A stretch of 64,000 nt of DNA, taken from positions 20,038 to 84,037 of the forward strand of contig JAJYID010000003.1 in assembly GCA_021790235.1 (NCBI GenBank), in the 5' to 3' direction. Origin of the DNA: a bacterium (GTDB lineage Bacteria; Patescibacteriota; CPR2; UBA1875; JAJYID01). Of this stretch, positions 1-64,000 are shown piece after piece. Position 1 is the stretch's first letter. Each line of letters opens with the position of its first letter. Below the pieces are notes generated by a model that saw only the letters and a program-made list of their open reading frames with translations, was not told where the DNA came from and did no database searches. The position numbers were made by a program, and so were the translations under genes.

Positions 1-328
1 TGTCGCTAAGTATTTTTTTATGAGGTCTTACCTTAAGCGCTTTTTTGTTTAATCTTCCGGTTTTTTGATTTTTCTTCAGAATGTGTCCATAGTATAGAGT
101 TTTATTAAAAAATATTCCGGCAAAGTTCAGGGCATAAACAGAATTACCTCCATGGTTTTCTCTAACGTCTATCAGTATTGAATCGTAATCTTCCTTATTC
201 TCTTCGCAAAAGTTTATTAACTTCTTATCAATCGGACCTAGCCATATTAACCAAGATGGGATTTTAATAATCAATATTCTATTTTCAATTTGAAAAGACG
301 GCATTTTTTCCGGCTTTACTCTTTCCAT
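1..328 (-). CDS. S41-family peptidase-like protein, N-terminal part only (gene runs off the left window edge)
   Basis: Own minus-strand translation from ATG 326-328: MERVKPEKMPSFQIENRILIIKIPSW..DYDSILIDVRENHGGNSVYALNFAGIFF.. The IDxRxNxGG block resembles the S41 (tail-specific/C-terminal processing protease) core. Not in the ORF track because it is edge-truncated. Confidence 0.45.
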   Translation of the reverse strand, partial: MERVKPEKMPSFQIENRILIIKIPSWLIWLGPIDKKLINFCEENKEDYDSILIDVRENHGGNSVYALNFAGIFFNKTLYYGHILKKNQKTGRLNKKALKVRPHKKILSD

Positions 329-389
329 AAATTTTAACAATGGTTTGTTTGTCTTTTTGATTTATATAAATATTGCTTTGGGTCTCTTC

Positions 390-463
390 TGGCTCGGAGA
401 GAGGGATTCGAACCCCCGTTGCCAGGGCCAGAACCTGGTGTCCTACCGCTAGACGATCTCCGA
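390..463 (-). tRNA. tRNA-Gln (anticodon CUG), CCA encoded
   Basis: Reverse complement reads TCGGAGA-TC-GTCT-AGCGGTA-GGAC-A-CCAGG-TTCTGGC-CCTGG-CAAC-GGGGG-TTCGAAT-CCCTC-TCTCCGA-G-CCA. This is a full cloverleaf of 74 nt with anticodon loop UU-CUG-GC. U1:A72 and G73 are typical of tRNA-Gln. Confidence 0.88.
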
Positions 464-926
464 TTATTTGAAAAATTAATATTACGGCCGCAGAACCGAT
501 ATTTATTATTTTAACATTTTTACCCTCGTTACTCAACACACTTGAGCGTAAATATTTTTATGATAGAACTACTTTTATGTTGCTTCTAATTCAATCATTA
601 GCATGTACCAAATCAACCTAAGGTAAGGGAGGACTTATGTAAAATATGATCTTTGGGTTTTACAAGGGAATATCGAAAAATCTAAAGGAAATTCCGGATT
701 GTCGATTCGTTTAGAGATTATTGAGGGATGAAAGAAGACATTATGGTTGATAAAAAAGTGAATGAGGGTACTGATATGTAAGATAAATTTAAATCACCGC
801 CGTCTATTGACTTGAGCGGCTTTAACTTTAGGAAAATGTGATTTGACCTTAAGGGTTTAATGTTGTATCTTGTTTATAAAGGTTCTTTCCATAACAAAGC
901 CATAATATCAGAGAAGGAGTGATTTT

Positions 927-1232
927 ATGGTAAAAATAAGTGTAGAACATGTTGAGGTTAGATTAAGAAGTGGTACCAATATACCTCAGAAGGTCAAAAT
1001 GAGGGCCGCGGGGAAAAATGTTGTTGAAACACCTCAGGTGATCAAAATGATTTTTCCTGCCAAAAGTGTAAGCTTAAAAGGAGGCAATGGCTCTGTAATG
1101 ATCAGGGCAAAAAATGGTACAAGAAAAGTGTTCTCACCTAATGAAGTGATTGGTGTAACAAGCCAGAAAGATGTTGACGAAGAGCTAAAAGCACTTGAGC
1201 AAGTTACACCTCTAATGTACACGTATATTTGA
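927..1232 (+). CDS. hypothetical small protein (101 aa)
   Basis: ORF preceded by GAAGGAG 8 nt upstream of ATG and followed by an 11-bp hairpin. No recognisable motif. Confidence 0.55.
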   Translation: MVKISVEHVEVRLRSGTNIPQKVKMRAAGKNVVETPQVIKMIFPAKSVSLKGGNGSVMIRAKNGTRKVFSPNEVIGVTSQKDVDEELKALEQVTPLMYTYI

Positions 1233-1241
1233 AAGAACCTG

Positions 1242-1271
1242 ATATGGGGTAACCATTAGCTTACCCCATAT
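1242..1271. terminator. 11-bp perfect hairpin between convergent genes (atatggggtaa-8nt-ttaccccatat)
   Basis: Inverted repeat read directly. It overlaps the stop codon of dus and lies 10 nt after the stop of the 927..1232 ORF. U-tracts are weak. Confidence 0.45.
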
Positions 1272-2211
1272 TTGCTAAGATTTCTTTTACTTCCACAACA
1301 GTTTCAGACAGAACTAATTTTTTGCGCAGTTCTGATGCACCATCGAATCCTTTGAAGTACCAGCCGTAATGTTTTCGCATATCAAGAATACCTTTTTTCG
1401 GACCAAACTCTTCTATACTCATTTCGAGATGTGAAAGCGCCAAGTCTCTTACTTCCTCAAAGTTAGGTTTGTATTCCTTATTTAACTTAAGAGAACGAAA
1501 GATCCAGGGGTTCCCAAGGGTGCCACGAGCGGCCATTACACCATCGCAGCCGGTTTCTTTAATCATTTTTTTCGCATCTTTCACAGAGTAGATTCCCCCA
1601 TTTCCGATAACAGGAATTTTAATAGCCTTCTTAACTTCCTTGATTGCATCTAAATCCGGTTCTCCTTTAAACCCTTGTTTCTTTGTCCTACCATGAATAG
1701 TTAAGGCGTCAGCCCCAACTCGCTCAAACTTTTTGGCAAGAGGCTGAATATCAAACTTATCCCATCCTGTCCGTGTCTTGACTGATAATGGCAATTTTGT
1801 GAAATCGCGCACAGCTCTGACTATTTTGATAGCCCTCTCGGGCTCAAGCAGTAACGCCGATCCTCTCCCACCGGCAACAACCTTTTTTGCCGGACAGCCT
1901 ATATTTATATCGATGCCATCAGGTTGAACCTCATTTTCTATATATTCGGCCGCCGCAGCCATCTTCTCTGCATCATTACCGAATATTTGGATAATTATCG
2001 GTCTTTCTTCTTCATGAAAATTCATCATAGCCAGAGTTTTCTTTGACTTATAACAGACAGCTTCCGCCGCAATCATTTCCGAGAATACTACGTCTGCCCC
2101 GCATTTTTTGACCACGCGCCGAAAAGGAGATGAGGTAATTCCATCCATCGGCGCCATACAAAAAAATGGTTTATTTAGTTGATCCCATGAGAACATTCTA
2201 TTTTTTGTCAT
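1261..2211 (-). CDS. dus: tRNA-dihydrouridine synthase (Dus family, TIM barrel, FMN)
   Basis: FCMAPMDGITSSPFRRV..VVFSEMI..DINIGCPAKKV..HGRT are Dus motifs. The track ORF extends to a TTG at 2265, but that extension translates a hairpin element. ATG at 2211 (MTKNRMF) is preferred. Confidence 0.88.
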   Translation of the reverse strand: MTKNRMFSWDQLNKPFFCMAPMDGITSSPFRRVVKKCGADVVFSEMIAAEAVCYKSKKTLAMMNFHEEERPIIIQIFGNDAEKMAAAAEYIENEVQPDGIDINIGCPAKKVVAGGRGSALLLEPERAIKIVRAVRDFTKLPLSVKTRTGWDKFDIQPLAKKFERVGADALTIHGRTKKQGFKGEPDLDAIKEVKKAIKIPVIGNGGIYSVKDAKKMIKETGCDGVMAARGTLGNPWIFRSLKLNKEYKPNFEEVRDLALSHLEMSIEEFGPKKGILDMRKHYGWYFKGFDGASELRKKLVLSETVVEVKEILANMG

Positions 2212-2221
2212 TCTCCCTTTG

Positions 2222-2283
2222 TTGTCATTCCGAATGAGATGAAGAATCTTTGAGATTCTTCGCAATCACTCAGGAATGTCAAT
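2222..2283 (-). repeat. imperfect hairpin element (TTGTCATTCC..GAAGAATCT / AGATTCTTC..GGAATGTCAA) in the cysS-dus spacer
   Basis: Arms read directly: a 9-bp GAAGAATCT/AGATTCTTC core and 6-bp CATTCC/GGAATG outer pairing. Related ends occur at 20714-20740 and 61915-61958. Confidence 0.5.
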
Positions 2284-3704
2284 TATTTTTTTCTTATTTG
2301 AGATCCTTGAGCGGTGTCTTCGACTTGATATCCAAGTGTTTCAATCTCTTCGCGGATTTTGTCAGCATGTCCCCAATCTTTTTCCTCTCTGGCATCCTCC
2401 CTCTCGTCGACCAGTTTTTGAATATTTTCAGGAATGATTTCTTCTTCTACCTTATTTAAACTCAGCCCCAAAACATTATCAATATTTAGGATCCCATTCC
2501 TTATCTTTTCTGCTTGCTCTTTGTTTAACCCCCTGAGTTCTCTATTAAAGATACCAACCCAGCCAAAGAAATGAGATAAAGATAGTGGAGTATTAAAGTC
2601 ATCATCCATGGATTCTTTAAATTGCTGGATTAAGTCTTTTGTCCATCTATCAACCTTGAGTTTATTTGTTTTATTTTTATTAATCTTGTTTAGAGAGAGG
2701 AGAAGGTTTTTAATTTCAGTAAGATTCTTTTTTGAATCCTCGAATACCTTTTTGTCAAATTCAACCGGAGAGCGGTAATGAGACTTTAGTATAGCAAGTC
2801 TAACAACCATTGGATCATATTCTTTTAGTAAATCACGGATGGTAGTGAAGTTTCCTTTTGATTTGCTCATCTTGACACCCCTTATTTTCACCATATTCCA
2901 GTGCAACCAATACTTTGAAAACTTTTTACCGGTTAATGCCTCAGATTGTGCTATCTCTGATTCATTATGTGGAAAGATATTTTCATTCCCGCCGGCATGG
3001 ATATCTATAGTGTCACCAAGATATTTCTTCACCATCACGGAACATTCAATATGCCAGCCCGGGTAACCTATGCTCCATGGGCTTTCGTATTTTAAAATGT
3101 GTCCCGATTCTGCCTTAATCCATAGTGCAAAGTCTAACGGGTTCTTTTTTTCTTGCCTAACCTTAACTCTTGCTCCGGTTTTAAGTTCATTAATTTTCTG
3201 GCCCGATAGTTTACCATATTTTTCAAACTTGCTTACATCAAAATAGACCGAACCGTTCGATACATATGCAAATTCTTTCTTGATTAAACCCTGCACAAAC
3301 TCAATAATTTCCTTGATTTCCTGTGTTGGCCTCGGCGCAATATCAGCATCTTTGACATTAAGCGTATGGAAATCTTTATAATAAGCTTTTATATAATTTT
3401 CAACCAAGGCCATCGGATCAACATGTTTCTCTTTTGCCCTTTTTTCTATCTTATCTTCACCGGCTTCATTTTCATCGTCGGTTAGATGCCCCACGTCAGT
3501 AAAATTTTGTACATATTTGACTTTATATCCAGACCACTCTAAGTAACGTCGGATGACATCCATAGATACATAGCCCTTGGCATGACCTAAATGAGAATAA
3601 TCATAAATAGTTGGTCCGCAAGTGTACCACTTAATCTCTTTATCTTTAAGTGGTTTAAACTCTTCTTTTTTTCTTGTTAATGTATTATATAGTTTTAGAC
3701 TCAT
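2283..3704 (-). CDS. cysS: cysteinyl-tRNA synthetase
   Basis: Class I motifs HLGHA and KMSKSKGN. N-terminus MSLKLYNTLTRKKEEF..YTCGPTIYD is typical of CysRS. Confidence 0.95.
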   Translation of the reverse strand: MSLKLYNTLTRKKEEFKPLKDKEIKWYTCGPTIYDYSHLGHAKGYVSMDVIRRYLEWSGYKVKYVQNFTDVGHLTDDENEAGEDKIEKRAKEKHVDPMALVENYIKAYYKDFHTLNVKDADIAPRPTQEIKEIIEFVQGLIKKEFAYVSNGSVYFDVSKFEKYGKLSGQKINELKTGARVKVRQEKKNPLDFALWIKAESGHILKYESPWSIGYPGWHIECSVMVKKYLGDTIDIHAGGNENIFPHNESEIAQSEALTGKKFSKYWLHWNMVKIRGVKMSKSKGNFTTIRDLLKEYDPMVVRLAILKSHYRSPVEFDKKVFEDSKKNLTEIKNLLLSLNKINKNKTNKLKVDRWTKDLIQQFKESMDDDFNTPLSLSHFFGWVGIFNRELRGLNKEQAEKIRNGILNIDNVLGLSLNKVEEEIIPENIQKLVDEREDAREEKDWGHADKIREEIETLGYQVEDTAQGSQIRKK

Positions 3705-3739
3705 TTCTCAGTTTTTAGATTCCTATTAAGCAAAAAGGA

Positions 3740-4648
3740 CTATTTCAAATATCCTCCCGACTGAATCTCAAATAGTTTATGGTAGATACCACCCTTTTTG
3801 GCGACTAACTCTTCATGAGTGCCCACTTCATTTATTTTACCTTTATCAAGAACAACTATCAAATCAGCTTTCATAATGGTTGATAAACGGTGCGCTATAA
3901 TAATAGATGTCCTCCTTTTAATTAATTTCCAGAGGGCGTCTTGGATCAGCTTCTCACTCTCGGAATCAAGATGTGAGGTAGCTTCATCTAACACCAAAAT
4001 CGGGGGGTTTTTAAGAATAGCCCTTGCGATATTGATTCTTTGTTGTTCGCCGCCGGATAATTTTACCCCTTTCTCGCCGACTATAGTATCGTACCCCTCA
4101 GGCAATTTAGATATAAATTCGTGGGCATGCGCTATTTTTGCAGCACGCAGAACATCCTCCCTTTTTGCTTTGGGATTTGAATAAGCAATATTATTAAACG
4201 CAGTATCATTAAAAATTGCCGTATCTTGCAAGACTACACCGATATTTTGACGAAGCGACTTCTGAGTAATGTTTCTGATATCATGGCCGTCAATTGAAAT
4301 CGAGCCCTCCTGCGGATCGTAAAAACGAAGCAGAAGCTTTACTAAGGTTGATTTGCCTACGCCGCTTTTGCCGACAATGGCAACGGTTTCTCCTTTTTTG
4401 ACTTTCAAGTCTAAACCCTCCAGAACACCTCTGTTTTTATATTTGAAATTAAGCCCCTTAATTTCCAGATTACCCGCAACATTTTCAAACTCAGCAGCCT
4501 TTGGACTATCCTGAACAGTTGGCTTCTTGTCTAAAATTTCGAAAATTCGCTTGGTGCTTCTCAGATTTCTTTGCGTGTTATCATATATCCTTGAGAGTCT
4601 CCAGAGCGGATTATAGATGCCATTGACGTACGTCCATACCAAAAACAA
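3740..4648 (-). CDS. ABC exporter, C-terminal ATP-binding half (fragment of a frameshifted fused TMD-NBD gene)
   Basis: Walker A GKSGVGKST, signature LSGGEQQR, Walker B ILVLDEATS. The ORF begins inside the last TM/linker region (LFLVWTYVNGIYNPLWRLS). Confidence 0.85.
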   Translation of the reverse strand: MFLVWTYVNGIYNPLWRLSRIYDNTQRNLRSTKRIFEILDKKPTVQDSPKAAEFENVAGNLEIKGLNFKYKNRGVLEGLDLKVKKGETVAIVGKSGVGKSTLVKLLLRFYDPQEGSISIDGHDIRNITQKSLRQNIGVVLQDTAIFNDTAFNNIAYSNPKAKREDVLRAAKIAHAHEFISKLPEGYDTIVGEKGVKLSGGEQQRINIARAILKNPPILVLDEATSHLDSESEKLIQDALWKLIKRRTSIIIAHRLSTIMKADLIVVLDKGKINEVGTHEELVAKKGGIYHKLFEIQSGGYLK

Positions 4649-5489
4649 CGTTCCGAAGGTAATTTTCCGTTGCTACCCAATAAACGCCTATAATAATTGA
4701 GAATACTCTTGTGCCGTTAGTAATCGAAAGCCTGGCAGAGTCCATTTTGGTATACATACCCATTCTTTTCATTGTTGTTTGAAGTGACTTCTTTAAGCTG
4801 TTTGATAACTCGTTTAGATGTCTTTTTTCTGTGGCAAATGACTTAACTGTTTTGATGTTTGATAATGCTTCGACTCTGATTGAACCTGCTTTTTCCTCAT
4901 AATCTCGCACCTTGTCTTGGAGAGTGTTTAAGGGTTTTGTAAACTTAATACTTATAAATGTGAAAATTGGCACACCAATAGCAATCATCAATCCGAAAGT
5001 TACATTGACGGTGAAAAGAACTATAGTAGCGAAAATCATATAAATAATCTGGGGGACGAGTACTTTGATGATATCTTCCATGATACTTTGCATCGTATCT
5101 ATGCCGTTTGACAATTTTTCTACAATCTTGCCGGTAGAACTTTGCTCATAAAAAGATAAGTCCAGTGTCTCGAGGTGACCAAAAATTTTACAAATAACGG
5201 TATTTCTCGTTTGATACCACCACTTTGTTTCAAAGTAGTCTTCCCACAACTGGAAAAGAACCGAGAAAATTACGATCAATAGGTAGAGAATAAGCGGCGT
5301 GGCATATACCCTTAAATCGAAAGTAAAGTTATTATTGCGAATCTGTTTTTCAAGAAGATCAAAGATGTCCTTGATGACAATAGGAAATAAGGCATTTAGC
5401 AGAACTAACGCTGTTTCAGCCAAGAAAACACCGATGGTAAGCCATTTCCTTAACCAAGCAAATCCTAGGATTCTAAACAAATCTTTCAT
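4611..5489 (-). CDS. ABC exporter, N-terminal transmembrane half (fragment of the same frameshifted gene)
   Basis: Type-I exporter TMD (about 5-6 TM helices). It ends ..YWVATENYLRNVVFGMDVRQWHL*, whereas a one-base frame change within ACGGAAAATTACC (rc of 4658-4670) gives ..YWVAT(G)KITFGTLFLVWTYVNG, continuous with the NBD ORF. Confidence 0.85.
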   Translation of the reverse strand: MKDLFRILGFAWLRKWLTIGVFLAETALVLLNALFPIVIKDIFDLLEKQIRNNNFTFDLRVYATPLILYLLIVIFSVLFQLWEDYFETKWWYQTRNTVICKIFGHLETLDLSFYEQSSTGKIVEKLSNGIDTMQSIMEDIIKVLVPQIIYMIFATIVLFTVNVTFGLMIAIGVPIFTFISIKFTKPLNTLQDKVRDYEEKAGSIRVEALSNIKTVKSFATEKRHLNELSNSLKKSLQTTMKRMGMYTKMDSARLSITNGTRVFSIIIGVYWVATENYLRNVVFGMDVRQWHL

Positions 5490-5563
5490 TGGGCAAAGTT
5501 AAAAAATAAAACGCTTATATTTTAGCTTTTCTAAGCCGAAAATAAAAGGATATTATGATCAAG

Positions 5564-6163
5564 TCAATAATCCAGACGGCCCTCTATAGCCCTAGAAAGG
5601 GTCACTTCGTCAGCATATTCGAGATCTCCACCAACTGGCAAACCTCTAGCGATTCTAGTGATTTTGATATCTAAAGGCACTACCAATTTTTGGATGTACA
5701 GCGCTGTAGCTTCACCCTCAATACTTGGGTTTGTGGCTAATATAATTTCTTCAATATTGCCCGCCTTTAATCTATTGATAAGTTCACGTATATATAAATC
5801 ATCCGGTCCGATTCCATCAATCGGAGAAATAACGCCTCCAAGGACATGGTATAAACCCTGGAATTTTCCTGTTTTTTCTACTGCCACAACATCGAGAGGC
5901 TCTTCTACCACACATATGATGGATTTTTCTCGTCTAATATCATCACAAATGTGGCACGGATCTTTCTCAGCGATATTTGAGCATATCGAACATGTCTCTA
6001 AACCCTTCTTTAAATCTAAAACGGCACTTCCAAGGGAGTTTAGATCTCTGTCTGAACTTCTCAAAAGATAGAAAGTAAGTCTTTCAGCGGTTTTCGGACC
6101 AATACCCGGAAGACTTGCAAACTCATCTATTAAGTTTTGGACATTTTGAGGGATAACTTGCAT
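5564..6163 (-). CDS. recR: recombination protein RecR
   Basis: HhH (LPGIGPKTAERL), C4 zinc finger (CSICSN..CHICDD) and Toprim block (ICVVEEPLDV..). Confidence 0.95.
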   Translation of the reverse strand: MQVIPQNVQNLIDEFASLPGIGPKTAERLTFYLLRSSDRDLNSLGSAVLDLKKGLETCSICSNIAEKDPCHICDDIRREKSIICVVEEPLDVVAVEKTGKFQGLYHVLGGVISPIDGIGPDDLYIRELINRLKAGNIEEIILATNPSIEGEATALYIQKLVVPLDIKITRIARGLPVGGDLEYADEVTLSRAIEGRLDY

Positions 6164-6181
6164 TTTTTATCAAACCTGATT

Positions 6182-6472
6182 CTAAAATGGCATTCCGCCA
6201 CCACCCATCACATCTTTCATCATATTTTGAGCGATCTTTTGAGCTTTTTCAGTAGCGCTATCTACAGCATTCTTAATATCATTTTCAAGTTTTTGAACAT
6301 CATTGATAGTTTCTGAACTAATTTTAACAGACTGGATTTTCATTTCACCATTCATTTGTACCTTCACGTCTCCGCTTTCACCATCAACTATCTCGGCTCT
6401 TAATTTTTTTTGTATTTCTCTAGCCTTTTTGACGAATTCATATTGTTCTTTAGCTTTACCAAACATTGCCAT
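6182..6472 (-). CDS. ybaB: YbaB/EbfC family nucleoid-associated protein
   Basis: MFGKAKEQYEFVKKAREIQKKL..VKVQMNGEMKIQSVKIS is the YbaB pattern. It sits directly upstream of recR. AAGGGGA lies 8 nt before the ATG at 6472. Confidence 0.85.
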   Translation of the reverse strand: MAMFGKAKEQYEFVKKAREIQKKLRAEIVDGESGDVKVQMNGEMKIQSVKISSETINDVQKLENDIKNAVDSATEKAQKIAQNMMKDVMGGGGMPF

Positions 6473-6547
6473 AATATTTATCCCCTTTATTAACAAAAAT
6501 ATAATAACATTTCTACAGTATAATGAAAAGAGACTGTTTGGTTTAGA

Positions 6548-8074
6548 CTATTGATAGAGAACTGCTTTTAGCCCGTCACTATTATTTTCTTGATAGATAA
6601 TCGTACTTTTTTTATTAACCAAACAATTTGTAAAATACGGTTTATCACCAGTTTTCCCAACAATAAATATTCTATGGTCAGTGCTAAGAGCTAATTCCTC
6701 GTTTTGTGACACAATATAATCGCCTTGCTGGTCATAAAAAAGTGAGCTTTCGCCATAGCCGTCGACAGGATTTGAGATTAATCTGATATTTTTATCCCCA
6801 AAATAATATGATCCATCCAGAAATGTATAGAGTTCACCTGAAAGAACAATATCGCCGGGCTTCATTTGTTTTTTAACTGCTTCCGATAAAGCTTTCATTT
6901 GGTGATTTGTTGTGGTATGCATTTCGATGTTCCCAGCAATGAGCACAACAATGGCTATGGCTCCCACTGCCATTCTAAGTTTTTTATTTTTTATAGCAGC
7001 AATACCGATACCCCAAAGTGCCAGGATGGCCACAGCAGAAAATGGAAAATATCTATCTTGATAAACAGGAGTTTTTACTTTTGAAAGAATGAAAACAAGA
7101 ACCATCGGCAGATATCCATAAAGTAGAAAAACTCCGACTGCTTTTCTATAGTCTTTTTTCATCAGTAGAATAAAACCACTGCCAATTAAAACCAGAATCA
7201 AGATCCAATACAAAATTCCCAGTAAAATTTGGTTAGACACCGGTCCGTCTAAATGCATATAAATTAAAAATTCTGTAATGCTGTTGGGGATTGTTTTGAT
7301 TGTGATCCACTCTGGACGAATCCAGTAGCTGGCGCTCACTCTTGTGACTTGTTTATATGCTACCGGTGCCCAAGGCAGAAAAAGTATTATTGGCGCCAGT
7401 CCGGCTGCAAGCCACCTTAGGTTAAATATTCCAAGACGTTTTTTAAAAGATTTACTCCACTTGAAGCGAAAAAATCCGGGTGTCATTACGGCAACTGCCA
7501 GCCAGTGAACTATTACAATAAAAAAAGCATAATATTGAGTATAAACAGCTGCCGTCATGGCTAATGCATAATAAATGAGAGACTTTTTATCTTTATCTTT
7601 AAAATACCGAACTAAGAAATATGTGCCGAGTGTAGTCAGAAAAGCAACCATACCATACATTCTTGATTCCTGGGCAAAGCGTATCATAAAAGGCGACAAC
7701 GCTACAAGCATACTTGCCCAAAAGGCAGTTCTATCGTTAAAGAGTTTTTCTACAATTTTATACGCAAAGTAAATAATGCCGATGGAAAAAACAGCAGATA
7801 GAGAACGAATACCAAGTTCAGATCGTCCGAATATAAGCGTCCACCCTTTGGCCAGAAGATAATAAAGGGGCGGATGTACATCTCTCGCCGTTCTTGCAAT
7901 TATTTGAAGTGGATTGTAGCGAATGAGCCATAAGGTATAGCCCTCGTCATGCCAGATACTTGACGCCGTAATTTTATAAAAGGCTGCTATAGCACCAAAA
8001 AGCATTGGATAAATCCAAAGCTTATCGGTAGGGATACCAAACATCTTTTTAAATTTTGAACTTTGATTTGTCAT
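6548..8074 (-). CDS. GT-C fold membrane glycosyltransferase (family 39/83, ArnT/PMT-like), paralog 1
   Basis: Polytopic membrane protein. N-terminal loop HDEGYTLW..RDVHPPLYYLL is typical of the ArnT/PMT-like family. Confidence 0.75.
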   Translation of the reverse strand: MTNQSSKFKKMFGIPTDKLWIYPMLFGAIAAFYKITASSIWHDEGYTLWLIRYNPLQIIARTARDVHPPLYYLLAKGWTLIFGRSELGIRSLSAVFSIGIIYFAYKIVEKLFNDRTAFWASMLVALSPFMIRFAQESRMYGMVAFLTTLGTYFLVRYFKDKDKKSLIYYALAMTAAVYTQYYAFFIVIVHWLAVAVMTPGFFRFKWSKSFKKRLGIFNLRWLAAGLAPIILFLPWAPVAYKQVTRVSASYWIRPEWITIKTIPNSITEFLIYMHLDGPVSNQILLGILYWILILVLIGSGFILLMKKDYRKAVGVFLLYGYLPMVLVFILSKVKTPVYQDRYFPFSAVAILALWGIGIAAIKNKKLRMAVGAIAIVVLIAGNIEMHTTTNHQMKALSEAVKKQMKPGDIVLSGELYTFLDGSYYFGDKNIRLISNPVDGYGESSLFYDQQGDYIVSQNEELALSTDHRIFIVGKTGDKPYFTNCLVNKKSTIIYQENNSDGLKAVLYQ

Positions 8075-8091
8075 TTTGGATTTAACTTAAA

Positions 8092-9807
8092 TCACTTGTC
8101 GTACTCATAGTAAAGAATGCGTTGATCTCTGGGTGACGGTATAGCGGTCAGAGATCTTTTAAAGCCGATTTTTCTAAGTTCCTTTAAGGCATCATTCTCC
8201 CAATCCTTTTCAATATATATTTTATAATGATCTGCTGGCAGTTTCAAATCTTTTATGCCACTAACCTCCAATCTTTCAATATCCGGTTTTGTGGAGTAAG
8301 TGATAAATTGAATAGTCTTTGATCCGTATTCGCCCGCAATGAGAATAATTTTTTCGCCCTTTGGTTGAGTATTGATATCATAAGCCATTTGCACCATATC
8401 TTCAGCATAAGCATCTCCTGCTTCGGCATAGCTTGGGAACTTCACGAAGTATTTATAGAATCCGGCCGCTCCCGAAATGATTAAAATCAGAGTTGTACCA
8501 ATATAAAGAGTTTGGCTTGGTTTAATTTGTTTAATCCTAGATAAAACCCACTCAAGTCCTAGAGCAGACCACACAAAAACGACCGGGATTACTCCAACCA
8601 TGCGAAGAGCGTGGGGAATGCCGTCTGATGTTAAGAGCTCTGGCAACGATAGTATCGGAAACCAAACTAGAAGGATAAAATACTCAAGCTTTTTGAATCT
8701 TATCAGGCTAATAGCAACTCCAACCCACATTAAGATTCCAATAAAAATATCAAGCATTGGCTCGCCGGCCACATTCTGCCTGAAATTTTGGTCGCCTGAA
8801 AAATTAAACATACCTATGGTTTTCACTGAGTTTGAAACAAATGCGCCGATTGCGCTACCGCCGTTTGTGACCGGATTAAAAATACTGGTTGAAGAACGAG
8901 CCACCAGATCTGCTGGAACGTGAACAAAATGAATGAGCAGAGGTATCATGATCACTATTGTAGCAACTATAAGATAACCGATTTTTTTGAGATTTTTTCG
9001 GAAAAATCCGCGATCGGTAAAAAATATATAAACTAAAATCGCAAACAAAACCAGCGGGGTAACTCTGAAAGATAGATATGTATAAAATCCAAGAGCCAGG
9101 GACACACCGGCGCCCAGATAATCCCTGGTTTGTCCATTTCTTAAGGCGCGAATAATAAAATAAAAAAGAAATATCAAAGCTAGCGGCGCCATAATAGCCC
9201 GAAAACCGTTCCTGGAAAATTGGATATGCCAGGCGCTTACAGCCAAGGCGGCGGCGGCAAACGTGCCGACATTTTTATTAAAGAGTTCTTTACCTAAAAG
9301 ATAAATCCCCCAAACTGTCAGTACTCCAATGATTGCCGGTGCGATGCGCAGCGATAAAGGCGTGAAATTGATGGCGGCAATATGAAAGACATGCCCAATC
9401 CAAACCGGTATTGCCTGCAGATAGAAAAAAAGCGCTTCTCTGGGACCGTTGGTATCATAGATTGCCGCGAACTTATGCGCATCAAACATACTTATAATAT
9501 CAAGACCGTTCGCGGCTTCATCCGGATGAAGCCCCGGCGGTAATGTACCTAGTTTATAGAATCTTAGAAAAGTGGCAGCTAAAAGGATTAAAGTTAATAT
9601 CCAATTTTCTCCGAGAAGCCTATAGCCTAAAACTACTGGCCGCGATTTCTTCAGTTTTATCAAAGGTGAAGATTGGTTTGGAGTTTTAATCTCACTATCT
9701 TGGTTAGGAAGACCTCGCAGACTGGATTTTTCTACTGAAAATTCTTGTTTCTTTTGTACATCTGAAGCTGATCTTTTATTGATTTTTAATTTTATTTTTC
9801 CTATCAT
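8092..9807 (-). CDS. GT-C fold membrane glycosyltransferase (ArnT/PMT-like), paralog 2
   Basis: PPGLHPDEAANGLD first-loop motif, more than 10 TM segments and a soluble C-terminal domain. Confidence 0.75.
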   Translation of the reverse strand: MIGKIKLKINKRSASDVQKKQEFSVEKSSLRGLPNQDSEIKTPNQSSPLIKLKKSRPVVLGYRLLGENWILTLILLAATFLRFYKLGTLPPGLHPDEAANGLDIISMFDAHKFAAIYDTNGPREALFFYLQAIPVWIGHVFHIAAINFTPLSLRIAPAIIGVLTVWGIYLLGKELFNKNVGTFAAAALAVSAWHIQFSRNGFRAIMAPLALIFLFYFIIRALRNGQTRDYLGAGVSLALGFYTYLSFRVTPLVLFAILVYIFFTDRGFFRKNLKKIGYLIVATIVIMIPLLIHFVHVPADLVARSSTSIFNPVTNGGSAIGAFVSNSVKTIGMFNFSGDQNFRQNVAGEPMLDIFIGILMWVGVAISLIRFKKLEYFILLVWFPILSLPELLTSDGIPHALRMVGVIPVVFVWSALGLEWVLSRIKQIKPSQTLYIGTTLILIISGAAGFYKYFVKFPSYAEAGDAYAEDMVQMAYDINTQPKGEKIILIAGEYGSKTIQFITYSTKPDIERLEVSGIKDLKLPADHYKIYIEKDWENDALKELRKIGFKRSLTAIPSPRDQRILYYEYDK

Positions 9808-9809
9808 CT

Positions 9810-10259
9810 CTACCCTCCTACCTTACATGACGTTGAGCCCTCTATAGTTACAGAATAAAATTCTATGTTAGTCCCCTGATTTAATGTCATTCCTTGACCA
9901 TTATTTTTTTGAATAAAGGCTTTAATTGTATTATCAGACTTTTCATAAATCAATATTGTCTGACCGTTAGAGCAGTTCAAACTTTTTAGATTATCTTCAT
10001 TGATAAAATGAACCTTGTTTTCGAAGAAGCTTTTTGCTGAAGAATTATTCTGCACAATGAAGTACAAATGATCTGAGCTGGGTTTAGTCCTAACATAAGC
10101 ATACATTTCAGAGTACTTAGCACCATTCTTCAAAAGCTTTTGCTTGAACATATTATAGGTCGAGTTGTCAAAAAATACAAAAACTAAAACCAAAACAAAA
10201 ACTGCCAATAAAAATTTAATCAGATTTTTGGTTTTATTTTGCAAGTGAATATTTGCCAC
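9810..10259 (-). CDS. hypothetical N-terminally anchored extracytoplasmic protein (149 aa)
   Basis: A single N-terminal TM helix followed by a beta-rich domain. GTG start overlaps the GT2 3' end by 26 nt, and the stop lies 2 nt before the next gene (operon member). Confidence 0.55.
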   Translation of the reverse strand: MANIHLQNKTKNLIKFLLAVFVLVLVFVFFDNSTYNMFKQKLLKNGAKYSEMYAYVRTKPSSDHLYFIVQNNSSAKSFFENKVHFINEDNLKSLNCSNGQTILIYEKSDNTIKAFIQKNNGQGMTLNQGTNIEFYSVTIEGSTSCKVGG

Positions 10260-11082
10260 TTAGTTTGTTCCATCTTATTTTAAATATTTCGAGGAATGTC
10301 TTTAAAGAGTTGCCAAGTGTGATATTTGTGTCATCAGCATCATCGTACCAACGGACAGGTATTTCTATGATACGCAGATTATATTTCTTAGCGATTACTA
10401 AAATTTCTGTATCAAAACCAAAACCTGGCAGTGTTTGCAGATCGAAAATTTTCTTGGCAGCCTCACTTGTATACGCTTTGAATCCACATCTAGTGTCTGC
10501 AAAGCTTTGGCCGAGTAAAACAACAAAAGTTAGATTACCGCCACGAGAAATTAGTTGTCTTAACCGTCCTTGTTTTTTTATTGTTGTGTTGCTTTTGGAA
10601 TAACCATATATTAAGACCTCAAAAACTTCTCTTAGAGCCTTACCAAACGCTTTCCATGTACTATTCGTGGCGGGAAGTGGTTTTTTAGTATACCTTGAAC
10701 CCATAACGATATCATAACCTTTATCAAAAAAAGGTAGAAGTTTATCAATCTCACTAAATGGCGTGGATGAGTCGGCGTCCATAAACATTTTGATTCTGCC
10801 TTTTGCGAACGCCATACCACATTTTACTGCAGCACCCTTTCCTGTAAAATGCGGGCCAATTTCTAAATCTTGCTCATGTAAAATCTGCAGATATTGAAGT
10901 TTGCCTTTAAACTTTTCCGCTACCTCGGCGCTTCCATCGGTGGAATCACCATCAACAAATACTACTTCTGTATTGAAATTGAGCTTCTTAGAATGTCCAT
11001 AAATATCATTTAATGTTTTGTTCACTCGATTAGCCTGGTTTTTACAAGGGATTACAATTGATAAATAAATATCTTCTGCCAT
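10234..11082 (-). CDS. GT2 polyprenyl-phosphate glycosyltransferase (GtrB/ArnC/Dpm1-like)
   Basis: LSIVIPCKN..VFVDGDSTDGS..FMDADSSTP (DxD-type) is the GT-A family 2 pattern. Confidence 0.85.
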   Translation of the reverse strand: MAEDIYLSIVIPCKNQANRVNKTLNDIYGHSKKLNFNTEVVFVDGDSTDGSAEVAEKFKGKLQYLQILHEQDLEIGPHFTGKGAAVKCGMAFAKGRIKMFMDADSSTPFSEIDKLLPFFDKGYDIVMGSRYTKKPLPATNSTWKAFGKALREVFEVLIYGYSKSNTTIKKQGRLRQLISRGGNLTFVVLLGQSFADTRCGFKAYTSEAAKKIFDLQTLPGFGFDTEILVIAKKYNLRIIEIPVRWYDDADDTNITLGNSLKTFLEIFKIRWNKLSGKYSLAK

Positions 11083-11086
11083 AATT

Positions 11087-12637
11087 TTACTCTCCTTTTA
11101 TAAGAGCAAGGTCAGCTCCGTATGTTGAATTTAAGTTTTTATTTTTCATTTTTGATTTTACTTCAAAAAGTCTTTCAGGGGAAGTTAATAAAATAAATTT
11201 GTCCGGATTTTCTATTTTTTTGAGGCTGTCAATCTCTATCAGTTTGTTGTTGCCCCCATTTTTCAAAATAGATTCGAGAGCTTGTTCTGTAAGACCTGTT
11301 TTATATAGATAAATTGGGTTGTTGCCAAAGCTCATTGAGGCAACCTTTGTATTATAGACATACTGTCTTTCAGGGTATTTTTGCCAAGCTATAAAAACTT
11401 TTTGGTAATTATACGTAAGAGCCAAGGAAAACATAAACCCGATGCCTAAAACCATTGTGATCCTTGCAAATTTGTTAAAAGGGAATGTTTTAAACCATTT
11501 CTCTAAAACAAATGTCTGGATTCGTGCTGACAAGATAAAAATAATCGGTAATATATAAATGAAGCTAGCCAGAGTAAAATCTTTTTCAAAAAATATAATT
11601 AGAGTTAGGATAGCCAGCCATGAGATTATAAAATAGAACTTACGCCTTTTAATCCTTAGACAGGCATATGTCAAACCAGCCAGAAAAGTTAAAAGAACGA
11701 AGGGATCGAAAATCCTGTCTGTGGAAAGTGTATACAGATAATTTCTTGGTGCAGAAAAGAGCAAAGAAGAAAAGAAAAGATTGATATTATATAAGATTAG
11801 GCTGGGTTTTAAGGTAAAGTGAGACAAAAAAATATTTGGGTTCCTTATATTTACATAAAGATAAGGTATAGCTACTATTATACCGCTAGAGAGCGCCAGT
11901 ATTTTTTCCTTAATGAAGGATTTAAAAAAGAGACTATTTTTTCTATAAAAATAGATTAAAGAGATCAATAGCAGAATAGCTAGTGTGAAGGTGATGGCAC
12001 TTGCATAAAACGCAATACCAAACAAAAGTCCTGATAAAACAAAGTAAAGTTTTCTTTTCTGCCTGTAGGCAAGAGTAAGAGTGTGAAAAGCAAAGATCAC
12101 AAGAGAAAAATATAATATTTCATGAGAGATAGCGCGAGAAATGAAAATATAGTAACTTGAGATAGATAAAAGAAATGCAGCAATATATGCTAAACGCCTA
12201 TTAAACCATTCTTCGGTAAATTTAAAAAATATATAAAGGCCAAAAATTCCAAGAAAGACTGAGAATATTCTCATATTTGTAAGCGAAAATCCAAAGAAAC
12301 GGCCCCAAATATTCTGCAAAAAATAATAAAGATTTGTAGAGACATCTTGATTAAAAAAGTTTGCCGGATTTGACATTAAAAAGACGCGATCGACATTTTT
12401 TAGTTCAACTGCGCTTATTCCTAGACTTCCGATATCATAGAGCCTAGTTAAAAAAGCAAAAACAAGTATAACCCAGAGATATGAAGGTTTAAAAAGTAAA
12501 ACTTTCAGTTTCGACAATAAAGTACCTACCGAAAGCCTTGGATTTTTTATCACTCCAGAAGAGGGTTCTCTTGTTTTCGGAATGCCGGAATCTTTACTCC
12601 TTTTTCTTGTTTCCTTTATCTTGGAGAGTGTTTTCAT
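11087..12637 (-). CDS. GT-C fold membrane glycosyltransferase (ArnT/PMT-like), paralog 3
   Basis: Polytopic membrane protein with the same overall architecture as the other two. It is more divergent, so the call rests on topology and context. Confidence 0.6.
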   Translation of the reverse strand: MKTLSKIKETRKRSKDSGIPKTREPSSGVIKNPRLSVGTLLSKLKVLLFKPSYLWVILVFAFLTRLYDIGSLGISAVELKNVDRVFLMSNPANFFNQDVSTNLYYFLQNIWGRFFGFSLTNMRIFSVFLGIFGLYIFFKFTEEWFNRRLAYIAAFLLSISSYYIFISRAISHEILYFSLVIFAFHTLTLAYRQKRKLYFVLSGLLFGIAFYASAITFTLAILLLISLIYFYRKNSLFFKSFIKEKILALSSGIIVAIPYLYVNIRNPNIFLSHFTLKPSLILYNINLFFSSLLFSAPRNYLYTLSTDRIFDPFVLLTFLAGLTYACLRIKRRKFYFIISWLAILTLIIFFEKDFTLASFIYILPIIFILSARIQTFVLEKWFKTFPFNKFARITMVLGIGFMFSLALTYNYQKVFIAWQKYPERQYVYNTKVASMSFGNNPIYLYKTGLTEQALESILKNGGNNKLIEIDSLKKIENPDKFILLTSPERLFEVKSKMKNKNLNSTYGADLALIKGE

Positions 12638-12648
12638 CTCTTTTTGGC

Positions 12649-13290
12649 TTATTTTACCACAGAGTTTGCCATCTGTTTCTTGGGTTTCACGAAGACTATC
12701 AGTTTATAGCCGAAAAAGTTCCATAACATGGTGATGATAAATGCTATTGCTGCACCTACATTCGCCAAAATTTTAGGACTTAAACTCATCATGTTTTTAC
12801 CAAAGAAAACGATCAAAGTAGCTACAATAACATTTATTATAAATCCGCCTACACTAACTGTAACAAATCTAGCGAATTCTTTTTCTTGTCTGATTCCGCC
12901 TTTAATATGAGATTCAAAAACCCAATGTTTGTTCCAAAAATAAGAGTTTATCACAGCCACCGTGAAAGAGGTTCCTTTAAATATTGAATAAAAAATGCCA
13001 CCAGATAAACCTGTAAATAAAATCAGCAAGTTTAGAACACCAAGATCTACAAAAGTATTTAGACCGCCGGTTTCCGCAAATTTAATAAACTGATAGAGAT
13101 TTTGTGATTTTTTGCCAATCAAACGCGCAACAAAAATACCGATAGGCGGTAAGACAAACAAAGCAACTGCTACGGCCACATAAATTGATGGACTTTTTAG
13201 CCCGAAGTTGTTAACCATGATCACAGATAAAGCCGCTGCAACAGCACCTATAATAAGAGAAGCTAAGTAATCTTTTTTTACGTTGTCCAT
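12649..13290 (-). CDS. GtrA-family membrane protein (putative polyprenyl-P-sugar flippase) with extra N-terminal TM helices
   Basis: C-terminal part shows the GtrA pattern (NTFVDLGVLNLLI..WNKHWVF..). It is the first gene of the glycosylation operon. Confidence 0.75.
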   Translation of the reverse strand: MDNVKKDYLASLIIGAVAAALSVIMVNNFGLKSPSIYVAVAVALFVLPPIGIFVARLIGKKSQNLYQFIKFAETGGLNTFVDLGVLNLLILFTGLSGGIFYSIFKGTSFTVAVINSYFWNKHWVFESHIKGGIRQEKEFARFVTVSVGGFIINVIVATLIVFFGKNMMSLSPKILANVGAAIAFIITMLWNFFGYKLIVFVKPKKQMANSVVK

Positions 13291-13466
13291 TTTACCCTTT
13301 CGAGATACTCCGAAAATGGAGATTCCTTTTTATTTTTATTATTTACAGAAATTTTATCAGAAATATCAACCATAAACAACAACCTTTTAGATAAATGAGT
13401 ATTAGTTTAATTTACATATTTTAGAAACGGGTTTCTTGAAACTATTGGTATTCGAAATAATAATAT

Positions 13467-14807
13467 TTAATTTGAAGCGTGTCTTTTGTCAATACTTCTG
13501 AATGCTGTTTGTTCTTGGTGAAAAAAGAGGTTAACACTGCCTACGGGGCCGTTTCTATGTTTTCTAATAATCACTTCTGAAATTCCCTTTTTCTCCGTTT
13601 CCGGATTATAAAGCTCATCACGATAGATAAACATGACAACATCTGCATCTTGTTCAATAGAACCAGATTCTCTTAGATCTGAAAGAATCGGCCGCTTATC
13701 CGGTCTGGCCTCTACAGCCCTGGATAGCTGTGAGAGAGCGATAATAGGAACTGACAACTCTCTGGCTAGCCCTTTAAGGGATCTGGAAATTTCTGATATT
13801 TCCTGAACACGATTTTCGCTGTTTCTGCCCTGCATTAACTGGAGATAATCAACTATCACAAGTCCAAGGCCCTTCTCTGCCTGTAGTCGTCTGGCCTTGG
13901 TGCGCATTTCCAGGACGTTAATGAGAGGCGAATCATCAATAAAAAAAGGGGCTTCAGATAATGCGGCCATCGCCCGACCGATTTTTGGAAAATCATCATC
14001 ATCAAGATTACCGGTTCTAAGTTTCCAGCTGTCTATTTTAGCTTCTGATGCGAGTAACCTATCCACTAGCTGCTCCTTGGACATTTCCAGTGAGAAGAGA
14101 GCGGTTGGAATCCCTTCGTTCCGTGTGACATGTTGCGCAATGTTTAAAGCTAGTGAGGTTTTCCCGACTGAGGGCCTTGCCGCCAATATAATCAGATCGC
14201 TGGGCTGCAGCCCAGCCAATATATTGTCAAGCTCTTTGAAGCCGGTGGGAACGCCACGGAGTTTATCTTTATCTTTATGAAGTTCATCGATTCTTTCAAA
14301 TGATTCTTCCAGAATACTTTTTATCGCAATAAATTTGCCTTTCAGGTGGTTTTCGGCGACTTTAAAGATTTTTTGCTCTGCTTTATCTAAAACTCTGGAA
14401 GTTTCCTCTTTTTCTTCATAGGCAAGATTTGCAATATCATTTGATGATTCTATCAGCTTTCGAAGAAGTGCTTTGTCAACGACAATTTTCGCATAGTGGA
14501 TAATATTTGCAGAAGATGGAACTGAGTTTGCAAGATCGGAAATATAAGCTGCTCCGCCGACTGAATTTATAATCTTCTTTTCTCTCAGTTTATTTGTCAA
14601 GGTAACCAGATCTATTGGCTGATGATGTTCAAAAAGCTCAAGCATATTTGTATAGATAAGCCTGTGAGCATCATTATAAAAATCCTCGGCATTTAAAATA
14701 TCAGCGATTTTCAAAATTGCATCTTTTTCAAGCAAAATCGAACCTAGGACCGATACTTCAGCTTCTTCATTTTGAGGTGGTGTTCGCCCCTGCAAACTTT
14801 CAGCCAT
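13467..14807 (-). CDS. dnaB: replicative DNA helicase DnaB
   Basis: PQNEEAEVSVLGSILL N-terminus, Walker A ARPSVGKTS, and the ..IVDYLQLM.. and SQLSR blocks. Confidence 0.96.
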   Translation of the reverse strand: MAESLQGRTPPQNEEAEVSVLGSILLEKDAILKIADILNAEDFYNDAHRLIYTNMLELFEHHQPIDLVTLTNKLREKKIINSVGGAAYISDLANSVPSSANIIHYAKIVVDKALLRKLIESSNDIANLAYEEKEETSRVLDKAEQKIFKVAENHLKGKFIAIKSILEESFERIDELHKDKDKLRGVPTGFKELDNILAGLQPSDLIILAARPSVGKTSLALNIAQHVTRNEGIPTALFSLEMSKEQLVDRLLASEAKIDSWKLRTGNLDDDDFPKIGRAMAALSEAPFFIDDSPLINVLEMRTKARRLQAEKGLGLVIVDYLQLMQGRNSENRVQEISEISRSLKGLARELSVPIIALSQLSRAVEARPDKRPILSDLRESGSIEQDADVVMFIYRDELYNPETEKKGISEVIIRKHRNGPVGSVNLFFHQEQTAFRSIDKRHASN

Positions 14808-14846
14808 ATTATATTCTCCTATCCCTCCTCTAATAATTTTAAATAT

Positions 14847-16346
14847 CTAAACGAGTTCTCCTCCCAAGACGTCTAAAACTTCATTGAGATTTATATCATT
14901 ATTTTTTTCTTTATCTAACTCAAAGTTTTCTTTGACGGGTTCCTTCTTTGACTCTGGTCTGTTTTTTACTTCACCAACTTTACAAATAATTTTATATTTG
15001 ATGCCGCTGACCTTGTTTATGGCTTCTTCAACAACCTTTTTATTTTTTCTGTCTTCAATCCTTTCTTTATGAAATTTATATGGAAAAATAAGATGAATTT
15101 CCTCACCTACTATAACCGGCTCTGACTCTTTGACAAAAGCGTGGATCGAGTTGTTTTTGGACTTAATTTCAAGCAATATTTCATGCCATTGAAACTCCGG
15201 ATTATCTTTTTTTTCAAAACTCCTCTTATCCTTAGGCATATTGCTTATTTTCTCCGAAATTTGCTGACTACCATTACTATTAATATTTTCTTTTGCAGCT
15301 TCGAGAATATCTCCATCTAAGATATTCATAATTTTTAAAACGGCGACTTCAAGCGACAGCTGCGGGTATAAGGCATATTTAAAGGCTATATTTGACTTAC
15401 TCAATATCTCAACTGCGGCAATATATTTTGATAGTTTTTCTTTATCATCGAGTTCTTTTTTCATAGATTTTTGGTAGCTAACCAGTAATCCTTTTGTCAA
15501 CTGTCCAATATCTGCTCCTTGCTCTAACAGTTCTGATAAAAAATCTAACGCATTTTTCTTCTCACTAGTTTCAATCATATTAAAGAGTTTTTCTATTTTG
15601 TCACTGCCGACTAATCCAAGTAGCCCGGCTATGTCATCTTTTCCTATTTTTTTCTTGCTGCCTGTGTGCGTAGAAATCTGGTCAAGTATCGAGATAGCGT
15701 CGCGAAAACCGCCTTCACTTGCCCGGACAATCACAGAAGTTGCTTCATCATCAATCTCAATTTCCTCTTTCTTGGCAATATTAGTAAGTCCTTTTATAAG
15801 CTCAGTATCAGATATTCTTTGAAAATCAAAACGCTGACATCTGGAGATGACCGTTGCCGGAATTTTATGAATCTCAGTCGTAGCCATTATAAAAAGCGCG
15901 TGTTCCGGCGGTTCCTCAAGGGTCTTTAGAAGTGCATTAAAGGCTTCCTTAGTCAGCATATGCACTTCGTCAATAATGAAAACTTTATATTTGAGTTCGC
16001 TTGGAGAAAACTTAACTTTTTCCCGCAGATCCCGAATCTCGTCAATTCCGCGGTTTGATGCTGCATCGATTTCTATAATATCCAAAGCTGTCTGCTCGTT
16101 TATTGATTTGCAAGCTTCACATCTATTACAAGGATTTCCATCTTTTGGGTTTTTACAGTTGACCGCTTTTGCCATAATCCTCGCCACCGAAGTTTTACCG
16201 ATGCCTCTTGGTCCGCAGAAAATATAAGCATGCGAAAAACTTGAAGATTTAACGGCATTTTCCAATATCTTCATAGCTGATGCCTGGCCCAAAACCTCAT
16301 TGAAGTTTTGCGGCCTGTATTTTCTATATAGCGCCACTCTTGTCAA
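14847..16346 (-). CDS. dnaX: DNA polymerase III subunit gamma/tau
   Basis: YRPQNFNEVLGQ, GPRGIGKTS, zinc module CNRCEACKS, DEVHML, SRCQRF. TTG start. Confidence 0.95.
   Translation of the reverse strand: MTRVALYRKYRPQNFNEVLGQASAMKILENAVKSSSFSHAYIFCGPRGIGKTSVARIMAKAVNCKNPKDGNPCNRCEACKSINEQTALDIIEIDAASNRGIDEIRDLREKVKFSPSELKYKVFIIDEVHMLTKEAFNALLKTLEEPPEHALFIMATTEIHKIPATVISRCQRFDFQRISDTELIKGLTNIAKKEEIEIDDEATSVIVRASEGGFRDAISILDQISTHTGSKKKIGKDDIAGLLGLVGSDKIEKLFNMIETSEKKNALDFLSELLEQGADIGQLTKGLLVSYQKSMKKELDDKEKLSKYIAAVEILSKSNIAFKYALYPQLSLEVAVLKIMNILDGDILEAAKENINSNGSQQISEKISNMPKDKRSFEKKDNPEFQWHEILLEIKSKNNSIHAFVKESEPVIVGEEIHLIFPYKFHKERIEDRKNKKVVEEAINKVSGIKYKIICKVGEVKNRPESKKEPVKENFELDKEKNNDINLNEVLDVLGGELV
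15204..15227 (-). other. candidate -1 frameshift / transcriptional slippage site in dnaX (A8 run, upstream SD-like AAGAGGAG)
   Basis: mRNA reads AAGAGGAG-UUUU-GAA-AAA-AAA-GAU-AA. The -1 frame after the A run reads AGA UAA (stop). Confidence 0.4.
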
Positions 16347-16508
16347 GATAAAATCCTTTCTTTTGTTCTAAGGTAAATACAGTATAAACCTTATTTTAAT
16401 CAAGTTTAAGGGCGATTTGTGTGGTTTAGATGTTCATAAATCAGATTTTTCTGTGGACAAAGGATTTTGTATACTTTTATTTTCCTAAAAACCATATAGA
16501 CTAAAACT

Positions 16509-17285
16509 ATGAAACAAAAAATCATCAAAACAAAGGCCAAAGAAATCTTTACAAAGACAAATCTGCCGGGGGCTGACTATGTTATAAACCAGTATATCGG
16601 GTGCTCTCATGGCTGCACATATTGCTATGCCAGATTTATATCAAGATGGAAAGGACACGGTAACTGGGGTACGTGGATAGAAACAAAAATAAATGCACCG
16701 GATCTAGTGAGGGGTAGGAAGATTTCCGGAAAAGTATTTATGAGTTCTGTGAGCGATGCATATCAGCCAGCTGAAAAAGAGCTAATGCTTACACAGAGAA
16801 TCCTAGAAAATCTGGATAAGAGCACACAGCTTTCTATACTTACAAAATCAGATCTGATCTTAAGAGACATAGATTTATTGAAGCAGTTTAAAAATATTGA
16901 AGTTGGTTTCACTGTTAACTCGTTTAAAGGTAAGAGGAGAAACTTATTTGAACCGAGCTCTCCAGATACTTTGAGGCGTATCATGGCAATGAAAGAGTTG
17001 AAAAAACATGGTATTAAAACTTTCGCTTTTGTTAGTCCAATTATCCCCGAACTTTTTGACTTAAGCGAAGTGGTTAAAAATACTAGAGACTTTGCAGACT
17101 ATTTTTGGTTTGAGTTTATTAACCTAAGAGGCGCAGGGAAAGAGTTTAAAGAGATATTAAGTCATAATTATCCTGAAAGCCTAAAGACAATACAAGATAA
17201 ACAAAAGGTTAACCTTTATATACAAAATATTGTTTCTGAAGTTCGAAAATCTGGTGTGAAAATCAAAGGTATTGAGATACATTAA
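16509..17285 (+). CDS. radical SAM protein, SplB/COG1533-like (DNA-repair-photolyase-like family)
   Basis: INQYIGCSHGCTYCYAR CxxxCxxC cluster near the N-terminus, with size and layout of the SPL-like family. Confidence 0.75.
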   Translation: MKQKIIKTKAKEIFTKTNLPGADYVINQYIGCSHGCTYCYARFISRWKGHGNWGTWIETKINAPDLVRGRKISGKVFMSSVSDAYQPAEKELMLTQRILENLDKSTQLSILTKSDLILRDIDLLKQFKNIEVGFTVNSFKGKRRNLFEPSSPDTLRRIMAMKELKKHGIKTFAFVSPIIPELFDLSEVVKNTRDFADYFWFEFINLRGAGKEFKEILSHNYPESLKTIQDKQKVNLYIQNIVSEVRKSGVKIKGIEIH

Positions 17286-18292
17286 ATCTCGAGTTCTTTG
17301 ATAGGATCTATACCAGATATGCTAGGTGAATCTTCTCCAAGTGAACTTTTTTCTTCTTTTTCGATGGCGGGGTTTTCTTCTAGAAAAGCTGAGGAGTCTT
17401 TTTTTATCATAGTGTGTTCTTCGGTTGGTGGTAATTGTTCTGTATTTGCCCTTTCCTGTGCAGAACCCTCTGGATCTGCAATCTTTGCAGAGGTAATTTC
17501 TTCATTATTAGCGGTATTATCATTGTTTGCTTTCTCGGCTGCTTCTTTAGCACTTTTTTCTACTGCTTCCTTGACAGTCACATTGGTTTCATCTTTTGTT
17601 TGCGCCTTCGGTATCTCAGAAGTTTTTATGCTTTTCTTTTTAACATCATCCTCAAGATATTTTTCTTTAACCTCTTCTAGTATTTCCTTGTTTTCTTCCG
17701 GCAAAACAAGTTTGTCTTCCTCGGGTTTTTTTTCTTTTTTTGCTTCCTTTTCTCCATCATCATCGTGATTATGAATTATAGAATCCAAAGCCGCCCACCG
17801 GCTGGATTTATTAGCAGGCACAATTATTGCAGCTTTATTCCCCGGTTCTCCTTTATAATACGTCACCGATGCAAAAAGTATTTTGTATATTTTCCCTTCT
17901 GCTAAGACTGAATAACTTCCATTCTCATATGAAAGACTTCCGATTAGGTTTCTCCGCTCCACCGGTTTAATCTGCTTGTATATCAGAGAGCCGTTTTCGG
18001 CAATCGTAAGCTTTAAAGTATCGCCTTCTACAAGTTTCGACTTTGAGGCGTAGTTGGCCGGAACAGGATATTTTTTGCCGTCTGGGGCTATCATTTGATC
18101 GCCATCGAAAATACCTTCGATAATCTTCCCCTCATCTAAAATAGACAGGTCCTTGGCCGATTCCTTGTGATTAGCCTTACCTGTCTTTTCATCACCTAAA
18201 ATATCTAAAAGTAGATTTCTGGCTGAGTGTAGATTTCCTTCTGCAACATCAAGTAATTTTTGTATTTGTTTTATTCTTTTGTCTTCTTTCAT
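17282..18292 (-). CDS. hypothetical protein with a beta-rich central domain and a long K/E-rich low-complexity C-terminus
   Basis: 336-aa ORF. No motif recognised. Its stop overlaps the convergent radical SAM stop by 4 nt. Confidence 0.6.
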   Translation of the reverse strand: MKEDKRIKQIQKLLDVAEGNLHSARNLLLDILGDEKTGKANHKESAKDLSILDEGKIIEGIFDGDQMIAPDGKKYPVPANYASKSKLVEGDTLKLTIAENGSLIYKQIKPVERRNLIGSLSYENGSYSVLAEGKIYKILFASVTYYKGEPGNKAAIIVPANKSSRWAALDSIIHNHDDDGEKEAKKEKKPEEDKLVLPEENKEILEEVKEKYLEDDVKKKSIKTSEIPKAQTKDETNVTVKEAVEKSAKEAAEKANNDNTANNEEITSAKIADPEGSAQERANTEQLPPTEEHTMIKKDSSAFLEENPAIEKEEKSSLGEDSPSISGIDPIKELEI

Positions 18293-18348
18293 TTTTATTT
18301 TTGTTTAATGATTATTTCTTAAATCATAAATGTTTTTCGGACAACTTG

Positions 18349-19506
18349 TCAACTAAATTTACTAATAAACTCTTTTTTAAACTTTTCAAATTTATTTTCC
18401 TTAATGGAATTTCTTATATCTTCCATAAACCTCATCATGAAGTGAAGATTATGGATTGTGGTAAGACGGATTCCTAAAACTTCACTCTCTTTGACTAAAT
18501 GTAAAATATAAGATCGGGTGAAATTTTGGCAGGCATAGCAGCCGCAATCTTTTTCTATTGGATTTAAATCTTTTGAATATTTTGCATTTAAAATACTAAG
18601 TTTGCCTTCATATGTCCAGAGCGTTCCATTTCTCGCCAGCCGTGTCGGCAAAACACAATCAAACATGTCTGCTCCCCTTTCTATCGCATTTAGGATATCT
18701 TGCGGAAAACCTATCCCCATTAAGTATCTGGGTTTATCTTTTGGGAGATACGGCATCACCGTTTCAATCATTTCATTTCTCACCTTTTCACTTTCACCGA
18801 CTGCAAGACCGCCGATGGCAATACCGTCAAAGTTGCGGTTGGTTATAAACTTTGCAGACTCAATCCTTAAATCTTTGTAGACCACCCCTTGGACAATTCC
18901 AAAAAGCGACTGCCCATAACCATAAAGCGGTTTAATTTTCTCATTATCGGCAATACATTCATCCGCCCATCTGTGAGTGCGTTCCATAGCCTTGCGCGCG
19001 TAATTATGGTCAGCGTCCGCCGGCGCACATTCGTCAAAAGCCATCATAATGTCAGCTCCGATTTCTTTTTGCATTTTAATGACTGACTCCGGCGAGAAAA
19101 AATGCTTCGAACCGTCAATATGCGAGCGGAATTCTACTCCGTCATCTTTTATTTTTACCAGTCGCTCGTTTTTTCTATTTTTTGAGCCGAAACCAAGAGA
19201 AAAAACTTGAAACCCCCCGGAATCAGTCAAAATCGGTCCGTTCCAACCCATAAATTTATGTAGCCCACCATGCTTTTTTATAATATCCGTGCCGGGCCTC
19301 AGATAAAGGTGGTAGGTATTTCCAAGAAGAATTTGTGCACCGAGATCCTTTACTTCGTCAGGAGAAGCCGTTTTTACGGAAGCCCTTGTTCCTACCGGCA
19401 TAAATACAGGTGTTTCGATCTCCCCATGAGCGGTTGTAATCTTGCCAATGCGAGCTTTTCCGTCCTCTTTTTCTAGCTCAAAACTAAACTTTTTCATAAA
19501 TGCCAT
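18349..19506 (-). CDS. tgt: queuine tRNA-ribosyltransferase (tRNA-guanine transglycosylase)
   Basis: FMPVGT, LGNTYHL, DSGGFQ, zinc site CGCYACQNF..H. Start chosen at ATG 19506 (the track ORF starts 24 nt upstream). Confidence 0.93.
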   Translation of the reverse strand: MAFMKKFSFELEKEDGKARIGKITTAHGEIETPVFMPVGTRASVKTASPDEVKDLGAQILLGNTYHLYLRPGTDIIKKHGGLHKFMGWNGPILTDSGGFQVFSLGFGSKNRKNERLVKIKDDGVEFRSHIDGSKHFFSPESVIKMQKEIGADIMMAFDECAPADADHNYARKAMERTHRWADECIADNEKIKPLYGYGQSLFGIVQGVVYKDLRIESAKFITNRNFDGIAIGGLAVGESEKVRNEMIETVMPYLPKDKPRYLMGIGFPQDILNAIERGADMFDCVLPTRLARNGTLWTYEGKLSILNAKYSKDLNPIEKDCGCYACQNFTRSYILHLVKESEVLGIRLTTIHNLHFMMRFMEDIRNSIKENKFEKFKKEFISKFS

Positions 19507-19575
19507 TTTAACTTGAATTAAGCAAAACAAAAAGAGAGCTTTTGAGACACCCTTTTTGTAAATTCTGAAGTGAAT

Positions 19576-20130
19576 TTATTTCAATTCAACTGTTGCACCG
19601 GCTGCTTCAAGCTTTTCCTTTGCAGCGTTTGCGTCTTCGGGCTTAAGGTTTTCGGCAACTGTCTTTGGAGCGTTGTCTACCAAGTCTTTTGCTTCTTTCA
19701 GTCCAAGTTCTTGATTAATCTCTCTTACAGCTTTGATGGCGCCGATCTTGTTTGATCCTGCAGCGGTCAAAACTACAGTATAAGCTGATTTCTCCTCTGC
19801 TTCTTCAGCGGGTGCAGCGCCAGCGGCAGGAATACCTGCGACTGCTACGGGAGCTGCTGCAGACACGCCGAATTTTTCCTCAAGAACCTTTACGAGTTCT
19901 GCCATTTCAAGCACACTCATCTCTTCGATGGTTTTGACGAGATCCTTAAACTTCTTGGGAACTTCAACTTCTTTCTTTTCTTCCTTTTTGGGTTTCTCAG
20001 TCGGCTTTTCTTCATCTTTTGGCTCCTCCTTTGGAGTCTCTTCTGCTGTTTTTTCTGTTGCAGCAGTTTCTTCCTTCACTTCTTCCTCAGAAGTGGTTGT
20101 ATCGTCTTTCTTTGCTTCTTCGTCTGCCAT
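19576..20130 (-). CDS. rplL: 50S ribosomal protein L7/L12 with an N-terminal charged extension of about 58 aa
   Basis: C-terminal 125 aa is canonical L12 (..[22 protein letters not shown].., hinge, ..[26 protein letters not shown]). Strong SD AAGGAAGGAG lies 7 nt before the ATG at 20130. Confidence 0.93.
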
Positions 20131-20165
20131 TTTACTTCTCCTTCCTTAATTATTTTAATTGTTAA

Positions 20166-20693
20166 TTATATTTCTTTTTGCTCTTTAATAGCATTTAAAA
20201 CATATATGACATTTCTAAGGTTTGCGTGCATTACGCCGACAAAGTTCGAAACAGGAGCATTCATGGATCCTATTATCTTTGCGATTAGTTCTTCTCTGGA
20301 TGGCATCTGTGCTAAGTTTTTCACGCTTGTAACATCTATGTTTTTTCCTTCCAAGATACCGCCAATAATCTCAAGTGATTCGTGGTCTTTTGCAAAGTTG
20401 AAAACCACTTTTGCCGGCGCAACCTCATCCTTATATCCAAAAGCTACCGCGACAGGATGGCCTGCCAAGTCATCGGGATTTACATCAAGCTTCGCCTGTT
20501 TAACAGCCAATCCAAACAATGTGTTTTTAATGACCTTAAACTCTATCCCCTGGTCTCGAAGCTTATTTCGGACCTCATTGATTTCCTCAACCGTCAGACC
20601 TTTGTAATCAGTGAAAACTGCTGCCTTCGACTCTCTCAATCTTTCGGTAAACTCTTCTACTAAATCTTCTTTTTTCTTTCTTGTTATTGCCAT
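20166..20693 (-). CDS. rplJ: 50S ribosomal protein L10
   Basis: MAITRKKKEDLVEEFTERL..AAVFTDYKGLTVEE is an L10 N-terminus. GAAGGA lies 7 nt upstream of the ATG at 20693. The track ORF's extra 47 codons cover the leader. Confidence 0.93.
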   Translation of the reverse strand: MAITRKKKEDLVEEFTERLRESKAAVFTDYKGLTVEEINEVRNKLRDQGIEFKVIKNTLFGLAVKQAKLDVNPDDLAGHPVAVAFGYKDEVAPAKVVFNFAKDHESLEIIGGILEGKNIDVTSVKNLAQMPSREELIAKIIGSMNAPVSNFVGVMHANLRNVIYVLNAIKEQKEI

Positions 20694-20908
20694 TTTTGTT
20701 TCCTTCTTTCCTATTGTCATCCCAGACTTGATCTGGAATCTATATTTTATTCTTATGGATCCTGAATTTCTCCAAAGACAAGCAAGCAAGTTCAGGATGA
20801 CAACGGAGTTGTCAATTAAAAAATCTTTGGACAAACCAAAGACGAATAAAAAATATCTGAATCTTTACCTTGGTAGCAAATTAAGCTTTCGCAGCTACTG
20901 TCTTTGGC
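20694..20908 (-). promoter_or_regulatory. structured 5' leader of rplJ-rplL (possible L10-leader-type autoregulatory RNA)
   Basis: About 215 nt lie between the predicted -10 and the start codon. UUGUCAUCC (rc of 20795-20803) pairs with GGAUGACAA (rc of 20714-20722), enclosing two internal hairpins (CCUGAA/UUCAGG, CCAGA/UCUGG). The helix ends 20 nt before the AUG. Confidence 0.35.
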
Positions 20909-20914
20909 TGCTCT

Positions 20915-20943
20915 TATTCTAACAAATAATAAATAAATGGTCA
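20915..20943 (-). promoter_or_regulatory. sigma70-like promoter for rplJ-rplL (TTGACC-17nt-TAGAAT)
   Basis: Hexamers read directly on the minus strand: -35 at 20943-20938, -10 at 20920-20915. Confidence 0.5.
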
Positions 20944-20957
20944 ACATTTTTTCAAAA

Positions 20958-20986
20958 TTTGACTAGCATATAAGTTTTATATATAG
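20958..20986 (+). promoter_or_regulatory. sigma70-like promoter for the tmk-like/thyX-like pair (TTGACT-17nt-TATAGT)
   Basis: Hexamers read directly. It is divergent from the rplJ promoter. Confidence 0.5.
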
Positions 20987-21077
20987 TTAAAGGTGGATAT
21001 GGCGGAGGGTAATCTGACTAGCCGCTTTTTTATTTGCCGGCTGGTTGCAACTTTTCAATCGAATAGGAGGAATTTCC

Positions 21078-21728
21078 GTGGGAAAGAAAAAAGGGAAAGT
21101 CTTTGTACTTGACGGTCCGGATGGCTGCAGTAAGACAACTCAGATTATCGAACTCACTAACAATATTCGAGAAAATGAGGAAAATGCTAAAGTTGTGTTA
21201 ACCAGAGAACCGTATGACTTTCCCGATAACACGATCGGTATGTCTATCCGCAACATTTTGGAGCATCGTGAAGTTCATCCACCCAATGCTGAAGCTTTCC
21301 AGTATCTGTTTTATCTCGACAGAGTAGAACACTGGAAAACAGTGCTCGGCCCAAGGAGAGAGGAAGGTTGTTATTGTCTTTCAGACCGTGAACGGATGGT
21401 AACCTATGCTCACGGTGTGGCAGGAGGAGTCCCTCTTGACATGATGATGAAGTGGCACGATGGTCTCCCTATTGCTGATCTCTACATATACATGAAGGTA
21501 ACAGCAGAGAAGGCTCTCGAACGGATCAATAAGAAAAATACGGAAATGGGGAAAGATCCCGATTACTTCGAAACGAAGGATCGCGTCCAGAAAAATGTTG
21601 AAGCGTTTGACTGGATCGCTAGAACGGGTATTATACCCAATCTCGTAACAGTCGACGCCAACCGCACTATTGAAGAGATCCGGCAGTCTATCTGGAACAT
21701 TGTTTTCCCCATCATTGACAAACTATGA
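21078..21728 (+). CDS. tmk: thymidylate kinase-like (dNMP kinase) P-loop protein
   Basis: FVLDGPDGCSKTTQ P-loop, YLDRVEH and LSDRERMVTYAHG (DR/DRY-like), and a LID-like ERINKKN..DYFE. AGGAGG (21065-21070) lies 7 nt before the GTG at 21078. The track ORF starts at an upstream TTG. Confidence 0.75.
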   Translation: MGKKKGKVFVLDGPDGCSKTTQIIELTNNIRENEENAKVVLTREPYDFPDNTIGMSIRNILEHREVHPPNAEAFQYLFYLDRVEHWKTVLGPRREEGCYCLSDRERMVTYAHGVAGGVPLDMMMKWHDGLPIADLYIYMKVTAEKALERINKKNTEMGKDPDYFETKDRVQKNVEAFDWIARTGIIPNLVTVDANRTIEEIRQSIWNIVFPIIDKL

Positions 21729-21743
21729 AGGAGTAGGAGTGTA

Positions 21744-23159
21744 ATGATAAATCAGGAAAAAATGCCACAAGTACAACTCATTGCAAAAACCGACATGTCC
21801 CTGGAAAATTTGGTATCCTACGATGCGCTCACCTGCACCAGACAAGAACTGCCGATTCTCGGGGAAACCATCCCGATCGGTAGTGTTTACGAAAGCGGAC
21901 ATCACTCAACCCTGGAGTGCAACTACTACACCTTCGCCATTGAATATATACCGATTGGCGTCGGCATAGACTTTGGTCTGCATGTTGCATCTCCTCATTA
22001 CAACACTGGCCAGCGATCTGGCCGGTATGTGCAGGATATGTTCGCTAATCCGCCTCGGAAACTCCTAGCCGAACAGCTGAAAATGTTTTATCACGGAGAG
22101 ATCGGGGAGTCAGTATCTAGCGATATCCTGGATTACCTGGAGTTCTGCATCGGCGTCTTCAAGAAACGCAGTCCGGAAGCAGAGAAGATCTGCGCCAGGT
22201 TCCTAAAGGAAGATCGGCCGAAGGCAAGTTCCGAGTATATTGAAGGTAATGCGCCCAAGATGGCTCAGGAACAACTTCGCGGCGTCATTCCGGTTATTTT
22301 CCCAACGGCGCTGACTTTCACGGTCAACTTCATTACCGCCGCTTCATTATACGCAGCAGCATGGAACCCCTACATGCGCTATGTGACTTCCATAATGATG
22401 AAGCAGATTTTCGCAGTCGAGGATTCCAAGGAAACACGAAAGATCAAGAAGAGCCTAATGAGCTGGAAGCGCGAGAACTGGGCGCCAGGAGAACCAAAAT
22501 ATCCTATAGCTATCATTGATACACCAATAGCGCGGTTATTGAGTGTCAACTTCCCTCCTGGTATAGAATTCATCACACCACACAAAAGAGATATCGATGT
22601 TCTTGATCTTCTACCGGTTCATCCAAGGTACATGAATAATGGGACGATCAACATGCAAGTGGAAATGGGAGTCTCTTTGGCAACCTATGGCCAGGACCAG
22701 CGACATCGTTCAATCCGCCGTTCGGAACCACAGTTTACCAACGGTTTCTATGCGCCTCCACTCATCCAGGAAATCGGTATGGAGGATGACATCCACGAGG
22801 TCATGAGCCGCTGGAACAGCTTCATAGGAAAAGTCCCGGATACTCTTTTTGCCGGAATAGCTCCGTATAATGCCATGGTCGGCTATATCAAGTCGGCCGA
22901 TGTCAATTCCTTTATCCATGATGCCGTTCGCAGATACTGCAATACGGCTCAAGAAGAGAACAACACCGGCTTCGTTCTCCTGCGCAGTGCAGTGAAGGAA
23001 GCGGCCGAGAAAGACCCACGCCTGAATCCATTAGTGAAGTTACTCGCACCTCCCTGCTGGGAGGGAGGGGTATGTCATGAGAAAATTCGGCAATGTGGCC
23101 GCGACAGAAGCAAGAAAGCGCGAAGCTCCGAAGAATACTTCGCGAGAAGAAGAGTCTAA
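21744..23159 (+). CDS. thyX: tandem-duplicated (fused) flavin-dependent thymidylate synthase ThyX-like protein, 471 aa
   Basis: Repeat 1: SGHHSTLE..YTFAIEYIPIGV..FGLHVASPHYNTGQRSGRYV. Repeat 2: MQVEMGVSLATYGQDQRHRSIRRSEPQF and RRYCNTAQEE. Both resemble the ThyX core, with RHR..S..SxRY split between the halves. Confidence 0.7.
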   Translation: MINQEKMPQVQLIAKTDMSLENLVSYDALTCTRQELPILGETIPIGSVYESGHHSTLECNYYTFAIEYIPIGVGIDFGLHVASPHYNTGQRSGRYVQDMFANPPRKLLAEQLKMFYHGEIGESVSSDILDYLEFCIGVFKKRSPEAEKICARFLKEDRPKASSEYIEGNAPKMAQEQLRGVIPVIFPTALTFTVNFITAASLYAAAWNPYMRYVTSIMMKQIFAVEDSKETRKIKKSLMSWKRENWAPGEPKYPIAIIDTPIARLLSVNFPPGIEFITPHKRDIDVLDLLPVHPRYMNNGTINMQVEMGVSLATYGQDQRHRSIRRSEPQFTNGFYAPPLIQEIGMEDDIHEVMSRWNSFIGKVPDTLFAGIAPYNAMVGYIKSADVNSFIHDAVRRYCNTAQEENNTGFVLLRSAVKEAAEKDPRLNPLVKLLAPPCWEGGVCHEKIRQCGRDRSKKARSSEEYFARRRV

Positions 23160-23188
23160 CACTCTATATCCAATACAGACTTTTCTCA

Positions 23189-23222
23189 AATGGGCACCCA
23201 CGTGGTGCCCATTCCCTTTTTA
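23189..23222 (+). terminator. rho-independent terminator of the tmk/thyX unit
   Basis: AATGGGCACC-5nt-GGTGCCCATT (10 bp) followed by CCCTTTTTATT. Confidence 0.7.
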
Positions 23223-23233
23223 TTGGTGTTTTA

Positions 23234-25177
23234 CTATTTTCTTCCCCCAAAATACCACTGATAGACTTCTTTTGCTATCGGTTCGGCGGTAACGTCCCCG
23301 CCTCCAGAACCTTCTACCAAGATAGTCAGTTCAAATGTCGGATTATCAAACGGCGCAAAAGATGTAAACCAACCATGCTCTTTAGAATTGTTTGGGCCAA
23401 ACTGTGCAGTTCCTGTTTTACCTGCAACTGCCACCGGCTCATCTTTCAACTGTTGTCCACTTCCGTCTGTAATTGTCTGTCTCATACCGCGCCTAACAAT
23501 ATCAATATTTTTGGATGAGATAAAATTTTGATTTAAAATCTTTGGTTGCTTGGTATCAATAACTTTATCATTTTCATCGACTACTTTATTAACAAAATGA
23601 GGCTCATAAAGTGTACCGCCGTTTGCGATCGCACAAGTAGCATTTGAAATCTGGAGCGGTGTTACAAGCAAATCTCCCTGGCCTATGCCCATATGATATG
23701 TATCACCAAGGTACCAAGGCTGATTTTCTACCTTTTCTTTCCACTCAGGAGTAGGAATGTTACCTTTACCTTCCCCACTGATATCAACACCTGTCGGTTT
23801 ATCAAAGCCAAAAAGGTCCAGATAATGTTTAATGAGTTCCGGACCCAAGCCCTTAATATCACCATATCCGCCAGCTACAGCATAGAAGAAGGTATTCACA
23901 GAATCAGCTATAGCCTTAGTAACATTTGTGATACCATGTCCGCCGGCCTTCCAGTCTGGGAAAAACCAACTGCCAACGTGAATCCCGCCGGTCGAATTAA
24001 CAGTCGAATTTTCTGTAATTGTCCCCTGCTGTAAAGCTCCGGATGCTATAAAAGGTTTAATTACAGAGCCGGAGGGATATTCGCCCGCTATAGCTCTAGG
24101 AAGTAAGGGGTCGTTTGGATCATTTATAAGCTTAGAATAGTCTGCGGCAGATATCCCTTTTGAAAAAAGATTATTATCATATGTTGGGATATCAACCATT
24201 GCTAAAATCTCACCGTTTTGTGGATTCATAGCTATAGCAGTCGCTTTAGTGGCGTGAACTTTATCCATTTCCTTTTTCATAGAATCAGCTAGCTTTTGTT
24301 CCAGTCCAAAATCTATAGACAAAACCAGGCTATCACCAAGTTGAGGTTCTTGTTCACCTAAATATTTTACAACATTCCCCTGCGAATCAACTTCATACCT
24401 CTGACTGCCGTCTTTGCCTCTTAAAACATTTTCATATGATGACTCCAAACCCGTTTTGCCTATATAATCGGTTAGTCTATAACCCTCATCACTTTTACTT
24501 TTTAGTTCATCCTCGCTAATCCTTCCGACGTATCCGAGAACATGTGAAAGCAACCCACCATCAAGATAGTCTCTAATTGGGTTTACCGGTACATCTATCC
24601 CCTTTAAGCCTTTAGACAAAATCACAAAAGCATCATTTCGAGAAACATTTTCTTTCAAAAGAATTGGTTCGGTATAGCTTAAGCCCTTTTCGTCTACTTT
24701 GTCCTCAATTGTTTGGCCTGAGATACCTAGAGTTTTCGCAGCGTTTTGAATAACCTTATCTCTGGATTTTTTATCTTTCGGCAGTTCGCTTGGTAGTATG
24801 GTCGCCTCATAATTTGGCGTATTTTTTACTAATTTCACATGATTTATATCATAAATAATGCCTCTAGGCGCACGAATGATACTCCCCCTGTCTCTGTTTT
24901 CGTCAGCCATCGTCCTCTGTTTTCCTCCCTGGATTATCTGTAATGTTGCCGCCCTTGTAAGCATTACGCCAAAAAGCAGGAAAAATATAGCGCCCATGAT
25001 GAAAAAAGGTTTAAGACGTCTTTCACTTTCTATTTTTGGGGCCTCTTGGTCTGCAGATAAGATATGAAATATCCATTTTTCACTATCTTTGGTTTTTGAA
25101 TCCTTTAAACGCCATTTTTTATTACCACCCTCAAGACCTACCAGTTTCTTAAAAATATCTTTTCTTTGTTTTGCCAT
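23234..25177 (-). CDS. mrdA: penicillin-binding protein 2 (elongation-specific transpeptidase)
   Basis: N-terminal anchor, dimerisation domain, SxxK (SVIK) and KTGTA. Positioned after mreBCD. Confidence 0.9.
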   Translation of the reverse strand: MAKQRKDIFKKLVGLEGGNKKWRLKDSKTKDSEKWIFHILSADQEAPKIESERRLKPFFIMGAIFFLLFGVMLTRAATLQIIQGGKQRTMADENRDRGSIIRAPRGIIYDINHVKLVKNTPNYEATILPSELPKDKKSRDKVIQNAAKTLGISGQTIEDKVDEKGLSYTEPILLKENVSRNDAFVILSKGLKGIDVPVNPIRDYLDGGLLSHVLGYVGRISEDELKSKSDEGYRLTDYIGKTGLESSYENVLRGKDGSQRYEVDSQGNVVKYLGEQEPQLGDSLVLSIDFGLEQKLADSMKKEMDKVHATKATAIAMNPQNGEILAMVDIPTYDNNLFSKGISAADYSKLINDPNDPLLPRAIAGEYPSGSVIKPFIASGALQQGTITENSTVNSTGGIHVGSWFFPDWKAGGHGITNVTKAIADSVNTFFYAVAGGYGDIKGLGPELIKHYLDLFGFDKPTGVDISGEGKGNIPTPEWKEKVENQPWYLGDTYHMGIGQGDLLVTPLQISNATCAIANGGTLYEPHFVNKVVDENDKVIDTKQPKILNQNFISSKNIDIVRRGMRQTITDGSGQQLKDEPVAVAGKTGTAQFGPNNSKEHGWFTSFAPFDNPTFELTILVEGSGGGDVTAEPIAKEVYQWYFGGRK

Positions 25178-25178
25178 A

Positions 25179-25673
25179 TTAAGCCTTACTAAGTCTCCCT
25201 TGCCATAAGAAAAATCGTTTCAAAAAAGGGATTAATAATAAAAAGAAAGCAACTGTAATTACTATTTGGCCTAGCGTAAATAGCAAACCAGTTAGAGTAA
25301 AACTATTTCCTAAATACGAAACATAGAACCAAAGCGTTATATAAAACACTGAGGTTGATACAAATGCAAAGATAAATGAAAAAAGTTTTGAAATCTTAGT
25401 TAAGTCTTCTTTTAAAATTAAACTTGCGGCCAAAACAATAAGCATAAATACAATAAGATGAAAACCAAAAGGACCGGCTGATAAAATATCTAAAACCAAT
25501 CCAGCAAAAAAAGCAAAAATGTAAGCTTCATATATTCTTTTAAAGAAAGTAAAAGAAATGATCAAAATTAGCATCAGGTTTGGTACTAACCCAAAAAGAT
25601 GAAAACGCGAAAGGAAAGATGTCTGAAGAACCAAAGTCACAATCAAAATTAAAATGTTTAAAAGTATTGTCAT
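25179..25673 (-). CDS. mreD: rod shape-determining protein MreD
   Basis: Small 5-TM protein immediately after mreC, 1 nt before mrdA. Confidence 0.8.
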   Translation of the reverse strand: MTILLNILILIVTLVLQTSFLSRFHLFGLVPNLMLILIISFTFFKRIYEAYIFAFFAGLVLDILSAGPFGFHLIVFMLIVLAASLILKEDLTKISKLFSFIFAFVSTSVFYITLWFYVSYLGNSFTLTGLLFTLGQIVITVAFFLLLIPFLKRFFLWQGRLSKA

Positions 25674-25742
25674 AAGTTAATTATTAAGTTTAATTTGAAA
25701 AAATTAAGTTCATTTGTTCTTGTTGCTTTGTCTATACACCTC

Positions 25743-26534
25743 TCAGTTTATTATAATCTGGACCCGTTCAAGAGTATTGAAATCTATTTGTGTCCTAATA
25801 GAAGCAGATTGAAAAATAGAATTATTTTGTTTAGTGATATTTTCAATTTTTCCGATTAAAAGGCCTTTTGGATATCCGCCGCCTAAGCCGGAGGTTATTA
25901 CATTTTGGCCTTCCTGGAGAGCAGCATCTTGCTGTATTTGGTTCATTATGATACCCATGCCAATTTGCCCTTGTACCAAGCCATCCGCATTTATATCCGG
26001 AATTTGGGCAGGTACATCTGAAAGTGGATCTGTGATCAAAAGAATCTTAGCTGAGTTAGCATAAACATCGGTCACTCTGCCTATCAAAAAACCCTCGCTT
26101 GTTGCAGCCATCTTAGGTTTTATACCGTCTTTGGCGCCTTTATCTATCACAATACTTTCCCTTACATTTGTTGGGTCAAAGAAAGTGATACTCGCAGCTA
26201 CCGTCTGAAAACCACTGTTATCCTTAAAACCAAGCGCCCTTTTTAAGGATTCATTTTCCTGTATATCGGCTGTCATCATTGCATTCTTTGATTGGAGACC
26301 ATTAACTTCTAAACGAAGTTTTTTGTTTTCCTTCTCCAAATCACCAATATTAGTGAGATTGACCAATAAGTCTTTTACATCCCCGGAAACATCTGAAAAA
26401 ACTATTCCTATTGGCTGGAAAACTCGAGAAATACCAGAATCAACTCCTGAGAATGATCCTTTAGATTCGGAAAAAAGAAGGCTAAGGATAACAATCAAGA
26501 TACCAAAAAAAATTAAAAAAGATATTTTTTTCAT
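25743..26534 (-). CDS. mreC: rod shape-determining protein MreC
   Basis: N-terminal anchor, coiled coil (ENKKLRLEVNGLQ), beta-domain ..GLVQGQ..GYPKGLLIGKI. Confidence 0.9.
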   Translation of the reverse strand: MKKISFLIFFGILIVILSLLFSESKGSFSGVDSGISRVFQPIGIVFSDVSGDVKDLLVNLTNIGDLEKENKKLRLEVNGLQSKNAMMTADIQENESLKRALGFKDNSGFQTVAASITFFDPTNVRESIVIDKGAKDGIKPKMAATSEGFLIGRVTDVYANSAKILLITDPLSDVPAQIPDINADGLVQGQIGMGIIMNQIQQDAALQEGQNVITSGLGGGYPKGLLIGKIENITKQNNSIFQSASIRTQIDFNTLERVQIIIN

Positions 26535-26598
26535 TATAATTAGTTAAACAGTCAATTAGATAAAAAGCTTGCTTTTTTACCTAATTTCTATTTCTAAT

Positions 26599-27654
26599 TT
26601 ATACTTTTGGCGATTTTTCATATTGCGTAGTCACTAGGACATCCTTCAAAGATTCAATATCTTCAAGTACTAATCCGGCGCCTCTAACAACGCTAGTCAG
26701 GGGGTCATCGGTAATATGCACAGGTATTTTTGTGTTAAGTTTAAGCAGTTTATCAAGTCCACGTAAAAGTCCGCCTCCACCAGCCAGAATAATACCTCTA
26801 TCCATAATATCTGCCACAAGTTCGGGTGGTGTTTCTTCTACAGTCATTTTTACCGCATCCACAATTTGGCCGATAGATTTTTGGATGGCCTTTCTGACTT
26901 GATCGCTGGTGATTGTAATTGACTTTGGGAGTCCGGTGACTAGATCTCGCCCGCGCATAGTCGCTTCAAGTTTATGATCACTAGGATATGCACTCCCAAT
27001 AGCAATTTTAATTTCTTCAGCAGTTCGTTCACCAAGCAACAGGTTAAATTCATCTCTCGCAAACTGAATGATATCTTCGTTTAGCTCATCCCCCGCAATT
27101 CGAAGAGATCTGGATGCTACTATTCCACCAAGTGATATTACAGCCACCTCTGTCGTTCCACCGCCAATATCAACAATCATAGAGCCAGCCGGATCCTGAA
27201 CAGGCAGACGAGCTCCGATCGCAGCTGCCATTGGTTCCTCTATCAGATATGATTGCCTGGCGCCGGCATTTATTGTTGCATCTTCCACCGCCCTTTTTTC
27301 CACTTCTGTTACACCTGACGGAATACCGACTACAACTCGAGGTCTCGGAAAAAGACTAAAACTTTCCTGATGAACTTTATCAATAAAATATTTGAGCATT
27401 TGTTCAGTAATCTCAAAGTCACTAACCACCCCATCTACAAGGGGACGAGTAGCTATAATATTTGCCGGAGTTCTTCCGACCATTTTCTTTGCATCATCGC
27501 CTATAGCTAAAATTTGTTTAGTTTTTTTGTTGAGTGCTACAACTGACGGCTCGTTTATAACAATACCTTTCCCTTTTACATACACAAGAGTATTGGCCGT
27601 TCCGAGGTCAATGCCTATATCATGCGAGAAATATCCGAATACTTTATTTAGCAT
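26599..27654 (-). CDS. mreB: rod shape-determining actin homolog MreB
   Basis: DIGIDLGTANTLVY, VVIGVPSG.T.VE.RA, DIGGGTTE. Confidence 0.96.
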   Translation of the reverse strand: MLNKVFGYFSHDIGIDLGTANTLVYVKGKGIVINEPSVVALNKKTKQILAIGDDAKKMVGRTPANIIATRPLVDGVVSDFEITEQMLKYFIDKVHQESFSLFPRPRVVVGIPSGVTEVEKRAVEDATINAGARQSYLIEEPMAAAIGARLPVQDPAGSMIVDIGGGTTEVAVISLGGIVASRSLRIAGDELNEDIIQFARDEFNLLLGERTAEEIKIAIGSAYPSDHKLEATMRGRDLVTGLPKSITITSDQVRKAIQKSIGQIVDAVKMTVEETPPELVADIMDRGIILAGGGGLLRGLDKLLKLNTKIPVHITDDPLTSVVRGAGLVLEDIESLKDVLVTTQYEKSPKV

Positions 27655-28885
27655 AATAATCTTTTACTTTTTTAATTAAATCTTTTTCATTTAGGATTTC
27701 TGGCTTTGATTTATTTCTCTCTTTGACTTCATATCCACCTGAATTTAAAGATTTTTCAGAAACTATCACCCTTATAGGCATACCCAAGAGATCAGCATCT
27801 TGCAGTTTCACTCCGGCCGATTCCTCTCTATTATCCCATAAAACTTCAACCTTTTCTCTTTGTAGTTTTTCGTAAAGCTTTTCTGCTTCTTTATTCTCCC
27901 TTAAATCGATCAAATGCACATTGTAAGGTGCAACTTCCTTGGGCCAAACAATCCCTTTTTCATCAGACAAAACTTCCACGATAGTACCCATAATCCTTGA
28001 CGGCCCGATTCCATAGCATCCCATAAGTACAGTATTTTCCTTACCCTTTTCATCTAAATACACAACCTTAAAAGATTTGGTAAATTTATCTTTCAACTTA
28101 AAGATATTCGCAATCTCTATGGCCCGAGTTTCTTGAAGATCAGTTCTGCCACATTTGGGACATTCTTTTTGTGTAAGAATTATCTCTTTATTTATACCCA
28201 TTTTGCATTGCCGACAAAGATAAATCGTGTCTTCACCCACAGGCGATTCAGTTTGAAATTCATGCGAGAATTTTGAAAATGTTCCTCCGGAAGCAAAAGT
28301 AAGAAAAGTTTTTTCCTTTAGACCAAATCTTTTAAACATTTTTTCATATGATTGAATAACCTGATCATAATATTGATTTAAATCTTTCTCTTCGGCATGG
28401 AATGAATATAGGTCTTTCATCCTAAATTCCCTGCCTCGTAATATTCCTGACTTTGGTCTTTTTTCATCTCTAAATTTTGTTTGAATTTGAAAAACATACT
28501 TCGGCAGATCTTTATAAGATAGGATGTATTTTTTAGCTAAAGGCGTTACCACTTCCTCATGCGTACCACCAAGGGCCACTTCATTTTTAGAATAGTAGCT
28601 TGTAAAGCGATAAAGATCATCCATAGTATCCCATCTACCTGTTTTCTTCCAATTTTCTGATGGTGTCAGTGCCGGCATTAGAATTTCCTGCCCACCAATC
28701 GCAGTTATTTCTTCGCGTATAATTTCTTCGATTTTTTCGAGCACCTTTTTCCCTAACGGCAAATAAGCATAGACGCCGGACATTACTTGATCAACATATC
28801 CGGCGCGAACCAAAAGCTCATGGTTTTTGCTCTCGGCCTTTACGATATTTTTTGTTGTTTTTGAAAAAAGTTTGCTTAGTTCCAT
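27644..28885 (-). CDS. proS: prolyl-tRNA synthetase, short form lacking the INS editing domain, with a Cys4 knuckle at the INS position
   Basis: ELLVRAGYVDQVMSGVYAYLPLG, motif 2 FRDEKRPKSGILRGREFRMKDLYSF, motif 3 GCYGIGPSR. Only CRQCKMG..(14)..CPKCG lies between GEDTI and IEIANIFKL. 413 aa. Confidence 0.88.
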   Translation of the reverse strand: MELSKLFSKTTKNIVKAESKNHELLVRAGYVDQVMSGVYAYLPLGKKVLEKIEEIIREEITAIGGQEILMPALTPSENWKKTGRWDTMDDLYRFTSYYSKNEVALGGTHEEVVTPLAKKYILSYKDLPKYVFQIQTKFRDEKRPKSGILRGREFRMKDLYSFHAEEKDLNQYYDQVIQSYEKMFKRFGLKEKTFLTFASGGTFSKFSHEFQTESPVGEDTIYLCRQCKMGINKEIILTQKECPKCGRTDLQETRAIEIANIFKLKDKFTKSFKVVYLDEKGKENTVLMGCYGIGPSRIMGTIVEVLSDEKGIVWPKEVAPYNVHLIDLRENKEAEKLYEKLQREKVEVLWDNREESAGVKLQDADLLGMPIRVIVSEKSLNSGGYEVKERNKSKPEILNEKDLIKKVKDYYAK

Positions 28886-28905
28886 TTTTTAATTTTCATT
28901 TAAGG

Positions 28906-30027
28906 CTACTTGATAATACCAAATGTAAAGAAATCTTTAAAGGTCAGAGCGACATATAAAATGACAACAAAGCCAAGGCCGGCAAACTGGATAATACCTT
29001 TAGTTTTAGCTGTAAACTTTTTCCTGGCCGCTGACTCTATTAAAGTTACAAGGATTTGGCCGCCGTCCAGCCCAGGAACCGGCAAGATGTTTATTATACC
29101 GACAGCTATCGATAGTATAGCAACCCACTGAATAAAGATAGAAAAGCCGGATTGGGCTGCGTTACTGGTTAAAATATAGACACCTATCGGGCCAGCAAGA
29201 CCTTCTGGCACTTTGAAATGTATGATAGCTCCGCCAATTACCTGAAAAAACATTGTTGTGTATTCATAAATAAATGTTCCAACTTCTATAAAAGATGCTT
29301 TAATGGCGGTAAAAAACGGAGCAGAGACTTTCCCTGTTGTCTCTAAAACCACACCTATTCTCGGCACTTCCCGGGTTTTGCCGCCCACATTTTCCTTGAA
29401 AAGGTAGGTAGAGAAAGTTTTAACAAAGATTTGTCCATTTCTACTTATCTCTGCATTTACTATGACATTTTTATTTTTCGCTGCCTTTTCCTCGAGATGC
29501 TGTACAATAGTTGTACTGTCATTTACCTTGATTCCATCAACTTTCTCAATAATATCGCCTTTCTGCAAACCTTCTTTCGCAGCCGGTGTACCCTTCTCGA
29601 CCGTCATAACTATGGCATGCATGTTATTATTCACGCCCTTTTGATCTGCCATACCGGGTATGATTGGCTGAGTGCCCGCTAAGTAACTGCCAAAAATAAT
29701 AAAATAAGCCAGAACAAAGTTCATAAATACCCCTGCCGCAAAGATTAAAAGCTTGATGTATAGCGGTCTTGAGGCAAAGCTCCGTGGGTCTTCTGCATCT
29801 TTACCGTCTTCTCCGTAAAGTTTTACAAATCCGCCCAAAAGGACAATGTTAATAGCATAAGTAGTCTCCCCAATCTTTTTCCGCCAAATATTAGGGGGAA
29901 AACCAAAAGCAAACTCATCTACCCTGACGCCACTCGCTTTTGCTGAGATAAAATGACCGAATTCATGGAAAGTAATTATTAAAAATATAGCGAAGAGAAA
30001 TCCTATGATTGAAATAAAAAGGGCCAT
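28906..30027 (-). CDS. rseP: RIP metalloprotease RseP (M50 site-2 protease) with PDZ
   Basis: HEFGHF zinc motif in TM1, a central PDZ, and a C-terminal NxxPxxxLDG-like (NILPVPGLDGG). Confidence 0.92.
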   Translation of the reverse strand: MALFISIIGFLFAIFLIITFHEFGHFISAKASGVRVDEFAFGFPPNIWRKKIGETTYAINIVLLGGFVKLYGEDGKDAEDPRSFASRPLYIKLLIFAAGVFMNFVLAYFIIFGSYLAGTQPIIPGMADQKGVNNNMHAIVMTVEKGTPAAKEGLQKGDIIEKVDGIKVNDSTTIVQHLEEKAAKNKNVIVNAEISRNGQIFVKTFSTYLFKENVGGKTREVPRIGVVLETTGKVSAPFFTAIKASFIEVGTFIYEYTTMFFQVIGGAIIHFKVPEGLAGPIGVYILTSNAAQSGFSIFIQWVAILSIAVGIINILPVPGLDGGQILVTLIESAARKKFTAKTKGIIQFAGLGFVVILYVALTFKDFFTFGIIK

Positions 30028-30046
30028 TTCTTTCTTTCTTAAAAAA

Positions 30047-30604
30047 TTAAATAGTTAGCAAATCACTTTCCTTATTTGCAAGGATTTCTTCGATTTTTTT
30101 ATTATACTTATCCACTATCTTTTGAAGATCTTCCTCACCACGATACATATCATCTTCGCCTATTTGACTGTCAGTTTTTGACTTTTTAATCTGGTTTAGT
30201 ACATCTCCGCGTACATTTCGTACAGAAATTCTTGCATTTTCTGCTTTGTCGCGCGCAATTTTTACAAATTCCTTGCGCCTTTCTTCAGTAAGTTCAGGAA
30301 GATTAATCCTTAAGTTTTCACCGGTATTTACAGGATTGAGTTTCAGATCAGAATCTCGAATAGCTGTTTCTATTTGGGCAAGATTTGACTTATCCCACGG
30401 TTGAATAAGAATAGATCTTGGTTCAGGAATTGTTATAGTGGCGACAGCTTTAATGGGGTTTTTTGCGCCATAAACATCTACCATAATATCATCAACTAAA
30501 GAGACACTCGCTCTGCCCGTATGAATTGTCCCTAACTCTTCTTCTAAGATCTCAATGGTCTTTTGGAACCTAGGCTCAGCACCTTTGATAAGTTCTTCTA
30601 TCAC
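30047..30604 (-). CDS. frr: ribosome recycling factor
   Basis: 185 aa with ..TGRASVSLVDDIMVDVYG..LINLPELTEERRKE.. pattern. Confidence 0.95.
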   Translation of the reverse strand: MIEELIKGAEPRFQKTIEILEEELGTIHTGRASVSLVDDIMVDVYGAKNPIKAVATITIPEPRSILIQPWDKSNLAQIETAIRDSDLKLNPVNTGENLRINLPELTEERRKEFVKIARDKAENARISVRNVRGDVLNQIKKSKTDSQIGEDDMYRGEEDLQKIVDKYNKKIEEILANKESDLLTI

Positions 30605-30642
30605 TTAATCCTCCTTTGTGACTGGTTATAACTAATAACTTC

Positions 30643-31233
30643 TTACTTTCCTACTTCAAATCTGCAAAATCTTCTAATCTCTATTTTTTCGCCGATTTTA
30701 CCGATCGTTTCAGCTAGCAGCTCCTCGATGGTAATATCCGGATTTTTGACAAATGTCTGTTTCAGAAGACTGTTTTCGCTAAAAAACTTTTCTTTCTTGC
30801 CCTCCCAGATTTTATCAAGAATATCAGCCGGTTTCCCGTCTTTTTTTAGTTTCTCAAGTTCGATATCCTTTTCTTTTTCCAGAACTTTCGCCGGCACATC
30901 TTCCGGATACAGATATTCAGGGTTTGCAGCAGCGACATGCATAGCCACGTCTCGAGCAAATCTTTGAAAATCATCGCTTCTGGCCACAAAATCGGTTTCG
31001 CAAGTTACCTCTATTAGAACACCAATTTTGTTCCCATGTATATAAGAAGTAATAATTCCTTCTTTAGCTTCACGCTCGGCCCTTTTAGCCGCGGTCGCTG
31101 CGCCTTTTTTCCTTAATATTTCCACAGCTTTCTCAACGTCTCCTTTTGCTTCTTCGAGCGCATATTTACAATCCATCATGGGAGCACCGCAGATTTTTCT
31201 TAAATTTTGAACATCTTTTGCGCTAATTGCCAT
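30643..31233 (-). CDS. tsf: elongation factor Ts (short form)
   Basis: UBA-like N-terminus ISAKDVQNLRKICGAPMMDCKYALEE, then ..GVLIEVTCETDFVA.. Confidence 0.95.
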   Translation of the reverse strand: MAISAKDVQNLRKICGAPMMDCKYALEEAKGDVEKAVEILRKKGAATAAKRAEREAKEGIITSYIHGNKIGVLIEVTCETDFVARSDDFQRFARDVAMHVAAANPEYLYPEDVPAKVLEKEKDIELEKLKKDGKPADILDKIWEGKKEKFFSENSLLKQTFVKNPDITIEELLAETIGKIGEKIEIRRFCRFEVGK

Positions 31234-31288
31234 TATCTTCCTCTATCCTATTAGTGACTCCAACTACAACACCGGAGCCTCATTAGTT

Positions 31289-32089
31289 TTATTTTTCCTT
31301 TTTTTCTTTGCTAAAAACTTCCTTATCCTTTTCCTCGACTTCTTCTGCTTCTATCCCCTCGTCTTTTTCTTTTTTGACTTTAATTTCATCCTTAACAGAT
31401 GTTTCTTCTTTTACTTTTACCGGAGCGGCCTGAATAATACCTGAAATGTATGAACATATTAATTTGACTGTTTTCACAGCGTCATCGTTTGCCGGGATAG
31501 GATAATCAACGATTTCTGGATTTACATTCGTATCAACAATTGCCACTATAGGAATTCCCATTTTCTTTGCTTCTTTGACAGCTGTCATCTCTTTGGAAAC
31601 ATCTATTACAAAAAGCACATCAGGTGTTCGAACTAAATCTATAATACCACCTAGGTTGTTTTCCAGTTTTTTTAACTCTTCCTCACCTTTGAGTTTTTCT
31701 TTTTTTGTCATTTCAGAACTTTCCTCAAGCTTTGTTTTAAGATCTTTCATATACTTAATTCTGGAAGCGATAGTCTGGAAGTTTGTAAGCATTCCCCCGA
31801 GCCATCTTTCACTAACATACGGCATACTGCATTTTTCCGCCTCTTCTTTTACAATTGCCTGGGCCTGTTTTTTTGTGCCAACAAATAGAACTTTACCACC
31901 TGCTGAAACAACCTGTTCTATAAATTTCTTTGCATCATTCAGCTTTCCAACTGTTTGAGCTAGATCAATAATATGAACTTTATTTTTTTGAGTAAAAATA
32001 TAAGGAGCCATCTTCGGATTCCATCGCTGGGTCTGGTGTCCGAAATGTGCTCCTGCTTCAAAAAGTTCTTGCATTGTAATTTCTGCCAT
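31289..32089 (-). CDS. rpsB: 30S ribosomal protein S2 with a K/E-rich C-terminal tail of about 45 aa
   Basis: LFEAGAHFGHQTQRWNPKM, ..FVGTKKQA.., ..WLGGMLTN.., ..IVDTN... Confidence 0.96.
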   Translation of the reverse strand: MAEITMQELFEAGAHFGHQTQRWNPKMAPYIFTQKNKVHIIDLAQTVGKLNDAKKFIEQVVSAGGKVLFVGTKKQAQAIVKEEAEKCSMPYVSERWLGGMLTNFQTIASRIKYMKDLKTKLEESSEMTKKEKLKGEEELKKLENNLGGIIDLVRTPDVLFVIDVSKEMTAVKEAKKMGIPIVAIVDTNVNPEIVDYPIPANDDAVKTVKLICSYISGIIQAAPVKVKEETSVKDEIKVKKEKDEGIEAEEVEEKDKEVFSKEKKEK

Positions 32090-32215
32090 ATATTTCTCCT
32101 TTTGCCTGACATATATGTCAGGACTCCTCCGCTCATGATTTAACTCGCCCGCAAGCCCTGATTCGGGAGGAATGCGCGCATCAAAAGCGTGTGTTTTTAG
32201 TTTTTATAAGCTTAC
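32090..32215 (-). promoter_or_regulatory. GC-rich structured leader upstream of rpsB (possible S2 autoregulatory leader)
   Basis: Minus strand holds a 7-bp hairpin CCUGACA-UAUA-UGUCAGG just before the SD, and a UCCUCC..GGAGGA pairing. The call is speculative. Confidence 0.25.
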
Positions 32216-32272
32216 TTAGTGTATCAGAACTAGATACTTTTTACAAGGGTTAATACTATTAATTTTAGATTT

Positions 32273-32446
32273 TTAGAGGCTTGTTAACTTATAAGCTCCC
32301 CAGATACCAAAAAGTCCCCCGATCACTGTAAAAAATATTGAGCTAAATGATAGTAGGTTTCCTCCCCATAAAAGCGGTACAAAGCCGCCTAATGCTGAAC
32401 CAACTAACATCCCAAGCATGATGGTTTTCTTTTCCATGTTCGTCAT
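32273..32446 (-). CDS. small hydrophobic protein (57 aa, two predicted TM helices), below the ORF-track cutoff
   Basis: Own translation: MTNMEKKTIMLGMLVGSALGGFVPLLWGGNLLSFSSIFFTVIGGLFGIWGAYKLTSL*. Glycine-zipper-like TM segments. Confidence 0.45.
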   Translation of the reverse strand: MTNMEKKTIMLGMLVGSALGGFVPLLWGGNLLSFSSIFFTVIGGLFGIWGAYKLTSL

Positions 32447-32494
32447 CGTACACTAAAATTGCGCCAAAATAAATATGGATTTAAAAATAGATTC

Positions 32495-32570
32495 AAAAAA
32501 CCTGATAATATCAGGTATAAGTAATCTTCGTCTTTATTTGTCGGGTGGGTGCAAAAATTGCACCCACCCG
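32495..32570 (-). terminator. tandem hairpins after the 32590..33174 gene: a 12-bp GC-rich stem, then a palindromic hairpin plus U6
   Basis: CGGGTGGGTGCA-5nt-TGCACCCACCCG (32542-32570), then ACCTGATA-A-TATCAGGT (32500-32516), followed on the minus strand by TTTTTT. Confidence 0.55.
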
Positions 32571-32589
32571 TAACTCAGCATGGAATAGC

Positions 32590-33174
32590 TTACCTTTTGA
32601 GATCCTCAAACTTGACTAGTGTCTCCTGTATCATATCGCCATAAGAACTGATTTCTTTGTGAGTAATCGTAATGGGTTTCACAATGTCAGCTAAGATCTC
32701 TGCACGAAATATCGGATTCTCAAGAGGCATTGCCCGGAGACAATGTCCCAAGGTTAACATAACAATCCCAAAAATCGTGTGTATCGCCACAAATCTTGCA
32801 TGGTTATGATAAATTTCTGGGGCAATTTGACTTTGGAAGTTGATGATCGGATCATGATGAAAATCCCTCGACCAGTTTGCAAAGCCAAAACGCAGTATTG
32901 TGCGGAGGTCTTCTTCACCCTTATTAATCTGAATAAAATTCAGGAAAAGGGAAAGGCCTCTTACTTTTTCATCGGCTTCTTCTTGGGCAAGAAGCTCAAG
33001 AAGCGCTTCTACACTAAACGCCGTAAGTTCCCCACCACCATAAGTCAACTCATTTTGCAGTTGATTTTCAAGGATACTACCATCTCCGCTTGGGTAAAAG
33101 ATCTCAACAAGTGGTGGGATAATTTCCTGATTGACTAGCTTCACAGCCGGCGTAAATTGAAACCTGCGGTTCAT
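32590..33174 (-). CDS. hypothetical protein (194 aa from ATG 33174)
   Basis: GGAGG lies 6 nt before the ATG at 33174 (MNRRFQF..). The track ORF's 35 extra N-terminal codons lack an RBS. No motif recognised. Confidence 0.6.
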   Translation of the reverse strand: MNRRFQFTPAVKLVNQEIIPPLVEIFYPSGDGSILENQLQNELTYGGGELTAFSVEALLELLAQEEADEKVRGLSLFLNFIQINKGEEDLRTILRFGFANWSRDFHHDPIINFQSQIAPEIYHNHARFVAIHTIFGIVMLTLGHCLRAMPLENPIFRAEILADIVKPITITHKEISSYGDMIQETLVKFEDLKR

Positions 33175-33417
33175 AGCTTGCCTCCAATGACTGGGTTTGT
33201 AAAGAACATGCCAATAAATCAGCAAGAATATTATAACATAAAAGTTACAAAATTGAATGAAATAAAGGCAAAATATCATGATTTTTTCTCAAAACAAACT
33301 TATCCTTGTTAATGACAGGGAAATCTGATATAATTGTTCAGAAATTTGAATAGTTACTGGTTCCTCCTGAAAAAGACTCTTCAGTAAGACAGGAAGTTCC
33401 AGAATAACAGGAGAAAA

Positions 33418-33777
33418 ATGAAAAAGAATATTCATCCTGAATACAAAAAAGCGCGTGTTACCTGCGGTTGCGGAAACGTTATAGAAACCATGAATACAGT
33501 GGGTGATTTGACAGTGGAAATCTGTAGTGCATGCCATCCTTTCTTTACCGGTAAACAAAAATTAGTTGATACTGCCGGCCGAGTTGATAAGTTTAAAGCA
33601 AAAATGGAAGCTGCTGAAAAGTTAAAGGCTGCTCAACAACCGAAGACAAAGAAAGAGAAAAAGTCGGTAGACACAACAAAACTCGATAAGAAAATGGAAG
33701 ACATCAAGGAAGAACTCACTGAAGAAACCATCGAAATTAAATCCGAAAAAGAAGACAATATTCAAACTGAAAATTAA
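33418..33777 (+). CDS. rpmE: 50S ribosomal protein L31 with a K/E-rich C-terminal tail of about 50 aa
   Basis: [35 protein letters not shown] is a canonical zinc-type L31. AGGAG SD. Confidence 0.93.
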
Positions 33778-33872
33778 ATATTTGGAAATGTAGCGCTGTT
33801 TTGATATCTCAAGACACGCTATAATTGTTTTTGGTTACAATTCGAAAATAAGTTTACATTAAACAAAGCGAA

Positions 33873-34943
33873 ATGTTAGAAAAATACGATTCATACAAAA
33901 AAGAATTTGCACATCTGGAAAAAGAACTCTCCTCACCGGATATTGTTTCTAATCCTAAAAAACTAAAGGAAATTTCAAAAAGGCATGGCGAGCTGAAGGA
34001 AGTGATTGTCGCCTTTGAGAAAGTCCAAAGTCTGGAAGATGACATTAGAGCTTCCCGTATCATGGTTGAAAAAGAAGATAACCAGGAAATGCGGAATTTT
34101 TTCGCTGATGAGATTATTGGCACTGAAGGCCATCTGGAAAAAGCTAAAAAAGAGCTGGAAACCTTACTTATACCAAAGGATTCGAATGATGAAAAAAATG
34201 TGATTTTAGAAATCCGAGCAGGAACCGGCGGAGATGAAGCGGCTCTTTTTGCCGGAGATCTTTTTAGAATGTATTCACGATATGCTGAGAGTCGGGGTTG
34301 GAAGATTTCTATGATGTCCTCAAATGTTACGGGAATCGAAGGCATTAAAGAAATGACCGCTAAAATTTCAGGCAACGATGTTTATAAATATTTAAAGTTT
34401 GAAAGTGGTGTCCATAGAGTTCAGAGAGTGCCGGAAACAGAATCTCAAGGGCGAATACACACTTCGGCTGCAACTGTAGCCGTTATGCCTGAAGCGGAAG
34501 AAGTAGATATTGAAATAGCTCCAGGCGATATTCGCGTAGATGTTTTCCGCTCATCAGGACCCGGCGGTCAAAGCGTAAATACTACGGATTCAGCGGTGAG
34601 AATTACACATATTCCAAGCGGAATGGTAGTTTCATGCCAAGACGAGAAATCTCAGCTGAAAAATAAGGATAAAGCCATGAATATTTTAAGATCCCGCCTT
34701 CTCGCTCAAAAACAAGATGAAGAAGCAAGAAAAAGAAGTGACTTACGCAAATCTCAGATCGGTTCCGGTGATCGCAGTGAGAAAATCCGCACTTACAACT
34801 ATCCCCAAGATCGTGTCACTGATCACAGAATTGGATTTACCGTTCATAATCTCCCGGAAATTATGAACGGTAAACTTGATGATATTATTGATGCTCTTCA
34901 AAAAACTTCACAAGAAAAAGCTCTGGAAAATCTAGAAAAATAA
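33873..34943 (+). CDS. prfA: peptide chain release factor 1
   Basis: GGQSVNTTDSAVRITHIPSG, and RVQRVPETESQGRIHTSAATVAVMPE (PxT-type tripeptide PET, i.e. RF1 rather than the SPF of RF2). Confidence 0.93.
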   Translation: MLEKYDSYKKEFAHLEKELSSPDIVSNPKKLKEISKRHGELKEVIVAFEKVQSLEDDIRASRIMVEKEDNQEMRNFFADEIIGTEGHLEKAKKELETLLIPKDSNDEKNVILEIRAGTGGDEAALFAGDLFRMYSRYAESRGWKISMMSSNVTGIEGIKEMTAKISGNDVYKYLKFESGVHRVQRVPETESQGRIHTSAATVAVMPEAEEVDIEIAPGDIRVDVFRSSGPGGQSVNTTDSAVRITHIPSGMVVSCQDEKSQLKNKDKAMNILRSRLLAQKQDEEARKRSDLRKSQIGSGDRSEKIRTYNYPQDRVTDHRIGFTVHNLPEIMNGKLDDIIDALQKTSQEKALENLEK

Positions 34944-35149
34944 TCTTTCAAAGGATGAAGTCAGAAACTTTGTTCTGCAAAATTTATTGAGACATAAAAA
35001 GAAGAAATTTCTCAGCTCACCTGTTGTATAAGACTTCAGATAGTATCAGTCGGGATGATGATCTATAATTGTCCTTCATATTCATATCGTAAGTGCCTTT
35101 ACAACTTATTTTTTTTCAGTTAAGCTATTTCTATATTACACATTTTGCG

Positions 35150-35172
35150 AGGGTATTTATTACCCTTTTTTT
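35150..35172 (+). terminator. weak terminator after prfA (GGGTA-5nt-TACCC plus T7)
   Basis: Read directly. The stem is short. Confidence 0.4.
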
Positions 35173-35217
35173 GCAACGCTCTTTTTAAAATTAAATCATG
35201 GAACAAAGGAGAATTTT

Positions 35218-36309
35218 ATGTCAGGCAAAATATCTTCTATCAAAGTTGCACCAATGCCAGGAGTATTAAACCCGGAGGAAATAATTCCTGAGAGGAGAAG
35301 CGACGGAGCTGTCGGATACGATCTAAAAGCAATCCGACATTTGAAAATGGACAAATCAAGAGAACCGATTTCTGATAGTTTCCCAGTTACGATAGAACCT
35401 GGAGGAAAGGCACTTTTCGGACCCGGTTTTGCGATGTCAATTCCTGAGGGTTATGAAGGCCAGATCAGGCCAAGAAGTGGTATGTCAATGAATGACATTG
35501 TGCTTGCAAATCAGGTCGGCACAATTGACCCCGACTATCGAGGTGAAGTCGGCGTCTGCCTGCGTAACGACAGTGAAAAAGCATTTGTTGTGAATCAGGG
35601 TGATTCAATCGCTCAACTCCTCATTACTGAGGTCCAGTTACCGGGAATGCACCTTGTTGAGTCAGTAGAAGATCTCCCCGAGACAAAAAGAGGTACAGGC
35701 GGTTTCGGTTCAACCGGCATGAGCGGTGCCGGCCACGGAACAGCTACCTACAAGGCTCAAATCCATAATATCGACTGCTATCTGATGGGAATTGCCATCT
35801 CGACCTCTGCTCTTTCAGATTGTGTTAGAGGGTGTAAGTTAAATCCCGATGGTACTACGAAGCGAGATGACTTTGGCATTCTTGTTGGCCAAACGCGCAG
35901 GTTCGGTGCCGTTTTTGCCAGAGGAGCACGCGTTCTCTCAACTGGATTTAACCATCAGGTAAAAGGCCAGAGTCGCTGTGCTGAGGTTGGATGTCTCAGG
36001 GATGCAGAAAAAATCCCTTCGGGACATCGCCTCGAAAGATGCCGAGCCATTCACGCTGAAGAAGATGCGATCATGACCGCGGGTTATAACGGTATCTCAC
36101 TCAAAGGCAGTACTTTATACGTGAACGCTGAACCCTGCCAAATGTGTTCAAAAAGCATCGCCTCACTCAGCCTGAAGGCAGTTGTTATTCTCAGCAACTC
36201 CTATCCCGAGTCTGGCGTCGACATCATAGAAAATGCTGATATCCAGGTTAGGACTATCAGCATGAATGATGTCCGCCGTTTCCAAGGGATAGCAGATCTT
36301 ATAAGTTAA
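35218..36309 (+). CDS. bifunctional dUTPase / dCMP deaminase fusion protein
   Basis: N-terminal half: AVGYDLKA, RPRSGMS, GTIDPDYRGEVG, RGTGGFGSTG (trimeric dUTPase motifs). C-terminal half: CRAIHAEEDAI and EPCQMCSKSI (cytidine/dCMP deaminase zinc site). AAAGGAGAA SD. Confidence 0.85.
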   Translation: MSGKISSIKVAPMPGVLNPEEIIPERRSDGAVGYDLKAIRHLKMDKSREPISDSFPVTIEPGGKALFGPGFAMSIPEGYEGQIRPRSGMSMNDIVLANQVGTIDPDYRGEVGVCLRNDSEKAFVVNQGDSIAQLLITEVQLPGMHLVESVEDLPETKRGTGGFGSTGMSGAGHGTATYKAQIHNIDCYLMGIAISTSALSDCVRGCKLNPDGTTKRDDFGILVGQTRRFGAVFARGARVLSTGFNHQVKGQSRCAEVGCLRDAEKIPSGHRLERCRAIHAEEDAIMTAGYNGISLKGSTLYVNAEPCQMCSKSIASLSLKAVVILSNSYPESGVDIIENADIQVRTISMNDVRRFQGIADLIS

Positions 36310-36326
36310 TACGTTCCATGCAGAAT

Positions 36327-36362
36327 AAATGCGGGGTCATAGCGGTCCCGCATTTCTTTTTC
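36327..36362. terminator. terminator hairpin after the dut-dcd fusion (AAATGCGGG-11nt-CCCGCATTT, then TCTTTTT)
   Basis: Read directly. It lies between convergent units. Confidence 0.6.
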
Positions 36363-36514
36363 TATAAACTTGTAAAGAGACGAGAGTTAGTTTCAGGAAT
36401 ACAGTCTTCATAATAAGGTTTCACCTCCTTAATTGCTTAGCCCACATTCCTTACTTAATATCAGTTTAAATTAAAATTATTCTTATACAAAGATGCTTCT
36501 TTTCAATCAGGGAA

Positions 36515-37699
36515 TTATCTTGTAATCATTTTCCTGAAAAGCGGTACAGCTATAGCCAAAGTTACCGCACCGAAAACCGTGAGAATAATCAACTCGTTCA
36601 TCACCGATGACACCCCTGCACCCAGAATAATGACTTTCCGAAGAGCTTCAATAGCATAAGTTAAGGGTAATACATGCGCTATATCTTGCATAATTTGCGG
36701 CATTTGCTGTGTCGGGAAAAAAGCACCGGAGAGAAAAAGCATCGGGAATTGAAACATAAAAAGCAGCTGAGTAGCCGTTTCCTGCTCGGCGGCAGAAGCG
36801 CTGACAAGAATCCCAAGTCCGACAAAGGAAAATATCCCAAGCAATAGTAAGAGCGCCACAAGCAGGATACTCCCATTAATAGTCACACCGAATAAAAATA
36901 TTGCCAGAAGAAGAACTATCGCACCCTGGGCCAGACCGCGGATAGACTGCGACATGGCTTTCCCTAGGATTATTGCCAATCGGCTAATCGGAGAAATCAA
37001 GATTCCATCCAAAGTCCCCTGTTCTCTTTCTCTGGAAACTGATGCTGCAAGTCCGGTGAGTACCGCAGTCATCACAACCATTGCCATGATACCAGGGGCG
37101 ACAAATTCAAAGTAATTGGTCGAGCCGGGTAAGATACCTTCAAGCTTAGATGTGATAGGAGTTATCAATACGCCGGCATTCGGTCCTCTGGCTCCGGTTT
37201 TCGCTACCAAAACACCTACCTTTTGTTTACCTATCTCTTGGCCGAAGCCCTGAACAACATTAGTAAGCGTTTGTGTTGCTATACCTGAGATCTGGGGGTT
37301 AGATTGATCTTCCACTATGGTTACCTGCGCTTGTTTATTTATACTGATATCTCTAGAAAAATCCGCTGGTATATAAATACCGCCGTTAATTTCTTGCTTT
37401 TTAATTCCATCTTTGATCGCATTGATTGAAGAATAAGTTTTTGTGGCAAATGCCTTATTACCACTTGTAATCTCCAAGTTTTTAATCACATCAAGAAGCT
37501 GATTACCTGTAGTACCGTTCTGATTGACTACCCCAATTGGAACATTTTTTATCGAGTTTTGACTGGGGAAAATAAAACCAGTTAGCACCATCATGAAAAT
37601 AGGCATGATAATAAAAGTAATCAGACGAATTCTGTCTCGAGCAAACTCGAGAAGGTCTTTTTTAGTTATTTGCCATAAATCACTTAAAACATGCTTCAT
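36515..37699 (-). CDS. ABC-2 type transporter permease with a large extracytoplasmic loop
   Basis: N-terminal TM, an external domain of about 150 aa, then 5 TM helices with an ABC-2 signature region. Follows its ATPase by 3 nt. Confidence 0.85.
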   Translation of the reverse strand: MKHVLSDLWQITKKDLLEFARDRIRLITFIIMPIFMMVLTGFIFPSQNSIKNVPIGVVNQNGTTGNQLLDVIKNLEITSGNKAFATKTYSSINAIKDGIKKQEINGGIYIPADFSRDISINKQAQVTIVEDQSNPQISGIATQTLTNVVQGFGQEIGKQKVGVLVAKTGARGPNAGVLITPITSKLEGILPGSTNYFEFVAPGIMAMVVMTAVLTGLAASVSREREQGTLDGILISPISRLAIILGKAMSQSIRGLAQGAIVLLLAIFLFGVTINGSILLVALLLLLGIFSFVGLGILVSASAAEQETATQLLFMFQFPMLFLSGAFFPTQQMPQIMQDIAHVLPLTYAIEALRKVIILGAGVSSVMNELIILTVFGAVTLAIAVPLFRKMITR

Positions 37700-37702
37700 T
37701 TT

Positions 37703-38524
37703 TTACCTCACTCTATTTTCACCCCCGCCTCTCCATGGCGGGCCGCCGGCTCTTTTCGCTTTTCCTCTTTTGTCGCGGATATCAAGCCCTGTCACCTGTA
37801 GGAATACATCCTCAAGTGTCGGGTTTTTCTTGTTCTCTACTTTCTTTTTTAGATTTTCAACTGTATCAAGCGCCTGAATCTTTCCATGATCAATAATGGC
37901 TACCCTATCTGATAATGCCTCCGCCTCAATCATATCATGTGTAGTTAAAATTATAGTAATCCCTTTTTTATTGAGTTCCTGAATAAAAGTTCTGATCATA
38001 AAAGTAGTCTGAGGATCAAGACCAAGCGTTGGTTCGTCAAGAAATAGAATATCCGGCTCAGTCAGAAGCGCCCGAACAATATTGATCCTTTGTTTCATAC
38101 CGGTTGAATAAGTGCTTGCCTGCGCATCCTTCCATTCTTCCATACCAAGACGTTCAATCCACCTTTCAGATCTTTTTTTGATTTCATCTTTAGATAAATG
38201 GTTGAGTTTGCCAAAAAACTCCAGATTTTCCATAGCACTAAGATGATTGTAAAGAATAATTTTTTCTGCTACCAGTCCAATCCTCTTTCTCACCTCATTT
38301 TGATCTTTTTTAATATCATGACCCTCCACCATAGCTGTCCCTGAAGTTGGCGTAAGCAGAGTTGTCAGCATGCGGATTGTTGTAGATTTTCCGGCGCCAT
38401 TCGGCCCCAGAAAGCCAAAAATTTCACCTTTTTTTACATCAAAGGAAATCGAGTCTACCGCAGTAAATTTTTTGAATTTTTTAGTAAGTTTTTTTACTTC
38501 AATTGTATTTTCTGTTTTCGTCAT
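37703..38524 (-). CDS. ABC transporter ATP-binding protein (ABC-2/DrrA-like) with a Gly/Arg-rich C-terminal tail
   Basis: GPNGAGKST, YSTGMKQR signature variant, ILFLDEPT. Confidence 0.9.
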   Translation of the reverse strand: MTKTENTIEVKKLTKKFKKFTAVDSISFDVKKGEIFGFLGPNGAGKSTTIRMLTTLLTPTSGTAMVEGHDIKKDQNEVRKRIGLVAEKIILYNHLSAMENLEFFGKLNHLSKDEIKKRSERWIERLGMEEWKDAQASTYSTGMKQRINIVRALLTEPDILFLDEPTLGLDPQTTFMIRTFIQELNKKGITIILTTHDMIEAEALSDRVAIIDHGKIQALDTVENLKKKVENKKNPTLEDVFLQVTGLDIRDKRGKAKRAGGPPWRGGGENRVR

Positions 38525-38569
38525 TTCTAAATTATTTTAAATTTTCTTGAGCAAAGTTTCAATGTTTTT

Positions 38570-38800
38570 TTAACTTTCTTCAATAATCTTTGAAATTTCC
38601 TGATGTCTTTTCTCAAGCTCTTCAGAAAACTGTTTAAAACTCGACAGCTTGGTTAGGAAAAGCCCTTTTCCATGCACCCCAAAAACAAGCATTTTCTCGC
38701 CTTTTTCTAACCCTAATGCTTCACGAGCTTCAGCCGGCACCACTATTTGCCCGCGTTCGCCCATCGTTGTAGACCCGTAAAATTTTCTCTTCATTTTCAC
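38570..38800 (-). CDS. AbrB/MazE/SpoVT-family DNA-binding protein (76 aa)
   Basis: GERGQIVVPAEAREALGLEKGEKMLV is the swapped-hairpin SpoVT/AbrB motif. It is the first gene of the ABC-2 operon. Confidence 0.75.
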   Translation of the reverse strand: MKMKRKFYGSTTMGERGQIVVPAEAREALGLEKGEKMLVFGVHGKGLFLTKLSSFKQFSEELEKRHQEISKIIEES

Positions 38801-38803
38801 ACT

Positions 38804-38852
38804 CCTATCATACTTCTCAGATAAGTATGATAGGCTAACACAGCAATGTCAA
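38804..38852 (-). promoter_or_regulatory. promoter (TTGACA-17nt-CATACT) with an overlapping perfect 12-bp inverted repeat (operator candidate)
   Basis: CCTATCATACTT (38804-38815), 7 nt spacer, AAGTATGATAGG (38823-38834). The right arm covers the -10 (38824-38829). -35 is at 38847-38852. Confidence 0.5.
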
Positions 38853-38975
38853 GATTTTTATTTTTTCGTTATTTATAATTACGATTGCTCCTTCGCTTGC
38901 AAGTTTGAGAGTGATTGCCTCACCAATTCCTCTAGATGAGCCTGTTATAAGGGCTATTTTATCCTTCAATTTCAT
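38835..38975 (-). pseudogene. remnant of a short-chain dehydrogenase/reductase (FabG-like): only the first ~33 residues are SDR-like
   Basis: Own translation: MKLKDKIALITGSSRGIGEAITLKLASEGAIVIINNEKIKILTLLC*. TGxxxGIG Rossmann motif is present, then the frame ends. Its ATG overlaps the MBL stop (TGATG). Confidence 0.65.
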
Positions 38976-39634
38976 CAAACCTCTATCTCCATTAAATCTT
39001 CGCCCACTACAATTTCCCCTTGATATTTTTCTTTCACCTCAGAAGCTAGATCAACTTTTTCCAGATTTGGATAGATGTGCGTCAGGATCACCTTCTTGAC
39101 ATTACTTTTTACTGCAACTTCACCAATTTCATAAGTGTTTAAGTGTGCCGGACTTCCATGATCTTTGTCGTATGAAGTATCGCAAATAAAGAGGTCTGCA
39201 TCTTTTGCTGCCCTTTCTAATCCTTCACATTTTGTACTATCACCAGAAAATGCAAACACTTTGCCATCATATTCAAATCTCAAAGCGTAGGCATGAGATG
39301 GTCTAAAAGCTTTATGCTCTACCTTGTAAGCTTTTGCAACAAGGTTGCTCAACTCCTCGCTTTTACCATATACTTTATATTTTATCTTGTCCCAGTCATA
39401 AAAAGCTGGGAGTTCATACACCTCTGACAATCTCTTCGTGAAACTCTCTATACCTTTGGGGCCAAAAATGGTTGGCAATTTTTCAAGTCCTTTTTCAAGG
39501 AAAATATCACTCAAGCGAAGATTCATCTGGAAAGCGAAAAGATCTCCCGAGTGATCTGGGTGGAAGTGGGTGAGAAAAACATAATCCATATCAAGCGGAC
39601 TGAGCCCTATCTGCGAAGCGCCCCCGGTCCGCAA
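38975..39634 (-). CDS. MBL-fold metallo-hydrolase (RNase Z/ElaC-like), C-terminal 219-aa fragment of a frameshifted gene
   Basis: LTHFHPDHSGDL (HxHxDH) follows directly after the frameshift point. Confidence 0.8.
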   Translation of the reverse strand: MRTGGASQIGLSPLDMDYVFLTHFHPDHSGDLFAFQMNLRLSDIFLEKGLEKLPTIFGPKGIESFTKRLSEVYELPAFYDWDKIKYKVYGKSEELSNLVAKAYKVEHKAFRPSHAYALRFEYDGKVFAFSGDSTKCEGLERAAKDADLFICDTSYDKDHGSPAHLNTYEIGEVAVKSNVKKVILTHIYPNLEKVDLASEVKEKYQGEIVVGEDLMEIEV

Positions 39635-39735
39635 TCAATCAATATTTTTTTGCCATCTGCTTCAAGCAAATACGCCGGACCAGACCGTTTATCTGTGACG
39701 TAAAATGTTCCTGTCCCCAAAATAGTTATTTTCAT
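39607..39735 (-). pseudogene. N-terminal 42-codon fragment of the same MBL hydrolase
   Basis: Own translation: MKITILGTGTFYVTDKRSGPAYLLEADGKKILIDCGPGALRR*. One extra G in the G5 run (plus-strand C5 at 39621-39625) would restore ..DCGPGGASQIGLSPLDMDYVFLTHFHPDH. Confidence 0.7.
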
Positions 39736-39736
39736 A

Positions 39737-40009
39737 TTACCACTTCCCTTCCCAGTAGGCCTCTCCTTCTTCTTCCATTTTTTCAAGGCGGGTGTAGTAG
39801 TCGCGTATTTCGTTCAGGTGGGCAAGAGCGATTTTTGCAGTCATTTCAGAATTATCATTTGTGACATTGGTTACTCGATGAGCTGTTCCATGTTCAAGCT
39901 CAACATCTAGCCCCATCCTAAACTGTTCGACATCAAACTTATCCCACTGGACTCCCAGCTCTTCACCTAATTGTTTTGCTTCTTCTGTTGTGAATTCTTT
40001 TTTTGACAC
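39737..40009 (-). CDS. small conserved hypothetical protein (DUF5661-like, LEHG..VT..D..IA.AHL..YY..L motif)
   Basis: AGGAG lies 6 nt before the GTG at 40009. The family is recognised from memory only. Confidence 0.5.
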   Translation of the reverse strand: MSKKEFTTEEAKQLGEELGVQWDKFDVEQFRMGLDVELEHGTAHRVTNVTNDNSEMTAKIALAHLNEIRDYYTRLEKMEEEGEAYWEGKW

Positions 40010-40290
40010 TTCTATCTCCTGATTAGCAATAAAATTATACAACAGAAAAACCATTAATTAAATAAAAAATGCGGTTTAACACTGAACTGCCTACAGCTTG
40101 TACCAAGCTCGAAATAAATAAAGAAACTTCTCAAGGAATTTATGTAAAAAATGTAAATAATAAAATTTTCGAGAAATCTTTTTCATAATTATCTAAGAAA
40201 TCAGTATACCATTCTTTCAAAAAAATGCCAGACAAACTTGGGTACTCACCTTAGATGCGGCCTCACCAATTTCAACGCCTACCTATTTCC

Positions 40291-41586
40291 TTACTCATAT
40301 CGCAGGGCTTCAGCCGGATCCTTACGGGAAGCTTTGATGGCGGGGAAAAGCCCGAAAACAACACCTACAGCTACTGAGATAGCGATTGCCAAGATAACCG
40401 TCGGCAGGTCAACAACTGCTTGGACGGCGCCGTCTCTGGCGCCAGGGGCAAAGCTCAAGAATCGGCTGGAATAGTTTGAGAGAACCATCCCCAGACCCAA
40501 GCCGATAATCCCGCCGCTTACAGTCAAAATAACTGATTCGATTAAGAATTGGAAAAGAATGTGAGCAGTTTTAGCTCCGACCGCACGTCTGAGGCCGATT
40601 TCGCGAGTTCTTTCGGTAACTGTTACCAGCATAATGTTCATAATACCAATCCCGCCAACCACGAGTGAAATAGCGGCAATCCCCGTCAGTGTTGCCGTGA
40701 AACCACCCATAATAGAAGACATTGTCGACATCAAATCCTTGCTGGTAGTGGTAGATACATCGGCTTTGTCAGCGGAAACCTTGTGAGCGGCGAGAATCGC
40801 ATTTTTAATACTAGCAGCCGTCTCATCAACCGTGTTTTCACTCTTGGCATCGGCAATGACAGAGCTCATCTTATCCTTGCCGTTCAAGGCCAACCAAGAT
40901 TTATATCCTATATAAATATTTTCCGAGGGATCGCCTCCCCGAAACATGCCTTGGGTGTTTGTATCAGGCTGAGTGATGACACCGATAACTGTATAAGGCG
41001 CATCTTTGATATAAATAGTTTGACCGACCACGGTTTTTTCATTTGGGAAAAGGTCGGAAGCGGTTGTACTGCCGATCACAGCTACGTTGTTTGAACCAGC
41101 TACTTGAGCGTCGCTGATAAAACTACCCGTCTGCATGGCCCATGATTTAAGGCTCAAATATTTGCTGTCAATCCCGAAAACCCGGTATTGCGTGGCTTGG
41201 GCGGCATTTGCCTGGGTAGCAACAGCCAGCTGAGTGCTTACCTCCGGCGAAGCTTGGGCAATCTCCGGATTATTTTTAATGGTGTTGTAGTCGGCATCTG
41301 AGAGAGTCTCTGTGTTTGACTGCTGAAAAATGAAACCACCCTCTCCCCTCCGGCCTTTCTGCCTTTGAGCCGTTTGTTTGTTCGGATCAACTGAACTAAT
41401 GGTAATTCTTTTGATTCCCAATGTGCTGACTCTTGACTGAACTGTTTTTTGCAAGCCATTTCCAAGTGCGACCAGCGTTATCACAGCCGCGATGCCGATA
41501 ACAATACCGAGGATAGTCAAAGCACTTCTGCCTTTGTTATGCCAAATGCTTCGCGTGCTCTGCATAATGATTGAACCTATTTTCAC
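40291..41586 (-). CDS. MacB/FtsX-type ABC transporter permease (4 TM plus periplasmic domain)
   Basis: N-terminal TM, MacB_PCD-like external domain of about 220 aa, and a C-terminal FtsX 3-TM module ending ..PAIKASRKDPAEALRYE. Confidence 0.9.
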   Translation of the reverse strand: MKIGSIIMQSTRSIWHNKGRSALTILGIVIGIAAVITLVALGNGLQKTVQSRVSTLGIKRITISSVDPNKQTAQRQKGRRGEGGFIFQQSNTETLSDADYNTIKNNPEIAQASPEVSTQLAVATQANAAQATQYRVFGIDSKYLSLKSWAMQTGSFISDAQVAGSNNVAVIGSTTASDLFPNEKTVVGQTIYIKDAPYTVIGVITQPDTNTQGMFRGGDPSENIYIGYKSWLALNGKDKMSSVIADAKSENTVDETAASIKNAILAAHKVSADKADVSTTTSKDLMSTMSSIMGGFTATLTGIAAISLVVGGIGIMNIMLVTVTERTREIGLRRAVGAKTAHILFQFLIESVILTVSGGIIGLGLGMVLSNYSSRFLSFAPGARDGAVQAVVDLPTVILAIAISVAVGVVFGLFPAIKASRKDPAEALRYE

Positions 41587-42269
41587 TTTTTGCCCCCCTC
41601 TACCCGGCCGTCACGAAGTCTAATAATCTTTTTGGCATAGGCCGCAATGTCTTCCTCGTGAGTTATAAGGACTATTGTAGTACCTTGCCGGTTGATTTCG
41701 GCAAGCAGACCCATAATTTCTTTTGCAGTTGAAGAATCCAGATTCCCAGTCGGTTCATCGGCAAGTAAAATTGACGGGTTCATCATTATAGCTCTTGCAA
41801 TAGCCACCCGTTGTACCTGACCACCGGAGAGCTGATTGGTCCTTGAGCTGATTTTCTCAATCAAGCCAACCTTCTTAATCATCTTAAGCGCCCTCGTCTC
41901 ATCATCGTGGCCCGGATGATAAGTTGTCGGCATGAGCACATTTTGCATCACCGTTGTCCGAGGCAATAGATTAAATTGCTGGAAAACAAACCCGATTTCC
42001 TTGCCTCGAATCTCGGACAGCTTGCCGCCCTTAAGCTTGCGCACATCCTGGTCGTTTAAGTGATATTTCCCTTCAAATGAGGAATCCAGAAGACCAATGA
42101 TATGCATAAGTGTAGACTTCCCCGAACCACTCGCCCCCATAATGGCCAGAAAGTCACCCGATGCAAGAGTCAAGTCTATTCCTCGAAGCGCCCATGTTCC
42201 GGCCCCGCCGTCCTGGCGATATATTTTTCTAATGCCTTTAAGCTCAATGACCGGATTCTTTGTTGTCAT
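41583..42269 (-). CDS. ABC transporter ATP-binding protein (MacB/LolD-like)
   Basis: GASGSGKST, LSGGQVQRVAIARA, ILLADEPTGNLD. Overlaps the permease by 4 nt. Confidence 0.93.
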   Translation of the reverse strand: MTTKNPVIELKGIRKIYRQDGGAGTWALRGIDLTLASGDFLAIMGASGSGKSTLMHIIGLLDSSFEGKYHLNDQDVRKLKGGKLSEIRGKEIGFVFQQFNLLPRTTVMQNVLMPTTYHPGHDDETRALKMIKKVGLIEKISSRTNQLSGGQVQRVAIARAIMMNPSILLADEPTGNLDSSTAKEIMGLLAEINRQGTTIVLITHEEDIAAYAKKIIRLRDGRVEGGKK

Positions 42270-42679
42270 TATTGTCCCGTCTTTGATTTTAAATAATTTG
42301 TAAGGGCGTCAGCTTGGGCTTGGGTTATCTGGCTGTTTGAGGCTGCATTACTTATTCTCTGCGAAAACCTGTCGACCAACTGAGATTTAAAATTGTCCGG
42401 AACCCGGCTCAAGAATGTATCGACCGCACTTTGATTCAATGACTTATCGCTATTAAAAAACCTAGATAAATTCATGCCGCCTTGCTGGCTGCCGCCATTT
42501 CTAAACATCATCCCGCCGCCAGAACCGCCGCCAAAAGGTCCACCTGCCTTTTTCTGTAATGCATAATATCCGGTACCAGCAAGCGCGATGACCAAAACAA
42601 TGCTCACGGCAAGCAGTACCTTCGACTTCTTGCGCTCTTTCAAATATAGATCTTCGATTGACTGTTTATCTTTGTCCAC
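42269..42679 (-). CDS. hypothetical anchored protein with a Gly/Met-rich segment (136 aa)
   Basis: One TM helix, then GGPFGGGSGGGMMFRNGGSQQGGM, then a helical C-terminus. GTG start. The stop overlaps the ATPase start. Confidence 0.55.
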   Translation of the reverse strand: MDKDKQSIEDLYLKERKKSKVLLAVSIVLVIALAGTGYYALQKKAGGPFGGGSGGGMMFRNGGSQQGGMNLSRFFNSDKSLNQSAVDTFLSRVPDNFKSQLVDRFSQRISNAASNSQITQAQADALTNYLKSKTGQ

Positions 42680-42878
42680 TTTTTGATTTTAATGATGTTA
42701 TTCTGGTCTGCCTGTTCCGGAAAAAAGTGTAGACCGTAACAAAATCCTCAAATTTAATTACTTGTGCAAGTCTAAAGTTTAAACCTGAGAGACGGCTTAG
42801 AAGATTATTTAATAATTTTCCAGTTCACAAGGATTTTTGAAGGATTGTATAGATTTTGAGTTGAGTTTAGTAGGCAAA

Positions 42879-43901
42879 TTATTTAGAAACCGGCAGTTTG
42901 ACTGTAAAAACTGAACCGTTTTTGTTGCTGTCGGCGTGGATGGTGCCGCGGTGAACACCGGTAATTTGCTTGGCGATAGAGAGACCAAGGCCGGTGCCCC
43001 CCTTTGACCGGGAAATATCAGCGCGATAGAAACGGCTGAAGATATGTGGGAGATCGGACTGTTTGATACCGGCGCCTTGATCTGCAACCTTGAAAACCGC
43101 ATGTCCATGCTCCTCGGCGAGTGAAACTGAGACTTTACTTTTCTTTGGCGAATATTTAATAGCATTGTCAAGGAGGATCACGGAAAGTTGGGTGAGACTT
43201 TGGCGGTCGCCCATGACTTTTGCGCCACCGAGATCAAAGGTAAAACTGATATCTCTATTTTTTGCCAGCGCCTTGACCTTTTCATACGACTCCTCAACCA
43301 CTGCCTTGAAGTCAACCTCCACTTTTGGAATCTCTTTGATACCCTGATACTGCGCTAGTGATAGAAGGTTATTCGACAAAGATTCAAGCTTAGAAATCTC
43401 CTCAAGGTTTGATCCGAGCAATTTTTTGGCGTCCTCTAAGTTTAATTGTTTGTCGCGTAAACTGACTTCAATTTCTGTTTTCATAGCCGTTAGCGGAGTG
43501 CGAAGTTCATGCGAAGCGTCGGCGGTAAATCTATTTTGCTTGTCAACCATTTCAGCGATAGGATGAAGCGTCCTTTTGGCTAGAAAGTAACTGGCGCCGC
43601 CGGACAGGAATAAAATCAAGATATTAAAGCCTAAAAGATCGAGCTTCAGGCGGTTTGAGCTGGCTTCCAGCTGTTCCAGACGAGTATTCTCAAAAACCCG
43701 AAATCTTTCGGGACCGATTTGTACACCCATAATCGGCATTCTTTGAATTTGGCGATTTTGCCTGCTAAGGGCTGTATTCAACTCCCGTGCTGAAAACTGG
43801 TAGAGCACCAAGCTGAAGATAATACTGATCGCCATAGCAATAACCACGTAAAATCCGGTTAATTTCCAGATAGCCGACTTAAACTCCACTATCTCCTCCA
43901 A
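42879..43901 (-). CDS. sensor histidine kinase (two TM, HisKA plus HATPase_c)
   Basis: H-box SHELRTPLT, N-box LLDNAIKYS, G-boxes DQGAGI and GGTGLGLSI. Confidence 0.92.
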   Translation of the reverse strand: MEEIVEFKSAIWKLTGFYVVIAMAISIIFSLVLYQFSARELNTALSRQNRQIQRMPIMGVQIGPERFRVFENTRLEQLEASSNRLKLDLLGFNILILFLSGGASYFLAKRTLHPIAEMVDKQNRFTADASHELRTPLTAMKTEIEVSLRDKQLNLEDAKKLLGSNLEEISKLESLSNNLLSLAQYQGIKEIPKVEVDFKAVVEESYEKVKALAKNRDISFTFDLGGAKVMGDRQSLTQLSVILLDNAIKYSPKKSKVSVSLAEEHGHAVFKVADQGAGIKQSDLPHIFSRFYRADISRSKGGTGLGLSIAKQITGVHRGTIHADSNKNGSVFTVKLPVSK

Positions 43902-44562
43902 TCTTGTAGCCGAAACCGCGGATGGTCTTTACAAGGGACGGACCCTTGTAAGGCTTGTCAACTTTGTTTCGAAGATAGCCGACATAAACTTCAACCGTAT
44001 TAGGCAGAATGTCGGCGTCAAAGTCCCAGACGTGCTCGATGATCTGGTCCTTGGTCAAAATGCGCTCGGGATTTCGCATTAAATATTCAAGAAGAGAATA
44101 CTCTTTCGGCGTGAGCATAATGTCGCGGCTGTCCCGGGTGACCCGCTTGGTGATGGTGTCAAGCGTCAGGTCGCCGACAACCAAAATAGTACCGGTTTGT
44201 TCCTGAGGCCGGCGCAGCAGCGCTTTTACTCTAGCCAGCAATTCGTCAAAGGCGAATGGTTTGATTAAATAATCATCGGCACCGGAGTTTAACCCTTCGA
44301 CTCGATCGGAAATCTTGTCTTTAGCGGTCAGCATGAGGACCGGCGTCTCCTTGCCTTCTTTGCGCATCGCATGACAGATTTCGAGACCGTCCATCCCCGG
44401 CAGCATCCGGTCGAGGATTATTAAATCATAAGGAAGAGCGAGGGCCGAGTCCTGTCCATCACGGCCGTCGTACTCCACATCCACGGCATATGACTCTTGC
44501 TCGAGGCCTCTTTTGATCGCGTTTGCAATCTTCTCGTCATCTTCAACAATAAGTATTCTCAT
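43879..44562 (-). CDS. OmpR/PhoB-family response regulator
   Basis: MRILIVEDD..DLIILDRMLPGMDG..LTAK receiver domain, and a winged-helix ..LTPKEYSLLEYL..IRGFGY. Confidence 0.95.
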   Translation of the reverse strand: MRILIVEDDEKIANAIKRGLEQESYAVDVEYDGRDGQDSALALPYDLIILDRMLPGMDGLEICHAMRKEGKETPVLMLTAKDKISDRVEGLNSGADDYLIKPFAFDELLARVKALLRRPQEQTGTILVVGDLTLDTITKRVTRDSRDIMLTPKEYSLLEYLMRNPERILTKDQIIEHVWDFDADILPNTVEVYVGYLRNKVDKPYKGPSLVKTIRGFGYKIGGDSGV

Positions 44563-44720
44563 AGTTTAATTTTCCTCCAGTTGAGCCTTTTATTCAACCA
44601 CTACCGGTTGTGTCAGCTGTAAGTTCAACTTGACATAATCCTCAGATGTGAAATCAGGCGCTAACAATCATGACAATACCGGCAAACATTCGGTAAAGGC
44701 GCAATAGAGGTAAAGCTTGA

Positions 44721-45299
44721 TTATAATGAGTTCGTGTTTGTGGTTTGGGTTCGATCAATGACGCGAGTCGCTTGGATAACGCCTTTGGAATCTTGCTCAC
44801 CGGAAACAATTACCTGGTCACCCACTTTCACTTGAGTGCCGGAATTTACCGGAAAACGGGTAGTGTCTGTAATCTGAACCGTTTTGGTTGTGCCGCTAGC
44901 ATCAATTGTAAATTGCTGGCCGTTTACGGCCGTCACTTTACCGCCTACGGCATTACCAATCACAAAGCCGTTTGAGTTTAATCCTCCGCGAAATCTATGT
45001 CCTCTTCCCATCATACCACCGCGAAATCCTCCTCTCATCATGCCATATCCGCCTCGGCCGTAAAACCCACGCTTGCTGAAAGGCCTGCCATTCTTAAAGT
45101 GAACTGCTGCAAAAGCACCAACAATCACGATAAAGACTGCCACCGCGATAAGCGCAACGATTAAGCCTTTCCTACTGCTTGATTTGTCTTGGCCTTGTGA
45201 TTGTTCTCCGGTTCCCGGCTTGGGAATATCTTTAATTGCTTCTTTTGAATTATCTTGTCCTGCCATAATAAAACTTTCATTTTTTCGAATGAACCGCAT
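44721..45299 (-). CDS. hypothetical anchored protein with a Gly/Arg/Met-rich segment and a DUF5666-like beta domain
   Basis: One TM helix, then GRGGYGMMRGGFRGGMMGRGHRFRGG, then GKVTAVNGQQFTID..VKVGDQVIVSG.. The start is uncertain (ATG 45299 or 45266). Confidence 0.6.
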   Translation of the reverse strand: MRFIRKNESFIMAGQDNSKEAIKDIPKPGTGEQSQGQDKSSSRKGLIVALIAVAVFIVIVGAFAAVHFKNGRPFSKRGFYGRGGYGMMRGGFRGGMMGRGHRFRGGLNSNGFVIGNAVGGKVTAVNGQQFTIDASGTTKTVQITDTTRFPVNSGTQVKVGDQVIVSGEQDSKGVIQATRVIDRTQTTNTNSL

Positions 45300-45373
45300 C
45301 TGGATGACTCTTCGAATTAATTAATATTTTGCAGCAAAAGAATATAAAATCAGACTGAGAATCGGCTTAGAAT

Positions 45374-45439
45374 AAAAAAACAGCAACGCTTCTTTGCGTT
45401 GCTGTGTGGTGGGTTGTCCTTTGCGAACAACCCACCACA
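45374..45439 (-). terminator. tandem hairpins after the DapB-like gene: a 13-bp GC-rich stem, then a 9-bp stem plus U7
   Basis: TGTGGTGGGTTGT-9nt-ACAACCCACCACA (45405-45439). CAGCAACGC-6nt-GCGTTGCTG (45381-45404) is followed on the minus strand by TTTTTTT (45374-45380). Confidence 0.7.
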
Positions 45440-45448
45440 TTTTGAGAT

Positions 45449-46264
45449 CTACCGATACTCATCTAAGACAAGCCTTGTATTACTCGCCATGTAGATCAGT
45501 TTTGGCAGTACCAAATCACGCACACCAACAGCATATGGTATGCGGCCGTTTACCCTTATATCCCAACTGAGAGATTGGTCTTCACCGGATAAGGTCACTC
45601 TGTGATAACCATGACCGGTCAGAAACTCTGCCGGTACTCCCCACTCCTCCATCTGTACTTTCGGATCACGGATGGATTCTATTTCGTCGACCTCTGCACC
45701 GGCAAATTCTAATGCCTCTTTCATTTTAATCGCCGTTGCCGGGACGGATTTTTTACTCGCCTGATGGCTTTCTGCCACATGCGCTTTACACCCACGAAAA
45801 GCATACGGATTTACTTCACCAATACCTTTCAGGTTGTTAATAAAGCTAATGACAGGTATTGCGGCATTCATACACCGCAAGAGATGAAAACGGCGGCCAC
45901 GATTTACCTTGACAAGGTGTTCCAAACCATTCTCAACCTCTTTTGTTTTGTAACCGACTGTACCAAGTTGAAGAGTTGGAATACCATTGGCTGCGAAAAT
46001 GTAAGCGCTATCGAGTTGGGACAGATTTGACGCATCCACGACAACAAAGCCTCCTTCTGCAACGCCTCGCGGATCTTTTTCGAAGTCATCTGCCGTGATG
46101 ATTTGAAACCGGCGGCCAAGAAGATCATGTACCCTGGTTTCTCGTCCAATTGAATAAGGTATCACATTGTAACGTTTGTCCTCTTGGATAACCTTGGCTA
46201 CTACCGGCCCCAGTTTACCGGTGATCCCGCTGACCATTACGTCGGTTGATTCTGCACTAATCAA
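45449..46264 (-). CDS. DapB (4-hydroxy-tetrahydrodipicolinate reductase)-like oxidoreductase, divergent
   Basis: Collinear with E. coli DapB from memory: VSGITGKLG (GxxGxxG-like), VVVDASN..LGTVGY, ESHQASKKSVPATAIKMKE versus [20 protein letters not shown], and RIPYAVGV versus RMTFANGA. TTG start at 46264 is uncertain. Confidence 0.55.
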   Translation of the reverse strand: MISAESTDVMVSGITGKLGPVVAKVIQEDKRYNVIPYSIGRETRVHDLLGRRFQIITADDFEKDPRGVAEGGFVVVDASNLSQLDSAYIFAANGIPTLQLGTVGYKTKEVENGLEHLVKVNRGRRFHLLRCMNAAIPVISFINNLKGIGEVNPYAFRGCKAHVAESHQASKKSVPATAIKMKEALEFAGAEVDEIESIRDPKVQMEEWGVPAEFLTGHGYHRVTLSGEDQSLSWDIRVNGRIPYAVGVRDLVLPKLIYMASNTRLVLDEYR

Positions 46265-46296
46265 TCAAACCACATCCTTTCAAATCCCTTTTGGTA

Positions 46297-46324
46297 ATTA
46301 TAACCAATTACGCTTTCCGGACAA
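46297..46324 (-). promoter_or_regulatory. sigma70-like promoter for the DapB-like gene (TTGTCC-16nt-TATAAT)
   Basis: Read directly on the minus strand: -10 at 46302-46297, -35 at 46324-46319. Confidence 0.45.
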
Positions 46325-46636
46325 CTTGTCCATCAAATGAGTTAGTCTTGATAAAGAATAGGTTTCCAGGATTGCCCGAAAATGTCCTTGACTAAGGTGC
46401 CAAAGCAATTCAAGGTTATAGCACTTTAACCTGTTATACCGTGTTTAACTCTTCTGAGTTCCGGAATAGCCTTGAGACATTCAAGAAAGACACATTACCG
46501 GAACTTTACTCTTCAACTCTTCCAGATGCGACTAGACCTCCCATTGCTTTGACTGACAATGGTATGACGAGATCAAAACTATCCAAGATTTCTGCAACTT
46601 TTCCTCAGAGAAATACTTCCGCAGTTTTCTCGCCCA

Positions 46637-46921
46637 TCATTCCTCGCTTTCATTTGGAGTTTGTTCATCATCAGCCATTTGCTGGTCCAGATCATGTAAA
46701 AATTCGTTGTCCTCATCTGTCATACCCGATATGTCATCCGGATCCCATACATTTATCTCATGAAGTTCTTGACCTAACTCCATTAATGACTGAACCATAG
46801 AAGAAAGATGTTCTAAAATACTTTCTAAATAATCTTTGGCAATTCTCAGTAAGAAATAGATGATGATACCTAAAAAAACTATAGCTATAACTATAGCTAA
46901 CACTATTACCTCCCAAAACAT
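46637..46921 (-). CDS. hypothetical N-terminally anchored acidic protein (94 aa)
   Basis: GAGGAG lies 6 nt before the ATG. One TM helix, then a D/E-rich tail. Confidence 0.6.
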   Translation of the reverse strand: MFWEVIVLAIVIAIVFLGIIIYFLLRIAKDYLESILEHLSSMVQSLMELGQELHEINVWDPDDISGMTDEDNEFLHDLDQQMADDEQTPNESEE

Positions 46922-47087
46922 TGGGGACTCCTCTCAAGCTACTCGTTTAATAAAAGTGACCGGCTGTATCCTCCGGTTTCAAACGCTAAAGTTATTATAC
47001 CATAAAACTAGTTAAAGTTCAAAATAAGCGTATTGTACAACAACAAATTGAACACTTCTTAAGCTGAAATTAAGAAGGGGGCAAAAT

Positions 47088-47306
47088 ATGAGTATTAATC
47101 AGGAAATAAACTATAAGTTAAGGCCGCCAAAAGGTAAAGAGAAGGATATGCCTTTACCTAAGGATGGTTTCTATGGTTTTAGCTCTGAGTGTGGTAATGA
47201 TCATTCTCGTTTTTGGCACGAGGATTCTCACCTAAACACCTTAGGGATTGCTAAAAAGAATATAAAGCCGGCGTTCAACTCGCCGGCTTTTACTTTGATT
47301 TCTTAA
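47088..47306 (+). CDS. hypothetical small protein (72 aa)
   Basis: AAGGGGG lies 6 nt before the ATG. The 3' end runs through the terminator hairpin, so coding status is uncertain. Confidence 0.35.
   Translation: MSINQEINYKLRPPKGKEKDMPLPKDGFYGFSSECGNDHSRFWHEDSHLNTLGIAKKNIKPAFNSPAFTLIS
47264..47290. terminator. bidirectional terminator hairpin (AAAGCCGGCG-7nt-CGCCGGCTTT)
   Basis: 10-bp stem. T-rich sequence follows on the minus strand (xth side), with TACTTTG on the plus strand. Confidence 0.6.
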
Positions 47307-47342
47307 ATTTAAATTCCATGCTTTGTATACTTGGAGTTTTAA

Positions 47343-48107
47343 TTATAAATATATTTTCAGCTCTATTGGACAATGGTCTGAACCATAAACTTGGCTTAAT
47401 ATTTTAGAATCTTTAACTCTATCTTTAATTGCATCTGACACAATAAAATAATCGATTCGCCAACCAATGTTCCGTTCGCGAACCGTAGGCCTGTTTGACC
47501 ACCATGTATAGTACCCATTGTTTCCCTCAAAAACTCGGAAGGTATCAGTAAATCCAGATTTCAAAAACTCATCAAACCACTGTCTTTCCTGAATAGTAAA
47601 ACCGGCGTTTTTCTCGTTTGATTTCGGATTGGCAAGATCTCTTGGCTCATGGGCTACATTGAAGTCTCCGCCAATTATCACCGGTTTTCTTTTGTCTAAC
47701 GCTTTAACCTGCTTTAGAAATACTTTATTAAACCTCATTTTAAAATCCAAACGAGCCAACTCTCTTCTGGAATGCGGGAAATAAGTGTTTAAGATATAAA
47801 ACTCAGGAAACTCTAACACCATAACTCTGGCTTCAAGGTCAAAAATGCCGACTTCAAGCCCTTTTATAATATCTAACGGCTCAGTTTTTGAATAGACTAT
47901 AAGTCCGGCATAACCTTTTTTCTCCGGCAGAAAGTGGTACATATGATAACCCTTAGGCTTCGGCAGTAAATCTAGGTCGTTTTCTGAAATTTTCACTTCC
48001 TGGAACAAATAAATATCGGCATTTTCCTTTCTAATAAAATCAAAAAGACCACTCTTTGTCGCCGATCGGACACCATTTACATTCCAGCTAACAATCTTCA
48101 TAGTCAC
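47343..48107 (-). CDS. xth: exodeoxyribonuclease III (AP endonuclease)
   Basis: KIVSWNVNG, LFQEVK, GGDFNVAH, SDHCP. Confidence 0.94.
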   Translation of the reverse strand: MTMKIVSWNVNGVRSATKSGLFDFIRKENADIYLFQEVKISENDLDLLPKPKGYHMYHFLPEKKGYAGLIVYSKTEPLDIIKGLEVGIFDLEARVMVLEFPEFYILNTYFPHSRRELARLDFKMRFNKVFLKQVKALDKRKPVIIGGDFNVAHEPRDLANPKSNEKNAGFTIQERQWFDEFLKSGFTDTFRVFEGNNGYYTWWSNRPTVRERNIGWRIDYFIVSDAIKDRVKDSKILSQVYGSDHCPIELKIYL

Positions 48108-48349
48108 ACCTCTTTTTATTATTTTTATGACCTACCTATGTTAGAGCTACAAGCAAACAGGTTAACGATTATATTTTAATGAATAGTTTCCGCCGACCGA
48201 CAGACAGACGAGATAGCAATAAAGGTTAACCAAACACGTTCATATACATCTAATAAAATCCTATGATTTAAAAATGCTTAACCGACTCAAGATAAGCATA
48301 AAAAAATGATAAACAATTATTCTAAATATTCCTTTTTTACTTAGTTAAC

Positions 48350-48667
48350 CTAATTTTCATTTTGATATCTTGGAGAATAGGTCTGCCCCGGAAGCATTAG
48401 GCAGAAATCCATACCTTCTTCTTCTTCAACAACATTAAAAAAGGGGCAATCCAGACAACTGATCTCCTTTTGCGCATAAGTTCCCTGAATTTTGCCGCCA
48501 CAGAAAGTACCTGTCACAGCCCAACAAATCCTTCCGCGATTTGTCCCGCCATTAGTACCATCGCCTTCGCCTGTTTGCGCCGCCGGACAAATACCCAAAT
48601 TACCAACTTCTTTTCCTCCTGGTTCACGTCCACATTTTTTAAATTCCCAACAGTTTTCTTTCTTCAT
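48350..48667 (-). CDS. two-CW domain cysteine-rich protein (stand-alone, 105 aa)
   Basis: NCWEFKKCGREPGG..GICPA..GRICWAVTGTFCGGKIQGT..SCLDCPFF. The two C-W motifs and cysteine spacing are recognised from memory as the two-CW domain. Confidence 0.6.
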   Translation of the reverse strand: MKKENCWEFKKCGREPGGKEVGNLGICPAAQTGEGDGTNGGTNRGRICWAVTGTFCGGKIQGTYAQKEISCLDCPFFNVVEEEEGMDFCLMLPGQTYSPRYQNEN

Positions 48668-48733
48668 CCCGACGCCTTAGTTTATATACCTAACTAATTG
48701 TACAATTCCCAATGTAAAAGTAAAATACTTTTT

Positions 48734-49909
48734 TTAACTGCTGGACCCCAGAGTCACGACAACGGTCTTTTGATTGCCATCCCTTAGGATAGTGAGAGTC
48801 ACTTTGTCACCAGGCGAATATTTCTGTAGGATTGAGGTAATGCTATTATTTTCATCAATAGAATCATTATTAATTTTTAAAATTATATCAGCTTCTTTAA
48901 TCCCGGCTTTGTCAGCGGCGGAACCAGGAACAACACCAGGGTTGTCTCCGCCGTACACAAGCGCTCCTTTATCAGATTTTAAGTTATCGCTTGCTGCCAA
49001 ATCTTTAGTAATAGGAATATAGCGAACACCTAGAACCGGCCTCACAATCTTTCCAGAGGATTCCACCGAAGAAACTTGTTTTTTGATCATGTTAATAGGG
49101 ATAGCAAACCCTATCGACTGACCCTGCTGGTCCATAGCTGTATTAATCCCGATCACTTGTCCACCAATATTTAGCAGCGGTCCGCCTGAGTTTCCGGGGT
49201 TAATCGCCGCATCAGTCTGAATGACATTGTCCAGCGACTCTTGGCTGCTGCCACTCTGGTCTCCGGCTGTAATCACACGACCGATACCGCTTACTACACC
49301 CGTGGTGACTGTATTTTGGTATTGGCCTAAGGCGTTTCCTATTGCAACCACAGTTTGTCCAACCTCAAGCTTATCCGAATCACCAAGCTCCGCCACCGGA
49401 AGATTCGACGCGTTAATTTTTACAAAAGCAAGATCATTTAAAGAATCACGCGCTTTGACTTCTGCAGAATATTTTTTACCATCGCTGGTAAAAACAGTAT
49501 ATTTGGCGTTTGTGTCCGAAACGACATGTTTATTCGTAACAATCAAACCATCTGAGTCGACTATAAAACCCGTACCGGCACTATTTGTCTTTAGAATAGA
49601 CCCAAAAAGTCCCTGGGATGATCCTTCACTTGTGATCGAAACTACTGACGGGCTAACCTTCTTTACTACGTCGATGACTGCCGACTGCTCCTGAACGTTA
49701 TATGTTTTACTGCCTATCGGTGTACCAGAGATTGGGTTACGTAAATTCCCATTTGCAATACTATAACCTAGAAAACCACCCAAAATACCCATAATAAATG
49801 AAGCAGTAATCAACAGAATTGTCTTTTTCTTCCAGTCTAAACCAGATGTTTTCCCCGGTAAATTATTACCTTTATTATAAGTTTCTTCCATTTTCCTCCT
49901 AACTGCCAA
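48734..49909 (-). CDS. htrA: HtrA/DegP-family serine protease with one PDZ domain
   Basis: Catalytic TNKHVV (His), DLAFVKI (Asp), GNSGGPL (Ser). N-terminal anchor and C-terminal PDZ. Confidence 0.93.
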   Translation of the reverse strand: MAVRRKMEETYNKGNNLPGKTSGLDWKKKTILLITASFIMGILGGFLGYSIANGNLRNPISGTPIGSKTYNVQEQSAVIDVVKKVSPSVVSITSEGSSQGLFGSILKTNSAGTGFIVDSDGLIVTNKHVVSDTNAKYTVFTSDGKKYSAEVKARDSLNDLAFVKINASNLPVAELGDSDKLEVGQTVVAIGNALGQYQNTVTTGVVSGIGRVITAGDQSGSSQESLDNVIQTDAAINPGNSGGPLLNIGGQVIGINTAMDQQGQSIGFAIPINMIKKQVSSVESSGKIVRPVLGVRYIPITKDLAASDNLKSDKGALVYGGDNPGVVPGSAADKAGIKEADIILKINNDSIDENNSITSILQKYSPGDKVTLTILRDGNQKTVVVTLGSSS

Positions 49910-50726
49910 ACCATCTTATTGTTACAAATAGCGTAAAAAAGATAACTGAGGATACGCTTAAATATTCAATGATAACTCTTGATGTAAATCTTTCCTCGAG
50001 TTTATGGATCATAAGACCATACACTAAATAATATATTACTATTGTAAAGAGTGGCAAGGTCACAATCGACAAACTTGTAGTGTTCTCAACTTTATAAATG
50101 CTTGGATATCTTTCCAGATAAAAACTGGCAGCTAGAGAGATTTCAGTTATCAGAAAGGCTAAAACCGTGGAATAAGCTTTTGTCCATTTTTTTGTAATCC
50201 TGTTTTTTGCGAAATTATAGAACGAAAGCAGGTAAATAAAAGCAAATATGGATAAACCGCCTGTCAAAACTGCAAAATCTCCAAAGTACTTTTGGAGGAT
50301 AATTTCCAGATTTACCAATATATTCGTCCCTAGAAATACTGCGAGTAAGACCGAAAGATTCAGGGCATTTTTTTGGATTTGATTCATTGAACCCTTCTTG
50401 AACATACCCGCAAGATATCTAAGACCCAAGAAATAGGCCAGAAAAACAAGGGCAAGAATGAAATGATTGCCGAAGACTGCAATATTTGCATTCATAAAAG
50501 CCGTTATAAACAATATAAAAAGGATGTCATCTCTCTTTTTATACTCAAGGAATTTTTTCAGCTCTATCCCAAAAAACATGAGCATATATAGAAAAACTGT
50601 TATAAATGAAAGTATGAAAAGCAGCCAGAAATAGAGTTTATTTGCGAGGACTAATGTTAAAAGCATGCTTTCTATATAAAGTAGTCCTAGAATAACATCT
50701 GATCTGTATTTTTCTGCGAAAGCCAT
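49899..50726 (-). CDS. hypothetical polytopic membrane protein (275 aa, about 8 TM)
   Basis: Hydrophobicity pattern only. Overlaps both neighbours (operon). Confidence 0.6.
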   Translation of the reverse strand: MAFAEKYRSDVILGLLYIESMLLTLVLANKLYFWLLFILSFITVFLYMLMFFGIELKKFLEYKKRDDILFILFITAFMNANIAVFGNHFILALVFLAYFLGLRYLAGMFKKGSMNQIQKNALNLSVLLAVFLGTNILVNLEIILQKYFGDFAVLTGGLSIFAFIYLLSFYNFAKNRITKKWTKAYSTVLAFLITEISLAASFYLERYPSIYKVENTTSLSIVTLPLFTIVIYYLVYGLMIHKLEERFTSRVIIEYLSVSSVIFFTLFVTIRWFGS

Positions 50727-52093
50727 CAGTTAGTACTTAGCTGATCTTTCCCGACCACTATTGTAATATCATATAAACCGGTTGGATCAGGAGCCTGAGT
50801 TGATTTGATACAGAACTTTTTTTCCAGAAAATCGATAGTTTTCGGTTTGGCGCCATTTGTATGATCAATAATCTCAGTAGCCGAGTTCAATTCGTCTGCA
50901 TTCGACAAATCATTGATTTGCATACCCATACCTGAAATAGAATCACCTGTTTTTTTAGCCTCTCCGGAAACTCCTGTAGCATTTAAAATTTGTATCTTCG
51001 CAGCTTCATCATTAAGTCCGGAATCAGTAAAGATATTCTTTGCTATATTTTGGATCTCATCATAGTTGCCTGTTTTAGGAAGCAGAATGTATGTGCCATT
51101 ATTTGCCGAGACAAGCGGGCCGTTTGTGCTATTATCTAAAACTTTATTTATAATTTTTGTCTTATCGGTCTTCTGGAACATATCGAAGAGACGCTTTGCT
51201 TCCCAGATTTGCATGTTAGTTTTTATATGATCTCCTAAAACATTTAAAATATCATTCATCTTCACCGGGTTCAAAAGTGTACTCGTGCTCGTCAGTTTGT
51301 CTCTGACTGCCATTAAAATTTGCTGCTGTCTTTTGGCGCGATCAAAGTCAGATGTCGTTTCCCTGCTTCTGGCATATTTCAGAGCCTCAGCGCCACTCAT
51401 GTGATGCATACCTTTTGTAATATAATAAGTACCGTCTGGATAATATGGATCGTACAAATCATTTTCTACGTTTACATCAACTCCGCCAATATCATCAATA
51501 ATCTTTGCAAAACCGGAAAAATCAACTCTGACAGTATAATGAATAGGCAAATTCAAAACATTTTGTACCGTTTGAGTTGATAGATTAATCCCATTACCTG
51601 GTTTGTCCTCTTCACCATAAGCATCAGCCGCATTAATTTTAGCTTTTCCATGACCGGGGATACTTACATACAAGTCCCTCGGTACAGACAGAAATGCTAC
51701 CTGATTTGTAGAAGGTTTGATACTTGCCACCATGATGGTATCTGTCAGGTTTGGACCATCGTGGCCCGCTCCGCCTATACCAAGCAGCAAGACATTAATC
51801 CTATCCTGAGCTTCACCTTTTAACTGTCCGCTTCCAAAAAGTCCGAGAAGGCCGGGGGCACCATTACCCTGAAACATTTTCTGAGCGAGAACATAAGCTT
51901 TATAACCGAGGAAAATTCCGCCAACAAGAAAAAGTGCGACAACTGTAAGAATAATCCTCCTCTTCCAATGTTTTTTCTTTTTCTTTTTAAATTTTACAGG
52001 TGTTTTTGTACTTTCGTTCTGACTTTTCACTATTTCTCCAGAATCATCATCTTCGATATCGCTTAATATATCTTCTATCGATTTTTTGCTCAT
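50726..52093 (-). CDS. LytR-CpsA-Psr (LCP) family cell-envelope phosphotransferase with a LytR_C domain
   Basis: Anchor, then RINVLLLGIGG..DTIMVASI..SVPRDLYV..YARSRETTSDFDRAKRQQ. Confidence 0.88.
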   Translation of the reverse strand: MSKKSIEDILSDIEDDDSGEIVKSQNESTKTPVKFKKKKKKHWKRRIILTVVALFLVGGIFLGYKAYVLAQKMFQGNGAPGLLGLFGSGQLKGEAQDRINVLLLGIGGAGHDGPNLTDTIMVASIKPSTNQVAFLSVPRDLYVSIPGHGKAKINAADAYGEEDKPGNGINLSTQTVQNVLNLPIHYTVRVDFSGFAKIIDDIGGVDVNVENDLYDPYYPDGTYYITKGMHHMSGAEALKYARSRETTSDFDRAKRQQQILMAVRDKLTSTSTLLNPVKMNDILNVLGDHIKTNMQIWEAKRLFDMFQKTDKTKIINKVLDNSTNGPLVSANNGTYILLPKTGNYDEIQNIAKNIFTDSGLNDEAAKIQILNATGVSGEAKKTGDSISGMGMQINDLSNADELNSATEIIDHTNGAKPKTIDFLEKKFCIKSTQAPDPTGLYDITIVVGKDQLSTN

Positions 52094-52215
52094 TTTCCCT
52101 CGGTTAATTTGCTAAATTTCCAGCATAAGAAAAAGTATACAAAAAAATACATTGCCCGTAAAGTAGTTTCTTGATAAACTTATTTATAGTTTTTTTAAAA
52201 TGAGAAAAAATCCCT

Positions 52216-52845
52216 ATGGCAGAAAAAAAAATAAGAGAAAATACACTTTTCACAAAAGAAATGATCAAAACCGTTATTATTTTTTTGGCAGTTCTCATAA
52301 TCTTAAAGTTTTTAATTTTAGAACCTTTTTTAGTCTTAGGGACATCAATGGAGCCTAACTTCCAAAATCAAAACTACATCTTTGTAGAAGGACTGACATA
52401 TCTATATTCATCTCCTCAGAGAGGCGACGTAGTGGTTTTCAAACACCCCGAAAAACAATGCAATGATTTCCTAAATGCAAGCTACATAAACCGTTTTTTG
52501 CCTTTTAGCCCCTGTACAAACTTTATTAAAAGGATTATTGGGCTTCCCGGTGAAACGGTAATTATTAAAAACGGGACTGTCACTATCAAGAACAAAGAGC
52601 ATCCGAATGGATTTACATTAAACGAGCCCTATATTCCAGACACCGCAAACTTCAAACTCCAAGGAGACGAAACAACTACACTAGGTAAAGACGAATATTT
52701 TACTTTAGGTGATAACAGAGAACCAAATGCCAGTTTGGATTCGCGCGAATGGGGTCCTCTGCCGAGAGATCATATCATCGGCAAGGCTTGGCTCCGCGTT
52801 CTGCCTTTAAGCGAAATAGGGCTCATCCCTGAACCGAAATATTAA
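52216..52845 (+). CDS. lepB: signal peptidase I
   Basis: GTSMEPN (Ser box), RGDVVVF, KRIIGLPGE (Lys box), GDNREPNASLDSR. Confidence 0.93.
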   Translation: MAEKKIRENTLFTKEMIKTVIIFLAVLIILKFLILEPFLVLGTSMEPNFQNQNYIFVEGLTYLYSSPQRGDVVVFKHPEKQCNDFLNASYINRFLPFSPCTNFIKRIIGLPGETVIIKNGTVTIKNKEHPNGFTLNEPYIPDTANFKLQGDETTTLGKDEYFTLGDNREPNASLDSREWGPLPRDHIIGKAWLRVLPLSEIGLIPEPKY

Positions 52846-52932
52846 GATACATTATTTAATTCTCTGAAGATTTTAAAAAATTCTAAAGTATTTTTTCCAA
52901 ACCAGTCGAGCTTGTTTTTAAGAGTTGGCTTG

Positions 52933-53295
52933 TTATAACAAATCAATCTCTTTCACCAACTCTGGCATAACTTTCAAAATATATGCCGTCATCTTCAAAT
53001 ACTTCAAGGACTTTGTACCTTCCTTTTGTATAAGTTCTTTTCCCTCTTTAAAATGAACCGCTTCTAATATAAGAATACTGGCAAGCGGTCTGGACAAGAC
53101 AGCGTTTCCTTGAGTTTTTAGTAAAGGCACTTCACCATCCAAATAAAAGTTTCTCTGTCCTTGCTTCAAAAAATCATAGATCTTCCCGGTTTCTATTTTC
53201 TCTGGCAGACATTCTTCTCTTTTTCTGTTGCCCTTTTTAAATTCCTCAAAATCTCTGAGTGCGAGATCCGGATTAAACTCAACTTGAATACCCAT
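52933..53295 (-). CDS. hypothetical protein (120 aa) abutting parB
   Basis: The ATG follows the parB TAA with no spacer (TAAATG). No motif recognised. Confidence 0.55.
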   Translation of the reverse strand: MGIQVEFNPDLALRDFEEFKKGNRKREECLPEKIETGKIYDFLKQGQRNFYLDGEVPLLKTQGNAVLSRPLASILILEAVHFKEGKELIQKEGTKSLKYLKMTAYILKVMPELVKEIDLL

Positions 53296-54168
53296 TTAGT
53301 TGCCTTTCATGAAAAAGCCGATGATTCTTTCCCGATCTTCGTCTGAATCATAGTTTATAGTAATTGATCCGCCTTTTCTTTTGGGTCTTATAGTCACCTT
53401 CGATCCCAGCGTCTCACTAAGTTCTTTCTCTATTTGAGCCACATCCGGATCCGACTCCACCTTATCTTTTTTTAACTTCTGGCCGGAGATGACTTCACTG
53501 ACTTTCTTTTCAGTTTCTCTGACAGAAAGTTTTCGGGAAATAATGAGACCCAAGAGTAAAATCTGCTGTTCAGTATTGATGATAGCTAGAAGGGCGCGAG
53601 CATGTCCTTCGGAAATCTGTCCCGTATTTAAAGCTCTTTTAATCTCAACCGGGAGACTGAGAAGACGGATTTTGTTTGCAATTTGGCTTCTCGACTTTCC
53701 GACTCGTCCGGCCACCTCTTCCTGAGTCAGGGATAGTTCACCCATAAGTTTCTGATATGCCAGGGCTTCTTCGATAGCGTTTAGATTGTCTCGCTGAATA
53801 TTTTCAACCAAGGCCAGCTCAAGTTTCTTCAGTTCTTTCCCGTCACGAACTATTACAGGCACTTCTGAAAGACCCAGAACTTTTGCAGCCCTGAGGCGCC
53901 TCTCTCCGGCTATCAGTTCATATCCGCTTCCTGATTTCACAACTATTAATGGTTGAATAATGCCGTTTTCTTTAATTGACTCGGCTAAGTCTGCCAGTGA
54001 CTCATCGTTAAAAGTTTGTCTCGGTTGTACCGGGTTCGGCTCTATTGAGTTCACCGGAACATTTAGAAAGTTTCCCTCAGGTTTGTCACTTGTTGACACA
54101 TTATCGTTTCCGATCGGAATCAAAGCATCGAGTCCGCGTCCAAGACCCCGTGAATTTTTTACTGACAT
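53296..54168 (-). CDS. parB: chromosome partitioning protein ParB/Spo0J
   Basis: RGLGRGLDALI, ..QPRQ.F.., IAGERRLRAAK, HTH ..LTQEEVAGRVGKSRSQIAN. Confidence 0.95.
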   Translation of the reverse strand: MSVKNSRGLGRGLDALIPIGNDNVSTSDKPEGNFLNVPVNSIEPNPVQPRQTFNDESLADLAESIKENGIIQPLIVVKSGSGYELIAGERRLRAAKVLGLSEVPVIVRDGKELKKLELALVENIQRDNLNAIEEALAYQKLMGELSLTQEEVAGRVGKSRSQIANKIRLLSLPVEIKRALNTGQISEGHARALLAIINTEQQILLLGLIISRKLSVRETEKKVSEVISGQKLKKDKVESDPDVAQIEKELSETLGSKVTIRPKRKGGSITINYDSDEDRERIIGFFMKGN

Positions 54169-54923
54169 TTTATGTGCACCTCCTTTGCCAGACTTTTATA
54201 AGCATTCGCGCCTTTGCCAAGCTTATCGTATTTAAATATACTTTTTCCGAAACTCGGGGCTTCAGCCAAACGGATGTTCCGCGGGATAATGGTATCAAAA
54301 ACCTTACCGGGGAAATGTTTTTTGACTTCCTGCTCGACCTGCCTTGAAAGTATCGTTCTTTTATCATACATCGTCAGCAAAACACCAAGCAAGTCAATAT
54401 TCGGATTCAAACTTGTTTTAATTCGCTGAACCGTATGCAAAAGCTGGCTTAAACCCTCAAGAGCGAAATACTCGGCTTGTACGGGGATTAAAATCTTATC
54501 AGAAGCAGTTAATCCGTTAACCGTCAGAAGTCCCAATGAAGGCGGAGAATCCAGAAAAATATAATCATAATCATTAGAGAGTTTTGCCAATGCATTTTTC
54601 AGCTTATGCTCGCGTGCAAAATGTGACACAAGCTCTACTTCGGCAGCAGCCAGAACAGTTGCTGAAGGAATAATATGCAAGTTTTGATACTTAGTACGAA
54701 AAATCGATTCCTGTGGGTTGATTTCATTGATTAAAACATCATAGAGTGATCGTCTGAGAGCATTTCTATCAACACCGATGCCGCTAGTTGAGTTACCTTG
54801 AGGATCTAAGTCGATCAAAAGCACTCGATTGCCTTCGTGCGCAAGATAAGCGGCCAAGTTTATTGTGGTAGTAGTTTTACCAACTCCGCCTTTTTGATTT
54901 GTTACCGCAATAATTTTGCCCAT
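54159..54923 (-). CDS. parA: chromosome partitioning ATPase ParA/Soj
   Basis: MGKIIAVTNQKGGVGKTT deviant Walker A, LLIDLDPQGN. Start moved to ATG 54923 (the track ORF has 19 extra codons). Confidence 0.95.
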   Translation of the reverse strand: MGKIIAVTNQKGGVGKTTTTINLAAYLAHEGNRVLLIDLDPQGNSTSGIGVDRNALRRSLYDVLINEINPQESIFRTKYQNLHIIPSATVLAAAEVELVSHFAREHKLKNALAKLSNDYDYIFLDSPPSLGLLTVNGLTASDKILIPVQAEYFALEGLSQLLHTVQRIKTSLNPNIDLLGVLLTMYDKRTILSRQVEQEVKKHFPGKVFDTIIPRNIRLAEAPSFGKSIFKYDKLGKGANAYKSLAKEVHIKCQ

Positions 54924-55036
54924 AGTTCCTTTACTATAGCAGAAACGATTATCAATTTGAATACAGACCTTATTCCTCATTATATAAATAAGAAAGGGAG
55001 CATAACATTAAGCCATGCTCCCCTATCCTTGCAACC

Positions 55037-55071
55037 AAGATTGGGGAAACAAAAACTGTTTCCCCAATCTT
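55037..55071. repeat. 14-15 bp perfect hairpin without U-tract between the AAA-CYTH gene and parA
   Basis: AAGATTGGGGAAAC-7nt-GTTTCCCCAATCTT read directly. Confidence 0.5.
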
Positions 55072-55111
55072 TCTAGACTTTTGGGTATGCCATTATAGCG
55101 CACCTTCGTTT

Positions 55112-56242
55112 TTAATGAGATAATGCCAGGTAAGCATTCGAGTATTCTTTCTCTCCCGTCACCTCTCGAATAACTTTAATAAACGGAGGCAGTTGCACAG
55201 TATCATTTTCCTCAGTTAACTCAATTTCCAGAAGTATCAACCCTTTATGCTTTTTCGGATGTGAAAGAACATCCAGCTCAAAGTATTGATTTTTCCAAGG
55301 GAAGAGAGTTCTTTTCTTCCTGACAGGTGATCTCATCGAATCAGCATGAGCATCAATCTCATCAAAATACTCTGCCGCCGTGATCATATGTTCCGTTTCC
55401 AGCCGCTTACCCAGAGTATCCGTTTGAACTTTTCTTGTCTTGAAATAAATATAACTGTTATCTTGTCCTCTCTTACGTACCCGAATTTCCTCTTCCTCGT
55501 TACTAGAAAACAAGTAGACCTGTTCAATATCTACAGTTGTATAATGAAGTATTTTATCCCAATCTATGCTTTCAACCAAGAATTTGCGCTCATACTCAAT
55601 GGGGACCGGGACTCCAAGAATCCTGCACATTGCCTGGAAAGTCCTTCTGATTTTACCCTGAAAATCAGTTGAGTTATCAATAATAGAAAGATGAGGAACA
55701 CCGGTCCAAGCTTTAATGGTCTTCTCATCAGTCTCCCTCGCTTGTTCTGCGGTCTCCCATCTTGCCGAATTATTCTCGCATTGATAATAATCTTCAGCGC
55801 CATTCGCAGCTGTTACGAGATGCACTGCACCATTGTATCGGCGATCTCTTATCTCCGGTATTTTTAAGTAGTTTGCATGCACAATAGCAGCAAACCTTTC
55901 CTTCCCTATATAGGGCTCACCGTCCATCGTCCCACGATCTGTCAGGACTAAAGGTTTTGAACCTGGGTTTGTGCGGAGGTGATCCTCCGCTAATCTAGAC
56001 ATTGAATCTTCCCAAGCAAGCTGCATTCGCAAGACTTCTTCTTCAAAACGGAAAAACTGAGATTTGGAGAGACTTTTAAGATCAAGCCCGGCTTTTTTAA
56101 ATCTGGTTGCCATCTCTTCCACGAGGAAAACTTTAAAGCCAATGTCTCCAAGCTTTTCAACACAGTAACTCATGCCGGTAGTTTTGCCTCCACAAGGGCC
56201 ACCTGTCACAACAACCTTTGGTATATGTAGGATATCTGTCAC
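55112..56242 (-). CDS. P-loop NTPase/kinase (AAA_28, NadR-like) fused to a CYTH triphosphate-tunnel domain
   Basis: VVVTGGPCGGKTT P-loop and LVLTDRG. The C-terminal domain starts EYERKFLV (ExExK) and ends ..LLEIELTEEN..REVTGEKEYSNAYLA. AAGGGGAA lies before the GTG at 56242. Confidence 0.7.
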   Translation of the reverse strand: MTDILHIPKVVVTGGPCGGKTTGMSYCVEKLGDIGFKVFLVEEMATRFKKAGLDLKSLSKSQFFRFEEEVLRMQLAWEDSMSRLAEDHLRTNPGSKPLVLTDRGTMDGEPYIGKERFAAIVHANYLKIPEIRDRRYNGAVHLVTAANGAEDYYQCENNSARWETAEQARETDEKTIKAWTGVPHLSIIDNSTDFQGKIRRTFQAMCRILGVPVPIEYERKFLVESIDWDKILHYTTVDIEQVYLFSSNEEEEIRVRKRGQDNSYIYFKTRKVQTDTLGKRLETEHMITAAEYFDEIDAHADSMRSPVRKKRTLFPWKNQYFELDVLSHPKKHKGLILLEIELTEENDTVQLPPFIKVIREVTGEKEYSNAYLALSH

Positions 56243-56451
56243 CTGATTCCCCTTTTGGTAAGGTACATGCACATTAAAACACAAATGCCAAGAAGTTTCC
56301 CTCTCAGCATATTTAGTTTACCACAAAAAAAGTTTTTCACATATCCCGAGATGATTTTGTCAATGAATCAATATAAAAAATCCCGTTTCCCGAAAGTCTC
56401 TTTAGTAATATAAGAGAGAATTCTCTGAATGTCTGAGATAGGTATTAAAAA

Positions 56452-56790
56452 CTACTTGACGCTTATTTTTTCTACCTGCACCTTTGTGAGCTTTTGCCTG
56501 TGTCCAGTCTTTTTACGGTAGTTTTTTCTTTTCTTATATTTTAACACTACTATCTTATCGGCTTTTTCTTGAGAAATAATCTTCACTCTAACATTCCCAT
56601 TCTCGATGATCGGTTTACCTACCTCAACTTTATCACCATCTGCCACTAAAAGAATATCTTTGATATCGAGTGTCTTGCCTTCTTCGGCATCAAGCTTTTC
56701 AACCAATAATGTGTCACCTTCGGAAATTTTGTATTGTTTTCCGCCGGTTTTTATAATTGCAAATTTTTTAACTTTAGTTTTTTCCGCCAT
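56452..56790 (-). CDS. rplU: 50S ribosomal protein L21
   Basis: FAIIKTGGKQYKISEGD..KYKKRKNYRKKTGHRQ. Confidence 0.94.
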   Translation of the reverse strand: MAEKTKVKKFAIIKTGGKQYKISEGDTLLVEKLDAEEGKTLDIKDILLVADGDKVEVGKPIIENGNVRVKIISQEKADKIVVLKYKKRKNYRKKTGHRQKLTKVQVEKISVK

Positions 56791-56860
56791 TTTTTCAACT
56801 TGATTTAAGCACTAAAAAATTATACTAGAAAATCCTGTTTTGGTCAACGAGAATCTGACT

Positions 56861-57043
56861 CTAAGGTTGAACAGATTTGAGAAAATCCCAAAACTGAGGC
56901 CATGTTTTGTCCGCCGCTTCCGGATATTTGAAACCAGCACCCTTGCCATCTGTTTTCGCTTTCATAGCTATGGCCTGAACGACTCGATGATCTTTGGATA
57001 AAATCGGCCTACCTGCACTATAGTTTGCAAGTTCTTTTTCCAT
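56861..57043 (-). CDS. C-terminal fragment of an EPSP synthase (AroA)-like gene
   Basis: ..SKDHRVVQAIAMKA..KTWPQFWDFLKSV parallels AroA GDHRIGMM..SYPTFFEHLNKL (from memory). It is in the same frame as 57173..57736. Confidence 0.55.
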   Translation of the reverse strand: MEKELANYSAGRPILSKDHRVVQAIAMKAKTDGKGAGFKYPEAADKTWPQFWDFLKSVQP

Positions 57044-57172
57044 CTCTTCTATACGATTACTTTCGTGCCCTTTAAGACTCGGTCAGCAACTCTCTCCATC
57101 CTACTTACCGATCAAATCAAATGTCCTCGCGAAACAATAATCTTCTGCCTGCTTTGGAACAAAGTCTAATGC

Positions 57173-57736
57173 CTAGCCTTTGAACTTCCTTAAAAATGCC
57201 TCGGCCTGGACAGAAATCGTTTTATCATATTTCGGTTCCCACTTTTCACTAGCTTGTCGCTTACTATTCCAATGATCCACAGTTTTATAAGTTAATGATA
57301 ATTTAAAAGGTGGATTTTCAATTTTTTCAGTATTCCCGCATAATACAGCTGCACTTGCCCACTGCGATGTGCCATGGTCTAACTTCAAAAGCTCGGAAAG
57401 TGGGTAGTTGATGATTTCAGAATTACTGCATATTTTTCTTTCTTTCAATGTCTTATGCTTTGTAAATTTCTTATTTAATCCATATTTCCACGACACAAAT
57501 TGCAGAAATCGGAAAAGAGTTCCCGATTCACCAACATCTATCACATCACCGGTCAACCAATCCTCAAGCGCTTTTTTAAGAGCAAACAAATCATCGCTTA
57601 AATATTCCTGCTCATCCAAGAATTGCAGGATATCATTTCTCCCATGCAACAAATCCAAAATACCCATTCTCATAATCCAGGACTTGTCCAAAGGTATGTA
57701 TTTTTGAAATTTTGAATTTAGAGTTTGATTAGACAT
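57173..57736 (-). CDS. N-terminal fragment of an EPSP synthase (AroA)-like gene (enolpyruvyl transferase fold)
   Basis: IPLDKSWIMRMGIL (PGDKS..R), LSDDLFALKKAL, DVGESGTLFRFL (GN(A/S)GT..R.L), TLKERKI (KERP), GTSQWASAAVL (SSQ). Confidence 0.6.
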   Translation of the reverse strand: MSNQTLNSKFQKYIPLDKSWIMRMGILDLLHGRNDILQFLDEQEYLSDDLFALKKALEDWLTGDVIDVGESGTLFRFLQFVSWKYGLNKKFTKHKTLKERKICSNSEIINYPLSELLKLDHGTSQWASAAVLCGNTEKIENPPFKLSLTYKTVDHWNSKRQASEKWEPKYDKTISVQAEAFLRKFKG

Positions 57737-57761
57737 TGAAAATTAGTAATTGAAAATTTTA

Positions 57762-58859
57762 TCAGAAATCTATCTTCTTATGATGAATGTGGATGCTTTC
57801 GAGAATTCCCAGAGAAACTAAAACTACGATTACTGATGAGCCGCCGAGACTGATGAGGGGGAGCGGTATCCCGGCCACCGGCGCTATCCCCAGATTCATT
57901 CCGATATTTAGAAAAACATGAAAGGCAAGCATTGCCACGACTCCTGTCGATAAATACATTCCAAAATAGTCCCTCGACTTGGCAGCAATCAAAATACCGC
58001 GAAAAATCAAAACTGCAAAGAGCACAAGTACCACAAAAACCCCGACAAACCCCATCTCTTCAGCTAGAGAGGCAAAAATAAAGTCAGTATTTTTCTCTGG
58101 GATAAAATTCAGTTGAGATTGTGTCCCATGACCAAGACCTCTGCCAAAAAGCTGGCCTGAGCCGATAGCAATCTGCGCCTGCGTCACGTTATAGCCGGCG
58201 CCTTTTGGATCGCTCGACGGATGCACAAGTGCTATAATTCTCTGTTTTTGATAATCATGCATAGTTATCCATCCTACCGGGACTAAAAGCAGTGCAGCGG
58301 CAACTAAAATTATAATATGTTTCAGACGTATTCTGCTGACCGCAAGCATTGCTATCCAAATCACAATAAAAACAAGTGCTGTCCCCAAGTCCGGCTGTAT
58401 TAGAACTAGAAAAGTCGGTATAGCAAAGTAAATACCAGACTTTATGATCGGCTTCAGCTTGTGCATTTCCTCGGCAAAGTCGCTGAAGTATTTCGCCATC
58501 ACAATAATAATAAGCAGTTTCACAAACTCAGACGGCTGAAACTGAAAACCGGCTATAGTAATCCATCTGGTCGCACCCATAGAGTTTTTACCCAAAAAAT
58601 GTACAACAATAAGGGTGAAAATCAGGATAATATAGAGAACACTGCTCCAGTTAAACATGGTTCGATAATCAAAAAAAGCAACAAAAAAGAAAAAAATTAA
58701 TCCAATCAAGCCAAAGATCGCCTGCTGCCATGCTTCTTTACCGCCGCCAACCATACCAAAGGTTGTAGAATAAATAACTGCAATACCGATAGCAAAAAGA
58801 AGTATGCCGATGACAATAATGACCCAATCAAAGTTTTTTAAGGCGCGCAAGTTAAACAT
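57762..58859 (-). CDS. rodA: SEDS-family peptidoglycan polymerase (RodA/FtsW)
   Basis: 10-TM protein with ..QPSEFVKL.., ..PDLGTAL.., ..TDFIFA... AAAGGA lies 9 nt before the ATG at 58859. Confidence 0.85.
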   Translation of the reverse strand: MFNLRALKNFDWVIIVIGILLFAIGIAVIYSTTFGMVGGGKEAWQQAIFGLIGLIFFFFVAFFDYRTMFNWSSVLYIILIFTLIVVHFLGKNSMGATRWITIAGFQFQPSEFVKLLIIIVMAKYFSDFAEEMHKLKPIIKSGIYFAIPTFLVLIQPDLGTALVFIVIWIAMLAVSRIRLKHIIILVAAALLLVPVGWITMHDYQKQRIIALVHPSSDPKGAGYNVTQAQIAIGSGQLFGRGLGHGTQSQLNFIPEKNTDFIFASLAEEMGFVGVFVVLVLFAVLIFRGILIAAKSRDYFGMYLSTGVVAMLAFHVFLNIGMNLGIAPVAGIPLPLISLGGSSVIVVLVSLGILESIHIHHKKIDF

Positions 58860-58977
58860 AACAGCCAATCCTTTGGATTATAAATTTCTAAGTCCTAATT
58901 TCCAATTTTCAATGAATGACTTAATTAAATCATTCGCAAAATTTAGGATTGTTTAGTTACTGGATATTGGTTACTTA

Positions 58978-61908
58978 TCAATATAAACGCTTCACTCCTA
59001 ATTCAATACCTATTTCTTCAATCTTCGTCTTCTCACTGTAATCCGCTTTCTCTGTATTGCCAACCGTAACCTCTTCGGCAAGAGTTTCCTTTGAAATGTA
59101 TTCGTTTTCTTTCTCAAATACAGATTTGAGCACATTATCGGCCGTACTCCAAAATAGATGGATTCTGTCTTCCACGTTAAATCCGGCTTTCTTTCTCATC
59201 GCTTGGACTTTCCTGACTATTTCCCTCGCCAAACCCTCGATCTTTAACTCATCGGTAATTTCTGTGTTAAGCACAATAGCCTTTTTCAAATTATTATCAT
59301 ACATAACCTTTTTCACATTAACTTCTTCAGCAATAATCTGTTCTAACCCCAAATTTAATTTTGGGCCACCATAAGTCAAGCTTGCCAACGGCTGGCGGAC
59401 TTTGATGCCTTGCTCATTTCTATCTGCAAGCCCCGCCTCGACAATATTTCTGGCGTTCTGCATTGCATTTTCCATTTTCTCATTTATTGCATCTTTATCC
59501 ACTCGAGGCCACTCAGATAAATGAATACTCTCACCTCCTGCTAAGTTCTGATAAATATTTTCACTAATAAAGGGTATAAACGGCGCGAGAACTTTAGTAA
59601 AATCTACAAGAATTTCATACAAAGTATCGTATGCAGCCGTTTTGTCCGTGTCGTTTTCACTCTTCCAAAATCTTCTCCTTGAACGTCTTACATACCAGTT
59701 TGACAAATCATTAAGAAACTGCTCGATTTCTTGCGTAACCTTGTAAATGTTGTACCTTTCGAGATGTTTAGTCGCTGACTCAACCAGTTTGTTTTTACGC
59801 GATAGGATCCATTTGTCGAGAATGTTTTCTGAATTTGTATGTTTTCCGCTTGGTACGTAATTATCAACATTCGCATATGTCACAAAAAAGCTGTACACAT
59901 TCCAGTAAGTCACCAGAAATCTTTTGGCTTCGCCGACCAGTTTGGCAGAGAAGTTTCTCGGATTTCCCGGCATGGTTGCACTATACATATACCATCTGAG
60001 CGCATCCGCGCCATGAGCGCTCAAAACGTCCCAAGGGTTTACAACATTCCCTTGTGATTTGGACATTTTCTGTCCTTTCTCATCTAAAATATGACCTAGA
60101 CTGATCACATGTTTGTAAGCAGAACCTTTGTCTAAAAATGTTGAAATAGCAAGAAGCGTGTAGAACCATCCTCGTGTTTGATCCACCGCTTCACAAATAT
60201 AATCAGCAGGGAAGTGGCTATCCAAGTTTTCTCCCGAATTTGAAGCAAAGGGATAGCTCCACTGCGCATAAGGCATAGCACCGGAGTCAAACCAGCAGTC
60301 TATAACATGAGTGTAGCGTTTGAATTCACCTCCGCAATCGCACTCCCAAGCATATTTATCAATATACGGCCTATGCGGATCGAAGTCTTCCGGAATATTT
60401 TTATCAGTTTTCTCACCCAACTCTTTATATGACGAAATTAATTCTTTTTTGCCGCACTTGTCGCATTTCCAGATCGGCAGCGGCGTGCCCCAATATCTTT
60501 CTCTAGATAGTGCCCAATCCTTGGCTTCGCGAATCCACTCACCGAAACGGCCATTTTTCATATGTGACGGATACCAGTGTACTTCTTCATTATTTTTAAC
60601 CAGTTCCTTTCGAAGTGATGACATTCTGATATACCAAGTATCCCGCGCATAATAAAGAAGGGGAGTGCCGCATCGCCAACAGTAAGGGTACGAGTGTGTA
60701 TACTCTTCCTCTTTGAATATCAAGTTGCGTTTCTTTAAATCGGAAATTATAAGTGAGTCCGCCTCTTTGGCAAACTTCCCTTTTCCGACCTCGGTCAACA
60801 TATTGCCCTGTTCATCGACAGTCATCAGTACAGATAAATCATTTTCTAGACGCCCAATATTATAGTCATCTTCACCAAATGCCGGAGCAATATGAACTAT
60901 GCCCGTACCATCTTCGGTTGAGACAAAGTCACCCATGATAATTTTGTATTCTTCCGTGTCCTTTTCATTTTTAAACTTTGCCCCCTCCGCAAAAAGAGGT
61001 TTATAATGTTTGGCACCTTCCGTCGGCCCATTGAAAACATTCTCAATGATTTCCTTGCCGTAAAATTCTTTGAGAATTTTGTATTTCTTGATTTCAAGTA
61101 CTTTTTCCAGCCGATCCTTGGCCAGAATATATTTCTCGCCCTCTGACTCAATTTTAACGTATTTAATTTCAGGTCCAAACGCAAGACCCGAGTTTCCGGG
61201 GAGAGTCCATGGTGTTGTTGTCCATGCTAGAAAATACATGTCTTTTTCACCTTCGACAGGAAATTTGACGTAAACCGTGCTTTCAGTAACATACCTGTAT
61301 CCTTGAGAAACTTCGTGAGACGAAAGCGCCGTCCCGCAACGCGGACAATATGGCACGACTTTATAACCCTCATAAAGCAAATCTTTTTTCCAAGCTTCAC
61401 CCAGCACCCACCAAAGCGATTGGATGTAATGCGAGTCATAGGTAATGTAAGGATCTTTGGTATCAACCCAAAAACCAATTTTTTCCGTCAGCTCTTCCCA
61501 TTCTTTGACGTACTTAAAGACACTTTCGCGACATTTTTTGTTAAATTTCTCAACACCATATTTTTCAATATCCGGCTTACCCGAGATACCAAGATTCTTC
61601 TCCACTTCAAGTTCCACCGGAAGCCCGTGAGTATCCCAGCCGCCTTTCCTATCAATATGATAACCCTGCATAGTTTTATAGCGAAGGATAATATCCTTAA
61701 AAACACGGGATAGAACATGGTGGACTCCGGGTCTGCCGTTTGCTGTCGGCGGCCCTTCAAAGAAAACAAAATCACCCTTATCACTCCGGTTTAGTCCAGA
61801 ATCTCTCTTCTGCGTTTTCTCAAATACCTTCTCATCTTTCCAAAACGAAAGAACCTCCTCATCAATTTTCGGAAAGTCGGGTCTAGGATCTACTTTTTTA
61901 AATGCCAT
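58978..61908 (-). CDS. ileS: isoleucyl-tRNA synthetase
   Basis: PPTANGRPGVHHV (HIGH), KMSKSQGN, a CP1 editing insert and zinc-knuckle cysteines. 976 aa. Confidence 0.96.
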   Translation of the reverse strand: MAFKKVDPRPDFPKIDEEVLSFWKDEKVFEKTQKRDSGLNRSDKGDFVFFEGPPTANGRPGVHHVLSRVFKDIILRYKTMQGYHIDRKGGWDTHGLPVELEVEKNLGISGKPDIEKYGVEKFNKKCRESVFKYVKEWEELTEKIGFWVDTKDPYITYDSHYIQSLWWVLGEAWKKDLLYEGYKVVPYCPRCGTALSSHEVSQGYRYVTESTVYVKFPVEGEKDMYFLAWTTTPWTLPGNSGLAFGPEIKYVKIESEGEKYILAKDRLEKVLEIKKYKILKEFYGKEIIENVFNGPTEGAKHYKPLFAEGAKFKNEKDTEEYKIIMGDFVSTEDGTGIVHIAPAFGEDDYNIGRLENDLSVLMTVDEQGNMLTEVGKGKFAKEADSLIISDLKKRNLIFKEEEYTHSYPYCWRCGTPLLYYARDTWYIRMSSLRKELVKNNEEVHWYPSHMKNGRFGEWIREAKDWALSRERYWGTPLPIWKCDKCGKKELISSYKELGEKTDKNIPEDFDPHRPYIDKYAWECDCGGEFKRYTHVIDCWFDSGAMPYAQWSYPFASNSGENLDSHFPADYICEAVDQTRGWFYTLLAISTFLDKGSAYKHVISLGHILDEKGQKMSKSQGNVVNPWDVLSAHGADALRWYMYSATMPGNPRNFSAKLVGEAKRFLVTYWNVYSFFVTYANVDNYVPSGKHTNSENILDKWILSRKNKLVESATKHLERYNIYKVTQEIEQFLNDLSNWYVRRSRRRFWKSENDTDKTAAYDTLYEILVDFTKVLAPFIPFISENIYQNLAGGESIHLSEWPRVDKDAINEKMENAMQNARNIVEAGLADRNEQGIKVRQPLASLTYGGPKLNLGLEQIIAEEVNVKKVMYDNNLKKAIVLNTEITDELKIEGLAREIVRKVQAMRKKAGFNVEDRIHLFWSTADNVLKSVFEKENEYISKETLAEEVTVGNTEKADYSEKTKIEEIGIELGVKRLY

Positions 61909-62160
61909 TTTGTATTGTCATTTCGACCACCGCCACATTAGTGGCAAGCGGAAGAATCCCTTTCTCTTAACAATGTCAAATTTTACTATTTGCAAGGTCT
62001 GGCATTGCAAACAAAACTAAATATTAAAAACGTGCCCATCCAGGCACAAACAATTATACTTTTTTTGATGTATATGGTCAATCATGAAAGCTACATATTT
62101 CCTTTTTGTTACACTAATATGTATTAGTGTAACAAAATCGGAATAGAAAGTTATAGAAAG

Positions 62161-62195
62161 AAAAACGGGCGGCGCTCTTAAAGAGCGCCGCCCGT
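62161..62195 (-). terminator. rho-independent terminator of the 62218..62910 gene
   Basis: ACGGGCGGCGCTCTT / AAGAGCGCCGCCCGT near-perfect palindrome (62165-62195), followed on the minus strand by TTTTT. Confidence 0.75.
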
Positions 62196-62217
62196 TGTAT
62201 ACTGCCCTTATTGAATA

Positions 62218-62910
62218 TCAGAGGGGGATATCAACATCTTTTTCATTGTTTTCAGTGGCCCAGATTGCGACAATTACGGCGTTTATATCTTCTAGAATCT
62301 TCCCCAAGTTGTTGTTTTCTTTTTCCAGAGCGGCAATTTCTTCTTTGACCTCCCCTTGACGCACCCCTACTCTTTCATGAGATTCCCTGAGTGCCGCTTG
62401 GAAGATTTCATAAAGCAGAGAAGTCTTAAGGTTATTAAAAACATGCTGGTCAGCAACTCTGGTCTTCTTATTGCAAAACACCACAAAACCATTATCCTCA
62501 TCACTTGCCCAGAACCATGGCTCTTTGTCAAAAGTATCTCTCAGAAGTTCAATAATTGTTCTGACTTTGTTAATCTCTCCCTTTGTCAGATTAGCACTCT
62601 TCGTTCTGACAACTAGATTTAAAACAGACTCAAGCAGATCACGATCTAACGCTTTTATGATTTCCGCTCTGATCTTGGAATTGGGACCTTTGAGAGAAAC
62701 AATGTCAGCACCTTTATGATCTTGTACATGGTATGTTTCATCTTCTTCACCCAAATGGGTTACCATGATGCTTCGTGCACCTGGAGACTGCTCTTTCAGA
62801 GCCGAAATCAAATCCCAAGCTTTCGTTGTTAATAACCTCCGAACTTCAGCCTTTCTATTTCTTTCTCTCTGAACTACCTCCAAGCCAACATCTCCAAATC
62901 TTCTAGCCAT
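62218..62910 (-). CDS. hypothetical protein (230 aa) with a C-terminal coiled coil
   Basis: Clean promoter, leader, SD (AAAGGGGAAAATT-ATG) and terminator. No motif recognised. Confidence 0.65.
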   Translation of the reverse strand: MARRFGDVGLEVVQRERNRKAEVRRLLTTKAWDLISALKEQSPGARSIMVTHLGEEDETYHVQDHKGADIVSLKGPNSKIRAEIIKALDRDLLESVLNLVVRTKSANLTKGEINKVRTIIELLRDTFDKEPWFWASDEDNGFVVFCNKKTRVADQHVFNNLKTSLLYEIFQAALRESHERVGVRQGEVKEEIAALEKENNNLGKILEDINAVIVAIWATENNEKDVDIPL

Positions 62911-62950
62911 AATTTTCCCCTTTCGGTCAAGGTTTTATTGTCCAAGTTGC

Positions 62951-63019
62951 AAAAAAATCGGAAAAGTTTCACCCTTCCGATCAGGGCTTTATTATAATCG
63001 ATTTTATAAATTTAATCAA
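62951..63019 (-). promoter_or_regulatory. promoter (TTGATT-17nt-TATAAT) followed by a terminator-like hairpin plus U-run in the 5' leader
   Basis: -35 at 63019-63014, -10 at 62996-62991. Leader hairpin is AUCGGAA-11nt-UUCCGAU (62981-62957), followed by UUUUUU (62956-62951), about 40 nt before the start codon. Confidence 0.5.
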
Positions 63020-63030
63020 ACCTGCATAAG

Positions 63031-63073
63031 AAAATCGCTTTAATAAACTAAAGTAGTTTATTAAAGCGATTTT
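63031..63073. terminator. bidirectional terminator: 20-bp perfect AT-rich inverted repeat with a 3-nt loop
   Basis: AAAATCGCTTTAATAAACTA-AAG-TAGTTTATTAAAGCGATTTT read directly. Downstream of the ASCH gene. Confidence 0.65.
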
Positions 63074-63104
63074 TGAAATGAGTGCAAACTTCAGTTTCGG
63101 TTAA

Positions 63105-63320
63105 TTATGCAAGAAGCTCAAACTTCACAATCTGAAGCTCTGTATCAGGTGTAATTTTTGTATTGTAATAACGTGAAAAAGTCTCAAGTATTTCTTCCTT
63201 GCTTTCATAATGCTCATGACCTTCTTGATCATCATCCGTTAAAGAATCAAAGGTTGTCTTTTTAACGTCCATAACTCTCGCCTTAGCAAACGGCTCACGA
63301 GATTCTGATTTAATAAACAA
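63105..63320 (-). CDS. ASCH-domain protein, C-terminal fragment of a frameshifted gene
   Basis: ..LLFIKSESREPFAKARVMDVKKTTF..L is continuous with the upstream fragment after a 1-nt correction. Confidence 0.6.
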   Translation of the reverse strand: MFIKSESREPFAKARVMDVKKTTFDSLTDDDQEGHEHYESKEEILETFSRYYNTKITPDTELQIVKFELLA

Positions 63321-63337
63321 GAGGTCGTCGCCAACTG

Positions 63338-63430
63338 TCAGGTCTTTATGTCAAAACGCCGCCAGGTGACTGTTTTCTTGCCTGAAAGTATTAACGGCGC
63401 TAATTCTTTTACAAAACCAATTTCTTTCAT
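63338..63430 (-). pseudogene. ASCH-domain protein, N-terminal 30-codon fragment
   Basis: Own translation: MKEIGFVKELAPLILSGKKTVTWRRFDIKT*. Adding one A to GACATAAAGAC (rc of 63342-63352) gives ..TWRRFDIKDLTVGDDLLFIKSE.., a typical ASCH N-terminus. Confidence 0.6.
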
Positions 63431-63451
63431 AATGTAAATATCTTACATACG

Positions 63452-63676
63452 TTAATCATTTATCTCAAAAATTTTGATCTTCGACTTTTTGCCTGTTTTG
63501 AGGGTAATTTCCGATTTCGGCACCTTGAAATATCCGGACAAAAGTTTCACGACCGCTTCGTTCGCACGCCCTTCAACCGGCGGGGCTTTCGTCGAAACCG
63601 TATAAATATTATTTTCTTTATCAAAACCTACGCAGTCACACTTAGCGCCGGCCTTAACTTTTACTCGAATTTTCAC
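63452..63676 (-). CDS. DUF167 (YggU) family protein
   Basis: IRVKVKAGAK..V..PPVEGRANEAVVKLLS..F.V.KSEI.L..G..S..K is the DUF167 pattern. Confidence 0.75.
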   Translation of the reverse strand: MKIRVKVKAGAKCDCVGFDKENNIYTVSTKAPPVEGRANEAVVKLLSGYFKVPKSEITLKTGKKSKIKIFEIND

Positions 63677-63679
63677 TAT

Positions 63680-63934
63680 CTAAGCTGCTTGTTCGTAATC
63701 TTCTAGTTGATTTCTTTCTATCAGTTCTGCCGCCGCCGCTGTATCGCCACCCATTCTTCTTTCTAATTCTTTATAAAGGGCCCGTCTTGCCTCTCCTCTC
63801 TTTAGATTTGCATCATCGCTATCCCCGGAGTAGTTCTGGAGAGCATGGTCGATATCGTTGATTCTGCGCGCCAGTTCATCATTATCAACATTTTCGAAGG
63901 GATTGACTGCCGAATTCATTTCCAGATTGTTCAT
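63680..63934 (-). CDS. hypothetical acidic helical protein (84 aa)
   Basis: ORF only. Lies 3 nt upstream of the DUF167 gene. Confidence 0.5.
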   Translation of the reverse strand: MNNLEMNSAVNPFENVDNDELARRINDIDHALQNYSGDSDDANLKRGEARRALYKELERRMGGDTAAAAELIERNQLEDYEQAA

Positions 63935-64000
63935 ATTTTTTCCTTTCCTTTTTATTTATAAAATCTGATTTAACAAGTTTCGTAATATTTCAATTAATAT

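Follow-up and report, generated by a model that had tools for sequence, protein, structure and literature searches.

Does the dnaX gene of a CPR2 bacterium (Patescibacteriota) give rise to one clamp-loader subunit or to two? The theme of two products from a single dnaX is already known from E. coli, Thermus, Caulobacter and Chlorobi, and the question is raised here by a stretch of 64,000 nucleotides, referred to below in its full length as the window. A preliminary description of the window had drawn attention to eight consecutive A's in dnaX, followed almost at once by a stop codon in the -1 frame, and had proposed that a gamma-like protein is made there in addition to full-length tau, either by a -1 slip of ribosomes as in E. 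coli or by the insertion of an extra A by RNA polymerase as in Thermus. We argue herein, with a probability of about one half, that the run is a tolerated slippery tract that yields a minor gamma-like by-product, and is not a tuned recoding signal.

The dnaX gene and its product

The open reading frame at 14847-16346 is assigned to DnaX, the tau/gamma clamp-loader subunit of DNA polymerase III, as curated models exceeded their cut-offs: NCBIfam PRK05563 scored 491 bits (cut-off 400) and TIGR02397 dnaX_nterm 418 bits (cut-off 250). The Pfam domains are DNA_pol3_delta2 (residues 21-178), DNAX_ATPase_lid (186-223) and DnaX_C (385-472). The gene is laid out as follows.

14847..16346, minus strand: dnaX CDS, full-length tau-type clamp-loader subunit; TTG start, 499 aa (ORF list, NCBIfam and Pfam)
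15309..16346, minus strand: DnaX residues 1-346, AAA+ module, lid and collar (domains I-III; Pfam and AlphaFold2)
15195..15308, minus strand: DnaX residues 347-384, a Lys/Glu/Asn-rich, disordered and hypervariable linker (AlphaFold2 pLDDT below 50; the clade is unalignable here)
14931..15194, minus strand: DnaX residues 385-472, DnaX_C, the tau C-terminal domain (Pfam PF20964, E = 3e-9)
14850..14930, minus strand: DnaX residues 473-499, a Lys-rich disordered tail, then the conserved terminal motif LDVLGGELV (alignment and AlphaFold2)
14902-14908, minus strand: A7 run within the dnaX tail (sequence)

Residues 1-346, the portion that a gamma-like product would retain, were modeled by AlphaFold2 with a pLDDT of mostly 80-95, the last helix of domain III spanning residues 328-343. 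A confident alpha/beta fold was also obtained for residues 387-457, with the C-terminal domain beginning at 387; DnaX_C is the domain that would be missing from a truncated product. In the linker, nucleotide identity to the nearest relative falls to 56%, versus 84% in the core. The A8 site is predicted to sit near the end of this disordered linker, between domains I-III and the tau C-terminal domain, and the preliminary description's placement of it after the AAA+ core was upheld by both Pfam and AlphaFold2. A protein identical to this DnaX is on record from two contigs.

Sequence anatomy of the A8 site

At the site in question, the dnaX mRNA reads GAU AAG AGG AGU UUU GAA AAA AAA GAU AAU CCG, and the following features can be recognized.

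15207..15214, minus strand: A8 homopolymer (T8 on the plus strand), codons GAA AAA AAA for E378 K379 K380; gene nt 1133-1140
15202..15204, minus strand: TAA stop of the -1 frame, the shifted reading being AGA TAA (simulated insertion)
15220..15227, minus strand: Shine-Dalgarno (SD)-like AAGAGGAG, codons AAG AGG AGT (sequence)
15159..15198, minus strand: weak hairpin starting 8 nt past the A8 run, -9.8 kcal/mol, containing a UUUCAA..UUGAAA pairing

The run, the stop, the SD-like element and the pairing had all been reported in the preliminary description and were confirmed. Within the run, at 15213-15207, lies a correctly phased heptamer, A_AAA_AAA, of the in-frame X_XXY_YYZ type. Either a -1 shift on this heptamer or one extra A would lead to a 381-aa product ending in ..SFEKKR in place of the 499-aa protein, and a simulated insertion reproduced this previously proposed anatomy. 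The +1 frame would give a 411-aa product, its stop lying 30 codons further on; a prompt stop is thus found in the -1 frame only.

Such an arrangement recalls the programmed -1 ribosomal frameshifting of E. coli and enterobacterial dnaX, which relies on A_AAA_AAG, an SD-like element upstream and an 11-bp stem-loop, and is represented in Rfam by the DnaX frameshifting element. By analogy, AAGAGGAG and the stem-loop would stimulate shifting on A_AAA_AAA and maintain a high, fixed gamma:tau ratio. The likeness extends to the in-frame Lys-Lys heptamer, the -1 stop one codon on, the location of the site past the core and the presence of an SD-like sequence with a 5-nt AGGAG core upstream, and a hairpin does begin 8 nt downstream. 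The differences are nevertheless considerable. The last G of the AGGAG core is located 6 nt upstream of the heptamer, while the element of E. coli dnaX reportedly lies 10 nt away. The density of AGGAG in the window's coding sequence is 1.04 per kb, although over 55.8 kb of it the full 8-mer AAGAGGAG appears just 3 times. The hairpin at 15198-15159 does not stand out from shuffled sequence (z = -1.3, with folds as good in 20 of 200 shuffles), and folding upstream of, downstream of and across the A8 site gave nothing beyond shuffles; an upstream hairpin able to promote transcriptional slippage was also sought by folding, and none was found. A cmscan of 14800-16400 on both strands against Rfam (E <= 10) returned three unrelated chance matches and no dnaX frameshift element. 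IS elements often shift on A_AAA_AAA (PMC4066793). In E. coli this heptamer is much less shifty than A_AAA_AAG (Atkins et al. 2016, PMC5009743). Since both accessory elements, the SD-like sequence and the hairpin downstream, are missing in the nearest relative (see below), AGGAG is common and the hairpin is no better than shuffles, each is probably incidental. The analogy with E. coli drawn in the preliminary description therefore fails, and we consider a frameshift of that type highly improbable.

A runs in the window

The whole 64-kb window contains only six A/T runs of eight or more. In its approximately 62 genes, called crudely from ORFs, there are four sense-strand A runs of at least eight, against 13.7 +/- 2.8 expected from synonymous-codon shuffles. 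The drop from length 7 to length 8 is sharp: A7 was observed 33 times (29.8 expected, ratio 1.11), and A8 three times (9.4 expected, ratio 0.32). A depletion transition of this kind has been taken to mark the length at which runs become prone to slippage (Baranov et al. 2005, PMC1088944). Because A8 has been purged from the sense strand of coding sequence and A7 is not depleted, A8 is probably error-prone in this genome, and the dnaX A8 is one of the few survivors of a real purge.

One alternative is that the run is inert, that is, Glu-Lys-Lys written in the preferred codons of an AT-rich genome, without meaningful slippage and with tau as the only product. AAA accounts for 70% of the Lys codons in window genes, and AAAAAA for 78 of the 179 Lys-Lys pairs. 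Given the amino-acid sequence and codon usage, about 35% of shuffles give the linker a run of A8 or longer. Of the 35 runs of A7 or longer in window genes, 7 (20%) are followed by a -1 stop within one codon, and A8 or A9 runs also occur in ordinary genes, namely ybaB (codon 29, positions 6404-6411) and a signal-peptidase-like ORF (codon 3). The accessory features of the site are thus singly not improbable, and they were chosen after the fact. In E. coli, moreover, slippage of RNA polymerase is reported to require more than seven A's (Koscielniak et al. 2018, PMC6260861), which would put the dnaX A8 just at the threshold. Against an inert run, however, a three- to five-fold depletion of A8 from coding sequence, with its sharp step between A7 and A8, is unexpected if such runs are harmless. 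Nor would a depletion due purely to mutational hazard spare dnaX, where a frameshift in the DNA should eliminate tau. An inert run appears unlikely to us on this balance.

The nearest relative

A search among 5.8 billion proteins found a single close relative, P0002/L081, at 78% identity; the next matches were at 64% or below. An A8 occupies this place in L081 as well (CAT AAA AAA AAT AAT), with a TAA in the -1 frame immediately after it. The A's are distributed over the codons as 2+3+3 in the window and 3+3+2 in L081, and the flanking codons differ. The run is offset by one base there, so that the in-frame heptamer of L081 is A_AAA_AAT. The SD-like AAGAGGAG is missing from L081, where the homologous place reads CAA AAA AGC, and so is any fold equivalent to the downstream hairpin.

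That exactly A8 and a -1 TAA were kept despite differing flanking codons, in a linker of 56% identity, could reflect selection for the tract. Synonymous sites between the two genes are, however, unsaturated (where residues agree, so do 69% of the codons, 42% being expected at saturation), and 33 of the 47 lysines common to the two dnaX genes are AAA in both. Given this lack of saturation and the AAA bias, the shared A8 is weak evidence.

The wider clade

The preliminary description had looked to relatives for conservation of the A run, the -1 stop and the SD-like element. The first two are present in L081 and the third is not, and beyond L081 the expectation largely breaks down: the linker is hypervariable in the clade, K379 and K380 are not conserved, 19 of 28 clade dnaX genes have no linker run of A7 or longer, and in 17 of 28 the linker lacks an in-frame slippery heptamer. 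The runs that are present are spread between -8 and -53 codons ahead of the C-domain. Linker A runs of at least eight number 3 against 2.6 expected, and in-frame X_XXY_YYZ heptamers 11 against 11.3. In the C-terminal tail of clade dnaX, A8-A9 are as frequent as in the linker (3 runs of at least eight, 1.7 expected).

Elsewhere in the clade, long runs are rare. Clade relatives, over 121 kb of their coding sequence, gave an observed/expected ratio of 1.22 for A7 and of 0.42 for A8, with no run of A9 or longer where 13.3 were expected. With the window and 14 clade loci taken together, A runs of at least eight were counted 8 times in other genes (41.0 expected), not once in the dnaX core (4.2 expected) and 5 times in dnaX past domain III (3.9 expected; binomial P = 0.002). 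These counts are small: 13 surviving runs in total, of which dnaX has five, two of those (the window and L081) sharing ancestry. The purge of A8 or longer in this clade nonetheless spares dnaX past its core. A general tolerance of A8 in disordered regions was ruled out as an explanation, as in other genes the purge extends to disordered-like segments (1 observed, 8.1 expected); the figures for such segments in dnaX are 3 and 2.5. With an observed/expected ratio of about 1 in the linker, and similar behavior of the tail, to which no gamma logic applies, the pattern reads as a signature of relaxed, and not of positive, selection.

Poly-A tracts in other AT-rich bacteria

A metagenome scan with a C-domain alignment as the query yielded 42 loci, with no close relative among them. 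A contig scan with the whole protein was dominated by generic AAA+ motifs (FIIDEVHM); its best matched segment was at most 51% identical and its best near-full-length match 39%, and its hits served as a diverse background set. Twelve of 33 diverse AT-rich dnaX genes carry A9-A10 (gAAAAAAAAA, E-K-K-x) 20-40 residues past domain III, the single-ORF genes with such tracts including those of Saprospiraceae, Melioribacteraceae, Neomarinimicrobiota, Magasanikiibacteriota and others. Runs of at least nine were seen 12 times at the boundary (5.9 expected) and never elsewhere (5.3 expected), and 10 of 15 boundary tracts have a -1 stop within two codons. The A9-A10 boundary tracts of many AT-rich lineages are clearly non-random. 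Upstream of these tracts, no consistent SD-like element was found.

The window's tract shares with them its GAA AAA AAA (E-K-K), its place along the protein and a -1 stop one to two codons on. It differs in length: theirs have 9-10 A's, are confined to the boundary and are enriched over shuffles, whereas the diverse set shows no enrichment of boundary runs of exactly A8 (3 observed, about 5.8 expected).

These tracts lend support to the proposal that gamma is programmed here through transcriptional slippage of the Thermus kind, with A8, in a lineage completely purged of A9 or longer, as the selected length, kept together with its immediate -1 stop so as to supply a defined gamma-like fraction. 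The A8 and -1 TAA common to the window and L081, the share of surviving runs that falls in dnaX and the acceptance of homopolymers "eight nucleotides or longer" as sites of transcriptional realignment, with dnaX A7-A10 among those listed (Antonov et al. 2013, PMC3711429), point in the same direction. Speaking against it are the scattered and unconserved linker runs of the clade, the linker ratio near 1 with a tail that does equally well, the lack of enrichment of exact A8, the unsaturated synonymous sites and AAA bias that account for the conservation in L081, and the prompt stop in one alternative frame only, as compared with both in Thermus (PMC5009743). We regard programming as possible, though doubtful. 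A more specific form of it would have RNA polymerase in this Patescibacteria-like lineage slip on shorter runs than that of model bacteria, as suggested by the absence of A9 or longer from genes of clade relatives and the three- to five-fold depletion of A8. A8 would then be a tuned gamma generator, and boundary poly-A slippage would be convergent and widespread across AT-rich bacteria including candidate phyla. To this form, too, we attach only tentative credence.

Discussion

In the reading that we favor, a tolerated slippery tract with a minor by-product, RNA polymerase would occasionally add one A on the A8 run, with a lesser contribution from -1 slipping of ribosomes on A_AAA_AAA. The shifted frame would run at once into AGA UAA and release a 381-aa gamma-like DnaX with the full core and no C-terminal domain. 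This product would probably be minor, a few percent or less, and the A8 may escape the purge of its lineage because a protein cut short there does no harm or is mildly useful. The data show the anatomy of the site, the domain boundaries, the depletion of A8 across the genome and the pattern in relatives; that slippage takes place, how often it does so and that its product is tolerated are inferred. Transcription seems the likelier level of the slip, since the heptamer would be weak without stimulators and no stimulator is supported here. Slippery heptamers that lack stimulators reach only 2-10x the E. coli background, which is about 0.05% (Sharma et al. 2014, PMC4066793). Productive slippage on A8 has been reported in some bacteria, for example in D. 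radiodurans IS elements (PMC1088944).

Two other explanations of the run itself were ruled out. One is phase variation at the DNA level, excluded by reasoning, as a genomic frameshift would abolish tau in an essential single-copy gene. The other is an assembly or homopolymer error, as the ORF is intact and the identical protein comes from two contigs.

Among known systems, Thermus thermophilus makes gamma by transcriptional slippage on A9 (Larsen et al. 2000, via PMC5009743 and PMC1088944). The likeness lies in a single tau ORF, a sense-strand poly-A past the core and an extra A that would lead to a stop and a gamma-like product, stimulators being unneeded. The run here is A8, its +1 stop lies 30 codons on, and a 1:1 ratio is unsupported. 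The extra-A route suggested in the preliminary description is plausible, as A8 is purged elsewhere in this genome and A9-A10 recur at the boundary in other AT-rich bacteria. The tract itself is kept in the one close relative and missing from most of the 28 clade genes. The two-ORF dnaX genes with A7-A10 of Chlorobi and others (PMC3711429), also seen in a Clostridia MAG (L054), likewise have poly-A at the gamma/tau boundary, with transcriptional realignment inferred; there the zero frame stops past the tract and tau needs the slip, whereas here tau is encoded in the zero frame and a slip would give gamma. Poly-A slippage in endosymbionts (Blochmannia, including dnaX; PMC3017870) shares the setting of an AT-rich reduced genome and tolerated slippage products. 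It involves longer tracts, however, and rescues genomic frameshifts, while the present gene is intact and slippage would truncate its product. In Caulobacter crescentus, ClpXP processes tau to a gamma that is missing the C-terminal domains (Vass and Chien 2013, in PMC5009743 and PMC4756838), a proteolytic route and not one of decoding, on which nothing in the window dnaX bears.

Taken by itself, the site is an example of modest weight, restricted to its lineage. Of more use is the clade's purge of A8 or longer that spares post-core dnaX, together with the A9-A10 boundary tracts of other AT-rich lineages. If a gamma-like DnaX is indeed made, the theme of two products from dnaX would extend to the reduced genomes of candidate phyla, and the tract would offer a handle on the minimum homopolymer length for slippage in these bacteria.

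The A8 run and its predicted product

The dnaX gene of the window, identified by NCBIfam PRK05563 (491 bits; cut-off 400), encodes full-length DnaX (tau) and contains a run of eight sense-strand A's, A8.

Features of dnaX and the A8 site
14847-16346, minus strand: dnaX ORF, TTG start, 499 aa
DnaX residues 21-178: DNA_pol3_delta2 (Pfam)
DnaX residues 186-223: ATPase lid (Pfam)
DnaX residues 236-288: part of domain III (Pfam)
DnaX residues 385-472: DnaX_C, tau C-terminal domain (Pfam)
15227-15220, minus strand: SD-like AAGAGGAG, last G of the AGGAG core 6 nt upstream of the heptamer
15214-15207, minus strand: A8, spanning the E378, K379 and K380 codons
Beginning 8 nt 3' of A8: hairpin, -9.8 kcal/mol

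The mRNA around the site reads ..GAU AAG AGG AGU UUU GAA AAA AAA GAU AAU CCG.., and A8 contains the in-frame heptamer A_AAA_AAA. A -1 shift on this heptamer, or a transcript with one added A, gives AGA UAA, and the mRNA reading bears out the 381-aa product ending in EKKR that was proposed in the preliminary description. The SD-like element and the downstream stem named there are both present, and A8 was correctly placed past the clamp-loader core, as judged from the Pfam domains and an AlphaFold2 model with 25 clade sequences as input. In this model, residues 347-384 form a disordered linker (pLDDT <50) between the final domain III helix (328-343) and the C-domain (from 387), and A8 lies at the linker's end. 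Because the site falls in the linker between these two domains, the 381-aa product would be a complete gamma-like clamp-loader subunit. The gene order in the clade (window 13467-17285; L081-L132, the clade dnaX loci) is conserved: a divergent radical-SAM gene, dnaX, and dnaB ~40 nt downstream of dnaX.

Candidate stimulatory elements

In E. coli dnaX, the SD-like element is located 10 nt from the heptamer, whereas the window element is 6 nt away and is not conserved. The hairpin is no better than those of shuffles (z = -1.3) and is likewise not conserved, no significant fold was found upstream of A8, and the Rfam dnaX frameshifting element gave no match even at E <= 10. None of the stimulators of frameshifting at A8 holds up; the SD-like element and the hairpin are features picked after the fact. 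Unstimulated heptamers shift at only 2-10 times the ~0.05% background (PMC4066793), and stimulators are needed for useful frameshifting of the E. coli type; moreover, in E. coli the heptamer A_AAA_AAA shifts far less readily than A_AAA_AAG (PMC5009743). Stimulated frameshifting as in E. coli, a likeness originally drawn, is thus highly improbable at A8.

Transcriptional slippage requires a homopolymer run only. The threshold reported for E. coli RNA polymerase is more than 7 A's (PMC6260861), which puts A8 at the threshold, and slippage at A8 is productive in some bacteria (PMC1088944).

Depletion of A runs in coding sequence

The window has a G+C content of 39%, and 70% of its Lys codons are AAA. 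Relative to synonymous-codon shuffles of its ~62 genes, sense-strand A runs of at least 8 are strongly reduced (4 observed versus 13.7 +/- 2.8 expected), and the observed/expected ratio is 1.15 for A6, 1.11 for A7 and 0.32 for A8, a sharp onset of depletion at length 8. The coding sequence of 14 clade relatives (121 kb) has a ratio of 1.22 for A7 and of 0.42 for A8, and it lacks runs of A9 or longer altogether, with 13.3 expected. Such a step was used by Baranov et al. 2005 (PMC1088944) to define the slippage-prone length of a genome, which is 9 in many genomes and one base shorter, 8, in the window. By this depletion test, A8 appears to be error-prone in the window's lineage. Since runs of at least 8 are so sharply depleted, the dnaX A8 is among the few to have come through a real purge; the others are the following.

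Other surviving runs of A8 or longer in the window
6404-6411, minus strand: A8 at codon 29 (ATA CAA AAA AAA TTA) of the ybaB/ebfC-like gene, ORF 6182-6496
17726-17741, minus strand: A7 and A8 split by a single G, within low-complexity, Glu/Lys-rich sequence of ORF 17282-18292
52223-52231, plus strand: A9 at codon 3 of the signal-peptidase-like ORF 52216-52845

The ybaB/ebfC-like gene encodes ~96-104 aa, with its A8 inside an expected structured protein; recR (5564-6163) adjoins it, and neither neighbours dnaX in the window. ORF 17282-18292 encodes 336 aa, with no family match noted, and the true start of the signal-peptidase-like ORF may be further downstream.

The rarity of the dnaX run is tempered by two base rates: with the amino-acid sequence held, a run of A8 or longer arises in the dnaX linker in 35% of codon shuffles, and a -1 stop follows within one codon after 7 of the 35 A7-or-longer runs in the window. 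That the dnaX run is inert, in a lineage where the depletion test marks A8 as error-prone, is nevertheless unlikely.

Conservation and selection among clade dnaX genes

A protein search gave one close relative (P0002, 78% identity; DNA locus L081) and about twenty others at 52-64%, whose match names point to Patescibacteria or candidate phyla. L081 carries its own A8 at the equivalent position (CAT AAA AAA AAT AAT CCC), which with one added A reads AAA AAA AAA TAA, in a linker that around A8 is 56% identical to that of the window. Suggestive as it looks, the shared run is weak evidence, because synonymous sites are unsaturated (codon identity at identical residues is 69%, where saturation would give 42%), both genes use AAA for 33 of the 47 lysines they share, and codon 232, for which no function is imaginable, has an A7 that is kept likewise in both. 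The codon make-up of the run differs (3+3+2 A's in L081, 2+3+3 in the window), and the in-frame heptamer of L081 is A_AAA_AAT; anything common to the two sites would therefore be phase-independent, which points to transcription over the ribosome. The homologous position in L081 has CAA AAA AGC in place of an SD-like element, and L081 lacks an equivalent of the hairpin.

Among 28 distinct clade dnaX genes, collected from the relatives' DNA and a metagenome scan with C-domain alignment, both the length and the sequence of the linker are hypervariable, and the window's two lysines are not conserved. Linker A runs are scattered 8-53 codons upstream of the C-domain; 19 of the 28 genes have no run of A7 or longer, and 17 have no in-frame slippery heptamer in the linker. 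Of A8, the -1 stop and the SD-like element, whose conservation was the proposed check, the first two are present in L081 and the third is not, and the run is lacking in most of the clade.

Table. A runs of at least 8 by region, with expectations from synonymous shuffles (observed; expected)
28 clade genes, dnaX core: 0; 4.1
28 clade genes, dnaX linker: 3; 2.6
28 clade genes, dnaX C-domain: 0; 0.5
28 clade genes, dnaX tail: 3; 1.7
Window + 14 clade loci, other genes: 8; 41.0
Window + 14 clade loci, dnaX core: 0; 4.2
Window + 14 clade loci, dnaX after domain III: 5; 3.9

From the A-run counts, and from in-frame X_XXY_YYZ heptamers in the linker (11 observed versus 11.3 expected), it follows that the clade linker is at neutral expectation, without enrichment. 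The tail behaves like the linker, though a slip there cannot make gamma, the shortened form without the C-terminal domain.

The tail is Lys-rich and joins the C-domain to the conserved terminal motif LDVLGGE(V/L)V. A8-A9 runs are retained in it no less often than in the linker (L129 codon 471, L132 codon 495 and L126 codon 571; the window has an A7 at 14902-14908), and a slip there would cost only the terminal motif. In-frame X_XXY_YYZ heptamers in the C-domain (window 14931-15194 and homologues) occur at about double the codon-shuffle expectation (25 observed versus 13.1 expected), probably from conserved codon choice in motifs such as S-K-N-N.

dnaX against the rest of the genome

The neutrality of dnaX past domain III is unusual against the rest of the genome (binomial P = 0.002, or an estimated ~0.01 with the window and L081 as one event), although counts are small and genes crudely called, so that these statistics should be read as suggestive. 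Tolerance of A8 as a general trait of disordered segments was ruled out, as the purge extends to low-hydrophobicity stretches in other genes (1 observed versus 8.1 expected) but not to those of dnaX (3 versus 2.5). The pattern is suggestive of relaxed purifying selection on A runs after domain III: slippage within the core, or in another gene, would produce waste, whereas slippage past domain III would still give a functional clamp-loader subunit. Hazard from DNA mutation alone would not spare dnaX, where a genomic frameshift removes tau; this argues that the selected cost of A8 runs arises at the level of expression.

A9-A10 tracts in diverse dnaX genes

A genome scan provided 80 diverse dnaX loci, 33 of them AT-rich (G+C <=45%). 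In these 33 genes, all A runs of at least 9 are located at codons 345-430 (12 observed versus 5.9 expected, and 0 versus 5.3 elsewhere). The typical tract, gAAAAAAAAA(A), encodes E-K-K-x 20-40 residues past domain III, and 10 of 15 tracts have a -1 stop, mostly TGA, within two codons. Carriers include Saprospiraceae and other Bacteroidota, Melioribacteraceae, Neomarinimicrobiota, Magasanikiibacteriota, CPR-like MAGs and SAR11-like genomes; single-ORF examples are L032, L035, L040, L048, L059, L072, L073 and L079 (codons ~373-402). These tracts fit the known Thermus mechanism (A9; PMC5009743, PMC1088944) and look like widespread gamma production of that type, a common device. A description of boundary A tracts at such breadth was not found in the literature, as far as partial coverage extends.

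In a Clostridia MAG (L054, locus nt ~2560-2630), dnaX comprises two ORFs: the zero frame stops two codons past an A9, and a different frame carries on into the tau C-domain. This is the reverse of the single-ORF layout, as reported for Chlorobi by Antonov et al. 2013 (PMC3711429). Short dnaX ORFs of ~365-370 aa occur in L027 and L030 (Saccharibacteria) and L034 (Portnoybacteria); they end right after the last domain III helix, with no C-terminal domain beyond in any frame, and look like gamma-only genes.

The E-K-K tracts of AT-rich genes make it more likely beforehand that the E-K-K A8 of the window is related to them. The diverse set, however, shows no enrichment of exact A8 runs at the boundary (3 observed versus ~5.8 expected), and linker tracts of A9 or longer are absent from the clade of the window itself. 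Programmed and selected gamma production by slippage in this lineage is possible but doubtful.

Discussion

We favor, at a probability of roughly one half, the reading that A8 is a real slippery tract, tolerated at its position, that gives a minor gamma-like 381-aa product mainly via transcription. RNA polymerase would add an extra A at A8 as the main route to a shifted transcript, from which the minor DnaX product would be translated, and the SD-like sequence and the hairpin would be incidental. Poly-A slippage in dnaX is a kind of biology already known, and the A8 of this gene would be at most a weak new member of it, in an unstudied phylum.

Follow-up and report, generated by a model that had tools for sequence, protein, structure and literature searches.

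A dUTPase and a dCMP-deaminase-type zinc domain joined in one polypeptide in Patescibacteria-type bacteria

The locus and its two-domain gene

The window analyzed here is a stretch of 64,000 nucleotides whose genes belong to the bacterial housekeeping set (L31, prfA, EF-Ts, S2, RRF, MreBC, PBP2, an L10 leader and ABC transporters). The minus strand carries 47 of its 54 long ORFs (87%), close to the value of about 85% given in the initial annotation. The gene under study lies on the plus strand, and reading its sequence directly revealed zero internal stops. The initial annotation had described it as a single 363-aa ORF with its own Shine-Dalgarno sequence and terminator; all these elements are present, and as terminator-like hairpins stand on both sides of the gene (Table 1), it looks like a transcription unit of its own. 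The pair of tmk-like and ThyX-like genes that had been reported 12 kb upstream on the same strand was also found. Among the other ORFs of the 64-kb window, no second dUTPase or dCMP deaminase matched the seed sequences used.

Table 1. Coordinates of the features discussed, in window positions; residue numbers refer to the fusion protein
Feature	Position	Strand	Basis or remark
dTMP kinase gene (tmk)	21045..21728	+	TIGR00041, 86.5 bits, cut-off 83.25; separate unit 12 kb upstream
ThyX-like protein, 471 aa, probable flavin-dependent thymidylate synthase, long form	21744..23159	+	divergent, below TIGR02170 cut-off
Terminator-like hairpin with T-run, interval between prfA and fusion gene	35149..35167	+	hairpin scan
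Shine-Dalgarno sequence AAAGGAG	35205..35211	+	6 nt 5′ of the fusion-gene ATG, read directly
dUTPase/dCMP-deaminase-type fusion gene	35218..36309 (stop included)	+	363-aa ORF, ATG start
dUTPase domain, residues 17-168	35266..35721	+	Pfam, NCBIfam, PDB sequence match, Foldseek
Motif I, AVGYDL, residues 31-36	35308..35325	+	found as first quoted
Motif II, RPRSGMS, residues 84-90	35467..35487	+	found as first quoted
Motif III, GTIDPDYRGEVG, residues 101-112	35518..35553	+	found as first quoted
Motif IV, GDSIAQ, residues 128-133	35599..35616	+	Arg missing; left blank in the initial annotation
Motif V, RGTGGFGSTG, residues 158-167	35689..35718	+	found as first quoted
Gly-rich linker, MSGAGHGT, residues 168-175	35719..35742	+	low pLDDT
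Zinc deaminase domain, dCMP-deaminase/ComEB type, residues 176-355	35743..36282	+	Pfam, PDB match, Foldseek
Insert specific to the fusion family, residues 205-226, between C202-x-R204 and R227	35830..35895	+	alignment with stand-alone relatives
HAE of the catalytic zinc site (HAEEDAI, residues 279-285)	36052..36060	+	found as first quoted
PCxxC of the catalytic zinc site (PCQMCSKSI, residues 306-314)	36133..36147	+	found as first quoted
Terminator-like hairpin, 12 pairs, followed by a T-run	36327..36355	+	hairpin scan; 18 nt past the fusion-gene stop

The presence of a dUTPase and a dCMP-deaminase-type domain in one polypeptide, as initially proposed, was confirmed by Pfam profile searches, in which PF00692 (dUTPase) matches residues 23-167 (E 4.7e-24) and PF00383 (dCMP_cyt_deam_1) residues 227-325 (E 8e-16; score 58, cut-off 25). 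The N-terminal half also passes the curated NCBIfam cut-offs of TIGR00576 dut (125.8 bits, cut-off 102.55) and NF001862 (121.8 bits, cut-off 103). For the C-terminal half, NCBIfam gives just sub-threshold partial matches, to ComEB (TIGR02571, 53.9 bits, below the cut-off of 219.45) and to anti-phage dCTP deaminase. When the sequences of solved structures were searched, the N-terminal half matched many dUTPases at about 1e-24, and the best match of the C-terminal half was T4 dCMP deaminase (5e-13), followed by the S. mutans, cyanophage S-TIM5, PBCV-1 and human enzymes.

An AlphaFold2 model of the fusion protein was built with the family alignment as input (pLDDT 91, pTM 0.77). The only low-confidence stretch, at about residues 150-175, spans the motif V arm and the Gly-rich linker. 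The N-terminal half is modeled as the jelly-roll beta-barrel of homotrimeric Dut proteins, with Foldseek TM scores of 0.86-0.89 to solved dUTPases (8HRV of H. pylori, 8Y1Q of A. aeolicus, 1SIX of M. tuberculosis). For the C-terminal half modeled alone, the best 14 Foldseek matches are all dCMP deaminases, from T4, S. mutans, S-TIM5, human and PBCV-1. No PDB chain covering both halves was found with Foldseek. By sequence and predicted fold, the C-terminal domain is a zinc deaminase of the dCMP-deaminase/ComEB family.

Distribution and age of the fusion

An identical protein is encoded on an ENA contig of 102.7 kb and, independently, on a Logan contig assembled from a different run. Searching 5.8 billion clustered proteins, we found at least 120 homologues of 333-383 aa and 43-73% identity, all of them with both Pfam domains in the same order. 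Those with source names come from MAGs of Patescibacteria, Parcubacteria and Berkelbacteria and are called "dUTP diphosphatase"; with this public annotation alone, metabolic reconstructions of CPR bacteria miss a deaminase. A scan of metagenome contigs with the deaminase half alone, combined with look-ups of individual homologues, yielded 59 distinct loci (95% identity) in which a fused ORF carries the deaminase match at its C-terminal end. The full-length fusion was not found in species-representative genomes with a full-length-alignment query, which was dominated by generic dUTPase patterns and gave partial matches of one domain each.

The deaminase half of these proteins includes an insert described below. 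In an exhaustive search of 1.84 billion representatives, about 20 clusters (50% identity) match the C-terminal half from the start of the query, insert included, and nearly all of them are fusions of 334-382 aa. Six short matches were considered as candidates for a free-standing, insert-bearing deaminase: three of them (P0125, P0134 and P0136) are fragments that start with GGFGSTG, and the remaining three, possibly truncated gene calls, revealed no dUTPase motif upon inspection. In the complete proteins inspected, the insert-bearing domain always comes with a dUTPase half.

Although one relative (L120) is split by a frameshift and a phage is known in which dut and dcd are adjacent, in the same frame and 57 nt apart, a merger of two adjacent genes through sequencing or assembly error has a negligible probability, given the identical ORF in two independent assemblies, the 59 distinct fused orthologues, the 120 database homologues with both domains and a linker of fixed length. 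The initial claim of a true fusion, with neither stop nor frameshift between the halves, is thus upheld.

In 105 of the 107 sequences that could be scored, 32 residues separate motif V from the S-x-C-x-R of the deaminase zinc motif, and the combined length of the linker and helix alpha1 is fixed across the fusion family. As the spacing stays constant at about 45% identity, it argues for two domains held in a fixed geometric relation rather than loosely tethered. Stand-alone dut and dCMP-deaminase genes of the same loci share just 28-34% identity with the fused halves. This rules out a recent fusion of neighboring stand-alone genes; judged by these identities, the fusion represents an old lineage rather than something that arose locally and recently.

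In the literature searched, no description of a fusion between a dUTPase and a zinc dCMP deaminase was found, and it is absent both from a survey of fusions (PMC4921024) and from 'Life without dUTPase' (PMC5122711). Both domains belong to textbook families that automated annotation detects through Pfam; what is undescribed in that literature is their combination, the rigid linker, the insert and the co-occurrence with paralogues.

The two active sites

Five motifs of trimeric dUTPases had been claimed for the N-terminal half, which was an overstatement. The catalytic residues of these motifs are Arg-Ser in motif II, Asp and Tyr in motif III, Arg and Gln in motif IV, and an Arg finger, a Phe lid and G-S-T in motif V. 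Motifs I, II, III and V are present, as is Gln133 of motif IV; the usual Arg of motif IV is missing, its place being taken by Ser130 in the window protein. Residues D35, R86, G88, D104, D106, Q133, R158, F163 and G164 are invariant in 120 homologues, and S87 is conserved in at least 90% of them. Of the 119 other family members, 116 have the motif IV Arg; S, Y, C and C stand at that position in the window protein and the three proteins nearest to it. In ASFV dUTPase, the ligand contacts listed include no motif IV Arg and the enzyme is still active, while changing the motif IV Gln to Ala causes a more than 100-fold loss (PMC7948977). By analogy with ASFV, the Arg would not be universal in active dUTPases. 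We therefore expect the dUTPase half of the window protein to be active, possibly with altered kinetics, since this Arg is absent. As to the possibility, raised in the initial annotation, that key catalytic residues are absent, those other than this Arg, in both halves, are invariant or nearly invariant over the 120 sequences.

Compared with homotrimeric Dut, the N-terminal half has about 15 extra residues past motif I (residues 41-55). Furthermore, its motif V is not C-terminal, being followed by the 8-residue Gly-rich linker and then by a deaminase domain of 190 aa. A large domain placed directly behind the mobile motif V arm, with an invariant linker, offers a test of ideas on arm closure and subunit swapping.

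The zinc site of dCMP-deaminase type described for the C-terminal half lies where it had been quoted. H279-A-E281, P306-C307 and C310 are invariant in the 120 homologues, and so are C202, C254, C259, N245 and Y329; C275 is present in 119. Cysteines 202, 254, 259 and 275, at the positions of the second zinc site of the family, are putative structural-zinc ligands. A hallmark of dCMP deaminases and ComEB is a two-helix insert before HxE that bears this second zinc site and a Cys after helix 1 (Iyer et al., 2011; PMC3239186). The fused domain displays it, with helices 254-257 and 260-263 of the AlphaFold2 model as the two-helix region preceding HxE, and the Cys pattern is also found in the closest stand-alone relatives. 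Two further hallmarks, an 'NA' two residues past HxE and an NxxP that ends strand 2 (PMC3239186), are not found in the alignment of the fused domain. Position 283 is D in the window protein and M or W in most fusions, versus N in 68 of 71 stand-alone relatives; NxxP has become N-x-x-x-P in the fusion family, with one extra residue before the Pro, and the window protein has no Pro there at all.

The C-terminal half was aligned to the 71 stand-alone proteins closest to it, all of ComEB type and 140-200 aa long. Apart from the second-zinc-site cysteines, R204, R227, R261, S268-G269 and R276 are common to both sets. With the dCMP deaminases that are its best sequence and fold matches (1VQ2, T4 Cd; 2HVW, S. 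mutans; 4P9C, S-TIM5; 2W4L, human) the fused domain likewise has in common HxE and PCxxC, G-x-N and a conserved Tyr. The fusion family differs from them all in an insert of 20-22 aa past the first zinc Cys, between R204 and R227, which occurs in 0 of the 71 stand-alone deaminases, and the residue equivalent to T4 R115 is variable in the fusions. Several residues that are near-invariant in the stand-alone proteins are replaced, namely G246, H253, N283 (of HAExNA, whose counterpart in the fusions is HAE(E/W/Q)(D/M/W)A), Q287 and N316, as well as T303, which mostly becomes N. Additions of the fusion family are R345, invariant near the C-terminus of the domain, and the mostly conserved E305.

The allosteric site of dCMP deaminases, through which dCTP activates and dTTP inhibits, carries a G(Y/W)N(A/G) motif and sits at a protomer interface built by helices alpha2 and alpha3 (PMC12088426). 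Within this motif, G243 and N245 are invariant in the fusions and position 244 is F or Y. Position 246 is H in the window protein and A, D, H or C in the family; G is found there in 4 of 120 fusions, versus 65 of 71 stand-alone relatives. As the replaced residues fall in the G(Y/W)N(A/G) motif and on alpha2, the classical effector site, the ring interface or both appear to be remodeled in the fused deaminase, which probably lacks the classical dCTP/dTTP allosteric site. The roles assigned to N283 and Q287 are putative.

Thymidylate supply, assembly and alternative readings

Gene neighborhoods were counted at the 59 distinct loci, whose flanks total 570 kb; a single-copy gene with a random position in a genome of 1 Mb would be expected there 0.57 times. 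tmk is found near the fusion at 11 loci (Poisson P 3e-11), thyX at 7 (P 2e-6) and SHMT at 4 (P 3e-3). In L087, L096, L104, L106, L135 and L136 the fusion directly adjoins thyX or tmk. The enrichment, together with this adjacency, supports the link to thymidylate synthesis that had been proposed from the window. The order L31-prfA-fusion is kept in a close relative at 70% identity. As for the window itself, it is plausible that the fusion, the ThyX-like protein and Tmk complete a route from dUMP to dTDP; we put it at that strength because the ThyX-like protein is divergent and scores below its family cut-off. De novo nucleotide synthesis is largely missing from Patescibacteria (CPR), which depend on scavenged nucleotides. 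Their dC/dT balance and the maintenance of low dUTP bear on host dependence, and the fusion family would be a compact, conserved module for that step.

We favor, with some reserve, the reading that both halves are active and both supply dUMP to ThyX and Tmk, with dCMP as the default substrate of the deaminase, as the nearest characterized relatives are dCMP deaminases. The fusion would accordingly combine two enzymes in one structural unit and, in a bacterium of Patescibacteria type, provide the dUMP from which thymidylate is made. Its N-terminal half, a dUTPase of the trimeric type, would hydrolyze dUTP to dUMP and PPi and keep uracil out of DNA, and its zinc-dependent C-terminal half would deaminate a deoxycytidine nucleotide to its deoxyuridine counterpart, in the simplest case dCMP to dUMP. 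The dUMP would then pass to the ThyX-like enzyme and, subsequently, to Tmk. We infer both activities, and dCMP as the substrate of the deaminase half.

A separate canonical dCMP deaminase is encoded at 7-10 of the 59 loci (7 clear, 3 atypical), usually with an AAA_17/18 kinase, and a separate dUTPase at 2 of them (L083 and L087); most loci have no other dUTPase gene in the flanks fetched. As the co-resident paralogues are old and the CPR genomes that hold them are small, simple redundancy is disfavored, which argues for a specificity or regulation of the fusion different from that of dut plus dCMP deaminase. This co-residence, and the loss from the fused domain of residues conserved in its relatives, count against the simple view of dCMP converted to dUMP.

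Since dUTPases are trimers and dCMP deaminases typically hexamers, the initial annotation took the fusion to imply an unusual assembly. This was overstated. dCMP deaminases are reported to form hexameric rings that have a three-fold axis (PMC12088426), which is compatible with trimers. Such a ring should have 32 symmetry, with three N-termini on each face, so six chains could satisfy both symmetries by forming one deaminase ring with a dUTPase trimer on either side of it, and trimer and hexamer need not conflict in principle. The fusion may show how a dCMP-deaminase ring is stabilized without the classical dCTP effector site. Channeling had also been suggested; it is meaningless if each half makes dUMP independently, and would apply solely to a path from dCTP through dUTP to dUMP.

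Protein fusions usually join consecutive steps of a pathway, particularly around a harmful intermediate. A sequential path would explain the existence of the fusion: the deaminase half would convert dCTP (or dCDP) to dUTP, which the fused dUTPase would at once hydrolyze to dUMP and PPi, so that mutagenic dUTP is never released. We hold this reading as a possible, though less probable, alternative. It accords with the rigid spacing between the domains, which fits coupled sites, and with the canonical dCMP deaminases at 7-10 of the loci, which imply non-redundant roles. It also accords with the changes in the deaminase half, namely the insert beside the zinc and active-site region, the extra invariant R345, and the loss of alpha2 residues typical of stand-alone relatives together with the altered last residue of G(Y/W)N(A/G), so that dCTP need not be an activator. 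Enzymes of the same fold that act on triphosphates provide precedents (PBCV-1 bi-DCD, the XP-12 deaminase and CDADC1; PMC12088426). On the other hand, the best sequence and fold matches (T4, S. mutans, S-TIM5) are dCMP-specific; among the 50 matches listed, PBCV-1 bi-DCD comes just 12th and CDADC1 is absent. Moreover, the basic residues R204, R227, R261 and R276 are also found in ordinary ComEB-type relatives and are not specific to the fusion, and G243 and N245 of the allosteric motif remain invariant.

The precedents deserve a closer comparison. The deaminase fold of the C-terminal half is also that of PBCV-1 bi-DCD (7FH4), the 5mdCTP deaminase of phage XP-12, vertebrate CDADC1 and the AvcD type, and the phosphorylation state of the substrate is plastic within this family. 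None of these triphosphate-accepting zinc deaminases is fused to a dUTPase, and they are less similar to the window protein than dCMP-specific enzymes are. The AvcD type has an additional P-loop kinase-like domain, and CDADC1 has a second deaminase domain, which is inactive. In its net chemistry (deoxycytidine nucleotide to dUMP) and role (supply of dUMP and control of dUTP), the fusion could match DCD-DUT. However, DCD-DUT consists of one domain of the dUTPase fold and needs no zinc for deamination (PMC12088426), and the fusion joins two unrelated folds with a deaminase of the zinc type; the dCTP_deam profile TIGR02274 gives just a weak secondary match that overlaps its Dut domain (22.8 bits, cut-off 92.8). 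We tentatively propose, as something short of probable, that a zinc dCTP/dCDP deaminase coupled to a dUTPase replaces DCD-DUT convergently by means of two folds, that the insert adapts a dCMP-deaminase scaffold to a triphosphate, and that the co-resident kinase and canonical deaminase handle dCMP/dC salvage separately. If the deaminase half does use dCTP, the DCD-DUT strategy would have been invented independently.

Returning to the preferred reading, in which both halves work, its counterpart is that one of them is catalytically silent and serves as scaffold or regulator, for instance with the dUTPase trimer holding the deaminase ring in place of dCTP-driven hexamerization, or with the dUTPase of a subclade crippled by the change of the motif IV Arg to Ser. 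The loss of R130 in the window protein and the three proteins nearest to it would fit, as would the replacement of the classical allosteric and interface residues in the deaminase half; the inactive deaminase domain of CDADC1 is purely architectural (PMC12088426). We nevertheless regard a silent half as unlikely. Across 120 sequences with about 45% identity, the remaining catalytic residues show little or no variation in either half, which points to selection on both active sites; most loci have no other dUTPase gene in the flanks fetched, and active dUTPases do not universally have the motif IV Arg (PMC7948977).

Even less probable is an anti-phage function through nucleotide depletion, akin to that of dCTP-deaminase defense proteins of the AvcD type. 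It would be suggested by partial matches to NF041025 (54 bits) and to PADLOC PDLC02373 (59.5 bits), but the former stays far below its 400-bit cut-off, and the latter covers a generic deaminase core of 53 residues (positions 432-484) in a profile of 630 positions. The absence of a kinase-like domain also speaks against it, as do the housekeeping neighbors (prfA, L31, thymidylate genes) both in the window and at the loci of relatives, and the product would be returned to dUMP by a fused dUTPase instead of being lost from the pool.

A phage origin of the gene was considered and rejected, as 0 phage records cover at least 80% of the fusion protein. The IMG/VR matches have, judged by length alone, the sizes expected of stand-alone deaminases without the insert. 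A separate observation is that one phage, Dulem virus 37, carries thyX, an unnamed gene, dut and dcd in a row, the last two being the in-frame pair mentioned above; by analogy, such an arrangement could be a route to a dut-deaminase fusion.

The motif IV arginine and a co-resident dUTPase

Loss of the motif IV arginine from the dUTPase half is confined to four proteins: that of the window, with S at this position, and the three relatives nearest to it, with Y, C and C. The arginine is kept in 116 of the 119 remaining members of the fusion family. One contig carrying a fusion relative (L087) also encodes a stand-alone dUTPase, whose motif V is degenerate (RGDNWSGSSGK vs. RG.GGFGSTG). Judging by this motif, the stand-alone enzyme may be impaired, the fused copy then being the working dUTPase.

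Split and unfused arrangements were also found. In the phage record L250, dut and dcd share one reading frame with 57 nt between them, a layout that is plausible as a pre-fusion arrangement. On an 804-kb metagenome contig (L120), a break within the dUTPase half splits the fusion ORF; the gene is a frameshift pseudogene there, or the contig was misassembled.

The long ThyX-like protein

At 471 aa, the ThyX-like protein has roughly double the usual ThyX length. Its Pfam Thy1 score of 44.5 bits is above the threshold; its TIGR02170 score is 32, far under the cut-off of 87.9, and no match was obtained in PDB or PHROG. The N-terminal part retains HxxxE and S-G-R-Y and reads LHV at the RHR position, while RHR and R..C..AQxE are present in the C-terminal part. 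From these motifs, the protein looks like a pair of complementary, half-degenerate ThyX repeats. The long form adjoins tmk, the dTMP kinase gene, in two other loci (L085 and L111), and in L136 it lies immediately beside the fusion.

The GC content of its gene is 0.492 and that of the fusion gene 0.477. Together with the block at 40–46 kb, these genes exceed the window gene mean (0.403) by 1.7–2.1 SD, which may reflect either another origin or amino-acid composition.

Kinase–deaminase pairs and other window features

CPR thymidylate clusters also contain a gene pair composed of an AAA_17/18 kinase and a stand-alone dCMP deaminase; the same domains are found fused in proteins of 315–362 aa. In PADLOC, kinase and deaminase of the pair match consecutive segments (152–329 and 337–484) of PDLC02373, the model for the AvcD-type anti-phage dCTP deaminase. 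Could the pair be a split, housekeeping relative of the AvcD-type architecture?

A DUF5661 gene adjoins the metallo-beta-lactamase-fold gene of the window, and the two are seen together again in the close relative L086, where the Apyc1 match is not marked as weak. The L10 leader and the tRNA-Gln(CTG) are ordinary.

Coordinates of the features discussed
Feature	Location	Strand	Basis or remark
Fusion gene	window 35218-36309	+	
Motif IV	window 35599-35616		codon 130
Stand-alone dUTPase	L087 11080-11502	-	
thyX, hypothetical, dUTPase, dCMP deaminase	L250 (Dulem virus 37, PP511443.1) 1856-3792		phage
Split fusion ORF	L120 9493-10543		
ThyX-like protein	window 21744-23159	+	Pfam Thy1
Two-component system, MacB-type ABC transporter	window 40291-46264		high GC
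Kinase–deaminase pair	L083 15825-16923		
Kinase–deaminase pair	L087 11788-12886		
Kinase–deaminase pair	L107, L118, L132, L134		
Metallo-beta-lactamase-fold protein, 219 aa	window 38975-39634	-	weak Pfam match, Anti-Pycsar Apyc1
Ribosomal protein L10 leader, upstream of rplJ	window 20809-20925	-	Rfam
tRNA-Gln(CTG)	window 390-463	-	Rfam
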